Shown: in pieces, positions 1 through 64,000 of the stretch
Numbering within the stretch: the first letter of the stretch is position 1
How the letters are laid out: each line of letters begins with the position of its first letter
From: Neodothiora populina
Lineage: Eukaryota
Reading direction: 5' to 3'
Length of the DNA stretch: 64,000 nucleotides
Assembly: GCF_041146345.1 (NCBI RefSeq)
Contig: NW_027191409.1
Span: 1,798,001 to 1,862,000, forward strand
Program-made: the position numbers and the translations under genes
Notes under the pieces: generated by a model
The model's database searches: none
What the model saw: only the letters and a program-made list of their open reading frames with translations
What the model was told of the DNA's origin: nothing

Positions 1-1590
1 CGGACTTGAAAGGCTCTGTCTCTGTCGGGCGAGATCACATCTCACTCAAGCCACATGAGTCTTACGAAGGCTGCCACAGATGGGATCCGGATGCTGTATG
101 GACAGCAGAAGAAGAGTCCCGGGTGATAAGGAAGGCGGATATTCTCTTGCTATCTTGGATTTGCTTGATGTTCTTTGGCCTACAGCTGGATCGCGGGAAT
201 CTATCAAACGCGCTGGCGGACGATCTACTCAAGGACCTCAAGATTAACAGCAACGACTATAACAATGTGAGCACGGAAGACGAAAAAGCTATGCCAACCG
301 AAATCTGACTTTCTCCAGGGTACTACTGTCCAATTGGTATGCTTTCTTCTCGCCGAGTTCCCTGTTCAGCTGGTCATCAAACGATATGGATTCAAACGCG
401 TTCTTCCTCTCATGATGATGGGCTGGGGTACGGTCTCATGGGCTCAAGCTTTCATGACGGGTAAAGCTGGATTCTATGTCACGCGATGCCTGATTGGTCT
501 CTTCGAGGGTGGTTTCATCCCTGGCACAATCCTTTTTGCCTCTTATTTCTACACGTCTGCCGAGCTTTCTACCCGTCTCGCTGCGTTCTGGTCGACCCTC
601 AATATTGCAAGAGTTATCTCCGCCTTGCTGGCAGCAGGCATCTTGAAAATGCGCGGGGTGGGCGGTAGGCCCGGCTGGTTCTGGCTTTTCCTGCTCGAGG
701 GACTTCTGACTTTCTTGATTGGTTTTGTCAGTTACTTCTACCTGCCACACTCGCCTACACACACGAAAGGCGTGATCTGGCGCAAGCCATGGTACACGGA
801 GAGGGAAGAGGTGATTATGGTTAACCGCATTCTGCGTGATGACCCAGCGAAAGGTCTGACTGCTATTCGCGAACCGGCGACAATGCGCGACATCATTGAC
901 ACGTGGAAAGACTCATCCATGTGGGGTCTGTATTTCATTGGGCTTGTGGCCTACATCCCTGCGGCCCCCATCTCGAGTTATTTGACCCTCACATTGAAGA
1001 GACTCGGCTATACGACGTTCGACAGCAACATGCTCACGATTCCTTATGCGGTGTTGCAGATCATCACCATGCTTACTCTTGCGTGGAGTAGTAACCACTT
1101 TGCAGAACGTACCTGGCATTGCTTCTTCGGCGAGTTTTTCATCCTACCTTTGCTCGCCGCTCTACTGGGCCTGCCATCTGGCGGCCGCAACTGGGCACGC
1201 TTCGCTATCTCGACACTGGTCTCGGGATACCCGTACTTCCACCCTATAGTCGTGGCATGGATCAGCGAAAACTCTTTTGACGTCAAAAAACGTGCCATAT
1301 CGGCCGCCACGTACAACGTCATTGTGCAGATCGGATCCATTATCTCGAGTCAAATCTACCGCGCCGACGATTCACCTTACTACTACAGAGGCAACAAGGT
1401 GCTTATTTCGATCTGCGCATTGAGTCTTGTCACCTTCGTCCTCCAGAGGGAATATCTGAGATATTTGAACAGAAAGAAGGAAAGAGTGTGGGATCAGATG
1501 AGTACGCAAGAGAAGGAGGGATATGTGGCCGATCAGGCGGCTAGAGAAGCAGATGGAAACAAGAGACTGGACTTTAGATTCCAATACTGA
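1..1590 (+). CDS. MFS transporter, Dal5/allantoate permease (ACS) family; 5' end lies outside the window
   Basis: Motifs RKAD..LL, LQLDRGNLSNA, GLFEGGFIPG, GWFWLFLLEG and C-terminal FRFQY. Intron 267-318 (GTGAGC..CTGAC..CAG) joins ORFs 6..308 and 334..1590 in frame. Confidence 0.92.
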
Positions 1591-2029
1591 ACGAGGAATG
1601 GACAGTGTTGTACGAAGGGGAGATGGGAAAAATAATGAAACTAGACGAATATGAAAAGCAAGAGAGATGCATTGAGACTCATTTGGACAACTGTCAGTAA
1701 GTGGCAAACTCGTCTATCGTGTTGTCTTTTTGTCGGTTCTCTGTATGCACTTGATAATAATGCACACGAGTCACACGGTCATGCCCGATCTATCTGCCGC
1801 ATGTACGACACGCTTGCATCTTCTTAGATAAGCGAAAGCGTCGTAGAAGTCACGCGAAAGTAGCCGCAGACCACGAAATAGATTCTGTCTGAGATCACTC
1901 AAAGGCAAGCGCGTGGGAAGTATGTTAGATCAAATGTGGCTTGGTGGCCGACGTGGCAGTGCAGGAGGAAAGTGGCTGCATATTGACCAACAATTACTCG
2001 TACCCATACGCTATTATTGAATATTTCAG

Positions 2030-2410
2030 GCGCGATCCGGACGAATCGAACTACCCGATGGCGAGGCCAAGGCTCCAGGCTCTTCGCATTCTGTTGCATG
2101 GCTTTTTACCATTGTTCAATGGTCCCTGACGTCCGCATCTCAAGGAACATATCATCTCGCTCGTCCGCTATGGATAACTGCTGTGTTCGGCGAAGACATT
2201 CTTCCGGCCAAGGTGGAGATGCACAATCACGAAGCAGCAAATGATGATGGATATACTTGTAGCATGTGGACCTGGTATAGATCGAGGATGCGGAGTACAC
2301 GCCGTACTGTACGTGCGGTGGCAGACATGTTTCGATTTCTCCGTCGAGAAGCTCGAGACGAGGTTCGCATCGAGGAGTTCGCAGATCACATTGAAACGGA
2401 CCGGTCGTAA
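2030..2410 (+). pseudogene. Possible BTB/POZ-like gene relic
   Basis: An open frame after a TTTCAG acceptor reads ARSGRIELPDGE...VAWLFT, reminiscent of fungal BTB 'EA..G.IELPDD.....YLYT'. No intact upstream exon found. Confidence 0.22.
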
Positions 2411-5014
2411 GCGACACCCGCCCTCGCTTGGGCGCACCTCCCGCCCGCCCCTAGGAATCTGCCAGATGAGATGTGAACCAGCGAGAGAAATACACGACAA
2501 CGGTTGCATCATAGTACGGTGATCGGGTCTGACTACTGTATATGGAGTTGACGAAACGGATGAAGTTTTCCTCCTTTTTTTCCCACTTGCGCAAGTAAAA
2601 TGCACCGACAGCATTCGGAGCCATGTTTTGCAGGGGTTTTTTTTTTGTTTAGACCCACAAATCTGGATAGCGGCGATCGAGCGAATCGCGGGTAGTGAGA
2701 TGAGTCTTGTTGACCAAGCTCCCGTGATATGTATACAATAAATATATGAAGTGTTCGTTGGAGTACTGTATCTGATAAAACACACGCCTGCTCGGTCGCG
2801 GATATACATGCAGAGTCATTAGCGAAACACCATACTCACGAGTCACAGTGCTCCCAAAGTATGTCCCGCATGATTCACGAGTGCAAGACAGGCGGGTTCA
2901 TGCGCCTCTTTGCCTTATTCTGCTTTTCGCTTTCTGCTGTCTGCTACTATCGACCCGCTTGTGTAGGGTAAGAAATTTCTTTCATTCTGACCCTCGTCGC
3001 TCTTGATTTCCCTGATGAAAGAAAAATCCCAGAGCTAGCGCCAATGACTGTTGTGAGGTCGCAATTAGGATTATAGTTCAAGCACTGTCGTAAGTGGAGA
3101 TATCGCAAACGGGCGTGGCTTTAATTATGAAAATTTCTCTCAGAACGGGCGCGGGGCCAGGGCAAACAAGTAAACTCGGGTCTTTTCTCTCACAGGCAGG
3201 GCTTTTCCGAAGAGCTTCTCCGGGCGCGAAAGGATAATTGATTAAGAACAACGGGTCAAGCTGTTTACCTGCAGTTTCACGTTTTGTTGGATGACACAAG
3301 GGTCGAGTCAATAGCAAGTCAACGGGGCGGCCGAGGAAAGCTGGGGGTGCTTTTCGGAGGTTCAGACAAGACAAGTATTGCCTCATGCATGAAGCAACCA
3401 GGGGCCAGATAATCCTCTATTTGCGACACAACAACCTGTAGAGAAACAAAAAACGCAGTGAAATGCTCATACTGCTTTGTATGCGTAGTAGTAGGACACC
3501 TGCTGGCGAGAACCAAGAAGAGAATATAGTAGTGTCGCCTGTGCACAAGACAAGCGAAGCCGAACGAGCGGATCGATGCCGCCATTGGAGCTGTCGGCAA
3601 GATGGAAACGCCGATCATATCAACGGAAAGCCTCGAAAAGGAAATCGAGTCTCAATAATGCGAAATCTTATCGAAGCCGTAAATGTCTGCTGGTGGTAGA
3701 ATTCACTGAAAACCATTCACCTGAGTGGAGAATGCTCTGTGTGTGCAGAATAGATACTGGGCGCAAGAGTCGACAGATACACACGCGTCGTGTCGTGCAG
3801 GAATGCGCAAGCTGAGGGAGATTGTCAGCAGCAACAGCAGGCATTGTACAGTATGCTGGTCCCTGCTACACACCGCCACAGCTGACCCAGCCATTTGACA
3901 CAAACAACGTGTGATTTGGAAAAGACGAGTCTGGGCCAAGCCACACGTGAATAATGAGAACACAAACAACTCGACATTCCATACACATACCGCCCCTCGA
4001 TTGGTGTATGCTGTATACCGTGGCTGTGCTGCGTGGCTGAGGCCTTCCGGAGTAGGCGTTCTCCTAGCGCGACGCCATAACTCTAAATGGCATTGAGTGA
4101 CGATCCGTGCGCAGATGGTTCCAGGCTGGACGCTGGAGGGCTGCCATCCCTTTACCTACTGTGGTAAGAGCTCTGACGCAACACAAACCTGATTTCCCAC
4201 AGCTGCGGAGCTTGTTCGTTTTGTCAACGCAACGCACACAGGCTGATGAAACAAGTCGCTTGCTTGTGTCAACCCACCTGGTTTGTTTACCCGCACAGGC
4301 GACTCTTCACGCCTGGTGGGTGATCAATGCTGTAAGCGCTCAACAGTTGATGGAACATGAAAGGGGCTGGGCGAGGTGACGGCGAAAGTGAGAGCAACAG
4401 ACAAATAAAAACAGCAAGGGTCCCTTCCAGGGCCTTCCAGGGTTCACCTTCGGTCTTGTTTATCCAAAGCATTGGGCAGGGCAGGTACGAGAGAGGTACA
4501 AGCACAAGCACGGCAGGAGCACAGAGAGATTGCGTTGCAGATCGCCCGATAGACGCTGGAAGCAACGCACATTTTACACTTTGCTAGGGCAGGTGCCTCT
4601 ACCTTTGGGTACCTACCTTAGACAGGCATATGCCATCATCGGTGCTTGGAAGCTCATTCGTCTTTCTCTTATTTATCTCGTGCGACATCATCATAACCTC
4701 TTGGGACAATCAGAACCTTGCCTTGTATTACATTACTTGCCGTACTTACGGTAATATCCAAAGGGATCGCCAACCTCCTGGATTATTTACTCCACCCTCT
4801 CGTACCCTACTTGGGCTCTATTGATCCTTTACCATTTTTCTTTTCCTTTGCATCACGGAGGTCGAGTATATCTCAGCCCCGCTTTCTGCACTCGACAGTC
4901 ATTGCGACGCCCACGACATCAGCTTCGGCTTTCACATTGAAGGCGCAGAGAACGCTTTGACTTTGATTGACCGCTGTGTCATCTCTATACCAGCGCGTCC
5001 ACTGATCCTTCAAT

Positions 5015-7899
5015 ATGTCCGACCCCGCAGGCAGCCACCAGGACACCAGCACCCCATCGGCATCGTCCTTTCTGGTGACATTGATTCCCGTTCTTGTCAT
5101 CTCCTCGGTCGTCTTGGGCGTGTTCCTGTTGTTCAGGCCTAAGGTCCGTCGTGTCTATGAACCTCGGACATTTATTCCACTCCTTGATGATTAGTATGTT
5201 GATGTTCCATATTATGGCGCCTTGCCGGGGCCGACTGACATTTCATGATAGTGAGAAAACACCGCAGCCGTCAAACAGCAGGTTTGGGTGGATTTCAGAC
5301 TTCCGTAGCATGCAGGATGACTATGTCTTGAACCACTCGTCGCTCGACAACTACCTTTTCCTCCGCATGTTCAAGGTTATGGCCTTCATCTGTATCGTGG
5401 GAACGCTCATCACGTGGCCCATTCTCATGCCTATCAATGCTACTGGTAATACTTCTGCTCTTCTCCACAAAGCCTGATCAATGCTGATGCGATTGCCCTT
5501 TGCGCAGGTGGATTTACCAACAAACAATTCGATAAGATCGCCTTCTCAAATGTCAACCCGGCCACCCATCCTAATTACTACTATGCACATTGTCTGGTCG
5601 CCTGGGTCTTCCTCGGTAAGCTTTCTATCTTTATGTTTCGATCTGATCCTAGCCCCCAATCATGTGTATACTGATCTCGAGACTTTACCATAGGCTTCGT
5701 CATGCTCGTCATCACTCGCGAGACAGTCATGTTCATCACCCTTCGACAATCTATCATCTTTTCACAGGCCTACAAGAGCCGCATCTCGAACAGGACTGTA
5801 CTCTTCACAACTGTGCCCAAGGATCTTCAGAGCGAGACTGCTCTTCGCGAGCTTTTCTCTGGCGTGCGCCGCGTCTGGATCCAGCCTCAAATAAAGGAAC
5901 TCAGTGATCTTGTAGGTGACAGAGACAAGGCTGTTAGCAAACTCGAGGCAGCAGAAAACAAGCTGTGTATCACTCTTGTCAAGAACCGCAAAAAGGCCGA
6001 AAAGAAAGCTGCCAAAAGTGGCAAGACTGACGATATCCCACTGGTCGAGAACGAGCGTGATGGCGGCGAAGCAGCCAGAATCGAAATGAACAAGAAGGAC
6101 CGTCCTACTCACAGACTTAAGATCCCCTTGATTGGCAAGAAGGTCGACACAATTGACTGGGCCAGGCCGGAGATCCAGTCACTCAACGACAAAATCGACG
6201 CAGCTGCCACAAAGGTCCGAAACGCCGACAAGGTGCCTGCCGCTTTCGTCGAATTCGAGACTCTCGAAGCCGCTCAGTTTGCTTGGCGTCAAGTCAAGTC
6301 GCGCAAGCTTTGGAAGAAGGACAACATCACTCCCAAGACCCTTGGTGTGCAGCCTGAGGATGTCATCTGGAAGAACCTGGGCAATAACGAGATCAAGAAC
6401 AAGCTCTTCTCTATTGCATGCAATACCTTCGTTACCGTTCTGGTCATCTTTTGGGCTATCCCCGTGGCCTTTGTCGGTGCCATCTCCAACATCGGCACTC
6501 TGACCAAATACAGCTTCCTTGCATGGATCAACGACATTCCCACCGTGCTCCTCGGTGTCGTCTCCGGTCTTATCCCCGCTGTTCTTCTTGCAGTCTTGAT
6601 GGCCCTCGTGCCTATCATCATGAGACTCTTGGCAGGATTGTTCATGCCCACTCGATCAGGTGTTGAGCTGAAGACTCAGTCTTGGTATTTCGCTTTCCAA
6701 GTCGTCGATGTCTTTTTGGTCACCACCTTCGCTTCGGGAGCCGCTTCCACTGCCTCGACCATCGTGGACGACCCGTCTCAGGCTCCTACGCTGCTGGCTC
6801 AGAACCTCCCCAAAGCCTCGAATTTCTACACCGCCTATTTCGTCGTCACCATGTTGCAACAAGCTGCCATGGTCGTGTTGAATGTCGCTCCCCTGCTTTT
6901 CGCTCTGGTTCTTGGCAAGATTCTCGACAAGACACCCAGAAAGGTTTACAACCGCTATACTAACCTCATCGGTCTTGGCTGGGGCTCTGTATATCCCGCA
7001 TTCGTCATGCTCGGGTGTATCGGTACGTCCCACCCTGTCCATATTTGCTCAACCCTGATACTAACAACCAACAAGCAATCGCATACTCGTGTATCGCCCC
7101 TCTCTTGCTGGGTTTTGCCTCGGTTGGATTTGGCGTCCTTTACCTCGCGTACCGATACCAGCTCTTTTATGTCATCGGCAACCACTCTATTGACATGAAG
7201 GGCAGGGCTTACGCACGTGGCCTCCAGCAGTTGACTGTCGGTGTCTACCTCTCCGAGTTCTGTCTTATCGGCTTGTTTGCCATTGGATGTGCATCCAGCC
7301 CTGATTGTGCTGGACCACTTGTTCTCATGATCATCTTCACCGTCTTCACTGTCATCTACCATGTCATCCTGAAGATGACTTTGGGCCCTATCATCGAAGG
7401 CCTCGAGCTCATCCCAGGGACTGAAGGTGACAGCATGATGACCAAGGACCACTCGCTGGCGGAGACCGAAGAGGGACGCCCTACCAAGGATACACTCTCG
7501 CCCACAGAAACCTCTGCCTCCACAGCGGACCCCGCTAAGAAGAGCATGTTCCAAAAGGGCAGAGGCTTCCTTCTCAAGTTCTTCTTCAGCAGTCCCTTGG
7601 CAAGAAAGTTCTTCTACCCGAAGCATGGACTTGCTGCTCACTTCGACAACCCTATCCGCCCTTACACGGAGGAGGAGGAGAGCGAAGCTTACCTGCCCCC
7701 AGCCATCACCAGTCGCATGCAGGTCGTCTGGATCGCCCGCGACCCTTACGGACTCAGCAAACAAGAGGTTGCTGGATGCGAAGAGTTCAACATCCCTGCT
7801 TCTGATGCTGAGGCATCGCTTACCGAGAAGGCCGCCGTTCATTGGGACCAAGAGAGACTCAGACACGCACCTATCTACGAGGAAGAGGTTCCTTACTAG
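5015..7899 (+). CDS. CSC1/OSCA/TMEM63 (DUF221, PHM7/RSN1-like) calcium-permeable mechanosensitive channel
   Basis: ATG 5015, N-terminal TM then VYEPRT; SLDNYLFLR, RTVLFTTVP, AAFVEF, PEDVIWKNL, LPKASNFY, LAYRYQLFYV. Introns about 5194-5251, 5447-5508, 5616-5693 and 7023-7075. Confidence 0.92.
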
Positions 7900-8537
7900 G
7901 TCGTGTCTGCTCTGCGGAGAAGTTCGTGAACGTCGTCACCAGACTGCTGCGACTTCTAAAATCACACCTGGCGCCACCCGATCTAATGAATCGAGTTTAA
8001 TCTGTGTCAGCCACGCAACAAGGCGAAACATGGCACGAACACACAAGTAGGAGAGTGACGATAAGTCCATATACGCCGTTCAGATGGTATGGCGGACACT
8101 TTCTTTCCGGAGGAGTTCGAGGCGGGAACTCGTTTTATGGACGTATTGCTCGATACCCCTTTCCGATTTTGCGTTTCACATCATTTTATAACAGTAACGA
8201 CGATTCTTTAATAGTAAATGAACATGACTTTCTCTTATATGATACTGCCGCTCAATTTTTTTGTGCTATGGACTGAGTATAGCATTGATTCTTGTCATGC
8301 GCGGAGCAACGACATTGGCAACCGAGATCTTTCGGAAAGTTTTCATACCCAAGTAGCTGTGAAGCCCGGCTGATAGGCACAAGGTATGAGATGGCTAGCC
8401 ACATGTCTCGAGAGTCCGTTGCTCGTCTATCTACGATGTCCTGTATGGTCTTGTAGAATCTAAAATAAACACCGCATTGAGTCATATTATACTTCCTCAC
8501 ACGTGCCAGAGAAAGATCGAATCGGGGAATCTTCAGC

Positions 8538-10547
8538 TCAAAAGATAGCATCAACAACCCTCTTGAACACCGACCTCTGCTTCAACGCGACATCGATCTT
8601 CTCCTCTTCCTCGTCGACGAAACTCCGGCGACCGGTGTCGAGGTCCATGTCTTTGGCGCTGACCCACATCTTCCACTGGCGCGTGTAGACTTTCCAGCCG
8701 AGCCAGAGCGCTATCGCCACGACGGCTGCTAGGTAGTTTTCGAAGAAGGAGGTTGCGTTCGGGCTGGAGCCTAGAGGCTATCAATTGTGAAGATGTGGTC
8801 GTTAGTATTCATGTATCCTTTTTCACGTTTTCGAGGGTAGGGAAGCAATGCAATGCATCATCTCGGACTTACCCAAACGGAAATATAAAACTCGGCGATC
8901 AAGCACAGCATGACGAGAAGGAATCCGCACCAGCTGCCCCAAACGCCCAGAGGACTCCTCCAGGGGATCTCGTCGAGCGAACGACCCTGCGCCTTCCAGC
9001 CCGCGCGGAACCGTATGTGCGAAAAGCAGATGCTGCCCCAGCAGAAGAGGCCGGCGAGACCGGAGATGGACAGTAGCCAGGTGAAGAAAGTGGTTCCGAC
9101 GGATGCTTCGTTGATGAAGGCAAGTAGGCCAAAGCAAATCTGGATCACGATGGCCCAGACTGGACGGCCTTTGGAGTCAAGCCAGGTCAGGAATCTAGGA
9201 GCCATTTGCTTGTGGGCGAGGGCGTGGATTGTGCGAGTTGAGGCGAATGTACATGAGTTTGCGACTGAAATGACCGAGATGGTAATGACGACGTTGAAGA
9301 TAGAGGGTAATGCGGGGATGTTGGCGAGTCGAATAGCCAGCACAAAGGGGGAGTCTTTCGTGTTCGATGTAGCTGAGTTGAGGAGCTGATCGCTGTCGTA
9401 CGGGACGATGAGACCGATCAAGAACAATGTCACAACGTAGAAGCCGCAGATACGCCAAAAGACCTGCTTTGAGGCTCTAGGAAGTGTCACGCGAGGGTTC
9501 GCGGCTTCAGCGGCCGCAAGTCCAACTATTGAATCATGTCAGTAGTGTGGGTCGATTGGTCTCGATGAAGTCTAGATATACTCACCAAGCTCAGTTCCGC
9601 TGAACGCAAAGGCGGCGTTCGTGAATACAGACACAAATCCCTTGAAACCATTGTGAAATGCTCCTGGCTTGTGCCAATAATGGGCGCCAATATAGCCACG
9701 TTTATCGGTTGGAACACCACCGCAGTCGATGATGATGGCAAGGATTACAAAACCGATACATGCGACGATTTTAATAATGGCGAGTACGAATTCGACTGGG
9801 CCCAGCATTAGTCAGGATATGAACACTGCCTTCCAGAAGGCTCGGGGACGGACAATGAGGACTCACCTTCTCCGTAACCTCGCACTCCGAATACCTGGAT
9901 GATGATCAGGACCACAAGGAAGACGGTGATCCAGATACCAATGTTCAGGTCTTCGCGCCAGAATCTGATGGTGAGGCCGGCAGCTGTGAGTTCGTACGGC
10001 AAGACGCAGAACCAACTCAGAGCGTACAGCCATCCCATCGAGAAACCCCTACACATTTCCATTATCAGATCCACATGCCAACTGTTTGGGTCACAGTAGG
10101 CGCTTACCAAGAAGGATCAATAAAGCGCAGAGAGTAGTCGAAGAAAGCACCATTGACGGGATACATGACAGCAAGCTCGCCTAGAGATTGCATGGTGAAG
10201 AGTAAGAGTAGACCGATCAGCATGAAACCAAGCAGCTATACAGGAACAAGCAGGTGACTCAGTTAGCATGGTGGTCCTGACGTGGGCAGACTCATGATAT
10301 CACCAACCAGACTTCCAGGTCCACCGGTGCTCAACGAGCCTCCAGATGAGACGAAGAGACCAGCACCGATGGAGCCTCCAATAGCAATCATCTGCATGTG
10401 GCGAGATTTCAGCTCGCGATGAAGCACTTGGTCATCATCGACAGACGTGGTGACCCCAGCTTCATAGTCCGTCTTCCCATACTCTGGCGCTCCACTTAGA
10501 TCATGGCCTTTCTCGGAGAGCGGAGCTTCAGTTATTGGATTGACCAT
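8538..10547 (-). CDS. Amino acid permease (APC/YAT family, Gap1-like)
   Basis: [62 protein letters not shown]; multi-exon. Confidence 0.93.
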
Positions 10548-10696
10548 GGCGAATTGTGGCGCCAGACACCTACAGATCCAGAAGATGAAGCTGCGCTAGG
10601 CTTGGCTCAGAGATTATAGGATTGAACAACTTCAGAAATCAAAACCGAAAGAAACAACTGATAGCAGAGCTGGGTCGAGATGCGGACAGAGTAATA

Positions 10697-11496
10697 CTTA
10701 TCTGTGTGCTCCATACATTTACCATCGTGGTTCTTGCGAACGGACCTGATCTACGTCAATTAAAACGGACGCCCTCCACAGGCTAGGCCGGATAGGATCT
10801 TGCCTTGCCAGATAAGACCGACACAAGAGGTGGAGTTCGATGATCTGAACTCCAGACTTGTGCCAAACATGCCTTTGTGGAGCGATATTAAGCTCATCTC
10901 CCGACACGCTTGATTGCATAGTCGCGTGGTTGCGGGTCGTATTCACAGTCGAGTAATCGACGTGCCCTGATCTGTGAGCCGCGTTCAAGCGGCATTGATC
11001 GTGTCTGCCATGATAGCCAACCAATATTGGAAGGTAAGTTATGGAGAATCTTGCTCGCTGGCGACTCAGAGTAGCTGTTCCAACGATTGACCCAGGTCCT
11101 GACGCACGCGGGCACAACAGTCCATCCCATCTCCATGGTCGTAGGAATGATGCGGCTCATTGCAAACAGCATAGATCAGTCCAGTAACATCACTTGGCCT
11201 TACTCCCTACTCGGCTTATCGAGCCGGCGGATGAGTCGTAAGCTAGTGACCGTAAGTCAGCCGCCAGAATGATAAGAAAAGCACCCAGGAATGGCGAATT
11301 GCGACTTGGCCAGAAATTGACAACATTCGCCTCAAAACGCCACAACGAACCGTCGACACGAGCAGGAGTCGCATTGGGTTTCTTGAATGGCCGCGCGGCT
11401 CTCCATTGGGTACACCGTTGATGAAGGATTCACGTTCGCATGGTTTTACGCTGTCGCTCATACGCGTACAACATGTGCAGCGGCAGATGTCTTATC
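10697..11496. promoter_or_regulatory. Cluster of GATAAG sites upstream of the amino acid permease (AreA/GATA-type nitrogen control)
   Basis: GATAAG/CTTATC at 10697, 10811, 11215, 11271 and 11491. Confidence 0.5.
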
Positions 11497-12239
11497 TCTG
11501 GCTGAAGGGGGCGAAGTGTGAAGAATGGCAGGTTGAAGCGCGTGGGGTTGGTTAGTCGAGGCAGGTGCAGCAATCTGTAGCTAAGAAATTCTTAATCTCT
11601 CCAAGCTTTGATGCCAATTTTACGGCCCGCCTGACTGGGTTCCTTCATTCATGCAGCTTATTTATTTTCATACCTTCTTAATGTGGGAGACCTTTATCAG
11701 TCGGCTGAACCTGATTCGTCAAATCACAGGCCGTGATCAATCCTCCAGGCAATGACGCTGCTCTCAGAGCCTTTGACATGTTGTTTGATCCTGTCCGAGG
11801 CACCTTGGTACCAGGTATATTCATGCAAAAAATGACCGCTCCTCCGGGAAGTAAGACGACCACGGCTTGCAATAGTCAGAGGGAGTCCGTGGATCATAGA
11901 TCATTCATCAAAGGCAACAACATATTACTCATGCACAGCGACAGTCACAAGCTAGCTAGTCAACCCCATTAGAAAGAAGAAAATGATTTATAAAAATCTG
12001 GCAGACTCGGGAAAAGAGGACAAGAAAAGAGGTGCTTCTTCTTCCTTTCCCCCAGTCCGAAGTCTCGGGCCAGCCTTGACACTACTATCAGAGAAACAAA
12101 GGAAAGAAAAAAAGTAAACCACCCTCAAGTCACGCCCTCCTTTTGACCAGAAAAGTATGTTTCCCGAGCAACTGCTTCGACTCCTTCCACTCATTGCTTC
12201 AGTGGTGTTTCTTCAAGAAGCACCGTGAAATCTAGAATC

Positions 12240-12615
12240 TTAGATCAAGAGCGACGAGACCATGATGGCGACAATGGCACAGACAGCCTTGTTAACAAAC
12301 TCCATGCCTACAGCAGATGCAGAAGACATTATAGGGCTAGTCGCCGCAGTGGAGGCAGCACCAGTCTTATCAGCTTCGACAGTAGTGCCTGCAGAGCGCG
12401 AGGCAGACAAGGTAGGAGTGGCGACAGAGAGGTGAGAAGTGCGAGTAGAGTTGCCCCAGTGGCTGTGAGCCAACATGGAAGAACCGCTGACCAAGCCACT
12501 AGGGTAGGCAGATCCAGTGGCCTGGTGGAAACCAGCGCTGGGCGCAGCAGACATAGGAACACCGGTGCCGTATTGACCACGGTAAGCAGCCTTAGACAAG
12601 GGAGTGGATGTGGAT
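12240..12615 (-). CDS. Orphan Ser/Thr/Ala-rich exon ending in a GPI-signal-like hydrophobic tail; probable alternative last exon of the GH72 gene
   Basis: Open frame STSTPLSKAAY...SSASAVGMEFVNKAVCAIVAIMVSSLLI*. Preceded by CTTAC..pyrimidines..AACAG acceptor (12618-12616). No signal peptide; about 180 nt after the GH72 stop. Confidence 0.55.
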
Positions 12616-12796
12616 CTGTTATTGGAAAAGCATAGAGTAAGCCTCCATTCCATTTCTGTTTCTTCTTGATACAACAACAAATATTATTCAGTAAAATCGC
12701 AGGGCTTTCCTCATCCGCTGTCCACGAACCTCGACGACCCACAGAACAAAAACGACATACAGTCCGTTCCCCCTCTTTTGGTGAACCGGAAAATTT

Positions 12797-14460
12797 CTAC
12801 AAGAAGAAGAGCGAAACGACGAACACTGCGATAGAGAGGGCGCCGGTGGACACACTGGCCATGGAGCTGGCGCCTGACTGTTGGCCGCCAGAGCTGGTCG
12901 AGTTGGAGCCGGAGCCGGAGCTGGAGCTGTCGGAGTCGGAGTCGGAAGAGCTGCTGTTAGAGCTGCCGGAGCCGGACTTGTCGGCGGGGCTGTAAGAGGG
13001 CTGAGGCTGCGACTTGCCGTTCGACTTGTAGTTCTTGTACAGACCGGGCAAGTTGCTGTCAGTGTCTTCGAGGATGACAAGGCTGAGACCGGTAGCCTCG
13101 GAGCTAGGCGAGTGGACAGTTGCGGGCATGGTGGTTGCGGTGACAGAGACGAGAGATCCGGGATTCTTGGAGGAGATACCCTTGGAGACGAGGTCATCAC
13201 CACCCTTGGGGCGCTCGGGGAGGTCCCAGTTGTTGATGAAAGCGCTCTCGGTGATGAGGGCAGGCTTGCACTGGCTGGCGGCCTGGGCCTCGGCGGTCTT
13301 GTTGACCTTGGTTAAGCTGGCGGTATCGATCTTGGCGAATTGCTTCTCAAGGTTGACGTAGTCGGGAAGCAGGGTGACTTCATCAGTGCTGTTGATGCCG
13401 ACGAGACCATAGTTCTCGGCCTCCTCGCTGTACTCGTAAACGAGGCCACCGGAGAGGACGGTCATCTGGGGACCGTACATGACAGGGACGTTGGTGAAAG
13501 TGCGGGGCTCGATGTTGTTGCAACCGTACTCGGAGAAGAAAACGGGGATGTTGGTACCCTCGAACATCTCAACGAGCTTGTCGTAACCGGAGTCGGTGAA
13601 GGAAGAGTCACCGCACCATTCGTAGTCGTTCAAACCGAAGAAGTCAATCTTGGAGTTGGTCGAGTTCTCCAACTCGCAGCCGAGGTAGTTCCAGGTGTCT
13701 GTGAGCATGGTGGCGACATCGGCAGCAGAGTAACCAACACCGACGGAACGGGCAATGTTGTTGGCAATGTACTCCTTCATGTCACGGACAACAGCACGGA
13801 TGTAGGCAGGAGCCTTGCCGTCACTGTCCTCGTTGATGATCTCGTTACCAGCGAAGAAGCCGAGGGTGTTGGGGTAAGGTGCGAAGGCCTCGATGACACC
13901 GAAGATGTGGGTAAGGTAGTCGGTGGTGTAGGTGGTCCATGGCTTCGAGCGGTCCATGTAGGTGCCGTAGAGACCACTGTTGACATCAAGAAGCATGTAG
14001 ATACCCGCAGCGTTGAAAATGGAAGCACATTCGTCGTGGTTGATGTCAGGTGCCAAGTTATAAACACGGATCACGTTGGCTCCGAGACGTTGCAAGATAA
14101 TGGCATCGCGCAAGCACGCATCCTTGTCGCTCAGAGGGTCAGACTTGCCATCGAAGCCAGCGGAACCTCCAGGTTGGTAACTAAGGTAAAATGCATCAGA
14201 GATTTATCTCCATGGTTGTATCTTGGACCAAAAATTATACTTACTCTACACCAATCATGGAAAATTTGTCTCCAGAGGAGCTTGTGACAAAGTTGGATCC
14301 GGTCACCTTAAGGGGCTGGACAGCGGAACCGAGAGAAGCGAAGAGAGCAGTCGCTGCCAGAGCGACAGACTTGACCGAGACCTATGTGATGGAGATAAGT
14401 ATAAGGGAAAATATGTCTTGGCCACTGGATGCAGGGTGCTGGAATCCTTACGGGCGACAT
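12797..14460 (-). CDS. GH72 beta-1,3-glucanosyltransferase (Gas/Gel family), GPI-anchored, no X8 domain
   Basis: Signal peptide MSPVSVKSVALAATALFASLGSA; GVDYQPGG, DPLSD, GNEIIN and FFSEYGC catalytic motifs; Ser-rich linker and GPI tail. Two 5' introns and strong codon bias. Confidence 0.95.
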
Positions 14461-15099
14461 TTTGCCTTGTGTTCGGTTTCGTCAAACAAAAGCTGGAAAT
14501 TCGATAGAAATCGTTTTCGTCCAAACTTCAGATGTACCAAAGAGTGTGTTGTTGTGGGGGGTTTGTTTTTTCGTGTAAATTGACTATGTAAAAGAGTGAA
14601 TAGTCGTTTACTAGGAAAGAGTACAAGACTGAGGCCGGATAGGCAGTGAGTGGTATGAAGACGAAAAGAAAAAGACTAGTACGCGACGTTCCTACAAGAA
14701 TGTTTTCAAAGGTCGACAGAGGTCGACAAAAGGGGATGTGAAACGCCATCAATGATTCAGTGTGGAATTTTGATATTCATGTGCCTGATGATGTTGCAGT
14801 CGTCGCGGACCAAGCGTTGGTCACGGCGATATCGATCCCATACACTTGTGGAGACGGCGCGACGTCTGAACGCCAAGATGTGTTAACTCGCAGGAGGATT
14901 TGTGGGCAAACCCTAAACGTGCAGATAAGTTGAAACAGTGAGAGGTCCACACCTTAATTTAACTCGAAGGGATACGGTGCAATCGATAGACAATCGAGAC
15001 AATCTACATGATGTCGTCGTAATACGCAGGACTTTCCCCTGCTCTGTTGCTTAGTGCCAGTATACGAGGTACATACGCCGACGGTCATCTATCCAAACA

Positions 15100-17566
15100 T
15101 CACGAACTTCTCCTTCCCATCGGTTCGAAGGGAAACAACGCTGCCACAGCCGCCATGAGGATGTAGAGTGCAGCGCATATGTAGATTGGGATCGATGTTG
15201 CTGTGTCCGCGTACCTGCAAGCAAAGACTCGTTAGTATGGCAAAACGCACAACAATAATAGAAACAACGGAGCGTGGAGATGAGGGTGTAATGTAGTAGC
15301 CAATCTTTGAGAGTGCAATGAATCTTCGAAACTGTGATGCAGAGGACAACAAGTGGTAGCAATGCCTGTAGTAACGCCGAAAGGAGATGCACAAGCGCTG
15401 TTTCGTGGGCGGTTGGGTCGTGCATTGATAGCCCGAGGGTTATGAATGCACAATGCAGTGTTCGAGGCGCAGTCGAAGGAAGCATTCAACGAAATCTCAA
15501 CATACGTAGCGATGACTGCGCTCATGATTCCCATAATACGATTAAGGCCGATAGCAATACCATTGCCGGTGCCACGATGCGCGGACGGCAGAACCTCTGG
15601 GCTATAGGCGTATAATGTTCCGTAATATATGTTCTTGTATCGCAAAGTTAGTCAATCGGCATCAATAGAAGCGCACATTTTCCGCCTTTCAAGGGGCAGA
15701 GATGCGAACACATGGCAAAGCTGTGATAACAACAGAAAGATGTTTCGATGTTGTCAGTGATGGAACCTTTATGGCGGCATTCATGGATGTGAGATAAGAA
15801 CAAGCTCCCGAGTCAGTGAACTTGTCAGAGCCAAGGCGGCTTTCCCGTTACCGATTGCGAAAGGGGAAGTTGCGTCACAAGTTGGATGACTCGTCGAGTT
15901 TCTTGGGCGGCACTTCCTTGTCCACCCAGGATAAGGTAGACAGCAACACGGTCCAGAAATTAGATATTGGAGATTTTATCAAGGCTTACCAGACAGAAAG
16001 AGATGCAGCAAGTAAAGGCCACATTCTGTACCGCGTTGCGGACTTGAGTGTATGCAAAGAAGAATGCCATTGTGATGAGAGCACCGGTGATCTGGACATA
16101 TTTATTAGCGTCGTCGTATATCTGCCCCATATTCCTTTCACGACTTACCATCGTTCCTTTCCTCCCCCAGAAAAAACGGCTCTTGCACATGAATCCAGCC
16201 AAGATGGGACTCGGTATCGAGCTGATATTCGCAAGACAGAAGTTTCGCCATGTTATGTAGGGCGAGTCTTGTCCAAAATCTGCGCCACGAGTGGCCAAGT
16301 ATGTCGGCAGAAAGACATTGTACAGTGGATAAGCGAGACCAATGAGAAGCCATGAGAACCAAATCAGAGCAGTAGACAGTCCCAGTCGTTTTGTCGCAAA
16401 AAGGCCTTTCAGATGAACCCCAACCTCTCTGAATGAGAAGCGAGATTTGGCATGCTCAGTGCCTCCCAGCCCTGTAACACCACAGGCTTCCATTCGTTCC
16501 AGAGTAAGGCTGCATGGACGGTTATATTTGTTGGCGATGAATTGTAGTGTCTCCACAACCTCTGCATCCTTGCCCTCCGCGACAAGAAACTTGGGCGTTT
16601 CTCTTAGCCTGATGACCGTAATGCGTAGAATTGACATGACGAACACAAGGGCGCCGTTCGCATACCACACGTATCGCCAACCTTTGTTGTTGCCATACGT
16701 GCAAGTCTCGGCATCCGAACAAGAGAAATTAGGGAGGAAAGCCCAGGCGAAGAGGCCAGCAACGAGCTGGCCGAGTCCCCACCAAGCAGCCATAAGGGTG
16801 ACGAGCCATTGCTCCTTGCTGGGGATATATTCGAGGAAGACCGCAGTGTCCAAGACCAAATTGCCTCCGGCGCCAAAAGAAGCTAGACAAGCAAAAAGAC
16901 CTAGAACGATCCAGTTCGGTGAAGCACCAGCGACAATACAGAAGACTGATGATATCAACAACGATACGTTGAACGCGAATTTGCGTCCTACGACATCTGC
17001 AGATAAACCCCAGAAGAGGGCGCCGACGAGCATGCCAACGTACACAGCGATCGTCAGACCTAGAGATAGAGCTTTAGCTTGACGCAGAACTTGCTTGGCC
17101 ATGGCTGACTGCATACCATTGGTGTAGGATGGCTGAAATTCGAGCACAGCCTGACCTGCGATGACCGATTGGATGAGTAAGATCTGCGAGTCCACGGCAT
17201 ATCTGTGTTGCATGTTAGTATGAACATCGCCGCCCCCAGTATTGTGCAACGATATTGTATCTCAGCTTGGTCGCGTAGTTCCATACTATCCTGTCTGGTC
17301 TAATGCGCAGCTAGACAGTGGTATGGAGTTCTATGAGCTTACCCGAATCCATTCAACACGAAGAGCTTCCATTGATATCTGGTCATGCCGATTTCATCGA
17401 TGGTATCATTGACAAGTCGCATCTTGGCGTCGAGTACAGGATCAACATGCTCGATAGCGAGGACATCGCCTCTGTCGATGGAAACACTGTCGGGCTGTCG
17501 CTCAACATCAGATTTGGTCGAAATAATTTCCTCATTCTTAGGGTCATCACATGATATCGTCGCCAT
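15100..17566 (-). CDS. MFS transporter (SV2/sugar-porter-like, uncharacterised fungal clade)
   Basis: IGMTRYQWKLFVLNGFG, FWGLSADVVGRK, GGNLVLD, GWRY, ETPKFL, YAYSPEVLPSAHRGTGNG, C-terminal PFEPMGRRSS*; multi-exon. Confidence 0.9.
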
Positions 17567-17734
17567 GATCACAGAAAAAGAGGTGGATAATGCGACAAAA
17601 CTTCAGTGATTCAAGATTAATCCATGATACAACGCGGTTGGTTTAGTACGGAACGGAACTTATGTATGCAGGCTGTGAGCTAATGCCAATCAAGGACAAA
17701 GAGGTGTATAAAAACCTAAGGTATGGCGTGCTAT

Positions 17735-18591
17735 GATAAGGCATGATTTATACCGTGCGGAGTTTCCATTTCCAAGGACTCGGCATCGAAGTTCTGGAGT
17801 ATAAGTGGCATACCAAGACATGCGCATAACGACCTTATCGACCAATAGTTGTGCTGCTCGAGGAAGACAGATGCAGATATGATAGAGCTCGAAGTTGTTT
17901 TACAAGATTACTCGCAGACTGTTGATTGGACTGTCCGCTCAGTGCGCACGATATGGCTAAGGCAATGCGACATGTGAGTTGGAGACCTGCTGTGTGAGCA
18001 GGATCCTCATATCATCTCATGTCCACTGATACCACCCGTGCAGCGAACGTACATACTGTACCTATGTTGTGGTATGCTGATAGCACGCAATCGCTACGAT
18101 AGTTTTGAAATACAGATCGCCTAGGCTCGAAAAAGGATAAGTAGGGTGGGGCTGTGCCAGATGAGGCTGCCCGGTATATATTATTCGAGCGCAGTACGTA
18201 TGTTTCAGCATGACTTCACAAGGGGTGAGGCAGCCAGTTTGTAGCATCTACCTTATCCGAGTAACACGATCGCGCACATATAGTACTTGAGAACATAAAT
18301 GATCTCTTACGATTTGCTCTTGGCTTAGGAATGTTTACTGAGCTATCTGATGGCGCGAGACTCACATTCTCATGTGCTACAATTTTGTGACAAGGTTGAA
18401 GATGGACAACCATTGATCAGTCCAAAGGATTGCAACTTCCTGGAGATGACCATTTACAATTTCTACATCAGGAGTCTAGTCCTGCCGATACAGACACCAG
18501 GGTGATACAAACGCATGCGGTCCCTATAGCACGATATCTCAGGGTCCGGATCGCCTTACACGATGATCTGGGCTATTTGCAAGTAGATAAG
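17735..18591. promoter_or_regulatory. GATAAG cluster in the divergent MFS/TPR promoter
   Basis: GATAAG/CTTATC at 17735, 17834, 18136, 18252 and 18586. Confidence 0.45.
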
Positions 18592-18898
18592 AAGTCCAAT
18601 ACACAATCCCTTGGATATGACCAGGGTCGCCCTCTGTTCATGCGTATCGACCGAACGTGTGGGTGAATACGGGAACGTCATTAGATGATAGACGTCTTGG
18701 CTAAGGTACCTTAGGCTAGCTGCGAGCTAGCCTAAAGTGGCCAAGAGGCGGGATTATGCAAACAATATGATGCACAAAACACATTATGCTGCATCTCTCG
18801 TGCTCACTCGTATTCTGTCTAAGGTACCTTGTTTACCTCACACCGAAGGCAGGTTCGAGCATGTACAGCTGCGCCATAGCGGAGACACGGTCGCACCA

Positions 18899-20599
18899 AT
18901 GCCATCGTCTGAAAAGGTCTCTGCAGATCTGGACTACTACGATCTAGGCTCATTTACCAGAAGAGTCAGCACATCAAATGTTGACGCGCAAACATGGTTT
19001 GATCGCGGTCTCACTTGGAGCTATGCCTTCAATCATGAAGAGGCCAGCGAGTGCTTTCAAAATGCTATCGCCCATGATCCCAATTGCGCGCTGGCTTATT
19101 GGGGTTTGGCCTATTCGCTCGGCCCTAATTATAACAAGCCATGGGAGTTCTTTGACGAGTCTGATCTGGCTGCTACAGTAAGTCGTACTCACCAGGCGGT
19201 TGAGCTGGCAAAGGCAAATGCAATCCATGCTTCGCCTGTCGAGCGTGCACTAATCGACGCGTTACACTATCGCTATGCACAAGATCAAGCACCATCTGAC
19301 TGCTCCATATGGAGTCGTCAATATGCAAATGCGATGCAGACTGTATCCGAAAAGTTCCCGTCAGACTTGGATGTGGCAGCGCTATATGCTGATGCATTGA
19401 TGAACTTGACTCCTTGGCAATTATGGCATCTTTCTACAGGCGAACCCGCCTCGAATGCTCGCACTCTTGAAGTCAAAGCCATTCTCGATACGGCTTTGTC
19501 TCAAAAAGATGGTCTTACTCACCCGGGCCTCTTGCATCTCTACATCCACCTCATGGAGATGTCCCCTTACCCGGAGGCTGCTCTACCCATAGCGGATCAT
19601 CTGCGCAGTCTTGTACCAGATGCAGGACATCTCAATCACATGCCATCTCATCTTGACGTCTTATGCGGGGACTACACAAGAGCCATTGCCTCTAACTCGG
19701 ATGCTATCCGCGTCGATGAGAATTTTTTGGCCAGAGCAGGACCTCTGAAATTCTACACATTGTATCGCTCGCATGATTACCACTTTCTCATTTATGCAGC
19801 CATGTTTGCAGGCCAGTCTCGAATTGCGCTGGAGACTGTCGATCGCTTGGAATCTTCCATTCCAGAAGCTCTGCTTCGTGTTCAGTCTCCACCAATGGCC
19901 GACTGGCTGGAGGGCTTTCTCACTGCGCGTGTGCACGTCCTCATTCGATTCGGTCGCTGGCACGAAATAATGAACCTGACGCTCCCTTGCGATAACACTC
20001 TATACTGTGTCACGACGGCTACTATACACTATGCAAAGGGTATCGCCTCGGCCGCGACTGGGGATCTCGAAGAAGCGGACAAACAGTGTAAACTGTTCCA
20101 AGGAGCAATGCAACGTGTTGCACCGAGTCGTACGCTGTTCAATAACAAGTGCATAGATGTACTGGGCGTCGCTCGAGCCATGCTAAGTGGTGAACTCGAA
20201 TATCGTCGTGGAAGGTTCGAGCTAGCTTTTGACCACCTACGAAGCGCGATCACACTCGATGATGCCCTCCCATATGATGAGCCATGGGGGTGGATGCAGC
20301 CCACTCGACATGCATATGGTGCACTACTGCTGGAACAAGGTCACATCGAACAAGCTGCAGTTGTTTACAGCGCCGACCTGGGAATAGACGACACGTTGCC
20401 ACGTGCTCTTCGCCATCCGAACAATGTCTGGGCGCTACATGGTTACCATGAATGCCTCACGAAGCTTGGTCGCGTATCTGAAGCTCAATCGATCGTACCT
20501 AAGTTAGCCTTGGCCTTAGAGCTTGCCGATGTCCCTGTCAAAAGCTCTTGTTTCTGTAGAAGAGGTGACATACAGAATTTCGGCATGCAGCTCAGCTAG
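18899..20599 (+). CDS. TPR-repeat protein of unknown function (intronless, His-rich family)
   Basis: YYDLG, AQTWFDRGL..YAFNHEEA, AYWGLAY.LGPNYN, HPG..HLYIHLME, AGHLNHMPSH, YDEPWGWMQP.RH, HPNNVW, SSCFCR. Likely start at ATG 18899. Confidence 0.88.
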   Translation: MPSSEKVSADLDYYDLGSFTRRVSTSNVDAQTWFDRGLTWSYAFNHEEASECFQNAIAHDPNCALAYWGLAYSLGPNYNKPWEFFDESDLAATVSRTHQAVELAKANAIHASPVERALIDALHYRYAQDQAPSDCSIWSRQYANAMQTVSEKFPSDLDVAALYADALMNLTPWQLWHLSTGEPASNARTLEVKAILDTALSQKDGLTHPGLLHLYIHLMEMSPYPEAALPIADHLRSLVPDAGHLNHMPSHLDVLCGDYTRAIASNSDAIRVDENFLARAGPLKFYTLYRSHDYHFLIYAAMFAGQSRIALETVDRLESSIPEALLRVQSPPMADWLEGFLTARVHVLIRFGRWHEIMNLTLPCDNTLYCVTTATIHYAKGIASAATGDLEEADKQCKLFQGAMQRVAPSRTLFNNKCIDVLGVARAMLSGELEYRRGRFELAFDHLRSAITLDDALPYDEPWGWMQPTRHAYGALLLEQGHIEQAAVVYSADLGIDDTLPRALRHPNNVWALHGYHECLTKLGRVSEAQSIVPKLALALELADVPVKSSCFCRRGDIQNFGMQLS

Positions 20600-21394
20600 C
20601 AAGACCGAAGTGAGGACCACGAGCGCGATTGCGGACCTGCGCTCCCAAGTAGCTCAGGTTGATACAGTCTTGTAGAATCTACCACCAGAGTGGCAACGGG
20701 CTCTTGTGGTGGAACCGGACGATGCACCGACGACTCCAGACGCGGTAGTCGTTCTTGTATCTGCAGGCTAGGTTGATTCTGATTCGCACGTAGAAGATGA
20801 ATAGACTGTCTCACAAAGTGGCAGGATGATGGAGCTTGCCTCCTGGTACAGACTGAGCAAGGCTGTTGCCCGTCACGTTTCTATTTCCGGGCTCAACATT
20901 CCGTGCATGCGCGTAGTTCACAACTTCTCGTGATTTTGCTCTGTTCCATTGCGATTGAGCATCTACCTTGTACCTTTTAATACATGCCTTAGGTACCTGA
21001 CAGATCTTGTCTGTAAGAGCTAAATTAGAAGGATGTGAGCGTCATGACACTTGCCAAGGACGGGGGACGGGGGGGGGGGGCAGGAAGGATCCCTAAACCT
21101 TGTCATTCTTCTCGACCGACTCGTCCGCTAACTCCGAATGTTTCACATGTGACCGGCGTAAACACGACCCATTGAGCATGATAGAGGGCCGATGATGTCA
21201 ATGACTCTGGTCAAACAGGAAAATACAGGCTGAATAAATGCCATCACTATGGATGTACTTCTCAATTCAAGGGACCATGGTCATCATAATCCACGTATAG
21301 CACAAGTGTCTCAAAATAACATCTAGGAACCTCACAGATCGAGTTGTGTAGTCTTCTTCCGCCGCAAGCTCCGAAAAGAGTTGTAGACCCGAGA

Positions 21395-22546
21395 TCAAGC
21401 CAAGATGCCCGTCCTCGTCCTTTCCTGAGGCCATTTGCCGATCGTATATTGTGAATTGCACATGTTCTCCAACTCCCAGGTTTCTGTAGAAAGATTAATA
21501 AGAGTCGAAAGTGCGACATAGTCAGAGCACTGGGCAGAATAACTTACCTGCACCAAGAACTCCGCGCTCTTGCTCCAGATCTTCCCAGTCGCCGGCTGCG
21601 CCAGCTATAAAGCATGCAGCCATGAAATGGTCATCGGTTCCCTAGCGATGTTAGAGTTTGGTAGATCAGAGAGCAGCAGTCTTGACTAGAACATACGTGT
21701 GCGTGGCGATAGTCAGGATGCTTCATCAGTCTAGTGATCGATCTTCGTAGAGCAGGCCCCCTTTGTTGCGTGAAACAGTCTTCTATGCTTTGTCTGAATT
21801 CCAGCATTGGCTTCTCGGGTGCGCGGAGTTGGGCGAAGTTATCGCGATAGAGAACCATGGGCTCCCAACGATTCCTGTACAAATTGTGAACGGCACCGCC
21901 GGTACCTATCATGAGATAGCCCTCGTTACGCAGAGGTCGCAGAGTCGAGCCAATTTTCATGTGCACATGGGGATCGTAGTAAGCGTTCATGCTGACGATA
22001 GTCGTGGGAGGGCAGCCATTGGGAAACATTCGAATGAGGATGAGGAATGTGTCGTGGATCCAATCGAATTTGTCATTTAGTCCTACTGCCGTCAGCCATA
22101 CCAGTCAACTCGCTGGTTCTTCACTTAATCTTACTTGCATTGAACCCGGCGTCTTGAAGCATCTTGACAACCTTGCCAGAAGTGGGCAGGTCGGGGTTGA
22201 GCTGGTAATGCACATATTTTGACGGGTGAACATATCCCACGGGACTCTTCTCGGGCTTCGGGTTAGCAGAAACGTCGATAGCATCCCCTGATGCATCCCA
22301 GTGAGCGCCCTAGATATTGTTAATGTATAGCAGATCCAGAACAGAACATGGAAAATTACCATCATCACCACGCCTTTGATCCCGTTCGCCAGTGCTTCGT
22401 CGCCACATTGCTTCCAATACGCCGCACTGGAAGAGTCTTCGCCGAGCATCATGGTCGAGCCATGACTGAAGAAATGTACAGGAGTCGGTGCTACTTTGAT
22501 TGTGAGATCGTTATAACAGTCTTTGCAGCCTGCGGAACTCACCCAT
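21395..22546 (-). CDS. Extradiol ring-cleavage dioxygenase, class III LigB / DOPA 4,5-dioxygenase-like
   Basis: Spliced model MAPTPVHFFSHGS..., GAHW, DWIHDT, LRPLRNEGYLMIGTGGAVHNL, AHGTDDHF, ETWEL; stop 21397-21395. Confidence 0.88.
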
Positions 22547-22723
22547 GGCGTGCGATGTTTGGAACTGATGTCAATGTCTAATCTTGCTGCAAGATACAAG
22601 TGCCAAATGCTCCAGCTAAGCAGATGTAAAGTGAACAGTGAATTGTTTATTATTACGGACCTCCTAAGCACATGCTCTCCTTGCGACTACTCCAATTCCA
22701 GTAATGCCAGAATTGTGAGTGCA

Positions 22724-22748
22724 TCGGGAAGTGTGCCCACCTTCCCGA
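22724..22748. promoter_or_regulatory. CGG-containing inverted repeat TCGGGAAG-N9-CTTCCCGA in the dioxygenase/TF divergent promoter
   Basis: Perfect 8-bp arms at 22724-22731 and 22741-22748. Confidence 0.45.
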
Positions 22749-22971
22749 CATTTATACTTCGCCCCGGCCGCCACAAAGTGGGGGCAGCTGCGGGGTAGAA
22801 GCTAACGAGCTTCGCGGCCGTTCCACATTTACATTCCAGTCACTTGAACGAGTCGGAACGTCAACCCCCACAGCGCTTCTCTCCTCCACACATGTCGACA
22901 AGAGCAGGACAGGTTTGCCGACAACGACTCGATTCCGTAGCTGCACTCAGGCGGCCTTTTGTTAGTGGGCG

Positions 22972-25855
22972 ATGAGTGCTTACGATACAACATCGACTTT
23001 GGGGAAGCGCAGCCATGAACAGGCGGATCTCTCTACCCCTGCCACAGATAGGCTGTTCCAATGCAGCGAGTGTGGCAAAAGCTATTCTCGTGTTGACCAT
23101 CTAGCCAGGTATGTTTCTATTGGTTACAAGAATTGGCCCCTGCATTCTCACAAGTCGACAGGCATGTCCGGCTCCATACCAAGGTACAGACATATAAAAA
23201 TCTTCTCAGGAAATGTCTCTCGGTAGGGACCTCAAATCTGACACTGATCAGGAGAAACCGTATTCTTGCGAGACCTGTGGGAAAGGGTTTGCCAGGGCGT
23301 AAGTATCATAGAGCGGTCCCCTTCCCCCCTGTCTCCATTTGAAAGGGCTCATAGTCATTCGTAGAGATCTTCTGAAGAGGCACGTGCTCGGTCATGACAC
23401 TAGGGGTGACCATGAGCAAGCTCGAAAGAAACGAACGCCTGTTTCTACGCGTGTAGCCAAAGCATGTGAAGCATGCGCGGATCTGCATCTCCGGTGCGAC
23501 GAGCACAAACCGTGCTCGAGATGTGAGAAGAAATCACTGAAGTGCATCTATGGCGGATCTCCCGTCCCAGGAAATGTGAAGGCTACTACTAACGACGGGA
23601 TGAGTGTGGTCGAAACCCAAGATGGTCTACCTGACGCAGTTGTACAAGAGAATACTGCGCCCGCTCTGACCGAGATGAGTTCTCTCCCTCCGATTGCTAT
23701 CAATACATATCCTGAGCAGCCTTACGACGTGCAAGACATGCACACTTCTGTCGACTCTGGCGGTGATGGCAATTTCAATTACGCTGCGCATACACCCTAC
23801 CCCTTCATAGATGCAGGAGGCGCTGATAATCCATGCGAAGCGGACGTCAATTTAATGGCAAGCTATCTGCAAAGTATCATGGGTCGAGGAGATCCGGACA
23901 TGACAGTGGCTCCAGGACAACTATCGGGGACCTGGACACCGAGGAATGTCTTCGACTTTGGTCAAGACACAAATTTAGAACTCAGCGATGTGGACCTTGG
24001 CTTCCTGAATATCTACAACCTCCAGAATCCATTCGCAGACTTCGTGCCAAGTCCAGATGCAACGCAATCTGTGCAAGGCTCGGCGGCCAGCAATCCGCCT
24101 TCAGCTCTTGCTGGCGAATCACTGCAACGCCGATCAACCTGGAGGTTCAGGCCTGTAGTGCAGGATAGCTCCGCCAGTGAACAGCAGAACCTGTCTCTTC
24201 CAACAGGAGAAGCGAACAAGAAGGTTCTGGTCGAACGCAGGATGACCGCCGAGCCCTTGTCGTACCACATGAGGGATCGGATACTTGCAATACTGATCTC
24301 CTCATGCCGTGGGTCAAGTGTTCCTAGATTTGTCCTCTGTTTTCCCTCTCTTGAGCTTCTTGATAGCCTTCTTCAGTTCTATCTTGCATCGAAGGTTGCC
24401 ACTTTCAGTGGTCTTGTTCATCTCCCAACCTTAAGTCTACCAGATCTGCGTCCGGACTTGGTAGCGGCTATGATCGCTGCTGGAGCGACACTAACTCCAG
24501 ATGCTTCCTTGCAAAAAATTGGCTTCGCTATACAAGAGGCTCTGCGGGTCGCAGTACCCGAGCTTGTGGAAGCAAACAATACCTTGATCGCAGATCTACA
24601 ATGTCTGCAGTGTATGGTAATTTGTCTTGGAATAGGGTTGTGGAGTGGCAACTCACGCAAGATGGAACTATCCGAGAGCTTCTTGCAACCTTATCTGACA
24701 ATGATCAGGCGTCGCGGCTGGTTCCTTCGCAGTGCGTATCCTGACATCACGCCTTTGTCTTCAGACGAAGGATCTCGTCTTGAGGAAAAATGGTCTGCCT
24801 GGGTCAGTCAAGAGTCCAGGAAACGCCTTGTATTCTCTTTCTATCTCCACGCTGTGAGGCAGTCGATATCTCTTTTCACCAATCCATTGATATCTTACGC
24901 AGAAATGGGACTTCCATTGCCAGCAGTCTCGGACCTTTGGCTGGCACCTTCTGCTTCGCAATGGAAGGTGAAGCTCCTATCCACTTCCGATGCCACACCT
25001 TCTCTTGTGGATGTGCTTCATGATGTCGACATCCTCGCAGATTCAGGCACTCGATTCAGCACTGTGCTATCAAGCGAACTAATCCTCGGCTCGGCTTGGG
25101 GGCTGGTCTGGGAGTATAGGCAGATATGCTCTGTCATGAGAGGCAAACACACTCAGTGGAGCACTTCCAGCTTAGTTTTGTCCTCGAGACTTACAGAACT
25201 CAGTAAGCTTTTGGAATGCATCCGGATCAGTGCTCCTACAGATCCGAAAACCACACTGTTTGTGGAGCTGCTCCTCATGCACCTTTATGTTCCGCTCGAA
25301 GAAGTACACCTGTTCGCTGGCGCCGAAGGCTATGAAGAAGCACGGAGAGTATTCCCACAGCTAGAAGACTGGGCGAAAACTTCGGCATCCCGCGAGGCTG
25401 TGTTTCATGCCGCTCAGCTTGTCTCAGCAGCTCGCAATATGGGTCAGGGTTGTCTACGCGACTTTTGGGCCATCGCGGTTTATCAGGCCGCTCTCACGAT
25501 GTGGACATACGGCGTCATAACGAGCTCTGGAGACAGCGACCCGGATGGTAACGCCCGTAGCATCGCGACACCAACATCAGCACCGAAACGTGCGGATAGT
25601 ATCGCTGTGTTGGATTCAAATGGCAGCAGTGGTAGTCAGCGATTCATTGCAATGAATCGTGGTCAAGGGGCAATAACTGGATATTCAAATAACGAAAGGA
25701 AGGGCATGGTCCTGTTGTCCGATCCATCGGCGATCATGAAGGCACTGGTCGAGCTCCTTGAAGCCAATCACAAGATGCAGCACTTGTTACCGCCGCTGGT
25801 AACTAATCTGGCATCATTAATGAACGGGCTACAGGTAGCCGTAGCTGATCAATAA
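22972..25855 (+). CDS. Transcription factor with two C2H2 fingers, a Zn(II)2Cys6 cluster and a fungal TF middle homology region
   Basis: [49 protein letters not shown] (spliced, includes a 22-nt exon at 23162-23183), then CEACADLHLRCDEHKPCSRCEKKSLKC; W..QESRKRL, LPLP...LW.A. Confidence 0.92.
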
Positions 25856-26134
25856 GTAACACCGACATGAGAACAAAGTGGTATAAAGAGAAGCACCACT
25901 CCATCATGTCTATAAAAAGAATCCGACATCTCAGATGCTTGAAGCTCTCAAAATTGAGATCACTCCTGGTTTTGCCAAGATAGAAGCTACTGCCGAGTGA
26001 TGTGTATTATCTCGGTATTTCAATCAACGTGTTATGTGTTGCAGATATATATCAAAGTCAATATCATCTCCCATATACCGCATCTCACAAAACAACCCTA
26101 AACACTCATGCATGAATTCTTCTACTTAACCCTA

Positions 26135-28026
26135 CTACGCCTTGGGAGGCACGATGGGCAGAGTTACATAATTCGAAAACTTGTCTCCGAAATGGATGTG
26201 GTTCGTCCCCCGTAACTTGTCCGGCGATCTAGAAGGATGATTAGTCACAACATTTTCGTGTAGCTGATGATCTAGTATGACTCACCGATCGGTAGCATCA
26301 TGGTGTCCGAAGATGCCCGAGCCTTGAGTGTCACCACTCGACACCTCGAATACGATCTTGCCGCCTTTCTCAACAACGACATTCGTGGGCCAGATCTCAA
26401 TGTCTACAAGATAAATCTCGCCGGGCAACACGGGCAGAACATCAGTGCTGAGATATTCTCTCCAGGGAAGATAAGGCCTGTGCTTGTAATGCTCCGGGTT
26501 AGTCTTGCGCATGGATACACGCAGCCATCCCTTCACCAACGGAACGGGGTCTCCGGCAGTGCCTGTGTAGAAGACTTCTGTTCCGGCGGGCGAGATGTGG
26601 CGAAGTGTGACGAAAAGATCGATGTCTGTGGGCGTGGGTCCTGTTGTGTCCTGGGTCAAGGATACGTTGAGATGTGCAGTGACGTGTCCAGTGATCTCGG
26701 TTTCTTCTGTAAAGGCCGGAGTGGTGAACTGAATGAGTTCGGGCTTTTCCACAGTTCCAAGGGCGCGGTAGCCCAGTTTTGCTTTTCCGACAGGTGGTTC
26801 GGTGACCAGTTCATTTTTCGGGGTAAGGTAGTAGTTTTTGTACTGGGTGCGAGCGATCGGCCATTCACTCTCTGTGCGGCGCGGGTATTGCTTCTCGGCG
26901 TCGGCGTCGTTGAAGCCGACGTCGCCCTTTCGCAGTACCATATCTACCATAGGTAGCTTGCCCTTCTGAGACCAGCCAAGAGTGTCCTCGCCTTTGAGGA
27001 ACGCATCCAGAAAGCTCTTCTGGACCTCGACCTCTTCGTCGTAGTAGAATGGCAGGTCATGACGCCCAGTGATACACCTGAGGTATTTGAACTCGGATCC
27101 AGCGTGTGTGAAACCTTCGATGTTGCCTCGGAGATGAAGTAGAATGCCTCCCCAGTTGGCAACGGAGAGTAAAGGCACCTTAATGTCTCCCATGTCGTAC
27201 TCCTTCGAGGCATAGTATGCGTCATCTCTGAACCGATTCACGACGTTGTCCTGTGTCTGGTCCTGAAGGTTGGCTTTTCGCTCTTCCTCGGAGAGATCTC
27301 CTTCGATGGTATCAGGGCCCCAATTGCTCGCTGATCGGCCAGGACGGCCATACTGGTTTGTGATTACTTGGCGATTCCACCAGAACTTGATGAATTGGTT
27401 GGAAAGAATGCCGCCGTGACGACATCTGTCGCGGTAGTAGTCTGACATACCCTCCCAAGGGACCATGGCAGCCAAGCCTTTGGGGTTTCTCGCAGCCACT
27501 CGCCACTGAGAACCAGCATAGTAGCTGATACCAAGGAGTCCGACTTTCCCAGTCGACCAGGCTTGCTCGGCACACCACTCGACGACATCGAAGAAGGCTT
27601 CGGAAGTTCCACGGGACATGGTGTCGAGAACACCGGGTGACTGACCAAGGCCTCGTTCATCTGCACGCACAACTGCATAACCGTGCGAAGTCCAGAACTT
27701 TGGATCTGGGGTCTCCCACGCGGAATGCTCGCTCTTGTGCTTCGGGTTGACTTCCTCATAACTCTTTGGATGGAACAGCGAGTATGGGATATCCTTGCCG
27801 TAACTAAGAGTCGTCAGGACTATTGTAAATTATGCTCGTCTGTCTCTACTCACGGTCCATAGGTTACAAGCACAGGAACCTTGGTTGAATCCGATGTTTT
27901 CGGTCGATATACATTCACGCGGACAAGTCCTTCGCTTGATTTGAGTTGGACAGTAGCATTTTCCTCGTAGATATAAGGAAAACTGTCCTTGTCGACCTTG
28001 TGGAGGTCAAGCGTCTTGTTAGGCAT
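26135..28026 (-). CDS. CocE/NonD family (peptidase S15-like) alpha/beta hydrolase, no signal peptide
   Basis: NVYRP, PVLVTYGPYGKD, WETPDP, D.RG.G.SPG, nucleophile elbow GISYYA, GRHDLP, EWPIART and a C-terminal PepX-like domain; two introns. Confidence 0.92.
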
Positions 28027-28230
28027 GCTGGCTGTATGGGAGTACGATAGGTCTCGATTCTTTGGATCCAGTCAACAATCTTGCTCAGCGAGGATCCGTG
28101 GGGGTTTTGTTTAACATTCGGATCTATTTTACCCGGCTCTGACCACCTTTCCCACTTGCGGAGTTTGAGGTGATTGAGGTGATTATGCCTGGTCGGCCCA
28201 CCATGGTGGAGTGCGGAGTCGCGGGGAGGC

Positions 28231-28243
28231 CCTCCACATCCCG
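28231..28243 (+). promoter_or_regulatory. Cluster promoter motif CCTCCACATCCCG (copy 1, hydrolase/cupin promoter)
   Basis: Exact 13-mer, preceded by GCGGGG-N4. Confidence 0.75.
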
Positions 28244-28465
28244 AAGTCAACGACCCACATCGTTTTGGCCGTTGGCCGAGGACAACGCATGTGAATCATG
28301 ATGGCAGTACGTCTGGTCCTACTTCTAGCTACATCTCTCACGTCTACCAGTTGGGACTTGACTGTTTCTGTAAACACTTTCTGAGAGGCGACTTGTTGAA
28401 CCTGAACGCGAACCATTTCCAAACCCACCTCAACTACTCGTCATACCAAAATAGATCGCATAACC

Positions 28466-29064
28466 ATGCCTTCACCACTCCCAAACTTTCAGCGACTGAT
28501 CACTGGCCACAGCAAGGATGGAAAATCAATCCTTGTAGCAGATGAACAAGCGCCATGGGACGATAATGTCGAAGGAGGCAATGCCGCCTTCTCGTTGGCA
28601 TACACAACTTCGTCTACCCCAGTCGATATGAATGCCGACAATGATTTGAGCAAGTACCGAGATTATCTGGTTAAACCACCAGGACTTGTTGAGAAAGGTG
28701 GGTCAGTCTTGAGATTCGTGGTATGTAATGAATTATATCCAGCAATGATAAGATGAATTGCTGATCGTCGACAAAGGACATGGCACCTGGTATCATATCA
28801 CCCATGCACCGAACAGTATCCATCGACTATGGCATTGTTATACTCGGACGAGTCGAGCTTGTTCTTGATAGCGGGGAGACTAAAGTCATGGAACCCGGAG
28901 ATGTATGCGTCCAACGTGGAACGATGCATGCTTGGAGGAATGCGTCACAAACCGAATGGGCCAGGATGATGTATGTCCTACAGCCTTCATTGCCTGTTGA
29001 GATCGAGGGAAAGCCTTTGGAGGAGGAACTGAGTCACATGAAAGGAGTCAGAAAGTCGTCGTAG
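28466..29064 (+). CDS. Cupin-2 domain protein
   Basis: R.ITGH..DGKS, intron 28721-28776, SPMHRT.SIDYGIV, GD.CVQRGTMHAWRN.S..EWARM. Confidence 0.9.
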
Positions 29065-29247
29065 TTCCAATATACAGCAGTACACATATGTAAGCATTTT
29101 GAGTTGGAAAGCATTTTCATAAAACTTTTAACCACATCTGCACCGTAGCATTTCATTCATGTCAAGTTTAGAGATTGTCAGGTACAATTCGGAATAGAAA
29201 TTACTACAAGAGACCCAGTGCAACAAAGACTCACTCCATCCTCGCAA

Positions 29248-29683
29248 CTAGTACTCTCCTCCTTTCTTCCATTGAAAAAAAGTATCGTTGAATTTCCCTC
29301 CGGTAGCTCTCCACATCCTATTGGCGGCCTGAAATATGTTAGACTGCTGTAGCAGCGAGTTGCAGGACGGGAGATGTAAGCATAGAACTCACCGATACGA
29401 CTCGAATACCATTGAACATATTCCAAAGGAAAGCTCGCTCAATGTTGTTCTGATAGACGCTCCTGTATTGTACGTCCAGGTCGTAGTCTATAGGTCGGTG
29501 ATCAGGAACGCGGCGATAGCCACTCTCCCACGTCTCAGGGTTGTTTCCTGTGCCTGTCGGTGCTGCACGAGGATTGAGATCGTGTGTAGCGTCTTCCACT
29601 TCAGCGCTGTGATGAATGTCGTAGTCTGCTAGTGTACGCGCGAACGCGTAGGTGGTCTGATTTTCGGTGACTGTTACAGACAT
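29248..29683 (-). CDS. Small protein of unknown function (123 aa)
   Basis: Exons 29683-29393 and 29328-29248; intron GTGAGT..CTAAC..CAG; divergent from the ALDH-like gene. Confidence 0.75.
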
Positions 29684-29914
29684 GTTGAGGTTAATGGGTC
29701 GTGGAAATGGGTTTGATGGCAATACAAACAATCGAAGTTGTCGTTTGGAATACAAGAGTACGATGTGCTATAGGAGGATCAACCCCGAGACCACTTGAAC
29801 AATACCAGTGATTACTATTCGCACCTCCCCACGCTGTGAACGTAAGCTGAGCATGTTTGAGCGGAACCCCACTTTCTCCTCCACCACTAGGAAAGTGTAT
29901 TTTGGGGGATGGCA

Positions 29915-29927
29915 CGGGATGTGGAGG
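29915..29927 (-). promoter_or_regulatory. Cluster promoter motif CCTCCACATCCCG (copy 2)
   Basis: CGGGATGTGGAGG on the + strand between the small-protein and ALDH-like genes. Confidence 0.75.
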
Positions 29928-30081
29928 ATCTCCAAATCTCCCCAAATCGTCTCCTCGGACCTTGGTATCAATTGTGATATGGTGAGTGCCCTAGTGATAA
30001 ACTTGTGTATTATTCTCGTTCGTGGCCGCTGATTGCAAACACCCGGGTTTCCTGCCAGCGACACATACGACGACGACATTA

Positions 30082-31774
30082 ATGGCTGGACAACAGATTG
30101 AGAATATCCGAGCGGCAGCTGTCGATGGCCGAACACGCAATGTGATCTATCGTCGAAGTCAGCTTGGGAAACTCCAAGCAGCACTCTCGCAAGAAGCCGA
30201 GACCATGATATCTGCCATAGCACAAGATACAGGATGCACCATGCTAGAGAGTCGAGTCGAGTATTACTTGACCATGCTTCAAGTCAAAGACCGTTACCTT
30301 GAGCTTGATCCTGCTGGAGAACTCGTGATGGAATACTCCATCGCCGAAGGTAGAGATGCCTCAGAATCACGGGAGGGTGTTGGGATCGTCCTCATCTCCG
30401 CAGTTGTGGACCACAGTCCTTTTTTCTCGGTGGTCGCGCCGCTTAGCGCAGCGATTGCAGCTGGAAATTGTGTCATACTACAGGTGGGATGTCCATTTGG
30501 CAAGAATTGAATTTCACCGACTGACAGCCAATCAGGTTGAGAACACTGTTCGCAGCCTGCCGAATGCTTTGAGAAAAGCATTGCGAGTGCTGGACAATGA
30601 CACTTTCGGCATCATTCAGCAGCCTTTGGCGGATGCAGACAAATCTGCAATAAGTCTCGAAGTGGTCCAAAGCAGTCAAGTCACATCGAATTCGAGAACG
30701 GATCAAATTGTATCTGGCCAGAATCGAAGAACAGTTGCCGTTGTCGACAGGACTGCGGATATGGAGAAGGCAGCAGAAGCTCTGCTATTTGCTCGCTTCG
30801 GCTACTGCGGACAATCTCCCTATGCGCCGGATATCGTACTGGTGAACGAGTTTATCAAAGAAGACTTCTTGCAGACACTAGTCAAGAAGTATTCTCACTT
30901 GGACCAAGATCCCATGCCGGGCTACCAAAAGTCGGAAAAATCTGGAAGCAAAGACACGAAGCTTGAAAAGTCCATTGCCGATTTGCAACGGAACGGCAAC
31001 GTCAAGCTTGTCAACCAAGCTGCCAGAGGAGCTATCCTAGACATCAAAAACAGGTCAGCCGAGTGTTCCCTATCGTAAAGTATCAGTGCTAACCATCCGA
31101 GCAGAGGTTCTCAAACATTCTTGAAGAAGATTAGAGCACCCTGCATGGTCGTTCATGGTTTCAAAAGTCTCGATGACGCGATCGATGTCTTGAACAGGTC
31201 AGTTTTTCTCATCAGTCAGACATGGTGATAGCAATGACTAAACAAGCGATAGCGACGGCCAAGAGAATCTGGCTGCCTACCACTGGGGATCGGCAGGACA
31301 ATGCAGATATCTGAGTCAATTCATTTCGGCTCGAGTCACGTTCGTGAACCACATACCCGCAGACCTTCTAGGTAAGTACGAGACACACCTCGAGTAACTG
31401 CTCAGCAACTGACTATGCATTCCGAAGTTGGTCCTGCATTCCCGGATAATGCCATGATAGATGCATCTGTCAGATTTCCAACGTCCCTGTTCTCAAAGCC
31501 AACGCCAGCTTTTGTCACGCAATCGACCAGGGCTACAGTAGTCGCCGATGCTCTAATGGCACCATCCACATCGGAGAGAAGATTGCTGCTGGAAAGATTG
31601 AGGGATGAGGCGATGAAAGAGCTGCCCGACTACAAGAGGAAGCAAAAGTCGCGTGCGGCATTTGGATTCTTCGAACAAGCCATGCTTATCAATCTGGGCC
31701 TTGTGCTTCTGTCGACAGTCACAGTGGTAAGCGGGGGTGTCTATGGGTTCAAACATGGATGGCTGCGACGATGA
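30082..31774 (+). CDS. ALDH3/fatty-aldehyde-dehydrogenase-like protein lacking catalytic motifs, with C-terminal membrane anchor
   Basis: R..QL.KL, GVGIVLI, PLSAAIAAGNCVILQ, GQSPYAPDIVLV, SLDDAID; five exons with an open frame; hydrophobic C-terminus. Confidence 0.85.
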
Positions 31775-32010
31775 AGAAGAAGCTTGATCTGCAGCCTAGT
31801 GTAATCAATAAATTACAAAATACCATGTTCTATGTTCCATGTTCTATATTCGCTCAGCATTCGTTACACTATATTTTTCACCTAAATTTGAAATTATCAA
31901 CCCAGTTTGATGATAAGAAAGTAATGGTAATCATATCGAGATGTTCTCTATAGAAAGACCTGCTGTAAAGAAGCACTGGTTACAATTTCGTATGAAGAAT
32001 ACTATGTAAT

Positions 32011-34347
32011 CTACTCGATCCTCCTTGCGCTACTGACATCTCCGACCATTGGCACTTCCTTCACAGACGCTTCCAAAATCTCGTAAATTGGAACTTTGCT
32101 CCACTCATCCGCGATATGATGCAGTGTCGGCAAGGTCTCCCAGCTGCCTGGGGTACATCTGATGCTTGCAGACGTCGATAGCAGATCCTCAGATGTCTTA
32201 TTTTGCGGTTTATCATTTTGTGCAGTATCGTCCGATCCGGCAGGCTTGGTGTTGGGTTTGTCGAATTCTGCAAACACGGCATACTCGGCATCAGCGACAC
32301 CTGGCTGACCCACCGCAGGTACATATCGGTACATAAGAGTGCCCTTGTCAGTGTTGGCTTTCGGAGCTTTCGAATTTGCACTTCCATCATCTTGGTCCGC
32401 GTTACGTGTTCGAGGTTGTAGATCATTCAGTTCCAGCTCGACGAATGGACTTCCTCGCCAGCTTAATTTGACGGACCTCGATGTGTCGGAAGTCGAGATA
32501 TCGATCGTGCACCAGAGCTTCGGAGCAGCAAGCTCTTCTCTTCCAGTGATAATCGGATCTGCCAGATCCTCGAACAAGATTGGTAAGAACGTGCCTGTGA
32601 GTACCTCGCCATCCTTCTTCTTGTATTGAACGCCATGTATATACAGACCGCAATGGTTATAGCCGCCGTCTCCAAGCCATACCATATTGCGTAGAGTACA
32701 GCAGGCGATGCTTGCTTCCGCAAAAGTGCCTGGTGAAATGAATGAGAATTGATCGGTTGGCAAAAGGTTCTGCAAGAATGTTCGCGAGGTCTTGAAACGT
32801 ATCGACGTGACTGTCTGATTTTGAGCAGCATATGAGTGCTGGCTCAAGTCCCTGTTCAACGGCTGACGGGGACCTGGGGATGGACCAAATGAGATGGGTT
32901 GGCGATAACGAAGCGCAGTGCGTGTATTCAGATACTTCTTCAGTGCATGAGTTGAATGATCCCACTCGTCATGTCCGAAGTTGTAGTTGGTGAATGTCAT
33001 AGCTGAGAAAAAGATTAGCACTTGTCGGTGAAAGTACAACATAAAATCAACTTACGATCATATGTCAGTCCCCGCTTGGCTAACTCCGCCGGACTCATAC
33101 CGCTACGTCGGGTAGCTTCCTGGATGTGGTCGGCCCTTTCTTTACGACAACTCTCATAGAGTCTCAATCGTTCAGAAATGGCCTCCTTGGGGGTGCCCAG
33201 AGGAAGTAATGCAGCGAGTGACACGGCGTCCTCCATTGCTTGACCTCCACCCTGCGCTTGATGAGGCAGGAATGGATGGGCAGCATCACCCAACAAAGCC
33301 ATGCGCCCAGTGACCCATGTGTCCAGGACATCCATGTCCAAGAGCGTCCATACTTTCAGCGATTCTTCAGGAGCCTTCTCCAACAAGGCCCGGACCTGAG
33401 GTGCAAAACAAGATCCGATCTCGAGCATTCGTGCCTTGTTGCCTGCTTGGTTCCAGCCTTCCTCAGGACTATTTGATCGTGATTCATGGCTCGGATGTAT
33501 CAGGAGGAAGTTGATCAACGTGTTGTTGACACACGGGTATACTACTACGCGCCGATCATCGGCAAGGATCATGCATAGTAACCCTTCAGTTTCCACAAAT
33601 TCCTTACACTGAGGATCCTTCATGATTTCCTCCTTTGGCACAAGAAATCTATACGCACTGTGGCCGGAGTCTCGCGGCCTGAATTTCTTACTCTCGGGAA
33701 GGTATTTACGACAGATAGACTGCCATATGAGTCAGAATGATGGTTAGTGATGGCTTGGGACGGAGGACTTACATGTACACCATCTGCTCCGAGGACCAAG
33801 TCTCCGCGAACCGTCTCGCCATCTGCAAGCGAGACCTCGGCCTTGGAGGGGTTTACAGACTCAACTCGACTGGCCAGTCGAAGTACTGCAGGCTTGCCTT
33901 TACCTCCTTTGCTCACGACCTCTTCGCGAAGCATAGTGTGCAGATGTGCTCTGTGTACCAGATGCCATGGCTGTCAAGGTGAGTCAGTCACGATCGCCGA
34001 TCTTTGGTACATATACGTACATGTTGCCATATAGTGTTCATCGCCTTCAATGGTAATTGGAACGCCTTCTTTCCAGAACGACCATCGTACTGTGCGAGAC
34101 CGCACATCTCATTGCCTCCTATCGTTTCGAGATAGAGACCCATTCTTCGCAAGAGCCCATTAGCATTTGGGGCCATATGGATAGCTGCTCCGGTCTCATT
34201 GCTGAATCGAGATGTCTCTAGAAGAGTGACATCATGTCCCTGTTGTCGCAATGCAAGCGCAGCAGTCAGTCCGCCGATACCAGCGCCGACAATTACAATG
34301 GACAGAGGGGCTTCTGCCTCTGCTGTGATCCCGTTTGTGTGTGGCAT
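32011..34347 (-). CDS. Salicylate-hydroxylase-like FAD monooxygenase fused to an acetoacetate-decarboxylase-like (ADC) domain
   Basis: IVGAGIGGL, GADGVHS, LLGDAAHPFLPHQAQGGGQAMED. The last intron joins in frame to ...GREELAAPKLW... and LPTLHHI. Confidence 0.9.
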
Positions 34348-34533
34348 TTTGTTGTGCGAGTGCGAAATCTAGTCGATTGAGGGAAACAAAGGCGAAATGA
34401 TTGGTTTTGTTCTTACGCTCGCTTTCGTCAACTGGATCTGTGGAATGTGGAGTAAGTGATGTAAACCGTTCTTAATGGCGCGGAACTCTAACACAGCGAC
34501 AACTGGTGGGGGTGAGTGATTATGCGGGGGATT

Positions 34534-34546
34534 CCTCCACATCCCG
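34534..34546 (+). promoter_or_regulatory. Cluster promoter motif CCTCCACATCCCG (copy 3, monooxygenase/FAH promoter)
   Basis: Exact 13-mer, again preceded by GCGGGG-N4. Confidence 0.75.
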
Positions 34547-34734
34547 GCTGTGGCATTGCCGCTGTAGCCGACATATGGTAGGCATTTTGGTCTTCATCAG
34601 ACCTCGGGAACAAAGCGAACTTGAAATAGCATACTGTAGTAGTATGCTTTAGTCAATGCTCATAAAGACAGGTTTTTAAGTTCTTCTGCATAAAATCGAT
34701 ATCCTGAATATCAGTCATTTAGATATCGCCCAAG

Positions 34735-36116
34735 ATGACGGCAAGTAACCAGGATTGGAGTGCCCATTTCGGAATACAGAACATACCCTTCGGTGTTGCA
34801 AGCTCGAGCAAACACAACACTCCACAGACTGTATCTCGCTATGGTAATAGCATTATATTTCTCGCCGAGTTGGGAGAGTCGTTCTTGGCGTCTGTTCAAC
34901 TCCCACAAGATGTTTTCCTCGAGTCCACATTGAACAAGTTCGCTGCGCTGGGAGGCTCGGTGCAGCAAACAGTTCGTGGCGCACTCCAAGCAATGATTAA
35001 GGCAGATTCCATCCCACAACACAGTATCGAGGATGTAAGTATGGTTCAAATGCACCTTCCGGTATCTGTCGGCGATTTCACCGACTTCTCTTGCTCGGAG
35101 TACCACAACCTGAATGCAAGTCAGGCCGTCACGGGCAGACGAGGCTTACCACCAACGTGGGGCTTCATACCTCCCGGTGAGTCATTATCAAAACACATCG
35201 AATAGCACTTTTTTTTGATGCAATGAAGGCTACGCAGGAAGGTGCTCGAGCATTGCTGTATCTGGTAGTCCCGTCAGGCGACCGAAAGGTCAGTTTTGGG
35301 CAGATGCCGCCTCAGCGATGAAGGGAGAGAACCGCTCGATCCTTTACGGCCCGTGCAAGAAGATGGATTACGAAATGGAACTAGGAGTGATTGTAGGAAG
35401 ACCGGTTCCTTATGGCGAGACGATGACAGCTCAGGAAGCGGAAAACCACATTTTTGGATATGTAATCCTCAATGATTGGAGTGGTGAGTCCTCCGTCATC
35501 ACAGATGAACTGGTGATCGGAGCTAATTGAACCTCTAGCCCGGGATATCCAAACATTCGAGATGATTCCGCTCGGACCATTGAACTCCAAGAATTCAGGT
35601 ACAACCATGTCACCATGGGTGATCAGTCCTGACGCGGTGGCACCATTTCGAGGTGTCAGTAAAACGCTGTTCCGTAATGTGGCACCCAATCTCGTGCAAT
35701 CACATGACAAAGTCCTTGCTGTCGATATGAAAATCACCGTGACGCGTCCAATGCCAGAGAAAGAAGGTGAGGTGGTAAGAGACAACACGGCTGAGGTTAT
35801 GAGTCGATGCAACAGTTCTGTGATGGCATGGTCTTTCGAACAACTGATTGCCTATCAATCAAGTGCCGGATGTGGTCTACGATCAGGCGATCTGCTTGGC
35901 ATAGGAACAGTGAGCGAGGAGGAGGATGGAACACGAGGTTGCCTACTCGAGGATAACATTCCATCGTTAGGAAGAGCGAGAGGCTTCGTTCAAGATGGCG
36001 AGACCGTGGAACTCAGTGGCTATTGCGGAGAAGGGGTTGGATTTGGAGACTGCAGAGCTCAATTGTTACCAGCATCTGGCGATAATGTCTGGACCCCCAT
36101 AAATCCGAGCAAATAG
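34735..36116 (+). CDS. Fumarylacetoacetate hydrolase family protein
   Basis: FGIQNIPFG, MHLPV.VGDFTDF, MDYEMELG, LNDWSARDIQ, GPLNSK, GDLLGIGTVS, GVGFGDC; two introns. Confidence 0.92.
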
Positions 36117-36629
36117 ATACAGACACCAGCATTTGGATCGTTCAGCTTGACTCACTCCCAGTCTCTAGACGCAAGACAACACAGCAGGCATCATGGCATC
36201 GAGATTTCTCAGACGAAGTTCTGACTATACTACAATAATTCCACGGTGAGGTGCTCGGACAACGACGTGCATTAGAGAGCTTACGCTGCTACATATACCC
36301 TACTTTTACAGCACAACAAAACCCACTCCTGCACCAGTATGGTACATCTTTGCTTGCGTAAGTATGCCTTTGATGCCATGTCCTGGTTCGAAATATTACC
36401 CAGGTGCATTGCAGACCCATGTACCTGCTATTATTCCATATTCAGCATGCGACTTCGACGCAACTTGGCCCCAATCGATGACCACCTTGGTTGTACACAT
36501 GTCGCTCCCTGTCGCCCCACAACCTTTGGGTAAAGGTATATCTAGAGTCGAATTGTGCCGTGCGACCCCGCTATATTACTCCATATGAGATTAAGCTCCA
36601 ACGACATACTGTATAGTGTACTTGCCTCT

Positions 36630-36642
36630 CGGGTTGTGGGGG
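36630..36642 (-). promoter_or_regulatory. Near-match of the cluster motif (CGGGTTGTGGGGG, 11/13) upstream of the MFS gene
   Basis: About 200 nt upstream of ATG 36838; keeps CGG-N3-GTGGRG. Confidence 0.6.
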
Positions 36643-36837
36643 TGCATCTTGTGGGGTCAAGACCAGATGTCTGGGGGCCCCGCATTACAATCTGGAGAAG
36701 AATCCGGGGATGGAGAGGTTAGCCGGGGGAATGACCACGGCTACCCTTGTGTCGGCAACGACCTCAAATAGGTGCTCACATCTCGATCATGCCTCCATTC
36801 CCTGACTCTCATTTCATCAGCGTATCTGCGAAGAACC

Positions 36838-38696
36838 ATGGGTGGCTACAGAACAGCGTTTGCACTGTCGAAGACAGAGGTGCGAGATGCCAGACCTTTG
36901 GGCACTGCTGTACTGATTGGTATCAACATCACGTCTCTGGCCATGATCAACCAGCTAATGTGTGAATAGACCATGAACTTGTGCGGACCACTACTGGGAA
37001 CCATGAATATGTCGAGGACCATCTGCAACTGGTACCGTAAGTGACAGATGATATCGTATCTTTTCTTGTGACGATGGCTAATCCTTCTCTAGCGAACCCT
37101 CGCAAGATCCAGCAGATCCACTGAACTTTCCCATGTGGAGGAAACTTGCAATTCTCTCCTGCATGAGTCTGTATGCGTTCATAACAAACGTGTCCAGTGC
37201 CATCATCAGTAGTGCGTTGCCCGAGCTGGTCACGGCTTTTGCGACCTTTTCGAGGACGGGCCCTCCCACCGGGCTGGTGCCCTTCTCGTCCTTGACCCAT
37301 CTTATCGCCGTCAACATTCTGATGCTGGGAGCTTCCAACATCTGGTGGGTCCCGCTCGGCAACACCTTTGGCCGTCGTCCGATCATCCTTGTGAGCATCC
37401 TCCTCTTGACAGGTTGCTCTGTATGGTGCGGGGCCGCACAGTCTTATCCCAGCCTTCTAGCGGCTAGGGTATTCCAAGGTGAGGAAAGCCATGTATCTAT
37501 GCTTGTCTGACCACAGCTGACACATTACTCAGGCATTGGTGGCGGTGCAGCCGACACGCTCGCTGCTGATGTTGTTGGCCAGATCTTCTTCGTACATCAA
37601 CGTGGCCGAGCTATGGCCATATATACCATGATGCTCGTATCCGGCTCCCTCATTGGAGGGTTGATCGGAGGATATGTCACAGCCAGCTTGAGCTGGCGCT
37701 GGACATGCTACATCCCTGCAATAATGAGTGGTTGCCTTTTCGTCTTGACCTTCTTCCTCGTCCCGGAGACTCTCTTCGATAGGACCAGTGCAATCGCAAT
37801 TGCACATGAGCCCATCGCCGAGGAGGACGACGTCAATGAAAAGTCCAATACAAGCCGTATTGAGTCTGCTCCCCACCATGCTTTCCCACCATACACATTT
37901 GCCAGATCTCTCAAGCTCGGGACATATCGCCCTGGCCTTCTCAAGCGTCTCGTTACTCCCTACACGACTCTGTTGTTCCCAGGAACATGGATGGTCATGC
38001 TGCAGTATGGTGGTCTTGTCGGTCTTACAGTCACCGCAAGTACCATTGCTCCTGTCCTGCTAGCTCAGCCACCATATCTATGGGGTGCCAACGTGGGTCT
38101 CATCAACGCTGGAGGCCTTGTTGGAAGCATACTTGGAGCTGTCTATACATATCTAGCTGCTGACTGGTGGGTCAAACGTGTGGCAAAGAGAGACTCACAT
38201 GGGTATGGTGAGCCAGAAGCTCGTGTCCCACTCATGTTCCCAGCTCTTGTGATAGCCTTTGCCGGAGCGCTTGCCTTCGGATTCTCAGCCCAAGCTCTTA
38301 CACCAAAGGCATGGATTGGACTGGAGTTTGGATCTGGCATGATCGCATTTGGACTGATGCAAGTTCCATCTATCGGGTTCAACTACCTTATCGAGTGCTA
38401 TGGTGGATGGGCGTCGGACTGCTGTAAGTCTATTCTATGTCAGCCAACTACCTGCAGAGTACTTGTACTGACTATAAACAGTCTTGATGGTTGTGACTTT
38501 CCGTGCTGTTATTGGTTTCGCGTGGACATTCTTCGTCGGTACCTGGACAGCCTCGGCTGGGTTTGCCCTTCCGTTCGGCATCTTTGCCCTTCTGATGGGC
38601 GTTTTTGCCTTGACCGCTGTACCAGTCTGGCTTTGTGGCAAACGTTTCCGAATCGCAGGCGAGAACCTCATACAGAAAGAATTCGCCGTGAGATGA
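36838..38696 (+). CDS. MFS transporter (DHA1/Hol1-like)
   Basis: PLGT, P.PSQDPADPLNFP.WRK, FGRRP, ARVFQG, FFVHQRGRAM, VPET, EPEARVP; four introns. Confidence 0.9.
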
Positions 38697-39836
38697 GCGA
38701 GATGGACTGCGTAGCCGTTTGCAATGGTAGGCTCAAGCACGTATTCGCACAATTTGTAAACACATTCTTATGTTAATGCAAACCGACAATCTTTGTGGTG
38801 TTCAGACCTTTCTCTATTCGCTCTGAGATGACAACGCTGTGATCTTGATTCTATACCTAAGAATATCGCACCCCCAGTAATGAGCCTGATTTGTCAGCCT
38901 GTCCGTGTCATTATCTCCTTCTATTATTCGATACACGAATGTTGGGTTCAGAAAAGGTCGCTTTCCCTAGAGGCATATCCAAGGAATGCGACTAGCCCAT
39001 GATGTTTTGTGAATTTTACAATCACTGGTTCGTGGTTGAAAAACAGCTGCCATGACCACTGGGGGCACCTGGCCTGTCGCTCCAAGGATCCATCTAGCAC
39101 GGCCGAGCCCCACACATTTTATATGCATATCAGCATCCACAATGTATATTGCACCTCTGAATTCAGGGACCTCCGGACGGAGCGGCATGCTACGCTGATC
39201 GTCCTCAATGGCGCATTCTATATGCACAAGCAGATTACGATTTTCGTGCGACGATAAGCATGTTAGCCTGTCATCTTGCACGAGAGGCTCATACATGTCT
39301 GCGTGAATCCTGCGGAGGTCTTCAACCACTCACCAGTTCTACGCAGATTAGGACAAAATTGTCCTCAAGTAGCCCGTTAATCGCTATCGACACTGGATCG
39401 CTCCTGGAGCCCTTCAGAATCATCGCATGAGCACGAAGATAAAATGCCGTGCGAGGTCATCTTTAGGCAATGTGCCATTAGCATAAGACTATTGGCACTT
39501 TGATGAAGCTTGCATTCAACTGCCGGAATGAGTCTAACAACTAAGGAGATTACATGCGTACGGATCGCTTCCGCATCAGAAGCAAGAAGCATATATTTTC
39601 ATGACACCACTACTGTCGTGGATCCGCTGGATTTAAGTGTTCGAGCGCCAAAAATTGCAGCTTGACATTCTATCAGATCAGATCCTCAACCAAATACGGT
39701 GTAGTCAGCAGGGCGTTGGGCAGCGATCCTCGCAAACAGCGTCCTCAAAATTATCATAGATAGCCTTCATCCTTCAGATTTCCACTTCGAAAAGTGCCGT
39801 ATGCGTCATAGACTACGATTCGACGATTGACCTACC

Positions 39837-41169
39837 ATGGCAGCAAATTCGCCGGATGTCATAATCGTCGGTGCCGGGATCATAGGGCTCATACTGGGTC
39901 AAGCTCTCAAAAAGGTGCATATGATAGAATGTTAGATGGCATCAAAATCTTTGACGCGCAGAATAGGCAGACATACCGTTCGTGATTCTCGAGAGAGACG
40001 AGAACGCCTCAGCTCGAATTCAAGGCTGGGCTCTGACATTGCACTGGGGTCTGGAGTACCTGAAAGAATTGTTGCCGGTCGAAAATTTAGATGCTGTGAA
40101 AGAGTGCCAGGTCGACCCCAACTTCGCTGCCAATGACACAGGCAAATTCCTTTTTCTGAACCTCGAGGATGGTACGACCAAATTTGAGATTCCAGTCCGA
40201 GAAAGGTGGAGGGTGAATCGAGACAAATTGAGAAGAGCTCTATGACGCGGGCTTGAGAAGAAGGTATTGTGGTCAAAGCATGTACAAAGCGTTTGCTTTT
40301 CCGAGGAAGACGCATCTCCTGTCGAGGTCGCTTGCGCCGATGGTACTATTTGGCACAGCAGATTCATCGTCGGCGTTGATGGCAGTAGCTCAAAGATTCG
40401 TAGACTTCTCTTACCGGACCTGCATGCTTTGACACAATTACCTGTCCGATTGACAGGAGTATCTGTCAAATTGACGCCTGAGCAAGCCGAACCTTTACGC
40501 TCCATAGACCCGTTGCTCTTTCAAGGACTTCACCCCTCAACCAGGACGTATCTTTGGTTCTTGATTATGGACGCCCCACCTGTAAGCAGTACAGAAAGTA
40601 CAGATGATCTCAATTATCTTGTCCAAATCAACATGAGCTGGCCGTATCTCTCACCTGCAGACGAGGTTCGCCATACTGATGCCGAAAGGCTAGACAATAT
40701 GCGGCAACGAGCCAAATGTCTGGAATCAAGGTTCAAGCGAGCCGTTAACGACATTCCGACAGGGACTTCAGTGTCTGAAGTGAAGCTCATGCATTGGAAC
40801 CAGGTAAAGTGGGACAACCATAGCCGAAGAATAACACTCGCGGGCGATGCAGCCCATCCGATGACAATGTGTCGGTCTCCCCCCTTCATCCTATCCCTCG
40901 ATTTTGCCAGCACTAACAGTATCATATCAAGATCGAGGCGAGGCGGCCAATCATGGGATCCGTGACGTTTATTCCTTAATGATGTCACTTCGTGAGTGGC
41001 ACGAAATGGCACAGCTTCGTCGATCCTGGAGCATTATGAAGAGGAATCGAGGCAACGTACGCTGGATGCAGCGGAATTAAGTAGGCAAGCTTGTCTCGAT
41101 GCTCACGACTGGGAAGCTTTGACCGAAGACAGTGCCATACGTGTACGAGGAGTCCAGAACGACCTCTAG
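39837..41169 (+). pseudogene. FAD-dependent monooxygenase pseudogene
   Basis: IVGAGIIGL, VGVDGSSS.IR, TLAGDAAHPMTMYRGEAANHG, SRQACLDAH. In-frame TGA at 40243-40245 and a frameshift near 41005. Confidence 0.85.
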
Positions 41170-41412
41170 AGGTCGCTTGCGTGTAACCGAGTGGTATTGT
41201 TGCCGCAGGAATGGCTCTCTACGAGATTTGAGAATGTACAAGGATCTCAAAGGGCCAATCAGATCACATGCAAGATGCATATGCTGCTATTTGCATAGTA
41301 AATCTATGTACCCATAGCAGTCCCGAGACATTTGCACGTTCATCATGTCGAATATGCGCTGGCCGTTGCTTGTTGCGTCAATTTGGTTAAAGATGGATCT
41401 CTACTGCTAATT

Positions 41413-43036
41413 CTAGTAATGGTATCTGAATTGCTTCACGTCCTCTGTAGTATTGGAGACGTCTGCGCGATCAAGTGCTCTGTTCCGGTAACCATAGAGG
41501 ACTCTAAGCACGACTGCAACAATTATTGAAGCGCCGATAGTTGCGACCATAGTTTCTTTGGCTGGCATATAGCCTGGCGCGTCTTTCACTTGGTATGTCT
41601 GCGGGCCGATTATATTTGCAATGCTGAAAGCGACTGATACCATTGCTCTCGCGATCACCTGGATGAACGTCAGCGGTGGTTCAACTGCAGGCAGCACAAG
41701 TCGCAGTACCTTTCTAGTATACCCGATATAATTGGCGGTTATCCATGCAAATATGATGGCCAAAGGAGCGACAACCTGGCAACATGTCAATGTGGAGCGC
41801 AGGACGGTGAGTGCTATGCATGCTTACGAAGTTCACCAAGTATATTCCGGCCAGTGTGCTCCCTTCCTGGTGTTGGTCGAAACACAATAAACACGAACCA
41901 ATAAGCGCGGGTACAACGCACCCAATGACCGATAACCAGCGAGGAAAATTCTTAGTGATCACCCTCGTCGAGAGAATGGAGGCAATTATGCTGACAGCCC
42001 CTGACGGTATGTTCAAAAGCGTCGCGGCTTTAGTGTCGTAGCCAAAAGTGTGAGTGAGGGTCCACGTGAATGTGGTGATCAGGCCACTGCACTCTGAAGT
42101 TGTAATGGTCAACAACATCAACAGCCACGTTTGCAGGTCAAGTATGACCTCAGTCACAAAGTTCCATTGAAAAGGTTTCCGTTTGGCTCCAGCTTGATCG
42201 CGGTCGAGGCGGACAGCAATGATGTTCTTCTCCTATTCGGGTAGAAACCTTGCCTGACTCGGTGTCTCTGGTAGAAAGAAGATGATTAGACATGCGACGA
42301 GTATGTTCACAGCTCATATACAGATGAACATGATACGCCAGCTGTGAAACTCAGATGTGGTGTGCTGTGCTCCGAAACTGATAAGACACCCAACAAACTG
42401 ACCCGCTCCAAGCCCACAGTACCAGAATCCATAACGTGGCGCAGATTCGTCTTTGGTATACCACATAATCGTGATGACAACCAGAGCTGGCTGAGATACT
42501 GCTTCAAGAACGCCTGATAATGCTCGTACTGCGATGATAGAAGCTGCGTTTTTGCACGCTGCAACACAACAGAGCACAATACCCCATGCAAGCACATTGA
42601 ATCCCAGAACTTTGACTGCCGGCAACCGTTGAAGAAGTATCGCTTTTGTGATATCGGCATTTGAGACTTGACGTTTCAGAGCGGGAAATGCTTACATTGA
42701 GGTATTTCGGCGAATAAGTAGGCAATGAAAAATCCTGTTGCAGTCCAGGAGAACTCCTGTCCCTTCTTATGGAGGTCTTGTTGCAGTCCCATGATGTTTG
42801 CATACTGTTTATGGTCAACATGACCTCATAAGATTTCTTGGATGCAGAAGTCTTACATTCATCGCAACTTTGTCAAGAAATTGTAGGAAGTAGACCAGGA
42901 ACATTATGGGTAATATCCTCCAGTCAATCTTGCGGAGCAAGCTCAGCTCAGCTACAAGCAGCTGAGGCGCGCTAGCGTCGTGCGTTTCATCGCTCGGTAC
43001 TAGTCTGATATGCGATTTCAGGTCTTTCCACGACAT
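41413..43036 (-). pseudogene. Dal5/allantoate permease family MFS pseudogene
   Basis: RKIDWRILP, QFLDK, MWYTK.E...R, IIGPQTY, FRY.Y. In-frame stops at 42316-42314 and 42235-42233. Confidence 0.87.
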
Positions 43037-43655
43037 ACTCGCAAGCGTATTAGATGATATGGAGCTCTTGCAACCTTTTCAAGTCTTATAGTACAAAAGG
43101 GCCTTATAAAGGCCTGCAGTGGTAGATATGGCGGTCAGTGCTGTACCCTTGAGGTTGCGAGCATCTCCTGTTTCACACACATGGAAGCGTTGAACTAGTC
43201 GCGAGGTCACATCTGGGCTTTACCGAAGATAGCACGAATAGTATCGAGTATCATGAAGGAGTCTTGAACGTTGAACGTTGAGAACTTCGGGAGTATCTAT
43301 GTAGGCTCCCGGGGTACATGGCAGGCGAGTGGACTCAATAGCACCAATCGCGCTGCGGAACCTACCGGTCTACATATAGTACATTCCCTGATTTGTTTTA
43401 AGTCATCATGCTAAAGGACTCCAATCATGCAGACTCTTACAGCTTGATGCACGACCCACAGAGAACGAAAAACCACTCTACTGTCTCACCATGTGTGACG
43501 ACGCAGACTTGACCGACTGGCGTTGGCTTGCATGTGCAAGCCTTCTGCTATTCAATTAGCGCGTAAATACCACAGGTCAATGATTTTTGCAGGAAATTTC
43601 AATCTGTGCAATATGCAGCTTTACAAGACAAATTAGGAGCTATTTATCAAGTGTA

Positions 43656-44949
43656 TCATTTGAGTCCATGCGACGACACAGCCATGACCGAGACATCGTA
43701 CAAAGTGGTCTTTGTGATGCCTAGGATTTCTTCCTGACTACCACTCTTATCATGGTCGTCCATTCTTCCCTCCGCGGGAGTCACTGCTGTGCTCACAGGT
43801 ATGAGACTCCGCAGCCTGTAGCTTGACGACAATCCACAATTTCGATAGCCCATCAGTTGTGAGCTTCCAAGGCAAGCAAATATGGGTCGTATGAGAAAAA
43901 TCAATGAAGCTGAGACTACCTGTGCAGATCCTATCAGCTTCCATGATGACCATCCAGTCTCCGCTCTCTGGAGCGACACCTACCCCTGAATTGAGCTCAA
44001 GATCCCCATATAGTATCAACAGAGTGGAGTCATCATTCCCGGTTGCAATCGTCGTGATCTGCACCATTCTGAGTAGTGAGAAGATGGTAGTGATGAAGCC
44101 GAGCAAGAATCCAAGGCAAAGTGTCGCTTTTCGAAAGTTTGTGAGCTGCACTGTACGAAGAACCCATGTGGGCTTCAGGTATACGAAACAGTCGCACAAT
44201 ATGGTTGCAGAGGCCATCGTCCAATTCATAGGCGCAAACGGTAGACAATGATCCGGCATCTCAGGATGGAAGTTCTTCGCATACTGTTGATTTGTCAGCT
44301 CTGAAGATCTTCCGTGCATAATAGAACGGCTGACTGGTGTGCAATTCCCCAGCATGACACACATGGATATAGCCTGGACGAAACCAGAACCCCATGCTCC
44401 GACCTTTACGATGATTCTGTATAGCCTCATGTCCGATTGCTCGGTGATCCGAAGACTAACGAGGCATAGCGAGATTTTGAAAGAAGCGAGACATACAAAG
44501 TAGAAGGGTCTTGCGTAAAAATTATACTGCTTGTGTCAGATCATTCGCTCTGTCAAAATGCACTTTTGACTGCTCACGAGCGTGTATGTATGATGGATCT
44601 GCGCAGCCCTCGAAGCCGGTGGGAGACCAAGACCATAGCGGGTTTCTTCCATGAAACAATTTAGCTTGGACTTTGACTAGCACACTCGACGTACGAATTA
44701 TGGAGCATCTGTTGTAAAAAATGCTGGTTATCTAAATGCTTCCTGACCAGAAGATGCCGGACAAAACACGAGCGGTTGATTTTACAAGAGACAGAATTGC
44801 CCAATAATCCTCCCAGCTACACTCGGCTCCTCGTCGTCAAAACAGTAAACGAACGCAGCCAAGAGCGTTGATATGATGCTAACAGCGACTACTGCTGCGA
44901 GTTGGGATCTGCTCTCTTCTTGTGGACTGGCATGAAGGATCCACGTCAT
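43656..44949 (-). pseudogene. Pth11-like (fungal rhodopsin-domain) membrane protein, disrupted in exon 1
   Basis: WEDYWAILSL, ETRYGLG, FKISL...LR, CTPV, SLLRM, LELNSG. WEDY is out of frame with ATG 44949 and preceded by TGA 44839-44837. Confidence 0.7.
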
Positions 44950-46338
44950 GATCTCGAGATTGTCGATGGAAGAGAGTGAAAGTCATTATGCGTGGGCAAG
45001 GAGACCTATGAGAACAAGTGGACCAAATTTGGTCTGTCGTAGATATTGGTCCGTTCCAATCATTTTAACCGAAGGTCTGGAAATATCCACAATAAAGGTA
45101 TCTATCCCATTGTCCTTATAGGAGTCATACGTGGAAACATTGATCAGAATACATATATCGGGAAGAACATTGATAAGATAGATCGTCCGGCTATCATGAA
45201 TGCCACCCGTGAGCCTTGGGCTGGAAAATGAGACTCATTTCCAATCAGTCAATCGTGTACGCAACATGAATACAATCATAAGGGGATTAGCGCCAAACGC
45301 AGAATCTGCTTTTTGCCCTGTGGTTGATCGTCTTAGTCGCGTATTCTTGGGAGTACGATGGACGGAAAAGTGAGTACTGCTGATGTTTGCATGGCCTTCG
45401 CATTTCAGCCAGAGGCAATCGAGACCGCCGGCTGCTTACAGTCCAGTCCCTTAGTCCCAGCCTAAAGTTCACGCAAGGTAAGCGGACTCCATGCCTCAGG
45501 AGATAAAATGAGTAAGATCGGAGTCTAGTTCCGACAAGATCTTCACGCATACCCTGGCACGAGTGCATTGATACAATCTTGCTCGCGAGGAGCGGATAGG
45601 GATGCTCCGTGCCTGCCGTGATTGGATTCGCATTGACTTACTTGATGTTGCGTAACGCTATTCAAGAGGCTCTCGATATGATGTTGTGTTGGGTTTCCCT
45701 ATGGGGTGGACGGTAATGCTATATTGCCCGGTAGAGTAATGTAACAACTAAAACTAAAAATAGCGGCGGAAGCCCTGTGGGAATCTGTAGCCCATAAAGT
45801 ACACATATAGTCCTGTACGAAGTGTTTACAGGGAGTCAAGTCAAACACAAATCATGTGGCCATTCGCCGTTCCATGTCTACTGTCAGCTCCCGCCAAAGC
45901 TTAGTCAGGCAGCATCATACAACGGCTATAATAATAGCTGTACGGATACTGACGGGTCGAGTTATTGTCGGATCGATAGGAAGTCTTCCGCATACTACTT
46001 TCCGCAACAGGCTAGCGATGCCGCCGGTCTCGATGCAGTATGCAGTACATCGCTTGGGGCATTATCACAGATCGTATCTTTGTCCGTCCAACAGTGTAAA
46101 GCGTTGTGGTCGTTGCATTATGCCAGATAGTCTCTTAGCGAAGCAGCTTCTTCTATAGTGGTCGTAATACGGCCTTGGACGAGTCTATGAGCATAAGGCG
46201 GCATAAGATGACTTGTAAATGATCGCTAAAAAGCTACTGTCGATAACACATGTGCATAATAATACGTATGGTCTTGATTTACCATATGAGCAGATAGGAC
46301 CAGTTAGGAAAGATAATCAGTCGCGCAATGCTTCATTT

Positions 46339-48099
46339 CTAGTGACCTTGGGAGCCAAAGCGACTATGGCAGAAGAAATTTGCGAGGCACTCGGCCTCAC
46401 ATATATCAAATTGATGTGTCAAATGAGTCACCTGTACATCTTCACCAACTTCAAGGATTTCTGGCTCTTGGCCCACTCCTAGATTTAGACGGGAAAGCCT
46501 CTTCACGTATCTCGACCGAAGAACCGCGAGGTTCGTCAGTTTCTGAAGGTCGTCAATCATGAAAAGCTCGGCATCTCTATCGATCTCAAGTAAGGTCTTG
46601 ACAAAAGCTTCGACTTCTGGCAATAGCCTTCGTATCCTAGCCTCTATTGCCGTTTGCGACATCTTTCTATGAGTAGATTGTGGATCATGAGTGGCTGTAC
46701 TGATTGTGGCCGCAGCAGATCTAGCCATAACGACAGTTGTTGCCCTGGCTTTTGCGGAAATGAACGCGCCTGCATCATCAGCGCAGACCGCATTGCCAAG
46801 CGCGAAAAGCAGATCCTGAAGGCGTGAGACTTTGTAGAAATGGCGGTCGATAGACTGCATCACGAGGATCCAAGAGACAAGGGAACGCCAGAGCGACAAG
46901 CGTACGGGATCATTGAGGAAGGGAGAGACCGATGCTGGATAGGAGTTTTCGTCAGGCGCAGTGTCATGGAAGGGCTTGTAGCTTGCGTGAGGGGTCTCCG
47001 GCACAGCGTCGCTACAGGCACCAAGTGAAGAGCGGAGGGAGATGTGTGGTGGTGACTGCAGGGCAGTTTCAAGGCACATGTTGCTGGGAGTCTGACCGGT
47101 TTCCTCGTCATGCTGGGAAGCAAGTGGAGGGCACTCACAAGAGCGATCATCCTCAAATGCCGATTCATTGATCGTTCCTTGATTATCGAGCCGAATCTTT
47201 TCGATAGTTGTCGCAACCACCGGCTGCTCGTACGGCGGCGGAGGGAATTGCAGGACATCCTTGTCGGAAGCTGTTGTAGGCCCCTTTCGCCGCTGGGAAG
47301 CCGCAGGTGAGGACTCACGTTGACGCTTGCGCGAGTTGCTCACGGAGGTCGTCGTGTTCAGATTTGGAGATTTGTGAAAATGCTCTGCATTGTACTGCTC
47401 CCATTCATCAAGACAACCCCCATTTCCAGCGTAAGCCTTGACAAAATCGATGATCTGGCCAGCAGAAGTGCGAACAAGTCGATCCTCATATAGGCAAGGC
47501 AACAAGACGCTGGCATGATTGCTGTAAGGAATATATATATCGAAGGTAGACATGCGAGAAAGCGACTCGAGTAGCAGCATCAGATGCAGTGCAGTCCCTG
47601 TGATTGGCTTTGCTCCCTCTGGCCGAGTCTTCATCACTACTTGAGTCTGGCCTTTCGTGTTGAGAAAAAGATGCATCAAGCGTCTCCGATCCGATGCGTG
47701 ATCACCGGTGTGATGCAAACATTCGAGGATCTCTTTCGGAACACTTTTGATTGGGATTGCAGGATGTTCTGGCTCATGGTCTCCTTGTGCGTGATTCACA
47801 CTATGATCTGGGAGGATCGTGAAAAGCTCAAACGCCTTCCTGCGCGAGGAGAGTCGCACGAACACGGTCATCTGTAGCAAGGCAATGATCGAATTATCGT
47901 CAGATCTTTGTCCAACCCAAAGCGTGATGTTGGGATGCTCAGTGCATGGACACGGCTGCCCAAGACACAAAGTGCGAGTATCGCTCTGGGCATCTTTCCA
48001 TACCACCATGGCGGGCTCTTTAATATACCACGATATATCAGACTTGAAAACAAGGGAAGGAGGGCCATCGAAATGAGGCTTTGCGATTCGAAGAGCCAT
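46339..48099 (-). CDS. Hypothetical protein (about 586 aa, intronless)
   Basis: Long uninterrupted ORF; basic RKRQR patch and PPPPY motif; no family recognised. Confidence 0.65.
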   Translation of the reverse strand: MALRIAKPHFDGPPSLVFKSDISWYIKEPAMVVWKDAQSDTRTLCLGQPCPCTEHPNITLWVGQRSDDNSIIALLQMTVFVRLSSRRKAFELFTILPDHSVNHAQGDHEPEHPAIPIKSVPKEILECLHHTGDHASDRRRLMHLFLNTKGQTQVVMKTRPEGAKPITGTALHLMLLLESLSRMSTFDIYIPYSNHASVLLPCLYEDRLVRTSAGQIIDFVKAYAGNGGCLDEWEQYNAEHFHKSPNLNTTTSVSNSRKRQRESSPAASQRRKGPTTASDKDVLQFPPPPYEQPVVATTIEKIRLDNQGTINESAFEDDRSCECPPLASQHDEETGQTPSNMCLETALQSPPHISLRSSLGACSDAVPETPHASYKPFHDTAPDENSYPASVSPFLNDPVRLSLWRSLVSWILVMQSIDRHFYKVSRLQDLLFALGNAVCADDAGAFISAKARATTVVMARSAAATISTATHDPQSTHRKMSQTAIEARIRRLLPEVEAFVKTLLEIDRDAELFMIDDLQKLTNLAVLRSRYVKRLSRLNLGVGQEPEILEVGEDVQVTHLTHQFDICEAECLANFFCHSRFGSQGH

Positions 48100-50000
48100 G
48101 GTATACACTGGTCTGATCAGCTCTTATTATGGGTAGCGGTAGTGCTGGTCGTATCTATCTGGCGACTCGAAAATGGCGACTCGTCGAACAACAGATCTGG
48201 TCGTGATAAGCTCAACCAGGACGCGCTCGTTATGATGGACTCGCGAGAAAACGACACTAGTGGAGAGATCAATGTTGATACCAACAGCAAAACAGCTACA
48301 TAAGGTATTGAGTAGTTTTGACAGTTATGATACAGTAAGGCAAAGCAGAAAGAGAGGAACGAGGCGGGCAGGGGTCGGGATTGATATTTATGGTATCGAC
48401 GACGCGACCTTTAGCCAAATGAACAGATGTCTTGCGCTGCTGATTGCAGGAGGGAAGATCGCCAACTCGGAGGATATATGAACGAAAGAGAAACAGATAA
48501 CAACACCAATAAAGAGATGCACCACTAGAATGCTTGTGCCCTTCGAATGTGGACGCCTGCCTCCAGCACGCTTCGCTATTGAAAATGAATAGATCACACC
48601 AGTACAACTTCGGCAGGCTCTCAGATTAGGAGTCGAGGTCGTTGTGGTCCGCCTCCAAGATGCTGTCTCTTCAGCAATAATGCGAAATGAAGTTCAGCCA
48701 CAAGCGACGTGGAGCAAGGGAGTTCGAGCTCAAACACCAGGGGCTCGCAAGAACGACACGACTGCTACGACTTGTGCGATCCTGACCCCAACGAGCGACC
48801 CCAGTCTTCCTGCCTTGCCTCGACCGCTGCGCAAACAAGGATGCGCCACTGTCAAGGTAGAAGCAGTATGATGGATAGAAGTGCTCGATGAGAAGGACAC
48901 AGCAAGAAAGATAGACAGGGCGTAAAGCGAGCACGCGACCTAGGCTGAGCGACAAGGCTCCACTTGCAGCCTGAAGCAATCAGACCACCAGACGCGCTGT
49001 TATTTAATAGTCGGTCGGTCAAGAGGACGGAGACTCGCTCCAGTGGGTGCAAGGGCGGTTCCGGTACGAAGAAGGAGTTGTGAGCATGGCGAGGGTTGCG
49101 GATGTGTGTGTGTGTGTTGAGACACTAACGCGAGGGGAATTACAGTCCCGTGACTAGCGCCAAGAACTTCAACTCCGGTCACACAGACGGCAGTCGCCCG
49201 AACTTGTACCGCCTACACGTGATTCTTCCGGATGTGGGGCGTGTGGGGTGCCTCTACTATCTCCGTACCTCTACGCACCATCGAGGCCACTTCCGACTGC
49301 TTTATCTATTCGTGCATGCATCCATATATGAAGAGAAGCGAAGAGAACGCTTGCACGAACTCGTACGCAATGATGCTCACCCCCTTCCAGTCGCAAGATC
49401 ACATCACCTCCATTGTCGGCGAGGAGCCCCGTCTTCGGCGTCGGCTTCGACATTGAATGTGGTCCATCGCTACCTCCGCAGCGAGTGATAATTCCAAAGA
49501 GTACTTGACTGCGGATTGTTGCATGCCAGCGAGCTAATTGTCCCCGTATTAATACTCGTACGTGATTATAGTGCATCTCTAGTGACGCATAATTGCTCAA
49601 CTTTCGATTGGTACCCCACCTATGAGGTGGACCCTCACGTGCAAGTGATATGATCAACTGCTTCTTGTATTCTTTCCTTACTATCTCGGACGAGCTTCTT
49701 ACCAGCAATGGCCGTAAGCACCCGGCTAGTGAGATGGTACGATCTGCGCGCGAGATACCAATATGGAAGCTGCAAAGGGTTCCGGTCATTGTGTGTACAC
49801 AGAGGCTATGAATGGCGTTGGAGCCCTGTGCGCCCCGTATAACCCCGTGCTATAACAGCCCAGGAAATATATGATAAGAATACGAAGTCAATACAACAGT
49901 GGATTATGTAGGCCGTCACAGCTGAAAGTATGGAAGTCATATATAAGAACCTCTTGGAGGGACACGACATGCTACTTCATCGACCATAACGACGTCCGCA

Positions 50001-50671
50001 ATGAATATCAAGCTTGCCCTCTGCCTGCTCGTGGCAGCACCCATTACATGTTTCGCTCAAGCCTACACCTATCCCAGCACGGTATACGATACGAGTCTGC
50101 ATCCGAACCCATTCTACCATACGGTTGCAGAGACCTCGACTGTTGCCATTGGCAACCGGAACATTGCTATTCACACCGAATCTTCCCAGAATTCTACTAC
50201 GGAGTTCCTCGCTGTCCTCAATCCCTCGGACCTTGTCCCTGGCCTACAATTGACCAACGGCTCATTGGAATTGGTCGGCAGTGGTGGCCTTGTGGGGGCC
50301 TCGAGGAAGTTGCCTACCGTTAATGGTGTTATTCGCCAAGCTCTCTACTTCACTAATACCGTAGACCAGACCTGGCGATTGGTCAATGTGGGAAGCGATG
50401 GTCTGTACGGGCTATTCACTACCAACGAGGAGCAAGCTACGTATAACGGTACGTTAACGCGATGGAAGCCATCATCTTCTTGTGTGCACGCGCGGTGTGA
50501 TGCTTGTCTATCCATCTCTAACCATGTGGTCCCGGCTGACATCGTACAGGCTTTGCCATATGCAACACTGCTGTCGATTACTTCTACAGCTTGGAGATGC
50601 AGAGTAGCAGCGATAACTCTGCCGCTCCTGGGTGCGAGCGTATCGCTCTACATGTCAGTTCTCGCCTGTGA
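50001..50671 (+). CDS. Small secreted protein
   Basis: Signal peptide MNIKLALCLLVAAPITCFA; intron 50449-50549; C-terminal GFAIC...GCERIALHV. The 3' end is uncertain (possible extra intron). Confidence 0.65.
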
Positions 50672-50943
50672 TGTCTATTGTGTATTCTTGACGTAGCAGC
50701 TGGCTGAAACATATGACAGACATTTCTCGGACCGCCATTCAGCTGAAGTGGTTTGCATTAAGCATATCGAGCCATACGATTACACAGTCGCAACGTGGGT
50801 GCATTGATAGCAATCGTCTTGTCCGAGCACTGCCCCAGGTCGCCGGATAGCATTGCATTTAGGCAGACATTGTTTTGGAAGCTTTCGTCTAGGACATGTC
50901 TCTGACATTCAATGTGAGAACCGAAGTTTACTTGACAAGCTCC

Positions 50944-52772
50944 CTATTCAAAATTAAGTATGACCGCGCTGCTACTTGGGACATATACTCTCGCCTTCCC
51001 ATCTTGCCCGATCCTCAACTTTTCAGCAATCGTCACGTTGTTCAGACGCACAGGCTTGCCGCGTGAGAGATCATAGTCATAACTATACCCGTCGGATGTT
51101 ACACCTGTTATGGCATCGCTCCCGTTCGCGATCAATCGCTGTAAGGACACAGTCTTATAGTCCTGAGGTACTTGGAACGTGTATTTTTCCATAGGCCTCG
51201 GATAGTTGTTCACATATCCTGCGTTATCGAGCGACGTGTTGTAGGTCCTCAGGTTCATAACAATCACCTTTGACTGTCTTCCTTTGATGTAGGAGGCGCA
51301 GGCGGACTCGTTCGAGTTCGGAAGCGCCAGATCTACAATCTGCGGTCTTTTGTTCGCATTGCTAAGATCCCCGAGGAACGCCGCAGTGCAGATGTTCCCG
51401 TAGTATCTATGATAATCAGCCCTCGACTAACAATGTAGATTAAACCTCGATTACTCACGGAGCTTTGGTACTAATGGTGGTGTTTCTGGTCTGTATCGGC
51501 TGCTAAGCCTGATATCGATAGTTCGTGCCTTGATGCATATGCCATCGCCCGATGCCATTGGCGATGAGCTGGAGACCGAAACCAGCACCCCACAGGGCTG
51601 CGCCAAATGAGTTGGAGACCCCGCCAATGCCTTGTCTGGCGAGCGAATTGCCTTCGCCAACGATCGTTGGTCCATTTGGTTTAAGAGAGCCCGACAATGC
51701 TTGAGCTGGATTGAATATCGCTAGCAATTGTTGCACTTTGACCTTGGTGTTCGTATGGTTCATGAGTGTTCCCTGCAGTGTAATCCCTGGCTGGCCTCTG
51801 GCTCCCATGTAGCTAGTGATCGTCAGCACTATGTATCATAGCTGCAAAAGTTCGCGGCTTACTTATGGAGAGCCAGGTAGCTGATATCTTGATCGGTATT
51901 GAGTCCATCAGCGAACGTGGTAGCGACCTGCATTTTACTGAATTGAGGATTGGATGCAAAGGAGGGCGCCATTAATTGGAAGCTGTCGCTCTTGGCTAGG
52001 TCCGGACACGCACTTCGCATCTGATCGTGGATCTTGCGTGGCCATTCTAGCCACTCTCCAATGTAGAGCGTCTCATTCCAATCGCTCCCACGAGCTGGGG
52101 TCGGGCCCGCCACCGTAGCAGCGTAGAAGTCCTGCGGGGATCATTAAGCTTACAAGCTTGCTTTTATAGACCTGTGATTACTACAGGGTGTCAACTTACG
52201 GGTTCATTGCCCAATTCCCAGACATTCAGATTACCACGCAAAGCGCGGCAAGCATACGGAACCGATCTCAGCAGCGCTTCGCGGGAAGAAGTCGAATTAT
52301 AAGCTAGATTGAAGCCATGGCTGAAGCGAGTGCCTGGCCATGTCTGGTAAGATTCGAAAAATGCAGGCCCAATGGTTTCATTGGCAGGATAATCCGGATT
52401 TGCTGCGGCAAAGTACTGTATTACAGCCGGTTCTTGTGATTCATCAAACAACGTCAAGTCTTGGGTGGAGCCTATACACATCAACAACGACACTAGAAAG
52501 CCTCATGTAGATTAATAAGTACCTCCAACTCTCACATAAGGCTTGTTCCCAGCATAACTAGCAATGTTCTCCAGCAAGTTGTCAAAGTACGTGTTTGGAG
52601 AAGATAGATTGCCGGCATAGTCCACAAGCGAAGATAACTCTATCGAATAAGAGAGAAAAGACTCAAGCGGTCGGAGAGCATTTTTTGAAGGGATTAGATT
52701 GACCACAATCACACCCGAAGTGGTTGCAAGTGTGCTCACACCAAGTGCGAGCAAGCAAAAAGTGGTCAACAT
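50944..52772 (-). pseudogene. GH79 beta-glucuronidase-like glycoside hydrolase with a premature stop
   Basis: Signal peptide, SYSIE, VRVGGSTQD, WELGNEP, VGEGNS, GVSNSFGAALW. HQGTNYRYQA*QP has TAG at 51505-51503 where W is expected. Confidence 0.82.
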
Positions 52773-53855
52773 CGCGCATCAACTCCCTCACTCGTTTGAT
52801 GTGAGACAGGCTACTGTCTGCTCACAGACAAGGGTATGCAGTTTTTGTTTAATGCTTTGCCAAGGTCCAACTATGAGACTTTCATGAATGTCTTGCAAGC
52901 TACTCTGGATGTTGTTGCTGTCCACATGCCAGTACTAGGAACATAGAGTACTCCCTACATGCCAGTCGTAGGTATTGGGATGTGGGAATCAATTTATCCT
53001 GTAAAGAGGTTTAATTGCTGGGGTACCCCCAAAGATTGTTTGAATCAATGATGTGACTTGATTAGGTGTAACTGCATAATCTATCGGAAGAAGTCTATTT
53101 GACTTGTGCAGCCGCTTGTTTATCCGAAGCTTACCCGCGCTTTCCGCGCTAGTCCTAATTGATCCACCTCATGCCTCGCAACAAAGATGCGGAGAAGTAT
53201 GGGGTATATGAGATTGTGGGGTAGGTTCCTGTAGAAGGTTGGTCTAGTTGGACCATGACACTTGACCTGATTGATACTAAAGTCATTGTCACAGAGTCTT
53301 TCACTTGAAAGGTCATACGAGATCTACGCAGCGATGGCTGTCTGCGGCAAGCCTTTGTATCGCGTTTGCTATCGAAGACGCCTCGACGAGCTATAGGTGG
53401 AGGTACTGGTAGAATATGCTCATGCTCGGAGTTATTGGTCATATACAGTATCAGAGCGCACTATATAAGATATGTAGTAGATGTGGGCCGCAAATTCGTG
53501 GACACAAAGTGTACAGAAGTCAACATCTGTATCAAAACTTCGAAAGGTCAGGTGATTCGGATTGTTGAACAGTTTGGTAGTCCTGTCACTTGCCATATAC
53601 AGTACACGTCTCGAATAGGCAGCTGTCTCGATCGGGCAAGAAGCCGAATCCGGTCAACGTACAATACTACAATGCCAAGACTACTAATGCTAGAGCAAAC
53701 CCTCGAATCTCAAGACCGGCGCTGATAATTACAGTACATTTATATCTGCTCCTACCATACTTTCCTTCGTTTCGTCTGCATTTGCACAGTCTCGATGTGG
53801 GTGTATTGACACATTGAGCATGTGCTTTTGATCGGACTATAGAGTCACACCGACG

Positions 53856-55666
53856 ATGCAGCTCTTCTGGCAGCCAGGCTTCTCTCTTTCCAGAAAGCCC
53901 GTCAAGAAACCCGCAGCACGTCGAAGAAGACGAGAACGATTCGAATTTGTTGTGGAGCGGCCTCAGGAAGCTTATCCCACAGGACAACGCTCATCGAAGA
54001 CCTCTTTCGAGCCTTCGAATATTTCTTCCGAATCTTCAAATGGGCAAACTCGTTCATCCGACCGTCCCTGCCAAGGCGAAGCTGATAACAAAGATGAAAC
54101 TGAGCAAATTGTTCAGCTGGTACTTGCAGCACCAAATGACAGGTTACTCAGCAGCAAAGATCCCATTCATACAGTCACTACCAACACTGCGGCCAGCTCT
54201 GTCTTGGTTCGGTATAACGGCAAAGACAGGACTACTCCTTGGGACCTTTTCGGGGCCACGGCCGCTGAAGATAATGTTGACGACTTGGGATCAGATAGTG
54301 TGGCCGTCACTGTACCAGGCGACTTTCCATCGACTCTTGACCCATGCATAGCACCGACTGTAGAACACAGTAGTATGTCTCAGCGGTTCAAGCCCGTATT
54401 AGACAGATGTATGCTTCAAACTGTGCCACGTCTACATTGTAATATTCTGGCTAACGGATTAGACAACGAAGAGTTCTGTATGATTCCATTAACATTCCAA
54501 CTCCGAAGTAACCCATTCCGATATCGCACCGATCTTGACCCAGAACCAATATATCTGGTGCACGCTGTAATGGCTCTAGCCGGGCATCACGTCAACAGCG
54601 CCTTAACCATCAGCCATCGTCATGAAGCGCTTCAGTCACTACGACAAAGCCTTGATAGATTCAACGACGCAGATACTTTGTTCGCTGTGCTTGACACTAT
54701 CGTGGTCCTGTTCTCCCTAGATGTCAGTTCCTGTATCTTATGTACTCGGCTAGCACTGATCTCGGACGCCAGGAAACTCATTCAATCATTGGGAACTGGT
54801 ATACACACCTTATGGGAGCATATAGCCTGATTGAAGCCTCCGGCGGTATTACAGCCTTAGCTATGTCTTCCAGACTTGAAGCTCAGATAGGCATACTTAC
54901 CTGGTATGCACACCCCACTCCACGAGCACCAGATCGGAGCTGATTGAACAGGTGGGATGCTATAATAAGTCTTCTGGCTAGAGAAGACTGCATTTTCCCT
55001 TACGCGTATTTTGAAGCGGTATCGTCAAACCAGCATAGACGAGAATGGGACTTCTTCGGGCTATGCGGATGCCCAACCGACCTTGTGAAAGTCGTAATGC
55101 AAGTGGCGCACCTCAATACAGGGGAGCGAAACGCGCCTTTCGCATCAGGATCAACAGTCTACAGACTTGAAAGATCGCTTGAATCTTGGTGCCATACACC
55201 AGCTTCGCAAGCCTTCCAAGATGAGGCCTTTATACATCAGGATCAGGACGTCAGGCATTGCTCCGAGGCATGGAGGAACGGCCTGATTCTCTACATGTTC
55301 AGAGTGTTCCGGTGGGCACCTGGAGATAGTGTTCCGCCCAGTATTAAAGTCCGGGCAAGGGCCATCGTCGACCACGTTGTGTCGTGTCGTGACACCAACA
55401 TGTTATCTAGGCAAGCCTTGTTGCCACTTTTCCTTGCTGGTTGCGAGTTACAAGATCGATCGACCCGAGCAAAGATTGTACGTATCTGCTCTATCTGGGA
55501 CAAGAGGACCAGATATCACATGTTCGGGAGCACGATACCGCTTCTCCGTGAGGTATGGGCTGAGCAGGAGATCAACGGGGATGAAAACGTGTGGTGGGGT
55601 CAAATCGTGGATAAATAGCAAGTGTCAAGAGATCGTTCTCTGAGGACGAGACTCTGTTTTGGCTAA
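53856..55666 (+). CDS. Fungal-specific transcription factor domain protein (Fungal_trans_2/DUF3468-like, no Zn cluster); TAG at 55616 probably premature
   Basis: FEFV motif, HAVMALA, W.THL.GA, GLCGCP, SEAWRNG..LY, ALLPLFLAGCE. The frame continues QVSRDRSLRTRLCFG* after the TAG. Confidence 0.75.
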
Positions 55667-55901
55667 TTGCGGAGCACCTGCAGCACTGTCTGCACTGAAC
55701 TCGCTCACAGTCTACAACAACGCCCTCTGCTTGCTACCTCAAGGACGTCGCTCGGGATCTAGATTGCGGTCAACCGCGCTGTACGTCGTCTAGCGTGTAC
55801 ATCCAGGTCGCATTGAGGCGTACACTTATCAAGGTACGTGTCATCGAGCTTGCGAATGATTCGATATGTGGAGTCTGTGAATCATACTTGTAGCGATACA
55901 C

Positions 55902-56442
55902 TTATTGCTGTGGTGGCATGCCGCTGTATTGATCCGCTCCTCCGGTTGGACAGACCCACTTGACACGCCCTTCAGTATAAATCTCTAATGCAGGCTTGTG
56001 TTGATTTAGAAACTCGATATCATCGAATATTCCTCCGCGGAGGACTATTGTATCTTCAGGAACTTGGTCGGATTTCATCTTCATTCCATAGAGCGAGGTC
56101 CCTAAAAATCTCTTGAGTTGATACCTTGGCCGATTCATACATGGCACTTACCACAATCTGCGCAAAAGTAGTTCTTGTAATGCTTCTCACTGTCGGACAT
56201 TTTTGCGATCTCCTTAGGATTCCCAGTAATTACTAAGTCGACGCTCTTGACGAGAAAACTGTAGGTATACAAAGCCCCTGTAAGCTTACGACAATCGGAG
56301 CAATGGCACAATGCCTATAGTAAGAGATGATAAGCTTCAAGTGACAAGCAAGTTCATGTCTTGAAGAGACACTGACTGTAGTTATGGGCTCACCACTATA
56401 CTGGATGCGAATCTTTTCACAGAAACAGCCACCACTAGCCAT
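55902..56442 (-). CDS. GFA (glutathione-dependent formaldehyde-activating enzyme)/CENP-V family protein
   Basis: GGCFCEKIR, ALCHCSDCRKLTG, FCADCGTSLY, P..EIYT..R..W; two introns, intact. Confidence 0.88.
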
Positions 56443-59142
56443 CTTGAATGCAAATAGAGAGTGTAATGACACTGTAGAACGGCGTTACAGATGGAATCTG
56501 GTGAGGTTCTTTCTCGCGTCTACAATGGGATAGGTGGCTGATGTAATAAGCAGAGGATATACCCAAGTGGCAAAGCAATTTGAATGTATGTGGACTACAG
56601 AGCACGTGATCATCAGCTTATCATGTCTTACGTCCGTGTGATCCTTCGCTATTGTGTCCTGATAGGATGATTGGATGTGAGCTGCTTGGTAGGTCCATGC
56701 CAAGGCTCTTAGGGCTTACAAACATGGTTCCAAGGTGCAAGTGGCTGACAAAGGCGAGGTATCTAGTAGTGATAATAGGCCACTGTAGCTTCCTTGCTAA
56801 ACATTCGAGCAATATGTTCAAAAAGTGTTCAAGACAATAAACACGGTATCAGAGTGAACTTCGTCAAGTGCTCAAAACACGATGCTCTTCCATCTCCACT
56901 TACAAATAGCAAGCTTTTCTTGATCATTCGGGATGTCTATTCGCGCTAGAGCGATCAGAAAAAAAGAGCGGCGAGGTGACTGGTCCTTCTTGCAGGAGGC
57001 AAAAAAAGCATGAGAATTATAGCCTATTATACAACAGTATTTCCAGGTATAGATATCAAGACCTGCCTGTTATTAATGCTGGAGCAAGAGCGATATCGAT
57101 TTGCACTAAAGGCTTGGAATCGGATGACGCCTCGAGACGATAGTGAAGCAAATGAGGTAGTAGTCTTGCGTCCCGCATACTGTGGGTGAAAGGAAGAGGT
57201 TTTCTGCTCACACATAGCCAACAACAAAGATGTTTTTGAGTATCGTATCCCTATTTCGATGAGATCTTTGTCTTCAGGACTTTTTCGCGAATTCGTCCTG
57301 GACAACAGCGAGCGAGTCCTTCCCACGTTGAGTGGATTGAACAAGAACTGGTGGTCTGATTAAACATTTCTTTATAAACCTACAGTTCCAGCCAGCCAAT
57401 TCTAGCATAGTCTTTGCGACACACATGTAGTCTATGGCTAAACACGCTTGTGAAGACTCGCCTGACAGATCCGACATTGTGGTGGCCCCTGTAGCATAGC
57501 ACAAATGCAGCGTTTTGTTCCTTGGTCTACTGTGAATATGTAGGTAAGGTACAGAGACCCCGCTTTCCCGATTTCTATCAACGCGAAATCGCGCTAGCGA
57601 CCCGCTCAGAGGCGACTACTATGCCATGGTTGTACGTATCGAAATGTGAAACTGGCCAGGATCACGAGCGGCTGTTAATGTACAGTACGCTCTTACTACT
57701 TGCCTTCAAGCTAACATAAGGTAGACTTCGATGTGTGACTGCATCAGTGTTCTCTGTCTACTGCCCTGTCGTCATCAATACGAAGGCGAGGCTCCATCTC
57801 GAAAACCCATACGCCAAGCAATAACAAAGTTCGAAGATCGTTACTCGCAAACATTGAACAAGAACTGTTGTTATATTTTTAGATGCAGCATACCGCATTT
57901 GCATGGAGCGTAAGAAACTCAAGGTGGGTATTGTAAATCATAGATTCAAGCTTTACTACTTTTGCGGGTCAGGAACCGCACAAATGTTCTTCTGCAGTGG
58001 GACAGATCTACAGTGGAGTGATTAATTACATCTCGACAGCAATGCGGCGACATGGAAAAGACCGGTGGATCTGCACTACCACTCATTCGCTAGTGTCGCC
58101 GAGAGATTGCTTGTCGATAATTAGCACGACGTCACTTGTGAAAAGGTCCAATTAGTCGAATAGCAGAGAAGAGAATTTGTTACCCCTTCCTGTTAGGATA
58201 GTACAGTAAAATATAGCAGAGTTGCAGCTCTGCTTCTGGCCAGCGGGTGTCACTACCGTCATTATAGATTAAGATAGAACTCGGGATGCCGAAGACAATC
58301 ACGCTCGGCCCGGATCAAACACTTCTTGAATTGACGGTGAGACCTGGTCAGGGCATAATCAGATGTCTCTGCAATATGCTATTTTTACACTACCTTTTCA
58401 GACCCGACGTGAATCACTTGATGCTGAACTTCTGCTATACAGTAAGATAGCCGACAGTCACCGACAACCTGCTCTGGACCTTCTCGCAGTGCTGTTGTTG
58501 AACGGGAAGCCGAGTCCGATCCGCAACGGGGCGGTTGTAGACCTCGGCATCATTTCACGGAAAGTGGTCGGCGGCCGTCTTGATTGGCGGATTGACGATT
58601 CTGTAGCCCATGCACAAGGCGAGATATGGGGTTCAGGGTGAGCTTGGCAGCTTGGCACTGTAGATATCTTGGCTGTGACCCTTTCTCTTTCCATTAATAG
58701 AAACCGTTCACAGAAGCCCTAGAGCCGAAGGTGAAAAACTCTACATGGACTCCATAACTGGAACGTCAGGTGTTCTATACCTAGTGCCCGGTGGTAGTGG
58801 CAACTACGGGCACTACGTCACACACCTCAAGAGCGACAGAGCAGTGAATTTTTAGACTGAACCGTGAGGTCACGATACGATCTTAGACCTCGTACTCCAT
58901 GTAACCTCAAAAACATGTCGAAGCTAAGCACACGTCATGTATGTGCATCTCTCGTTCATCTCTCGTTCACGCATAAAGTGATACGAGCTCGAAGACACAT
59001 ATAATGTCTAGTAGGGCCCACGGTAAACTGCTCATTACAATTCATCTCATCTCTTCATCAACTACCCAGCTCATCAATAGTAAAACAAACACCTTTCATC
59101 TCAATTCTCCAATCTCTATTACTATCAGTATCCCATACCAAA

Positions 59143-60354
59143 ATGATCTCTAAGAGCCTCGCCCTCGCTTTGGCCTTGACCTCGGCCGTCAATGCTCTTC
59201 CTACTTTTCAGGTCCGTGATGACTGCATGGACGCGTACAACGCCTGCATCGCCGCTGGCACCTCTCAAGTTGCTTGCTCTTGCACCTTGTCCGCTTGCTC
59301 CGGCGAAGACAGTGCCCGCAACCGCGAGTACTGCTCCAGTGCCACTGCTGGTCTCTCTGCATCAGCAACCTCCAGCGCCAGCTACGCCTGCAACCCTGCA
59401 CACTCTTACCCCGAAGGTGTTAGATGTGTTTCTACCAATGGAGGCCTCAGCCTTGTAACTCCCACAGCCTCAGCTTCCTCCACTGGCTATGCTTGCAATC
59501 CTGCTCACTCCTACCCCGAGGGTGTTAGCTGTGTTTCTACCAACGGAGGTCTTAGTCTTGTAACTCCCACAGCCTCAGCTTCCTCCACTGGCTATGCTTG
59601 CAATCCTGCTCACTCCTACCCCGAGGGTGTTAGCTGTGTTTCTACCAACGGAGGTCTTAGTCTTGTAACTCCCACAGCCTCAGCTTCCTCCACTGGCTAT
59701 GCTTGCAATCCTGCTCACTCCTACCCCGAGGGTGTCAGCTGTGCCTCTACCAACGGAGGTCTTAGCCTAGTAACCCCCGCGGCTTCGACCCCAGCTTCAT
59801 CTACTGAATATGCCTGCAACCCAGCCCACTCCTACCCCGGTGGAATCGCCTGTGTCTCTACCAATGGCGCCTTGAGCCTTGTTACTCCTGCTCCTTCAGC
59901 TACTGCATCTGCAGCTGCAGCAGTTGCAACTTCGGCCGCTGCTGCCGTCGGTGCTGCAGCTCCCGGCTCGAACCCTAAGAAGGTGGTCGGCAAGACCTGG
60001 ACTATTGCCAACCTCACTCGCTACTGCGGTAGTGATAACACTGGCTGCGACCTCAACTTCGCCATTGAGGCTGACGGAAAGACTGAGCGCTGCACTGTGT
60101 CCCGCAACCCTGGTTCTAACGCTGCCACTGAGAGCTGGTCCAACCAGAACTGCACCACTGGATCTGACTTTAAGGTCTCTTGGGGATACGTTGAGAACCC
60201 TGCTCCTGCATTCGCTGTCCTCACTGTTGTCGAAGGATCAGAGCTTGCGTGGTTCGGTGTTTCTGATGTCAACGGTGGAAAGGTGTCTGCCAATGCACCA
60301 TTCGGCTCATTCGACCCCAGAAACCTTACCGAGCCCGTGTACACCTACAACTAA
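59143..60354 (+). CDS. Secreted modular Cys-rich protein: 6-Cys N-domain, five tandem repeats, Ala/Ser/Thr linker, 4-Cys C-terminal domain
   Basis: Signal peptide [18 protein letters not shown]; intronless; strong codon bias. Confidence 0.9.
59383..59889 (+). repeat. Coding tandem repeat, five units of about 105 bp ([27 protein letters not shown]...)
   Basis: Unit starts at 59383, 59488, 59593, 59698 and 59809. Confidence 0.95.
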
Positions 60355-61680
60355 ATTATAAATTATATCGCTCCTATCGGTTAGGATACGAGGTTTACGA
60401 TCAATCGTCGAGTAGCTTGTATTTTTAGATCATAAATTCATTTGCATTCTTTTCATAACACATCTACCAATTAGTCCTGCAATAGTTCGGTATATCATTT
60501 TTTTATGCCATGAGTGTGCGTTAGGGTCTCATACAGTTGCAGAAACTAAAGGCTCGCTACTATAGGCCAGTGAGATCTCCTTCTAGTATGTACTAAAAGC
60601 TTTGTTGGGTGAGCATAAGATTACTTGTGGGCTCACTTGATATATAACCACAACCATCGTCTTCTGCACAGTAGCTACTGGTCCAGCTTGCCACGCGTAT
60701 CCTGGAATCGTTGTCGCTTCAGCTACTATTGTGCCGGACAGGGCACCGTTTCATGCCCACAATTACTTACGGCGGAACCGCGCATGTCGGGACCTTCCAC
60801 ATTGAAGTGTAAAACTGTTGATGACTCGTAGGTGACTACCTTATGTCAGGTAGGTTCACGCACAAGAGGCAACCGGGTCAGGGCATAAAACAGACACCAA
60901 CAACCGGAATGGCTCCCGGCGTCGCTTATCCAAGATCCGGGGAATCCCGTACTGGGATACCGGGATGTTCCGACGAAGGAAGCCTTCCATTAATCGTTTA
61001 ACAAACATATGCTTAAAAGTCGTCTTGTTTCAACTGTCGATAGTTAATCCTATAAGGAAACAGAAGGAGTACCTAAATCGGCTAGCTGTAGATGATATGC
61101 GGGCTGTCTCGGCGACGCTGATAAGGAATGGTGCCAGGCGCAGCTAGCGTTATGTACCTTACCTATCCTTCGTTTAGTGATTGCTTCAGTGACGCAGTAC
61201 AGAGGGAAACCCTGTCCTCTCTATCACATCGCCACGTTAGATTCAGAGCTCGAAAAGCACCACACTTCCTTCATATACGACAAAAAATTGAGAAGACAGC
61301 ACGACTACCAGTACGCAAGCTGCAGTTGCTTGGTCAGATGCGCCATTCTATCATTATGAAAAGACCTTGAGGCAGCGTCAGCGCGTGATCAAATCCACAC
61401 CCAAAGAGGCTGACTACTGAATGCTGGAAGATCGAAACCCCGCGAGTAAGCTCAGAAGCTCCCGGAGGACAATCAAGATCACTGTCAGAGGGGGGGCGAC
61501 AACTTGGAACCAATCACAGCGTGTGCAGTCGAACAGCTTGTCAAGGTCAATTTACCTCTACCGAGAATGAAGTGCCTGATCTATCTGTCTTCATGGAATC
61601 ATGTCGTAGTAGTATTCGGCCGTAAACGAAAGTCCCCAGCGCCATCATGACCTCCCAACAGTCGGTCTCTGCTGCTGCTG

Positions 61681-62847
61681 CTACTGCAACGTCTTGATCT
61701 CCGACTTGAGATCTCCAAACATGACATCAATCTGCGCCAACAAGCTCCCACGGCCATCATTGGTAATGGAATGATCATTCATCTTACGCCTCATCGCTTC
61801 CACCGCCCTCTCGATCTCCTGCGCGATGGCCACGCGAAGCATGCTCAGTGCTGTGGTCCGATTCCGCCCAGTGACATCAAAGTTAGCAACGCGAACACAG
61901 GCAGCGGCGGCGGCGGAGTTGGAGTCCGGTGTCAGAGAGCGCAGCTGGCCAAGCACGCATTGTACGGTCAGGAAGGCAAGGAGGAAGAGGTTCTCGACCT
62001 GTTGTTCTTCACCCAGAGTGGAGCAGCAGTAGTGGCAGGTCTCGAGTGCTGTCCGTTGTTCGAGGGCTCGGGTCGCATTAGAAAAGATAGTATCGATGGG
62101 TTAGGGTTGTCGCTCGGACACTTCTGGCGTAGGTAATTCTAGCCGGGCGGATGAGGTGCTTCGACTGAGACTGACCAGCAGAGTTCGTAGACGCTGCGCA
62201 CATCCGCAGGTCAGGAGTCGAGTTTATTGCATGGTGTTCTTGTCGTTGCTATCGAGGCCGCCATTGTCATCTAGACCACCTTCCTGGTGGTCACTTCCAG
62301 GAGGTGAGGAGCTTGTTGCCAATCGATGGGCCAAGAGTCCACGTGCTGATTATCAGAGTTGGATGGATGTACAGTGCCAGCAATCAAGTCGACACTTGGT
62401 CCCGATAAACAAGTCAGCAAGTCCTCGTCCAAGAAACAGTTCCAGGCTGAGTCACCCGACGACAAATCATCCGTGGGCTCTGGTGGCAACGACACAGACG
62501 TAATCTGTTGAATGTCGGGCGCCACAATTTCATGCTGCATCAGAGTCGTCCCCGAGTGGGTGGATGGGTTTTGCTGATTTCCTGGACCCGCGAGGTCGTC
62601 CAAGACGATTTGTCGGTCTGTAGAAACATGAATCGCCGGCGTCGGAGAGGGTACATTTCTCGCATGGCATCTCCCCGGAACGTTTTCTCTTGAGCTGGTG
62701 GCATAGGTCGCAAGCGTTGCGGAGGCCGATTTGTTCCTCGTAGCGTGATGTGGGTGGGGTATTTTTCCGACGCCGCTGCAGGTCAACCAAGGACTTCCTG
62801 GTGTTGGCAGTAGATGTTGTTTGACGATTTCTCAAGTGCGACGCCAT
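61681..62847 (-). pseudogene. Zn(II)2Cys6 transcription factor pseudogene (AflR-like layout)
   Basis: LRNACDLCHQLKRKRSGEMPCEKC...CFY...RLGRPR with the third Cys replaced by Arg; frame shifts at about 62560-62320; TAA at 62226-62224 and 62103-62101. Confidence 0.8.
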
Positions 62848-63040
62848 TCTGTTACATACGACGAGACAGTTGGGGCCAGTTGATGGCCCTCTTCGTTAAC
62901 GCGAATGCAGACTCAACGGGCACGACTTTCGCATATAAATAGACGGCTATCAATGCTTGTGGCCCAACTATTTGCGTACTTCATCATTTTGGTCGAAGGA
63001 AGCGAGTGTCTTTCGACAAGCGTCACAAAGGGGAATTGAA

Positions 63041-63110
63041 GGATGGGTGGATTGACTGATTGATGGAGGGGTGGATTGATTGATTGACTGATGGACGGAT
63101 AGATGGATGA
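63041..63110. repeat. Degenerate GATG/GATT tetranucleotide simple repeat
   Basis: ggatgggtggattgactgattgatgg...gattgattgattgactgatggacggatagatggatg. Confidence 0.6.
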
Positions 63111-64000
63111 AATTATTGAATGGACTCAGTGGGTCTACCAACACAAGTGGCTTGCCTTGGGAAAGGAAGATCTACAGTATCTGGCAACTCCGTCCGAGAA
63201 ATCGCGCAAAGCTGGGTGAGAAGGTTGTATGCCTGATGGGAGCTGTGATTCGAGCCGTGGCCAGTTGATGCAGGTGTCGTATGACCCTCAATCTATCATG
63301 TACTCGCTTCTCGCATGATCTCGAGCAGTCTACACAAACTTCGTGTATTCGGAATTCAAGGTACTTCGTGACATCAAGGTGCTAGCATACGTTACCCAAG
63401 TACAAATGCATGAAGTCTGATAAGCATAACAAGAGCGAGACAAGGCAACAGACTGCACGATAGCAGCGATGCCTTGATATAACACGTGATAGCAAGAGTG
63501 TCTAATAGTGAAGATGGACTTTGATGGGCTACTGTAGGTCACGCAACACGTGACTTGACTATAACCGTCGAAATGACTCAGGTAGGTGCCATTTGCCCCA
63601 GACGTCGCTGTCAGAAAAGCTCGGTTGACATGATTAGTGGCTAGCTAGCAAAGCCAAGTGCTCGGCTCACGGTCCGGGTGAATCGGAAGACTCGCAATAC
63701 TGGGGGATGGAATCAATAAGGTTCGCGGCTGCGGCGCGGCTCACCCCCAAGTTCAATTCATGATATAGCACTACACGGTTGGCGTCCTCGATCGTTGCAG
63801 CTACCTTACTGTGTATGTGACAATAACAGGCGACGGATCTCCCGACGCTGCCACACCTCCCATCGAGTATAGATGAAGTAACGCTCTCTCGCTGCGGATC
63901 ACTCTGTCATGCACTGCCTGTTCATTACAAGAGTGAGGACAGAGCACAGACTCCAAAACAGCGAGGTACTGTTACCTGAGCCTTAGTGGTCCCAATTCGT

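What the first reader, a model, noticed from the sequence alone, without database searches (positions are those of the whole stretch)
21395..38696. Intact nine-gene putative aromatic/xenobiotic degradation cluster with an unusual enzyme set
Seen: nine adjacent intact genes, eight of them in four compact head-to-head pairs (about 390-440 bp apart): dioxygenase/TF, CocE hydrolase/cupin, 123-aa protein/pseudo-ALDH and FMO-ADC/FAH, plus an MFS. No PKS/NRPS backbone gene is present. Established: group A flavoprotein monooxygenases hydroxylate phenolics, LigB-class enzymes cleave catechols extradiolically, and FAH-family enzymes cut C-C bonds of ring-fission products. Inference: an uptake, de-esterification, hydroxylation, meta-cleavage and C-C hydrolysis route for a plant aromatic. 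I know of no characterised fungal pathway with this combination; the well-known fungal routes use intradiol or homogentisate/gentisate cleavage. The substrate cannot be read from sequence.
Basis: partly seen in the sequence, partly recalled or inferred. Interest (0 to 1): 0.85.

Follow-up and report, generated by a model that had tools for sequence, protein, structure and literature searches.

The report
Fungal phenolic ring-cleavage gene cluster
Nine neighbouring fungal genes, also kept together in a related fungus and partly in distant moulds, most likely break down a plant phenolic by a ring-cutting chemistry well known in bacteria but little studied in fungi; the compound is still unknown.

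Summary
In detail: nine intact genes, four head-to-head pairs 387-439 bp apart. New here: (1) all nine recur in one 17.7-kb metagenome locus with the pairs reshuffled, and dioxygenase and FMO-ADC are linked in 12 of 18 comparable fungal species across three classes; (2) a 13-bp element sits in three of four divergent promoters, 3 of its 4 genomic copies; (3) catalytic residues are intact in five enzymes and lost in the ALDH-like protein. Similar, partial gene sets were reported as induced by pine phloem extract (Grosmannia) and in sorghum (Bipolaris), uncharacterised. Best reading: hydroxylation, DODA-type extradiol cleavage, then redox-free hydrolytic dismantling of a beta-keto acid or pyrone by cupin, CocE, FAH and the ADC domain. 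It works like the bacterial fde/ifc flavonoid route (shared cupin family) but is not a member: different dioxygenase fold, hydroxylase clade and hydrolase. The substrate is not shown. Verdict: real, widespread, uncharacterised variant of a known kind of catabolic cluster; partly seen before.

The parts
21395..22546 (-). DODA/YgiD-type (LigB fold, class III) extradiol dioxygenase, 292 aa, 6 exons
   Evidence: Model; Pfam LigB; PDB YgiD and 4,5-DOPA dioxygenases E 1e-6 to 5e-4; H48, H113, H169, H237 in 98 of 98 homologues, H11 in 63 of 63 that reach it
22972..25855 (+). Transcription factor, two C2H2 fingers + Zn2Cys6 + fungal-specific domain, 898 aa, 4 exons
   Evidence: 48% identical copy head-to-head with the dioxygenase in L004
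26135..28026 (-). CocE/NonD (S15) serine hydrolase, 594 aa, 3 exons
   Evidence: Pfam; TIGR00976 above cut-off; S151, Y152, H281 invariant in 8 of 8 aligned; 75-86% identical in L004; one match in own genome
28231..28243 (+). 13-bp promoter element, CocE/cupin pair
28466..29064 (+). Cupin of the family of PDB 8X0U/3ES1 and of the cupin in fde-like operons, 180 aa, 2 exons
   Evidence: 33-43% identity to the cupins of L027, L028, L029
29248..29683 (-). Conserved 123-aa protein of no named family, 2 exons
   Evidence: No Pfam/NCBIfam; 375 representatives at 50% clustering; AlphaFold2 pLDDT 69, pTM 0.36, one long helix 80-106, no Foldseek match
29915..29927 (-). 13-bp promoter element, small protein/ALDH-like pair
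30082..31774 (+). ALDH-fold pseudo-enzyme with a C-terminal hydrophobic anchor, 492 aa, 5 exons
   Evidence: Pfam Aldedh; catalytic Cys, Glu and the FTGS nucleotide motif absent here and in L004; hydropathy 1.94 at 464-482
32011..34347 (-). Group A flavoprotein monooxygenase fused to an acetoacetate-decarboxylase-like domain, 726 aa, 4 exons
   Evidence: GxGxxG, DG, GD motifs intact; K558 and E553 in 111 of 111 homologues
34534..34546 (+). 13-bp promoter element, FMO-ADC/FAH pair
34735..36116 (+). Full-length fumarylacetoacetase-type hydrolase, 424 aa, 3 exons
   Evidence: Pfam FAA_hydrolase_N + C; PDB FAH E 3e-27; D117, H124, E196, E198, D230, K250, T356, E370 align with a bacterial FahA (their roles recalled)
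36838..38696 (+). MFS transporter, 546 aa, 5 exons; direction unknown
   Evidence: 52-65% identical copy behind the FAH in L004

Best explanation
A self-contained, TF-controlled module that degrades or detoxifies a plant polyphenol by the hydrolytic branch of extradiol (meta) cleavage. Step 1 (inferred): the FMO domain hydroxylates an activated phenol, possibly with loss of CO2, to a catechol or trihydroxy ring. Step 2 (inferred): the DODA-type dioxygenase opens the ring next to a substituted carbon, giving a poly-beta-keto acid that tends to close to a pyrone or lactone, not a semialdehyde. Step 3 (inferred): cupin and CocE reopen or split the pyrone/lactone. Step 4 (inferred): FAH cuts the diketo acid C-C bond and the ADC-like domain, through a Schiff base at K558, decarboxylates or retro-aldol-cleaves the remaining keto acid. 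The MFS moves substrate or a product; the dead ALDH and the 123-aa protein are accessory (anchor, ligand binder or unknown catalyst). The TF most likely binds the 13-bp element (a CGG triplet plus a G-rich hexamer). Shown: genes, residues, linkage, element. Not shown: any reaction, order or substrate. Most likely substrate class: a meta-dihydroxylated ring (flavonoid or chromone A ring, resorcylate, orsellinate), about 0.35 of the total; a simpler hydroxybenzoate or hydroxycinnamate, about 0.2.
For: Linkage: nine of nine genes in 17.7 kb of L004, blocks reshuffled; dioxygenase and FMO-ADC linked in 12 of 18 comparable species. Co-regulation: 13-mer in 3 of 4 divergent promoters, longest shared word in 500 shuffles 10 nt; 3 of 4 genomic copies here; near copies in 3 of 4 matching promoters of L004. 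Intact catalytic residues. No working ALDH, which the semialdehyde branch would need (pathway logic recalled). Nearest solved FMOs are decarboxylating phenol hydroxylases (8X38, E 4e-48). Cupin relatives lie in FMO + extradiol dioxygenase + hydrolase + FAH operons in 3 of 5 loci read, one with the full fde gene order; the ifc cupins act on the pyrone formed after A-ring cleavage (PMC11069340). CocE relatives lie near FAH in 5 of 8 and near beta-keto-acid cleavage genes in 2 more of 8 loci read. Similar gene sets respond to pine phloem extract (PMC3091685) and are induced in sorghum (PMC5722872).
Against: No reaction is measured. The FMO is not an FdeE orthologue (24-27% against 40-48% among FdeE-like proteins) and the FAH gave no tblastn match to the FAH of the fde-order operon L029. 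Six of 18 species pairs were not linked. The element is missing from the FMO/FAH promoter of L004 and only partial (8 of 13) in the dioxygenase/TF promoter here; its G-rich half also fits the CreA consensus (recalled). The published clusters were matched by annotation only, lack FMO-ADC and FAH in their tables, and carry other genes (SDR, galactonate dehydratase); in Grosmannia only the cupin was significantly induced (p 0.03). In A. niger deleting all 17 ring-cleavage genes, LigB types included, left growth on gallate intact, so gallate is not a likely substrate. The MFS looks more like efflux families.
Confidence: 0.62

Rival explanations
1. Naphthalene- or coumarin-type route: a bicyclic diol is cleaved extradiolically, the cupin isomerises the cyclic product, the ADC-like domain acts as hydratase-aldolase on an arylidene-pyruvate, and the fused FMO works late, as a salicylate-type hydroxylase on the released monocycle.
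For: FMO close to salicylate and hydroxybenzoate hydroxylases; invariant Schiff-base Lys; ADC-fold enzymes with 2-oxo-3-enoate hydratase/aldolase activity exist (recalled; the paper was not held); the fusion would join consecutive late steps.
Against: It needs a working aldehyde dehydrogenase between the aldolase and the hydroxylase, and the cluster's ALDH lacks its catalytic residues; no ring-hydroxylating first enzyme is in the cluster.
Confidence: 0.14
2. A tailoring cluster for a fungal metabolite whose backbone is made elsewhere: an aromatic polyketide is hydroxylated, ring-opened to a seco-pyrone, trimmed and exported by the MFS.
For: MFS nearest to efflux families; best solved cupin relative is a fungal-type entry 8X0U (recalled as a biosynthetic cupin); fungal FMOs of biosynthesis also appear among PDB hits; Gluck-Thaler and Slot warn that such clusters may be biosynthetic.
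Against: No backbone-sized frame in the window lists or in L004; FAH and ADC domains shorten carbon chains; bacterial relatives of CocE and cupin sit in catabolic operons; similar sets respond to plant extract.
Confidence: 0.12
3. Catabolism of an N-heterocycle (hydroxypyridine, indole or benzoxazinone type), with CocE as amidase or lactamase.
For: H57 of the FMO (108 of 111) aligns with the His of the 6-hydroxynicotinate 3-monooxygenase motif, where the vanillate and 4-hydroxybenzoate enzymes have Gln; cyclase-family genes lie by 3 of 8 bacterial CocE relatives.
Against: No amidase, deformylase or deaminase in the cluster; the benzoxazolinone-induced clusters of F. verticillioides that I read have other gene sets.
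Confidence: 0.08
4. Chance neighbours, or two unrelated mini-modules side by side.
For: Six of 18 species pairs unlinked; the published clusters list only part of the set.
Against: All nine together after reshuffling in L004 with no shared flanks; one element shared by three pairs; linkage in Dothideomycetes, Eurotiomycetes and Sordariomycetes.
Confidence: 0.04

Closest known systems
Grosmannia clavigera LPPE-responsive cluster 2 (PMC3091685; passages and section 11 read)
   Same: Adjacent S15 peptidase (CocE), ring-opening dioxygenase, weakly matched PutA-family dehydrogenase, cupin and an unknown protein; responds to pine phloem extract; authors suggest degradation of phenolics.
   Different: No FMO-ADC, FAH, MFS or TF in their table; has an SDR; authors found it not conserved in Fusarium or Aspergillus; no function tested; orthology not checked by sequence here.
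Bipolaris cookei Bc_04816-04820 (PMC5722872; passages read)
   Same: ALDH, ring-opening dioxygenase and S15 peptidase adjacent and induced 24 h into sorghum infection.
   Different: Carries a galactonate dehydratase; the induced cupin and salicylate hydroxylase have distant gene numbers; no function tested; orthology not checked by sequence.
Bacterial fde (Herbaspirillum, naringenin) and ifc (Variovorax, isoflavone) A-ring meta-cleavage operons (PMC11069340; sections 14-17, 19 and a supplement search)
   Same: Same functional kit: group A FMO, extradiol dioxygenase, cupin, FAH-family protein, hydrolase, MFS; homologous cupin (33% to the cupin of an operon in fde order).
   Different: VOC-fold dioxygenase there, LigB fold here; FMO of another clade; alpha/beta hydrolase there, CocE here; small FAH there, full FAA type here; no Rieske protein or cyclase here; ADC domain, pseudo-ALDH and small protein only here.
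ARD and SAH classes of predicted phenylpropanoid-degrading clusters, Gluck-Thaler and Slot (bioRxiv 10.1101/184242; passages read, supplements closed)
   Same: Fungal clusters anchored on an aromatic ring-opening dioxygenase or salicylate-hydroxylase-like gene, enriched in plant-associated species.
   Different: Computational only; I could not see the model contents, so this cluster may already be one of their ARD models.
Aspergillus gallate / 1,2,3,5-tetrahydroxybenzene pathway (PMC10832562; parts 2-4 of 6 read)
   Same: Decarboxylating FMO, FAH-like gene, a short protein without domains, MFS and TF; ring fission to a lactone, then hydrolysis to acetopyruvate.
   Different: Ring cleavage by DUF3500, whose two genes lie elsewhere in this genome; no LigB, CocE, cupin or ADC domain described there.
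Decarboxylative vanillate 1-hydroxylase (PDB 8X38) and 6-hydroxynicotinate 3-monooxygenase (5EOW)
   Same: Nearest solved relatives of the FMO domain (E 4e-48, 1e-34); same FAD fingerprints.
   Different: Far below any NCBIfam equivalog cut-off (best 181 of 459 bits); invariant R232 here where 5EOW has His; no ADC fusion there.

Membership tests
fde/ifc flavonoid operon | FdeE/IfcA-type flavonoid 8-hydroxylase | tested here: not met
   24-27% to the FMOs of L027-L029, which share 40-48% among themselves
fde/ifc flavonoid operon | VOC (glyoxalase) fold dioxygenase FdeC/IfcB | tested here: not met
   The dioxygenase is LigB/DODA fold
fde/ifc flavonoid operon | FdeH/IfcD-type cupin | tested here: met
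   33% over 181 columns, E 5e-19, to the cupin at the fdeH position of L029 (gene order). FdeH itself was not available
fde/ifc flavonoid operon | FdeB alpha/beta hydrolase, FdeI small FAH, FdeD Rieske protein | tested here: not met
   No tblastn match at E 1e-3 of any of the nine proteins to those genes of L029
fde/ifc flavonoid operon | Turnover of naringenin or daidzein by 8-hydroxylation and A-ring cleavage | not testable with these tools
   Needs enzyme assay or mutants
Gallate/tetrahydroxybenzene cluster | DUF3500 ring-cleavage gene in the cluster | tested here: not met
   Both PF12006 matches lie elsewhere (C15 and C7:900 kb)
Gallate/tetrahydroxybenzene cluster | Short protein homologous to ATEG_04855 | not tested
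ARD cluster class (Gluck-Thaler and Slot) | Aromatic ring-opening dioxygenase anchor with four or more co-clustered families | tested here: met
ARD cluster class (Gluck-Thaler and Slot) | Match to one of the published cluster models | not testable with these tools
Grosmannia cluster 2 / Bipolaris Bc_04816-20 | Adjacent S15 hydrolase, ring-opening dioxygenase, ALDH-like gene (and cupin) | tested here: met
   By annotation: 4 of the 6 gene types of Grosmannia Table 6 and 3 of the 4 of Bipolaris Fig. 5A
Grosmannia cluster 2 / Bipolaris Bc_04816-20 | Sequence orthology of the members | not tested
   Their sequences were not returned by any search
Class III (LigB/DODA) extradiol dioxygenase | Conserved metal and catalytic histidines | tested here: met
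   H11, H48, H169, H237 invariant; roles recalled from YgiD/DODA
Class III (LigB/DODA) extradiol dioxygenase | Score above the 4,5-DOPA dioxygenase equivalog cut-off | tested here: not met
   79 of 233 bits for homologue P0327: a separate subfamily
Active aldehyde dehydrogenase | Catalytic Cys, general-base Glu, FTGS nucleotide motif | tested here: not met
   also absent in the L004 copy
ADC-like superfamily | Schiff-base Lys in the GRE..PK motif and ADC fold | tested here: met
   K558 in 111 of 111; PF06314, 3CMB, Atlas structure matches
Biosynthetic gene cluster | PKS/NRPS/terpene backbone gene | tested here: inconclusive
   None among the nine and no backbone-sized frame; whole window not scanned with Pfam, and a backbone could act in trans

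The most novel reading that the evidence does not exclude
A central meta-cleavage pathway shared across Pezizomycotina, assembled independently of the bacterial fde/ifc operons from other folds, that destroys the A ring of flavonoids or related resorcinol-type plant defence compounds without any redox step after ring opening, with a new activity for the ADC-like domain and a new catalytic or sensing role for the 123-aa family and the pseudo-ALDH.
Probability: 0.3. Interest if true: 0.8.

Novelty: new variant of a known kind. Interest (0 to 1): 0.58.

Why it matters
A 2025 review of A. niger aromatic metabolism says that most ring cleavage in fungi is intradiol and that extradiol enzymes are less common (PMC12388069, section 11). 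This module gives a complete, testable gene set for an extradiol route: a dioxygenase subfamily with 841 database clusters, an FMO-ADC fusion with 327, and a small protein family with 375, none with an assigned function in what I found. Linked copies occur in Aureobasidium, Zymoseptoria and Fusarium, and similar sets respond to plant tissue, so it may be a common way for fungi to handle plant defence phenolics. The promoter element and the single TF make the inducer search simple. It also offers biocatalysts for lignin- or flavonoid-derived aromatics.

Tried and rejected
RNA evidence: no RNA holder listed; no reads laid. Complex of the small protein with the dioxygenase (idea: a LigA-like lid), using Aureobasidium homologues: no answer, score 0.00, mark 0.34. 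Fold of the small protein: low-confidence model, no Foldseek match, no usable Atlas hit; a membrane helix is not supported (3 of 36 reach hydropathy 1.6). Idea that the dioxygenase is a TanX-like repressor: my recollection was wrong, TanX is AROM-like. Gallate/THB cluster: rejected. F. verticillioides FVEG_03387-03405 (FAH, FAD-binding, cupin, ALDH, with an RPE65-type gene): no ring-opening dioxygenase or S15 hydrolase listed, so not taken as this cluster. Fourth copy of the 13-mer (G000:C4:722099): no catabolic neighbours seen in L002; with one mismatch the motif has 68 sites against 53 for the reversed control, so no regulon could be read. Bacterial counterpart of the whole cluster: GTDB scan with CocE gave 2 distant loci; ADC neighbours in 2 of 8 plasmid records were uninformative; dioxygenase relatives on plasmids only about 29%; FMO plasmid hits were not followed. 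Paper searches with no hit; with hits: 26, 41, 57, 136. Supplement searches for A. niger and A. terreus annotation found none of the terms for this cluster (three files of PMC10512348 not searched). FAMeDB paper: none of six terms. Earlier findings of this scan: nothing. PMC12704424, PMC6320622, PMC10735191, PMC9422121, PMC11303751 and bioRxiv 2021.06.01.446356: passages only, no description of this gene set.
Full report
Observation. The region holds nine intact intron-containing genes. All models translate without stops, with GT..AG introns of 50-68 nt, and two of them equal database proteins letter for letter (P0058, P0059). In order: dioxygenase (-, 22546-21395), TF (+, 22972-25855), CocE (-, 28026-26135), cupin (+, 28466-29064), 123-aa protein (-, 29683-29248), ALDH-like (+, 30082-31774), FMO-ADC (-, 34347-32011), FAH (+, 34735-36116), MFS (+, 36838-38696). 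The four divergent pairs are 425, 439, 398 and 387 bp apart. The genome is a 24-Mb fungal assembly; the nearest named relatives of the small protein are in Aureobasidium, Delphinella and Myriangium. CocE, the ADC domain and the small protein each gave one match in the genome; the dioxygenase gave one more, distant.

It is a conserved unit. A metagenome scan with the small-protein alignment gave 5 loci out of 54 candidate stretches. The only long one, L004 (20.3 kb), holds all nine homologues in 17.7 kb at 41-86% identity, with the four head-to-head pairs kept but the blocks in another order and one extra small gene. The four short loci hold only neighbours from the same set: ALDH-small protein-cupin-CocE (L003), small protein-cupin (L005, L006), ALDH-small protein (L007). 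The flanks of the window's cluster have no tblastx match in L004, which sets its borders. For wider range I read locus tags, accession numbers and contig lengths by eye. Of 18 species in which both a dioxygenase and an FMO-ADC could be compared, 8 were 1-8 numbers apart (Meristemomyces frigidus, Elasticomyces elasticus, Pyrenula ochraceoflavens, Fusarium subglutinans, F. anthophilum, F. oxysporum MN25, Zymoseptoria tritici, Aureobasidium pullulans), 4 shared a contig length (Myriangium duriaei, Sphaceloma murrayae, Aulographum hederae, F. beomiforme), and 6 were not linked (Fusarium sp. DS 682, F. acutatum, Xylaria curta, Penicillium odoratum, P. atrosanguineum, Sarocladium strictum). Some unlinked pairs may be paralogues or different assemblies: Fusarium has at least two FMO-ADC clusters. 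I left out pairs from clearly different strains. Only the best 120 of 327 and of 841 hits were listed, so this is a sample. The small protein is two numbers from FMO-ADC in Sarea resinae and three from the dioxygenase in one A. melanogenum assembly, but unlinked in Bathelium and Vermiconidia and 20-43 numbers away in two other Aureobasidium records.

A shared promoter element. An exact 13-mer lies in three of the four divergent promoters (28231, 29915, 34534); the fourth has its first 8 bases. In 500 dinucleotide-preserving shuffles the longest word shared by three promoters never exceeded 10 nt. The genome has 4 exact copies, 3 of them here, and 0 of the reversed control. L004 has copies with 1-2 mismatches in 3 of its 4 matching promoters, none in FMO/FAH. 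Read on the other strand it is a CGG triplet, three bases, then GTGGAG. The TF has two C2H2 fingers with contact residues R-D-H-R and R-D-L-R and a Zn2Cys6 domain; by the recalled finger code and the recalled CGG preference this fits the element. The hexamer also fits the recalled CreA consensus, so binding by the cluster's TF is inference.

Enzymes. Dioxygenase: DODA/YgiD type, histidines 48, 113, 169, 237 in 98 of 98 homologues and H11 in 63 of 63 that cover it, but a homologue scores only 79 of 233 bits on the DOPA-dioxygenase model, so it is its own subfamily. FMO domain: all FAD fingerprints intact; nearest solved relatives are decarboxylating hydroxylases of vanillate, 4-hydroxybenzoate, 6-hydroxynicotinate and salicylate, and tropone monooxygenase; H57, R232 and Y236 are conserved. 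ADC domain: K558 and E553 in 111 of 111; the fusion is common in Ascomycota. CocE: nucleophile S151-Y152 and H281 invariant in 8 of 8. FAH: full fumarylacetoacetase type with metal and catalytic residues kept. ALDH-like: catalytic Cys, Glu and the FTGS motif are absent here and in L004, and it ends in a hydrophobic anchor, so 'pseudo-ALDH' is right. Small protein: 375 representatives, from Dothideomycetes, Eurotiomycetes, Sordariomycetes and Sarea among the 8 of 10 looked-up clusters that carry names; no family, no fold match. MFS: nearest NCBIfam models are efflux families, all below cut-off.

Clues from bacteria. Of 109 plasmid records with a cupin match I read 5: three are operons with FAD monooxygenase, VOC dioxygenase, alpha/beta hydrolase and FAH (L027, L028, L029), one has cupin-FAH-epimerase only (L026), one lies near ligAB (L030). 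L029 repeats the fdeA-J order listed in the supplement of PMC11069340, and its cupin is 33% identical to ours. In that paper the ifc cupins convert the pyrone that forms after 8-hydroxylation and A-ring cleavage of daidzein. Of 284 records with a CocE match I read 8: 5 have an FAH-family gene within about 10 kb, 2 a DUF849/keto-acid cleavage gene, 1 an extradiol dioxygenase with CoA-transferase and citryl-CoA lyase. These loci were hand-picked from the top hits. They point to a CocE step on a ring-fission product, not a first de-esterification. Against membership: the FMO is 24-27% identical to the FdeE-like proteins, which share 40-48%, and no other gene of L029 is matched.

What is in print. 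PMC3091685 (passages, section 11) describes a Grosmannia clavigera cluster of S15 peptidase, predicted protein, ring-opening dioxygenase, weak PutA-family dehydrogenase, cupin and SDR, responsive to pine phloem extract (only the cupin significant), proposed to degrade phenolics and not followed up there. PMC5722872 (passages) shows ALDH, ring-opening dioxygenase and S15 peptidase adjacent and induced in sorghum. I matched both by annotation only. Gluck-Thaler and Slot (passages) catalogued ARD-anchored clusters; their models are in supplements that I could not see, and this cluster may be among them. The gallate pathway (PMC10832562, parts 2-4 of 6) uses DUF3500, which lies elsewhere in this genome. 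Ten searches of the open library found no biochemical or genetic characterisation of this set; subscription journals are mostly not covered.

Mechanism. The kit has one hydroxylase, one extradiol dioxygenase and four enzymes that add water or break C-C bonds, but no working dehydrogenase. From established meta-cleavage chemistry (recalled), that fits cleavage beside a substituted or hydroxylated carbon, giving poly-beta-keto acids and their pyrones, as in the orcinol and fde/ifc routes. I commit to: FMO hydroxylation, extradiol opening, pyrone or lactone opening by cupin and CocE, C-C hydrolysis by FAH, and decarboxylation or retro-aldol by the ADC domain (0.62). Genes, residues, linkage and element are shown; every reaction, the order and the substrate are inferred. 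Rivals: a naphthalene/coumarin-type order with the FMO acting late (0.14), tailoring of a fungal metabolite (0.12), an N-heterocycle (0.08), chance (0.04).

Verdict. What remains new is the nine-gene definition, the shared element, the link to the fde/ifc cupin family and a testable redox-free meta-cleavage model. New variant of a known kind; interest 0.58.

Noticed in passing
window:39837-41000 (+): A second FAD-dependent monooxygenase-like gene 1.1 kb right of the cluster has an in-frame TGA at 40243-40245 between two open stretches; likely a pseudogene; no match in L004.
   Followed up: partly
window:18902-20596 (+): Intronless 565-aa TPR-repeat protein just left of the cluster; not shared with L004.
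   Followed up: partly
L004:7255-7740 (-): Extra small gene with a CxxC motif (thioredoxin-like by recalled motif, not tested) inserted between MFS and ALDH-like gene in the related cluster.
   Followed up: no
L004:9792-9814: In the ALDH/small-protein promoter of L004 and L003 the element forms an inverted pair, as for a dimeric regulator.
   Followed up: no
window:22864, 28098, 34506, 36636: An 8-mer ACCCCCAC is shared by four of five cluster promoters, the MFS promoter included; it fits a CreA-type or C2H2 site (recalled); significance not tested.
   Followed up: no
G000:C15:104718-105695 and G000:C7:900183-901181: Two DUF3500 genes, candidates for the gallate/tetrahydroxybenzene pathway in this genome.
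   Followed up: no
L029:2044-12209: A plasmid of a rhizosphere Burkholderia carries an operon in the full fdeA-J order plus an EthD gene.
   Followed up: partly
L017:11096-14944, L023:9770-13361, L024:7313-11587: A recurring bacterial CocE + FAH (+ cyclase) unit of unknown substrate.
   Followed up: partly
window:21067-21081: A run of G (about 11, after GACG) in the gap left of the dioxygenase; no role suggested.
   Followed up: no

What the first reader, a model, noticed from the sequence alone, without database searches (positions are those of the whole stretch)
28221..36642. Exact 13-bp motif CCTCCACATCCCG in three divergent promoters, matching the architecture of the cluster regulator
Seen: identical 13-mers at 28231-28243 (+), 29915-29927 (-) and 34534-34546 (+), one per bidirectional enzyme promoter, and an 11/13 copy at 36630-36642 before the MFS. 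Copies 1 and 3 both extend to GCGGGG-N4-CCTCCACATCCCG. I saw no copy outside the cluster, and 4^13 is about 6.7e7, so chance recurrence is implausible. Read as CGG-GWT-GTGGRG-G, it joins a CGG triplet (established Zn2Cys6 half-site) to a YGGRG box (established site class for Adr1/Mig1/CreA-type C2H2 fingers). Inference: a composite site read by both DNA-binding domains of the adjacent dual-domain TF, which would define a seven-gene regulon.
Basis: partly seen in the sequence, partly recalled or inferred. Interest (0 to 1): 0.8.

Follow-up and report, generated by a model that had tools for sequence, protein, structure and literature searches.

The report
Two-part switch in fungal gene cluster
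A short DNA signal repeated in front of the genes of a fungal cluster for breaking down aromatic compounds is kept in distant fungi and looks like a single docking site for both DNA-binding parts of the cluster's own two-domain regulator, which makes it possible to test how such regulators read DNA.

Summary
Confirmed and extended. The three exact 13-mers and the weaker fourth copy are real, each about 160-240 bp from start codons; the genome holds one other exact copy. In promoters from 63 related loci the element is CYCCAC-N3-CCG, i.e. TCGG-N3-GTGGRG: 32 of 250 boxes, against about 7 at other offsets. A matrix built only from relatives ranks the four window copies top in 64 kb. New: a second layout, TCGG directly against CYCCAC, is equally enriched (32 of 250), and one clade seems to use a 5-6 base spacer. 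The regulator keeps finger contacts that predict GTG-GRG, keeps its zinc cluster, and lacks a Gal4-type coiled coil. Best reading: one regulator chain reads the box with its two fingers and one CGG with its zinc cluster (about 65%). Binding is inferred, not shown. The GCGGGG extension is not conserved; a CreA-only reading fits poorly. My searches found no published motif for this regulator type.

The parts
28231..28243 (+). Site 1 (box CTCCAC + ATC + CCG, followed by A), between the divergent CocE hydrolase and cupin genes
   Evidence: (score 22.9, rank 1 in the window)
29915..29927 (-). Site 2, between the divergent small gene and ALDH-like gene
   Evidence: (score 21.4, rank 2)
34534..34546 (+). 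Site 3, between the divergent FAD monooxygenase and fumarylacetoacetase genes
   Evidence: (score 20.2, rank 3)
36630..36642 (-). Site 4 (box CCCCAC + AAC + CCG, followed by A), upstream of the MFS transporter; box variant is within the consensus, the spacer T is lost
   Evidence: score 15.9, rank 4; next best 12.9
22724..22748 (.). Candidate weak fifth site in the LigB/regulator divergent promoter: perfect 8-nt inverted repeat whose arms resemble the CGG half of the element, around a degenerate box. Unproven
   Evidence: arms 22724-22731 and 22741-22748; matrix score only 6.6
22972..25855 (+). Cluster regulator, 898 aa, 4 exons: two C2H2 fingers, 23-residue linker, Zn2Cys6 cluster, fungal middle-homology domain; homologues are labelled 'C6 transcription factor RegA' in UniRef
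   Evidence: (database protein P0149 matches the spliced model)
21395..22546 (-).
   Evidence: beside CocE in 15 of 21 long related loci
26282..28026 (-). CocE/NonD-family hydrolase
28466..29063 (+). Cupin-like gene (two exons); fold name rests on the sequence motif, no family hit at E 0.01
   Evidence: no hit; partner in 31 of 65 loci
29248..29683 (-). Small conserved gene of unknown function
   Evidence: no hit; partner in 23 of 65 loci
30082..31774 (+). Aldehyde-dehydrogenase-like gene with a hydrophobic C-terminus; no cysteine in the segment where the family's catalytic Cys is expected
32011..34347 (-). Salicylate-hydroxylase-like FAD monooxygenase fused to an acetoacetate-decarboxylase-like domain
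34736..36116 (+). Fumarylacetoacetase-like gene
36838..38697 (+). MFS transporter (start codon approximate)

Best explanation
The repeat is the upstream activating element of a conserved fungal aromatic-catabolism cluster, read by the cluster's own C2H2+Zn2Cys6 regulator. Shown: the element, its position in promoters, its conservation, its two-part structure, the regulator's architecture. Inferred: finger 1 reads GRG and finger 2 reads GTG on the G-rich strand; the linker spans three looser bases; the zinc cluster of the same chain reads the single TCGG. The finger pair thus stands in for the second half-site that a Gal4-type dimer would supply. One site in each divergent promoter switches on both flanking genes, probably when an aromatic inducer acts on the middle-homology domain (by analogy with other fungal pathway regulators; substrate unknown).
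For: 32 of 250 promoter boxes carry CCG at +3, against a mean of 7.4 (max 12) at 11 other offsets; 2 of 125 in distant DNA, 7 of 337 in coding DNA, 0 of 22 between convergent genes. It holds with one locus per lineage (20 of 171, p about 1e-7) and after removing the window's clade and the Pleosporales-like clade (11 of 136, p 0.002). It occurs in promoters of different gene pairs. In an open scan of all trinucleotides at 36 offsets, the two best are both CGG half-sites. CTCCAC is the most enriched hexamer. Finger contact residues at -1, 2, 3, 6 are R-D/E-H-R and R-D-L-R in 68 of 68 homologues with two intact fingers (of 120 listed), and 67 of these 68 keep the zinc cluster. By comparison with the EGR1 fingers printed and the established finger code, these predict GTG-GRG. 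In the F2-to-zinc-cluster direction the CGG lies on the side where the chain continues (established antiparallel finger binding). No heptad pattern follows the zinc cluster in 0 of 67; the model shows a low-confidence linker and no helix after the cluster until residue 230.
Against: No binding, expression or mutant data; no RNA holder was available. Only about a quarter of promoter boxes (62 of 250) have a CGG at either preferred offset, so the CGG may only add affinity. 26 of 63 loci have neither strict layout, though many are short or belong to the clade with longer spacing. The second layout and variable spacing are not what a rigid one-chain complex would give. The zinc cluster has His where Gal4 has Lys18 (alignment), so CGG reading is assumed. 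The box also fits the CreA/Mig1 consensus SYGGRG. The genome encodes at least one other dual regulator with similar finger contacts. The window's own LigB/regulator promoter has no strong site. 6 of 21 long loci show no regulator gene within the fetched DNA.
Confidence: 0.65

Rival explanations
1. The cluster regulator binds the box with its fingers only; the CGG is read by a separate zinc-cluster protein or by the basic linker.
For: Boxes without a CGG at the preferred offsets are the majority (188 of 250); two layouts and clade-specific spacing; finger-only relatives of this architecture regulate clusters, such as HxnR (PMC5746545, passages).
Against: The zinc cluster is kept in 67 of 68 homologues with intact fingers and in 21 of 22 loci where the N-terminus was read (the other contig ends first); no second zinc-cluster gene was seen in the window cluster; both layouts share the same T before CGG.
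Confidence: 0.16
2. The box is a site for a global C2H2 factor (CreA/Mig1, Adr1-like, or the genome's Cmr1-like protein), next to a half-site for another factor.
For: GTGGRG fits SYGGRG; SYGGRG sites occur in yeast aromatic-cluster promoters (PMC8929692, passages); GCGGGG is enriched twofold; a second dual regulator with similar fingers exists.
Against: Of 8 SYGGRG hexamers only GTGGAG (3.2x), GTGGGG (2.5x) and GCGGGG (2.0x) are enriched; the other five are 0.7-1.25x. Neither layout is enriched genome-wide (51 vs 63; 50 vs 91). No exact site of either layout lies in the DNA between the genes of the Cmr1-like locus.
Confidence: 0.1
3. A regulator dimer binds an inverted repeat CGG-N9-CCG with the box inside; the two layouts are its two halves.
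For: The two layouts put CGG and CCG on either side of the box in inverted orientation; 2 sites carry both; zinc-cluster proteins usually bind as dimers on two CGG (PMC9000951, passages).
Against: Both halves together occur in 2 of 250 boxes, against 4.1 expected if independent; none of the four window sites has the second CGG; no coiled coil after the zinc cluster, although dimerisation through the middle domain is not excluded.
Confidence: 0.07
4. Chance, or passive inheritance of promoter DNA.
For: Related loci are not independent; 10 groups of loci have alignable promoters.
Against: Enrichment holds with one locus for each of 44 lineages whose promoters do not align; the sites sit in non-homologous promoters; all controls are flat.
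Confidence: 0.02

Closest known systems
Cmr1/Pig1-type dual-specificity regulators (C2H2 + Zn2Cys6)
   Same: Two N-terminal fingers followed by one zinc cluster, the architecture described in PMC5415576 (passages); both domains of Cmr1p matter in vivo according to that review.
   Different: Controls a catabolic cluster, not melanin; the genome has a separate dual regulator between a PKS and a reductase gene. The passages read give no DNA motif for Cmr1-type proteins.
Gal4-family sites (two spaced CGG bound by a dimer)
   Same: A CGG triplet at a fixed distance from a second element.
   Different: Only one CGG per site; the second element is a finger box; no coiled coil after the cluster.
CreA/Mig1 SYGGRG and Adr1-class finger sites (Adr1 site class recalled, not from a call)
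   Same: The box is a GYGGRG-type hexamer read by two R-x-D/E-based fingers.
   Different: Selective for GTG in the first triplet, tied to a CGG, and concentrated in one cluster.
Otf1 and Gtf1 sites of Candida parapsilosis aromatic clusters (GGRN10WCC, GGAN7TCC; PMC8929692, passages)
   Same: Pathway-specific regulator in an aromatic-catabolism cluster with a motif before each gene.
   Different: Those are single-domain zinc-cluster proteins on near-symmetric sites. Copies 1 and 3 resemble GG-N7-TCC through the GCGGGG extension, but that part is not conserved (0 of 32).
HxnR and the nicotinate cluster (PMC5746545, passages)
   Same: Two fingers plus PF04082 controlling a catabolic cluster.
   Different: No zinc cluster described; different genes; no binding motif in the passages seen.
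Aromatic ring dioxygenase (ARD) cluster class of Gluck-Thaler and Slot (bioRxiv 10.1101/184242; abstract, first part of Results, passages)
   Same: Conserved fungal cluster around a ring-opening dioxygenase.
   Different: Gene content of their models is in supplements that were closed; the cluster may already be listed there without function or motif.

Membership tests
C2H2+Zn2Cys6 dual-specificity regulator | Two adjacent N-terminal C2H2 fingers | tested here: met
C2H2+Zn2Cys6 dual-specificity regulator | One Zn2Cys6 cluster after the fingers, then a middle-homology domain | tested here: met
   PF00172 and PF04082 above cut-off
C2H2+Zn2Cys6 dual-specificity regulator | Both domains bind DNA | not testable with these tools
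   indirect only: conservation of both domains and of both site parts
Cmr1/Pig1 melanin regulator | Sits with and controls melanin PKS and reductase genes | tested here: not met
   neighbours are catabolic enzymes; another dual regulator occupies the PKS-reductase locus (naming it Cmr1 is inferred from synteny)
Gal4-type dimer site | Two CGG triplets at fixed spacing | tested here: not met
   2 of 250 boxes carry both, 4.1 expected; none in the window
Gal4-type dimer site | Coiled coil right after the zinc cluster | tested here: not met
   0 of 67 by heptad check; no helix at 125-229 in the model, a low-confidence region
CreA/Mig1 site | Matches SYGGRG | tested here: met
   GTGGAG and GTGGGG fit
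CreA/Mig1 site | Use of the range of SYGGRG variants | tested here: inconclusive
   3 of 8 variants enriched, mainly the GTG ones; argues against but does not exclude
CreA/Mig1 site | Bound by CreA; glucose repression | not testable with these tools
   needs ChIP or mutants
Described fungal aromatic clusters (gentisate, 3-hydroxyanthranilate, nicotinate, tetrahydroxybenzene) | Their signature ring-cleavage or hydroxylase genes | tested here: not met
   the ring-cleavage gene here is LigB/DODA-like; gene lists in passages of PMC7842363 and the abstract and passages of PMC10832562 differ; the cupin's activity is unknown
ARD cluster class (Gluck-Thaler and Slot) | Gene content of an ARD model | not testable with these tools

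The most novel reading that the evidence does not exclude
A single-chain dual regulator uses its finger pair as a fixed anchor and swings its tethered zinc cluster onto a CGG on either side, in two opposite layouts within one genome. Lineages have shifted between layouts and spacers (3 bases, flipped and adjacent, 5-6 bases), in step with a His/Lys change in the zinc-cluster recognition loop. This would be a first binding code for the fungal C2H2+Zn2Cys6 class and a case of a one-protein site changing geometry in evolution.
Probability: 0.3. Interest if true: 0.82.

Novelty: new variant of a known kind. Interest (0 to 1): 0.64.

Why it matters
C2H2+Zn2Cys6 regulators occur in 140 fungal genomes (73%) of one survey, and beyond Cmr1p the role of the two domains was described as not investigated (PMC5415576, passages). 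A conserved site whose two parts match the two domains, with natural variants in layout, gives exact probes to ask whether one chain uses both domains on one site. It also marks out the regulon of a widespread nine-gene cluster of unknown substrate, and offers a compact inducible promoter element once the inducer is found.

Tried and rejected
GCGGGG-N4 extension: 0 of 32 orthologous sites. The 10-mer shared by promoters 1 and 3: 0 matches in orthologous promoters. Dimer model: not supported. Close pairs of sites elsewhere in the genome (C3 near 1.51-1.53 Mb, C8 near 1.352 Mb, C13 near 1.707-1.711 Mb): several lie in open frames and no second cluster or regulator was seen. The Cmr1-like locus gave no exact site of either layout between its genes; one genome is too little to derive its motif. 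Linker length versus layout: no relation seen by eye (19-31 residues). Small protein: no family or Atlas hit. Earlier findings: four look-ups returned nothing. Literature: ten searches listed no paper giving this cluster's function or a motif for this regulator type; PMC10512309 (passages) does not mention the Fusarium orthologue's locus numbers. The library lacks most subscription papers, and motif databases, DAP-seq tables and preprint supplements could not be searched, so a prior motif may exist.
Full report
Observation. A 13-nt word shared by 3 of 5 cluster promoters was never reached in 150 simulated sets (maximum 10 nt). The 24 Mb genome has 4 exact copies, 3 of them here. The three exact sites sit near the middle of divergent promoters, 161-238 bp from the start codons.

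The locus. The window is fungal. A database protein identical to the regulator's last exon (P0149, 898 aa) carries a source label from Neodothiora populina and matches my spliced model. The cluster runs from about 21.4 to 38.7 kb: LigB/DODA-like dioxygenase, regulator, CocE/NonD hydrolase, cupin-like gene, small unknown gene, ALDH-like gene, salicylate-hydroxylase-like monooxygenase with a decarboxylase-like tail, fumarylacetoacetase-like gene, MFS transporter. From these families the likely route is import, ester or amide hydrolysis, ring hydroxylation, extradiol cleavage and C-C hydrolysis; this is inference and the substrate is unknown.

Relatives. The CocE gene has 75-90% identical relatives across filamentous ascomycetes (best 120 of 4711 hits shown). 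One metagenome scan confirmed 197 relatives and returned the best 80, which fell to 65 after merging near-identical ones. 50 of 65 carry at least one partner gene; among 21 loci of 12 kb or more, 15 carry the regulator and 15 LigB, 3 carry all nine genes, and all 21 differ in gene order or content.

The element in relatives. I took 146 promoter segments (80,053 bp) from 63 loci. YYCCAC-N3-CCG occurs 34 times against 3.3 in 30 shuffles; other spacers give 3-14. Taking each CYCCAC box as the unit, 32 of 250 have CCG at +3, against a mean of 7.4 at other offsets; distant DNA (2 of 125), coding DNA (7 of 337) and convergent gaps (0 of 22) are flat, and boxes are three times denser in promoters. 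The spacer is N-T-Y (T in 30 of 32) and the next base is A in 22 of 32, giving TCGG-RAN-GTGGRG on the other strand. A matrix from these 32 sites, built without the window, ranks the four window copies first to fourth in 64 kb (22.9, 21.4, 20.2, 15.9; next 12.9). The exact 13-mer recurs in 4 of 65 loci. To limit shared descent I grouped loci into 44 lineages whose promoters do not align; with one locus per lineage the signal stays (20 of 171 boxes), also in three random draws and after removing the two clades richest in it (11 of 136, p 0.002). The p-values are simple binomial tests against other offsets and ignore deeper relatedness.

A second layout. CGG directly before the box, usually TTCGG-CYCCAC, occurs in 32 of 250 boxes against a mean of 4.9. 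It was found after the fact, but it is the top hit of an open scan of 2304 trinucleotide-offset pairs (p about 1e-14) and holds per lineage (20 of 171). 16 of 44 lineages have the first layout, 16 the second, 7 both, 25 either. The window's clade and a Pleosporales-like clade use almost only the first (7 of 18 and 12 of 51 boxes; second layout 1 and 0); two other groups mostly the second (11 of 44, 9 of 32); a ten-locus clade has neither but 9 of 26 boxes with CCG at 5-6 bases (small numbers, clade names inferred from a quick CocE tree). The window has no site of the second layout. 26 of 63 loci have neither strict layout.

The regulator. Finger positions -1, 2, 3, 6 are R-D-H-R or R-E-H-R in finger 1 and R-D-L-R in finger 2 in all 68 homologues with two readable fingers, of 120 listed; 67 keep the zinc cluster. 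The EGR1 fingers printed share R at -1 and D at 2; by the established code, H at 3 with R at 6 reads GRG, and L at 3 with R at 6 suits GTG. That is the box, in the right order for antiparallel binding, with the CGG on the side where the chain leaves finger 2. The linker is 19-27 residues in 66 of 67 homologues and low-confidence in the model, and no helix follows the zinc cluster until residue 230, so a Gal4-type coiled coil is not apparent. At the position aligned with Gal4 Lys18 the window protein has His. Among loci where the domain could be read, 11 His loci have 18 first-layout and 7 second-layout sites, and 10 Lys loci have 5 and 13 (Fisher p 0.006); this is confounded by ancestry and is a lead only.

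Rivals. CreA: the box fits SYGGRG, but only 3 of 8 variants are enriched, mainly those with GTG, and neither layout is enriched genome-wide. Dimer: both CGG together in 2 of 250 boxes, 4.1 expected. Finger-only binding with a partner on the CGG cannot be excluded, since three quarters of boxes have no CGG at the preferred offsets. A second dual regulator in the genome has similar fingers but no exact site between the genes of its own locus.

Regulon size. In relatives the LigB/regulator promoter has the first layout in 4 of 18 and the second in 6 of 18 cases, which suggests nine genes with self-regulation; in the window that promoter has only a weak candidate.

What is known. Dual regulators are common and little studied; for Cmr1p, loss of the zinc cluster abolished and loss of the fingers reduced melanin production (PMC5415576, passages). 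I saw no motif for this class in the passages of that paper or of PMC8232033, nor in ten search listings. Motif databases and closed supplements were not searchable, so novelty is provisional.

Verdict. A real, conserved cis-element of the cluster (about 95%); bound by the cluster regulator (about 85%); read by both domains of one chain (about 65%). New variant of a known kind; interest 0.64.

Noticed in passing
window 30082-31774: The ALDH-like protein has no cysteine in the segment where the family's catalytic Cys is expected (position recalled), in all 25 aligned locus rows including the window; it may be a non-catalytic or repurposed member.
   Followed up: partly
window 29248-29683: Small gene conserved in 23 of 65 related loci, usually head-to-head with the ALDH-like gene; no family or Atlas hit.
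   Followed up: partly
L093-L097 (G000:C8 608.9-628.1 kb): A second C2H2+Zn2Cys6 regulator between a 2098-codon PKS-like frame and a short-chain reductase: probably the Cmr1-type melanin locus.
   Followed up: partly
L009, L014, L015, L018, L021, L023, L026, L028, L030, L075: A clade whose promoters have the box with CCG 5-6 bases away rather than 3; L029, a near-copy of L028, shows a regulator with intact fingers and a Lys-type zinc cluster.
   Followed up: partly
L024, L027, L050 and L005 promoters: Box followed by two bases and CGG (13 counts overall against 2.7 in shuffles; 6 in one clade): a possible third layout, borderline.
   Followed up: no
window 39838-41170: A second FAD monooxygenase-like gene just outside the cluster has an in-frame stop near 40245 and may be broken; it was not found beside CocE in related loci.
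   Followed up: no
window 18731-20599: Single-exon TPR-repeat gene next to the cluster, not found in related loci; marks the left border.
   Followed up: no
L001:1500-1512: The only other exact copy in the genome lies in a 180-codon open frame, about 1 kb upstream of a caleosin-like gene (name from recall of the sequence type); probably chance.
   Followed up: partly
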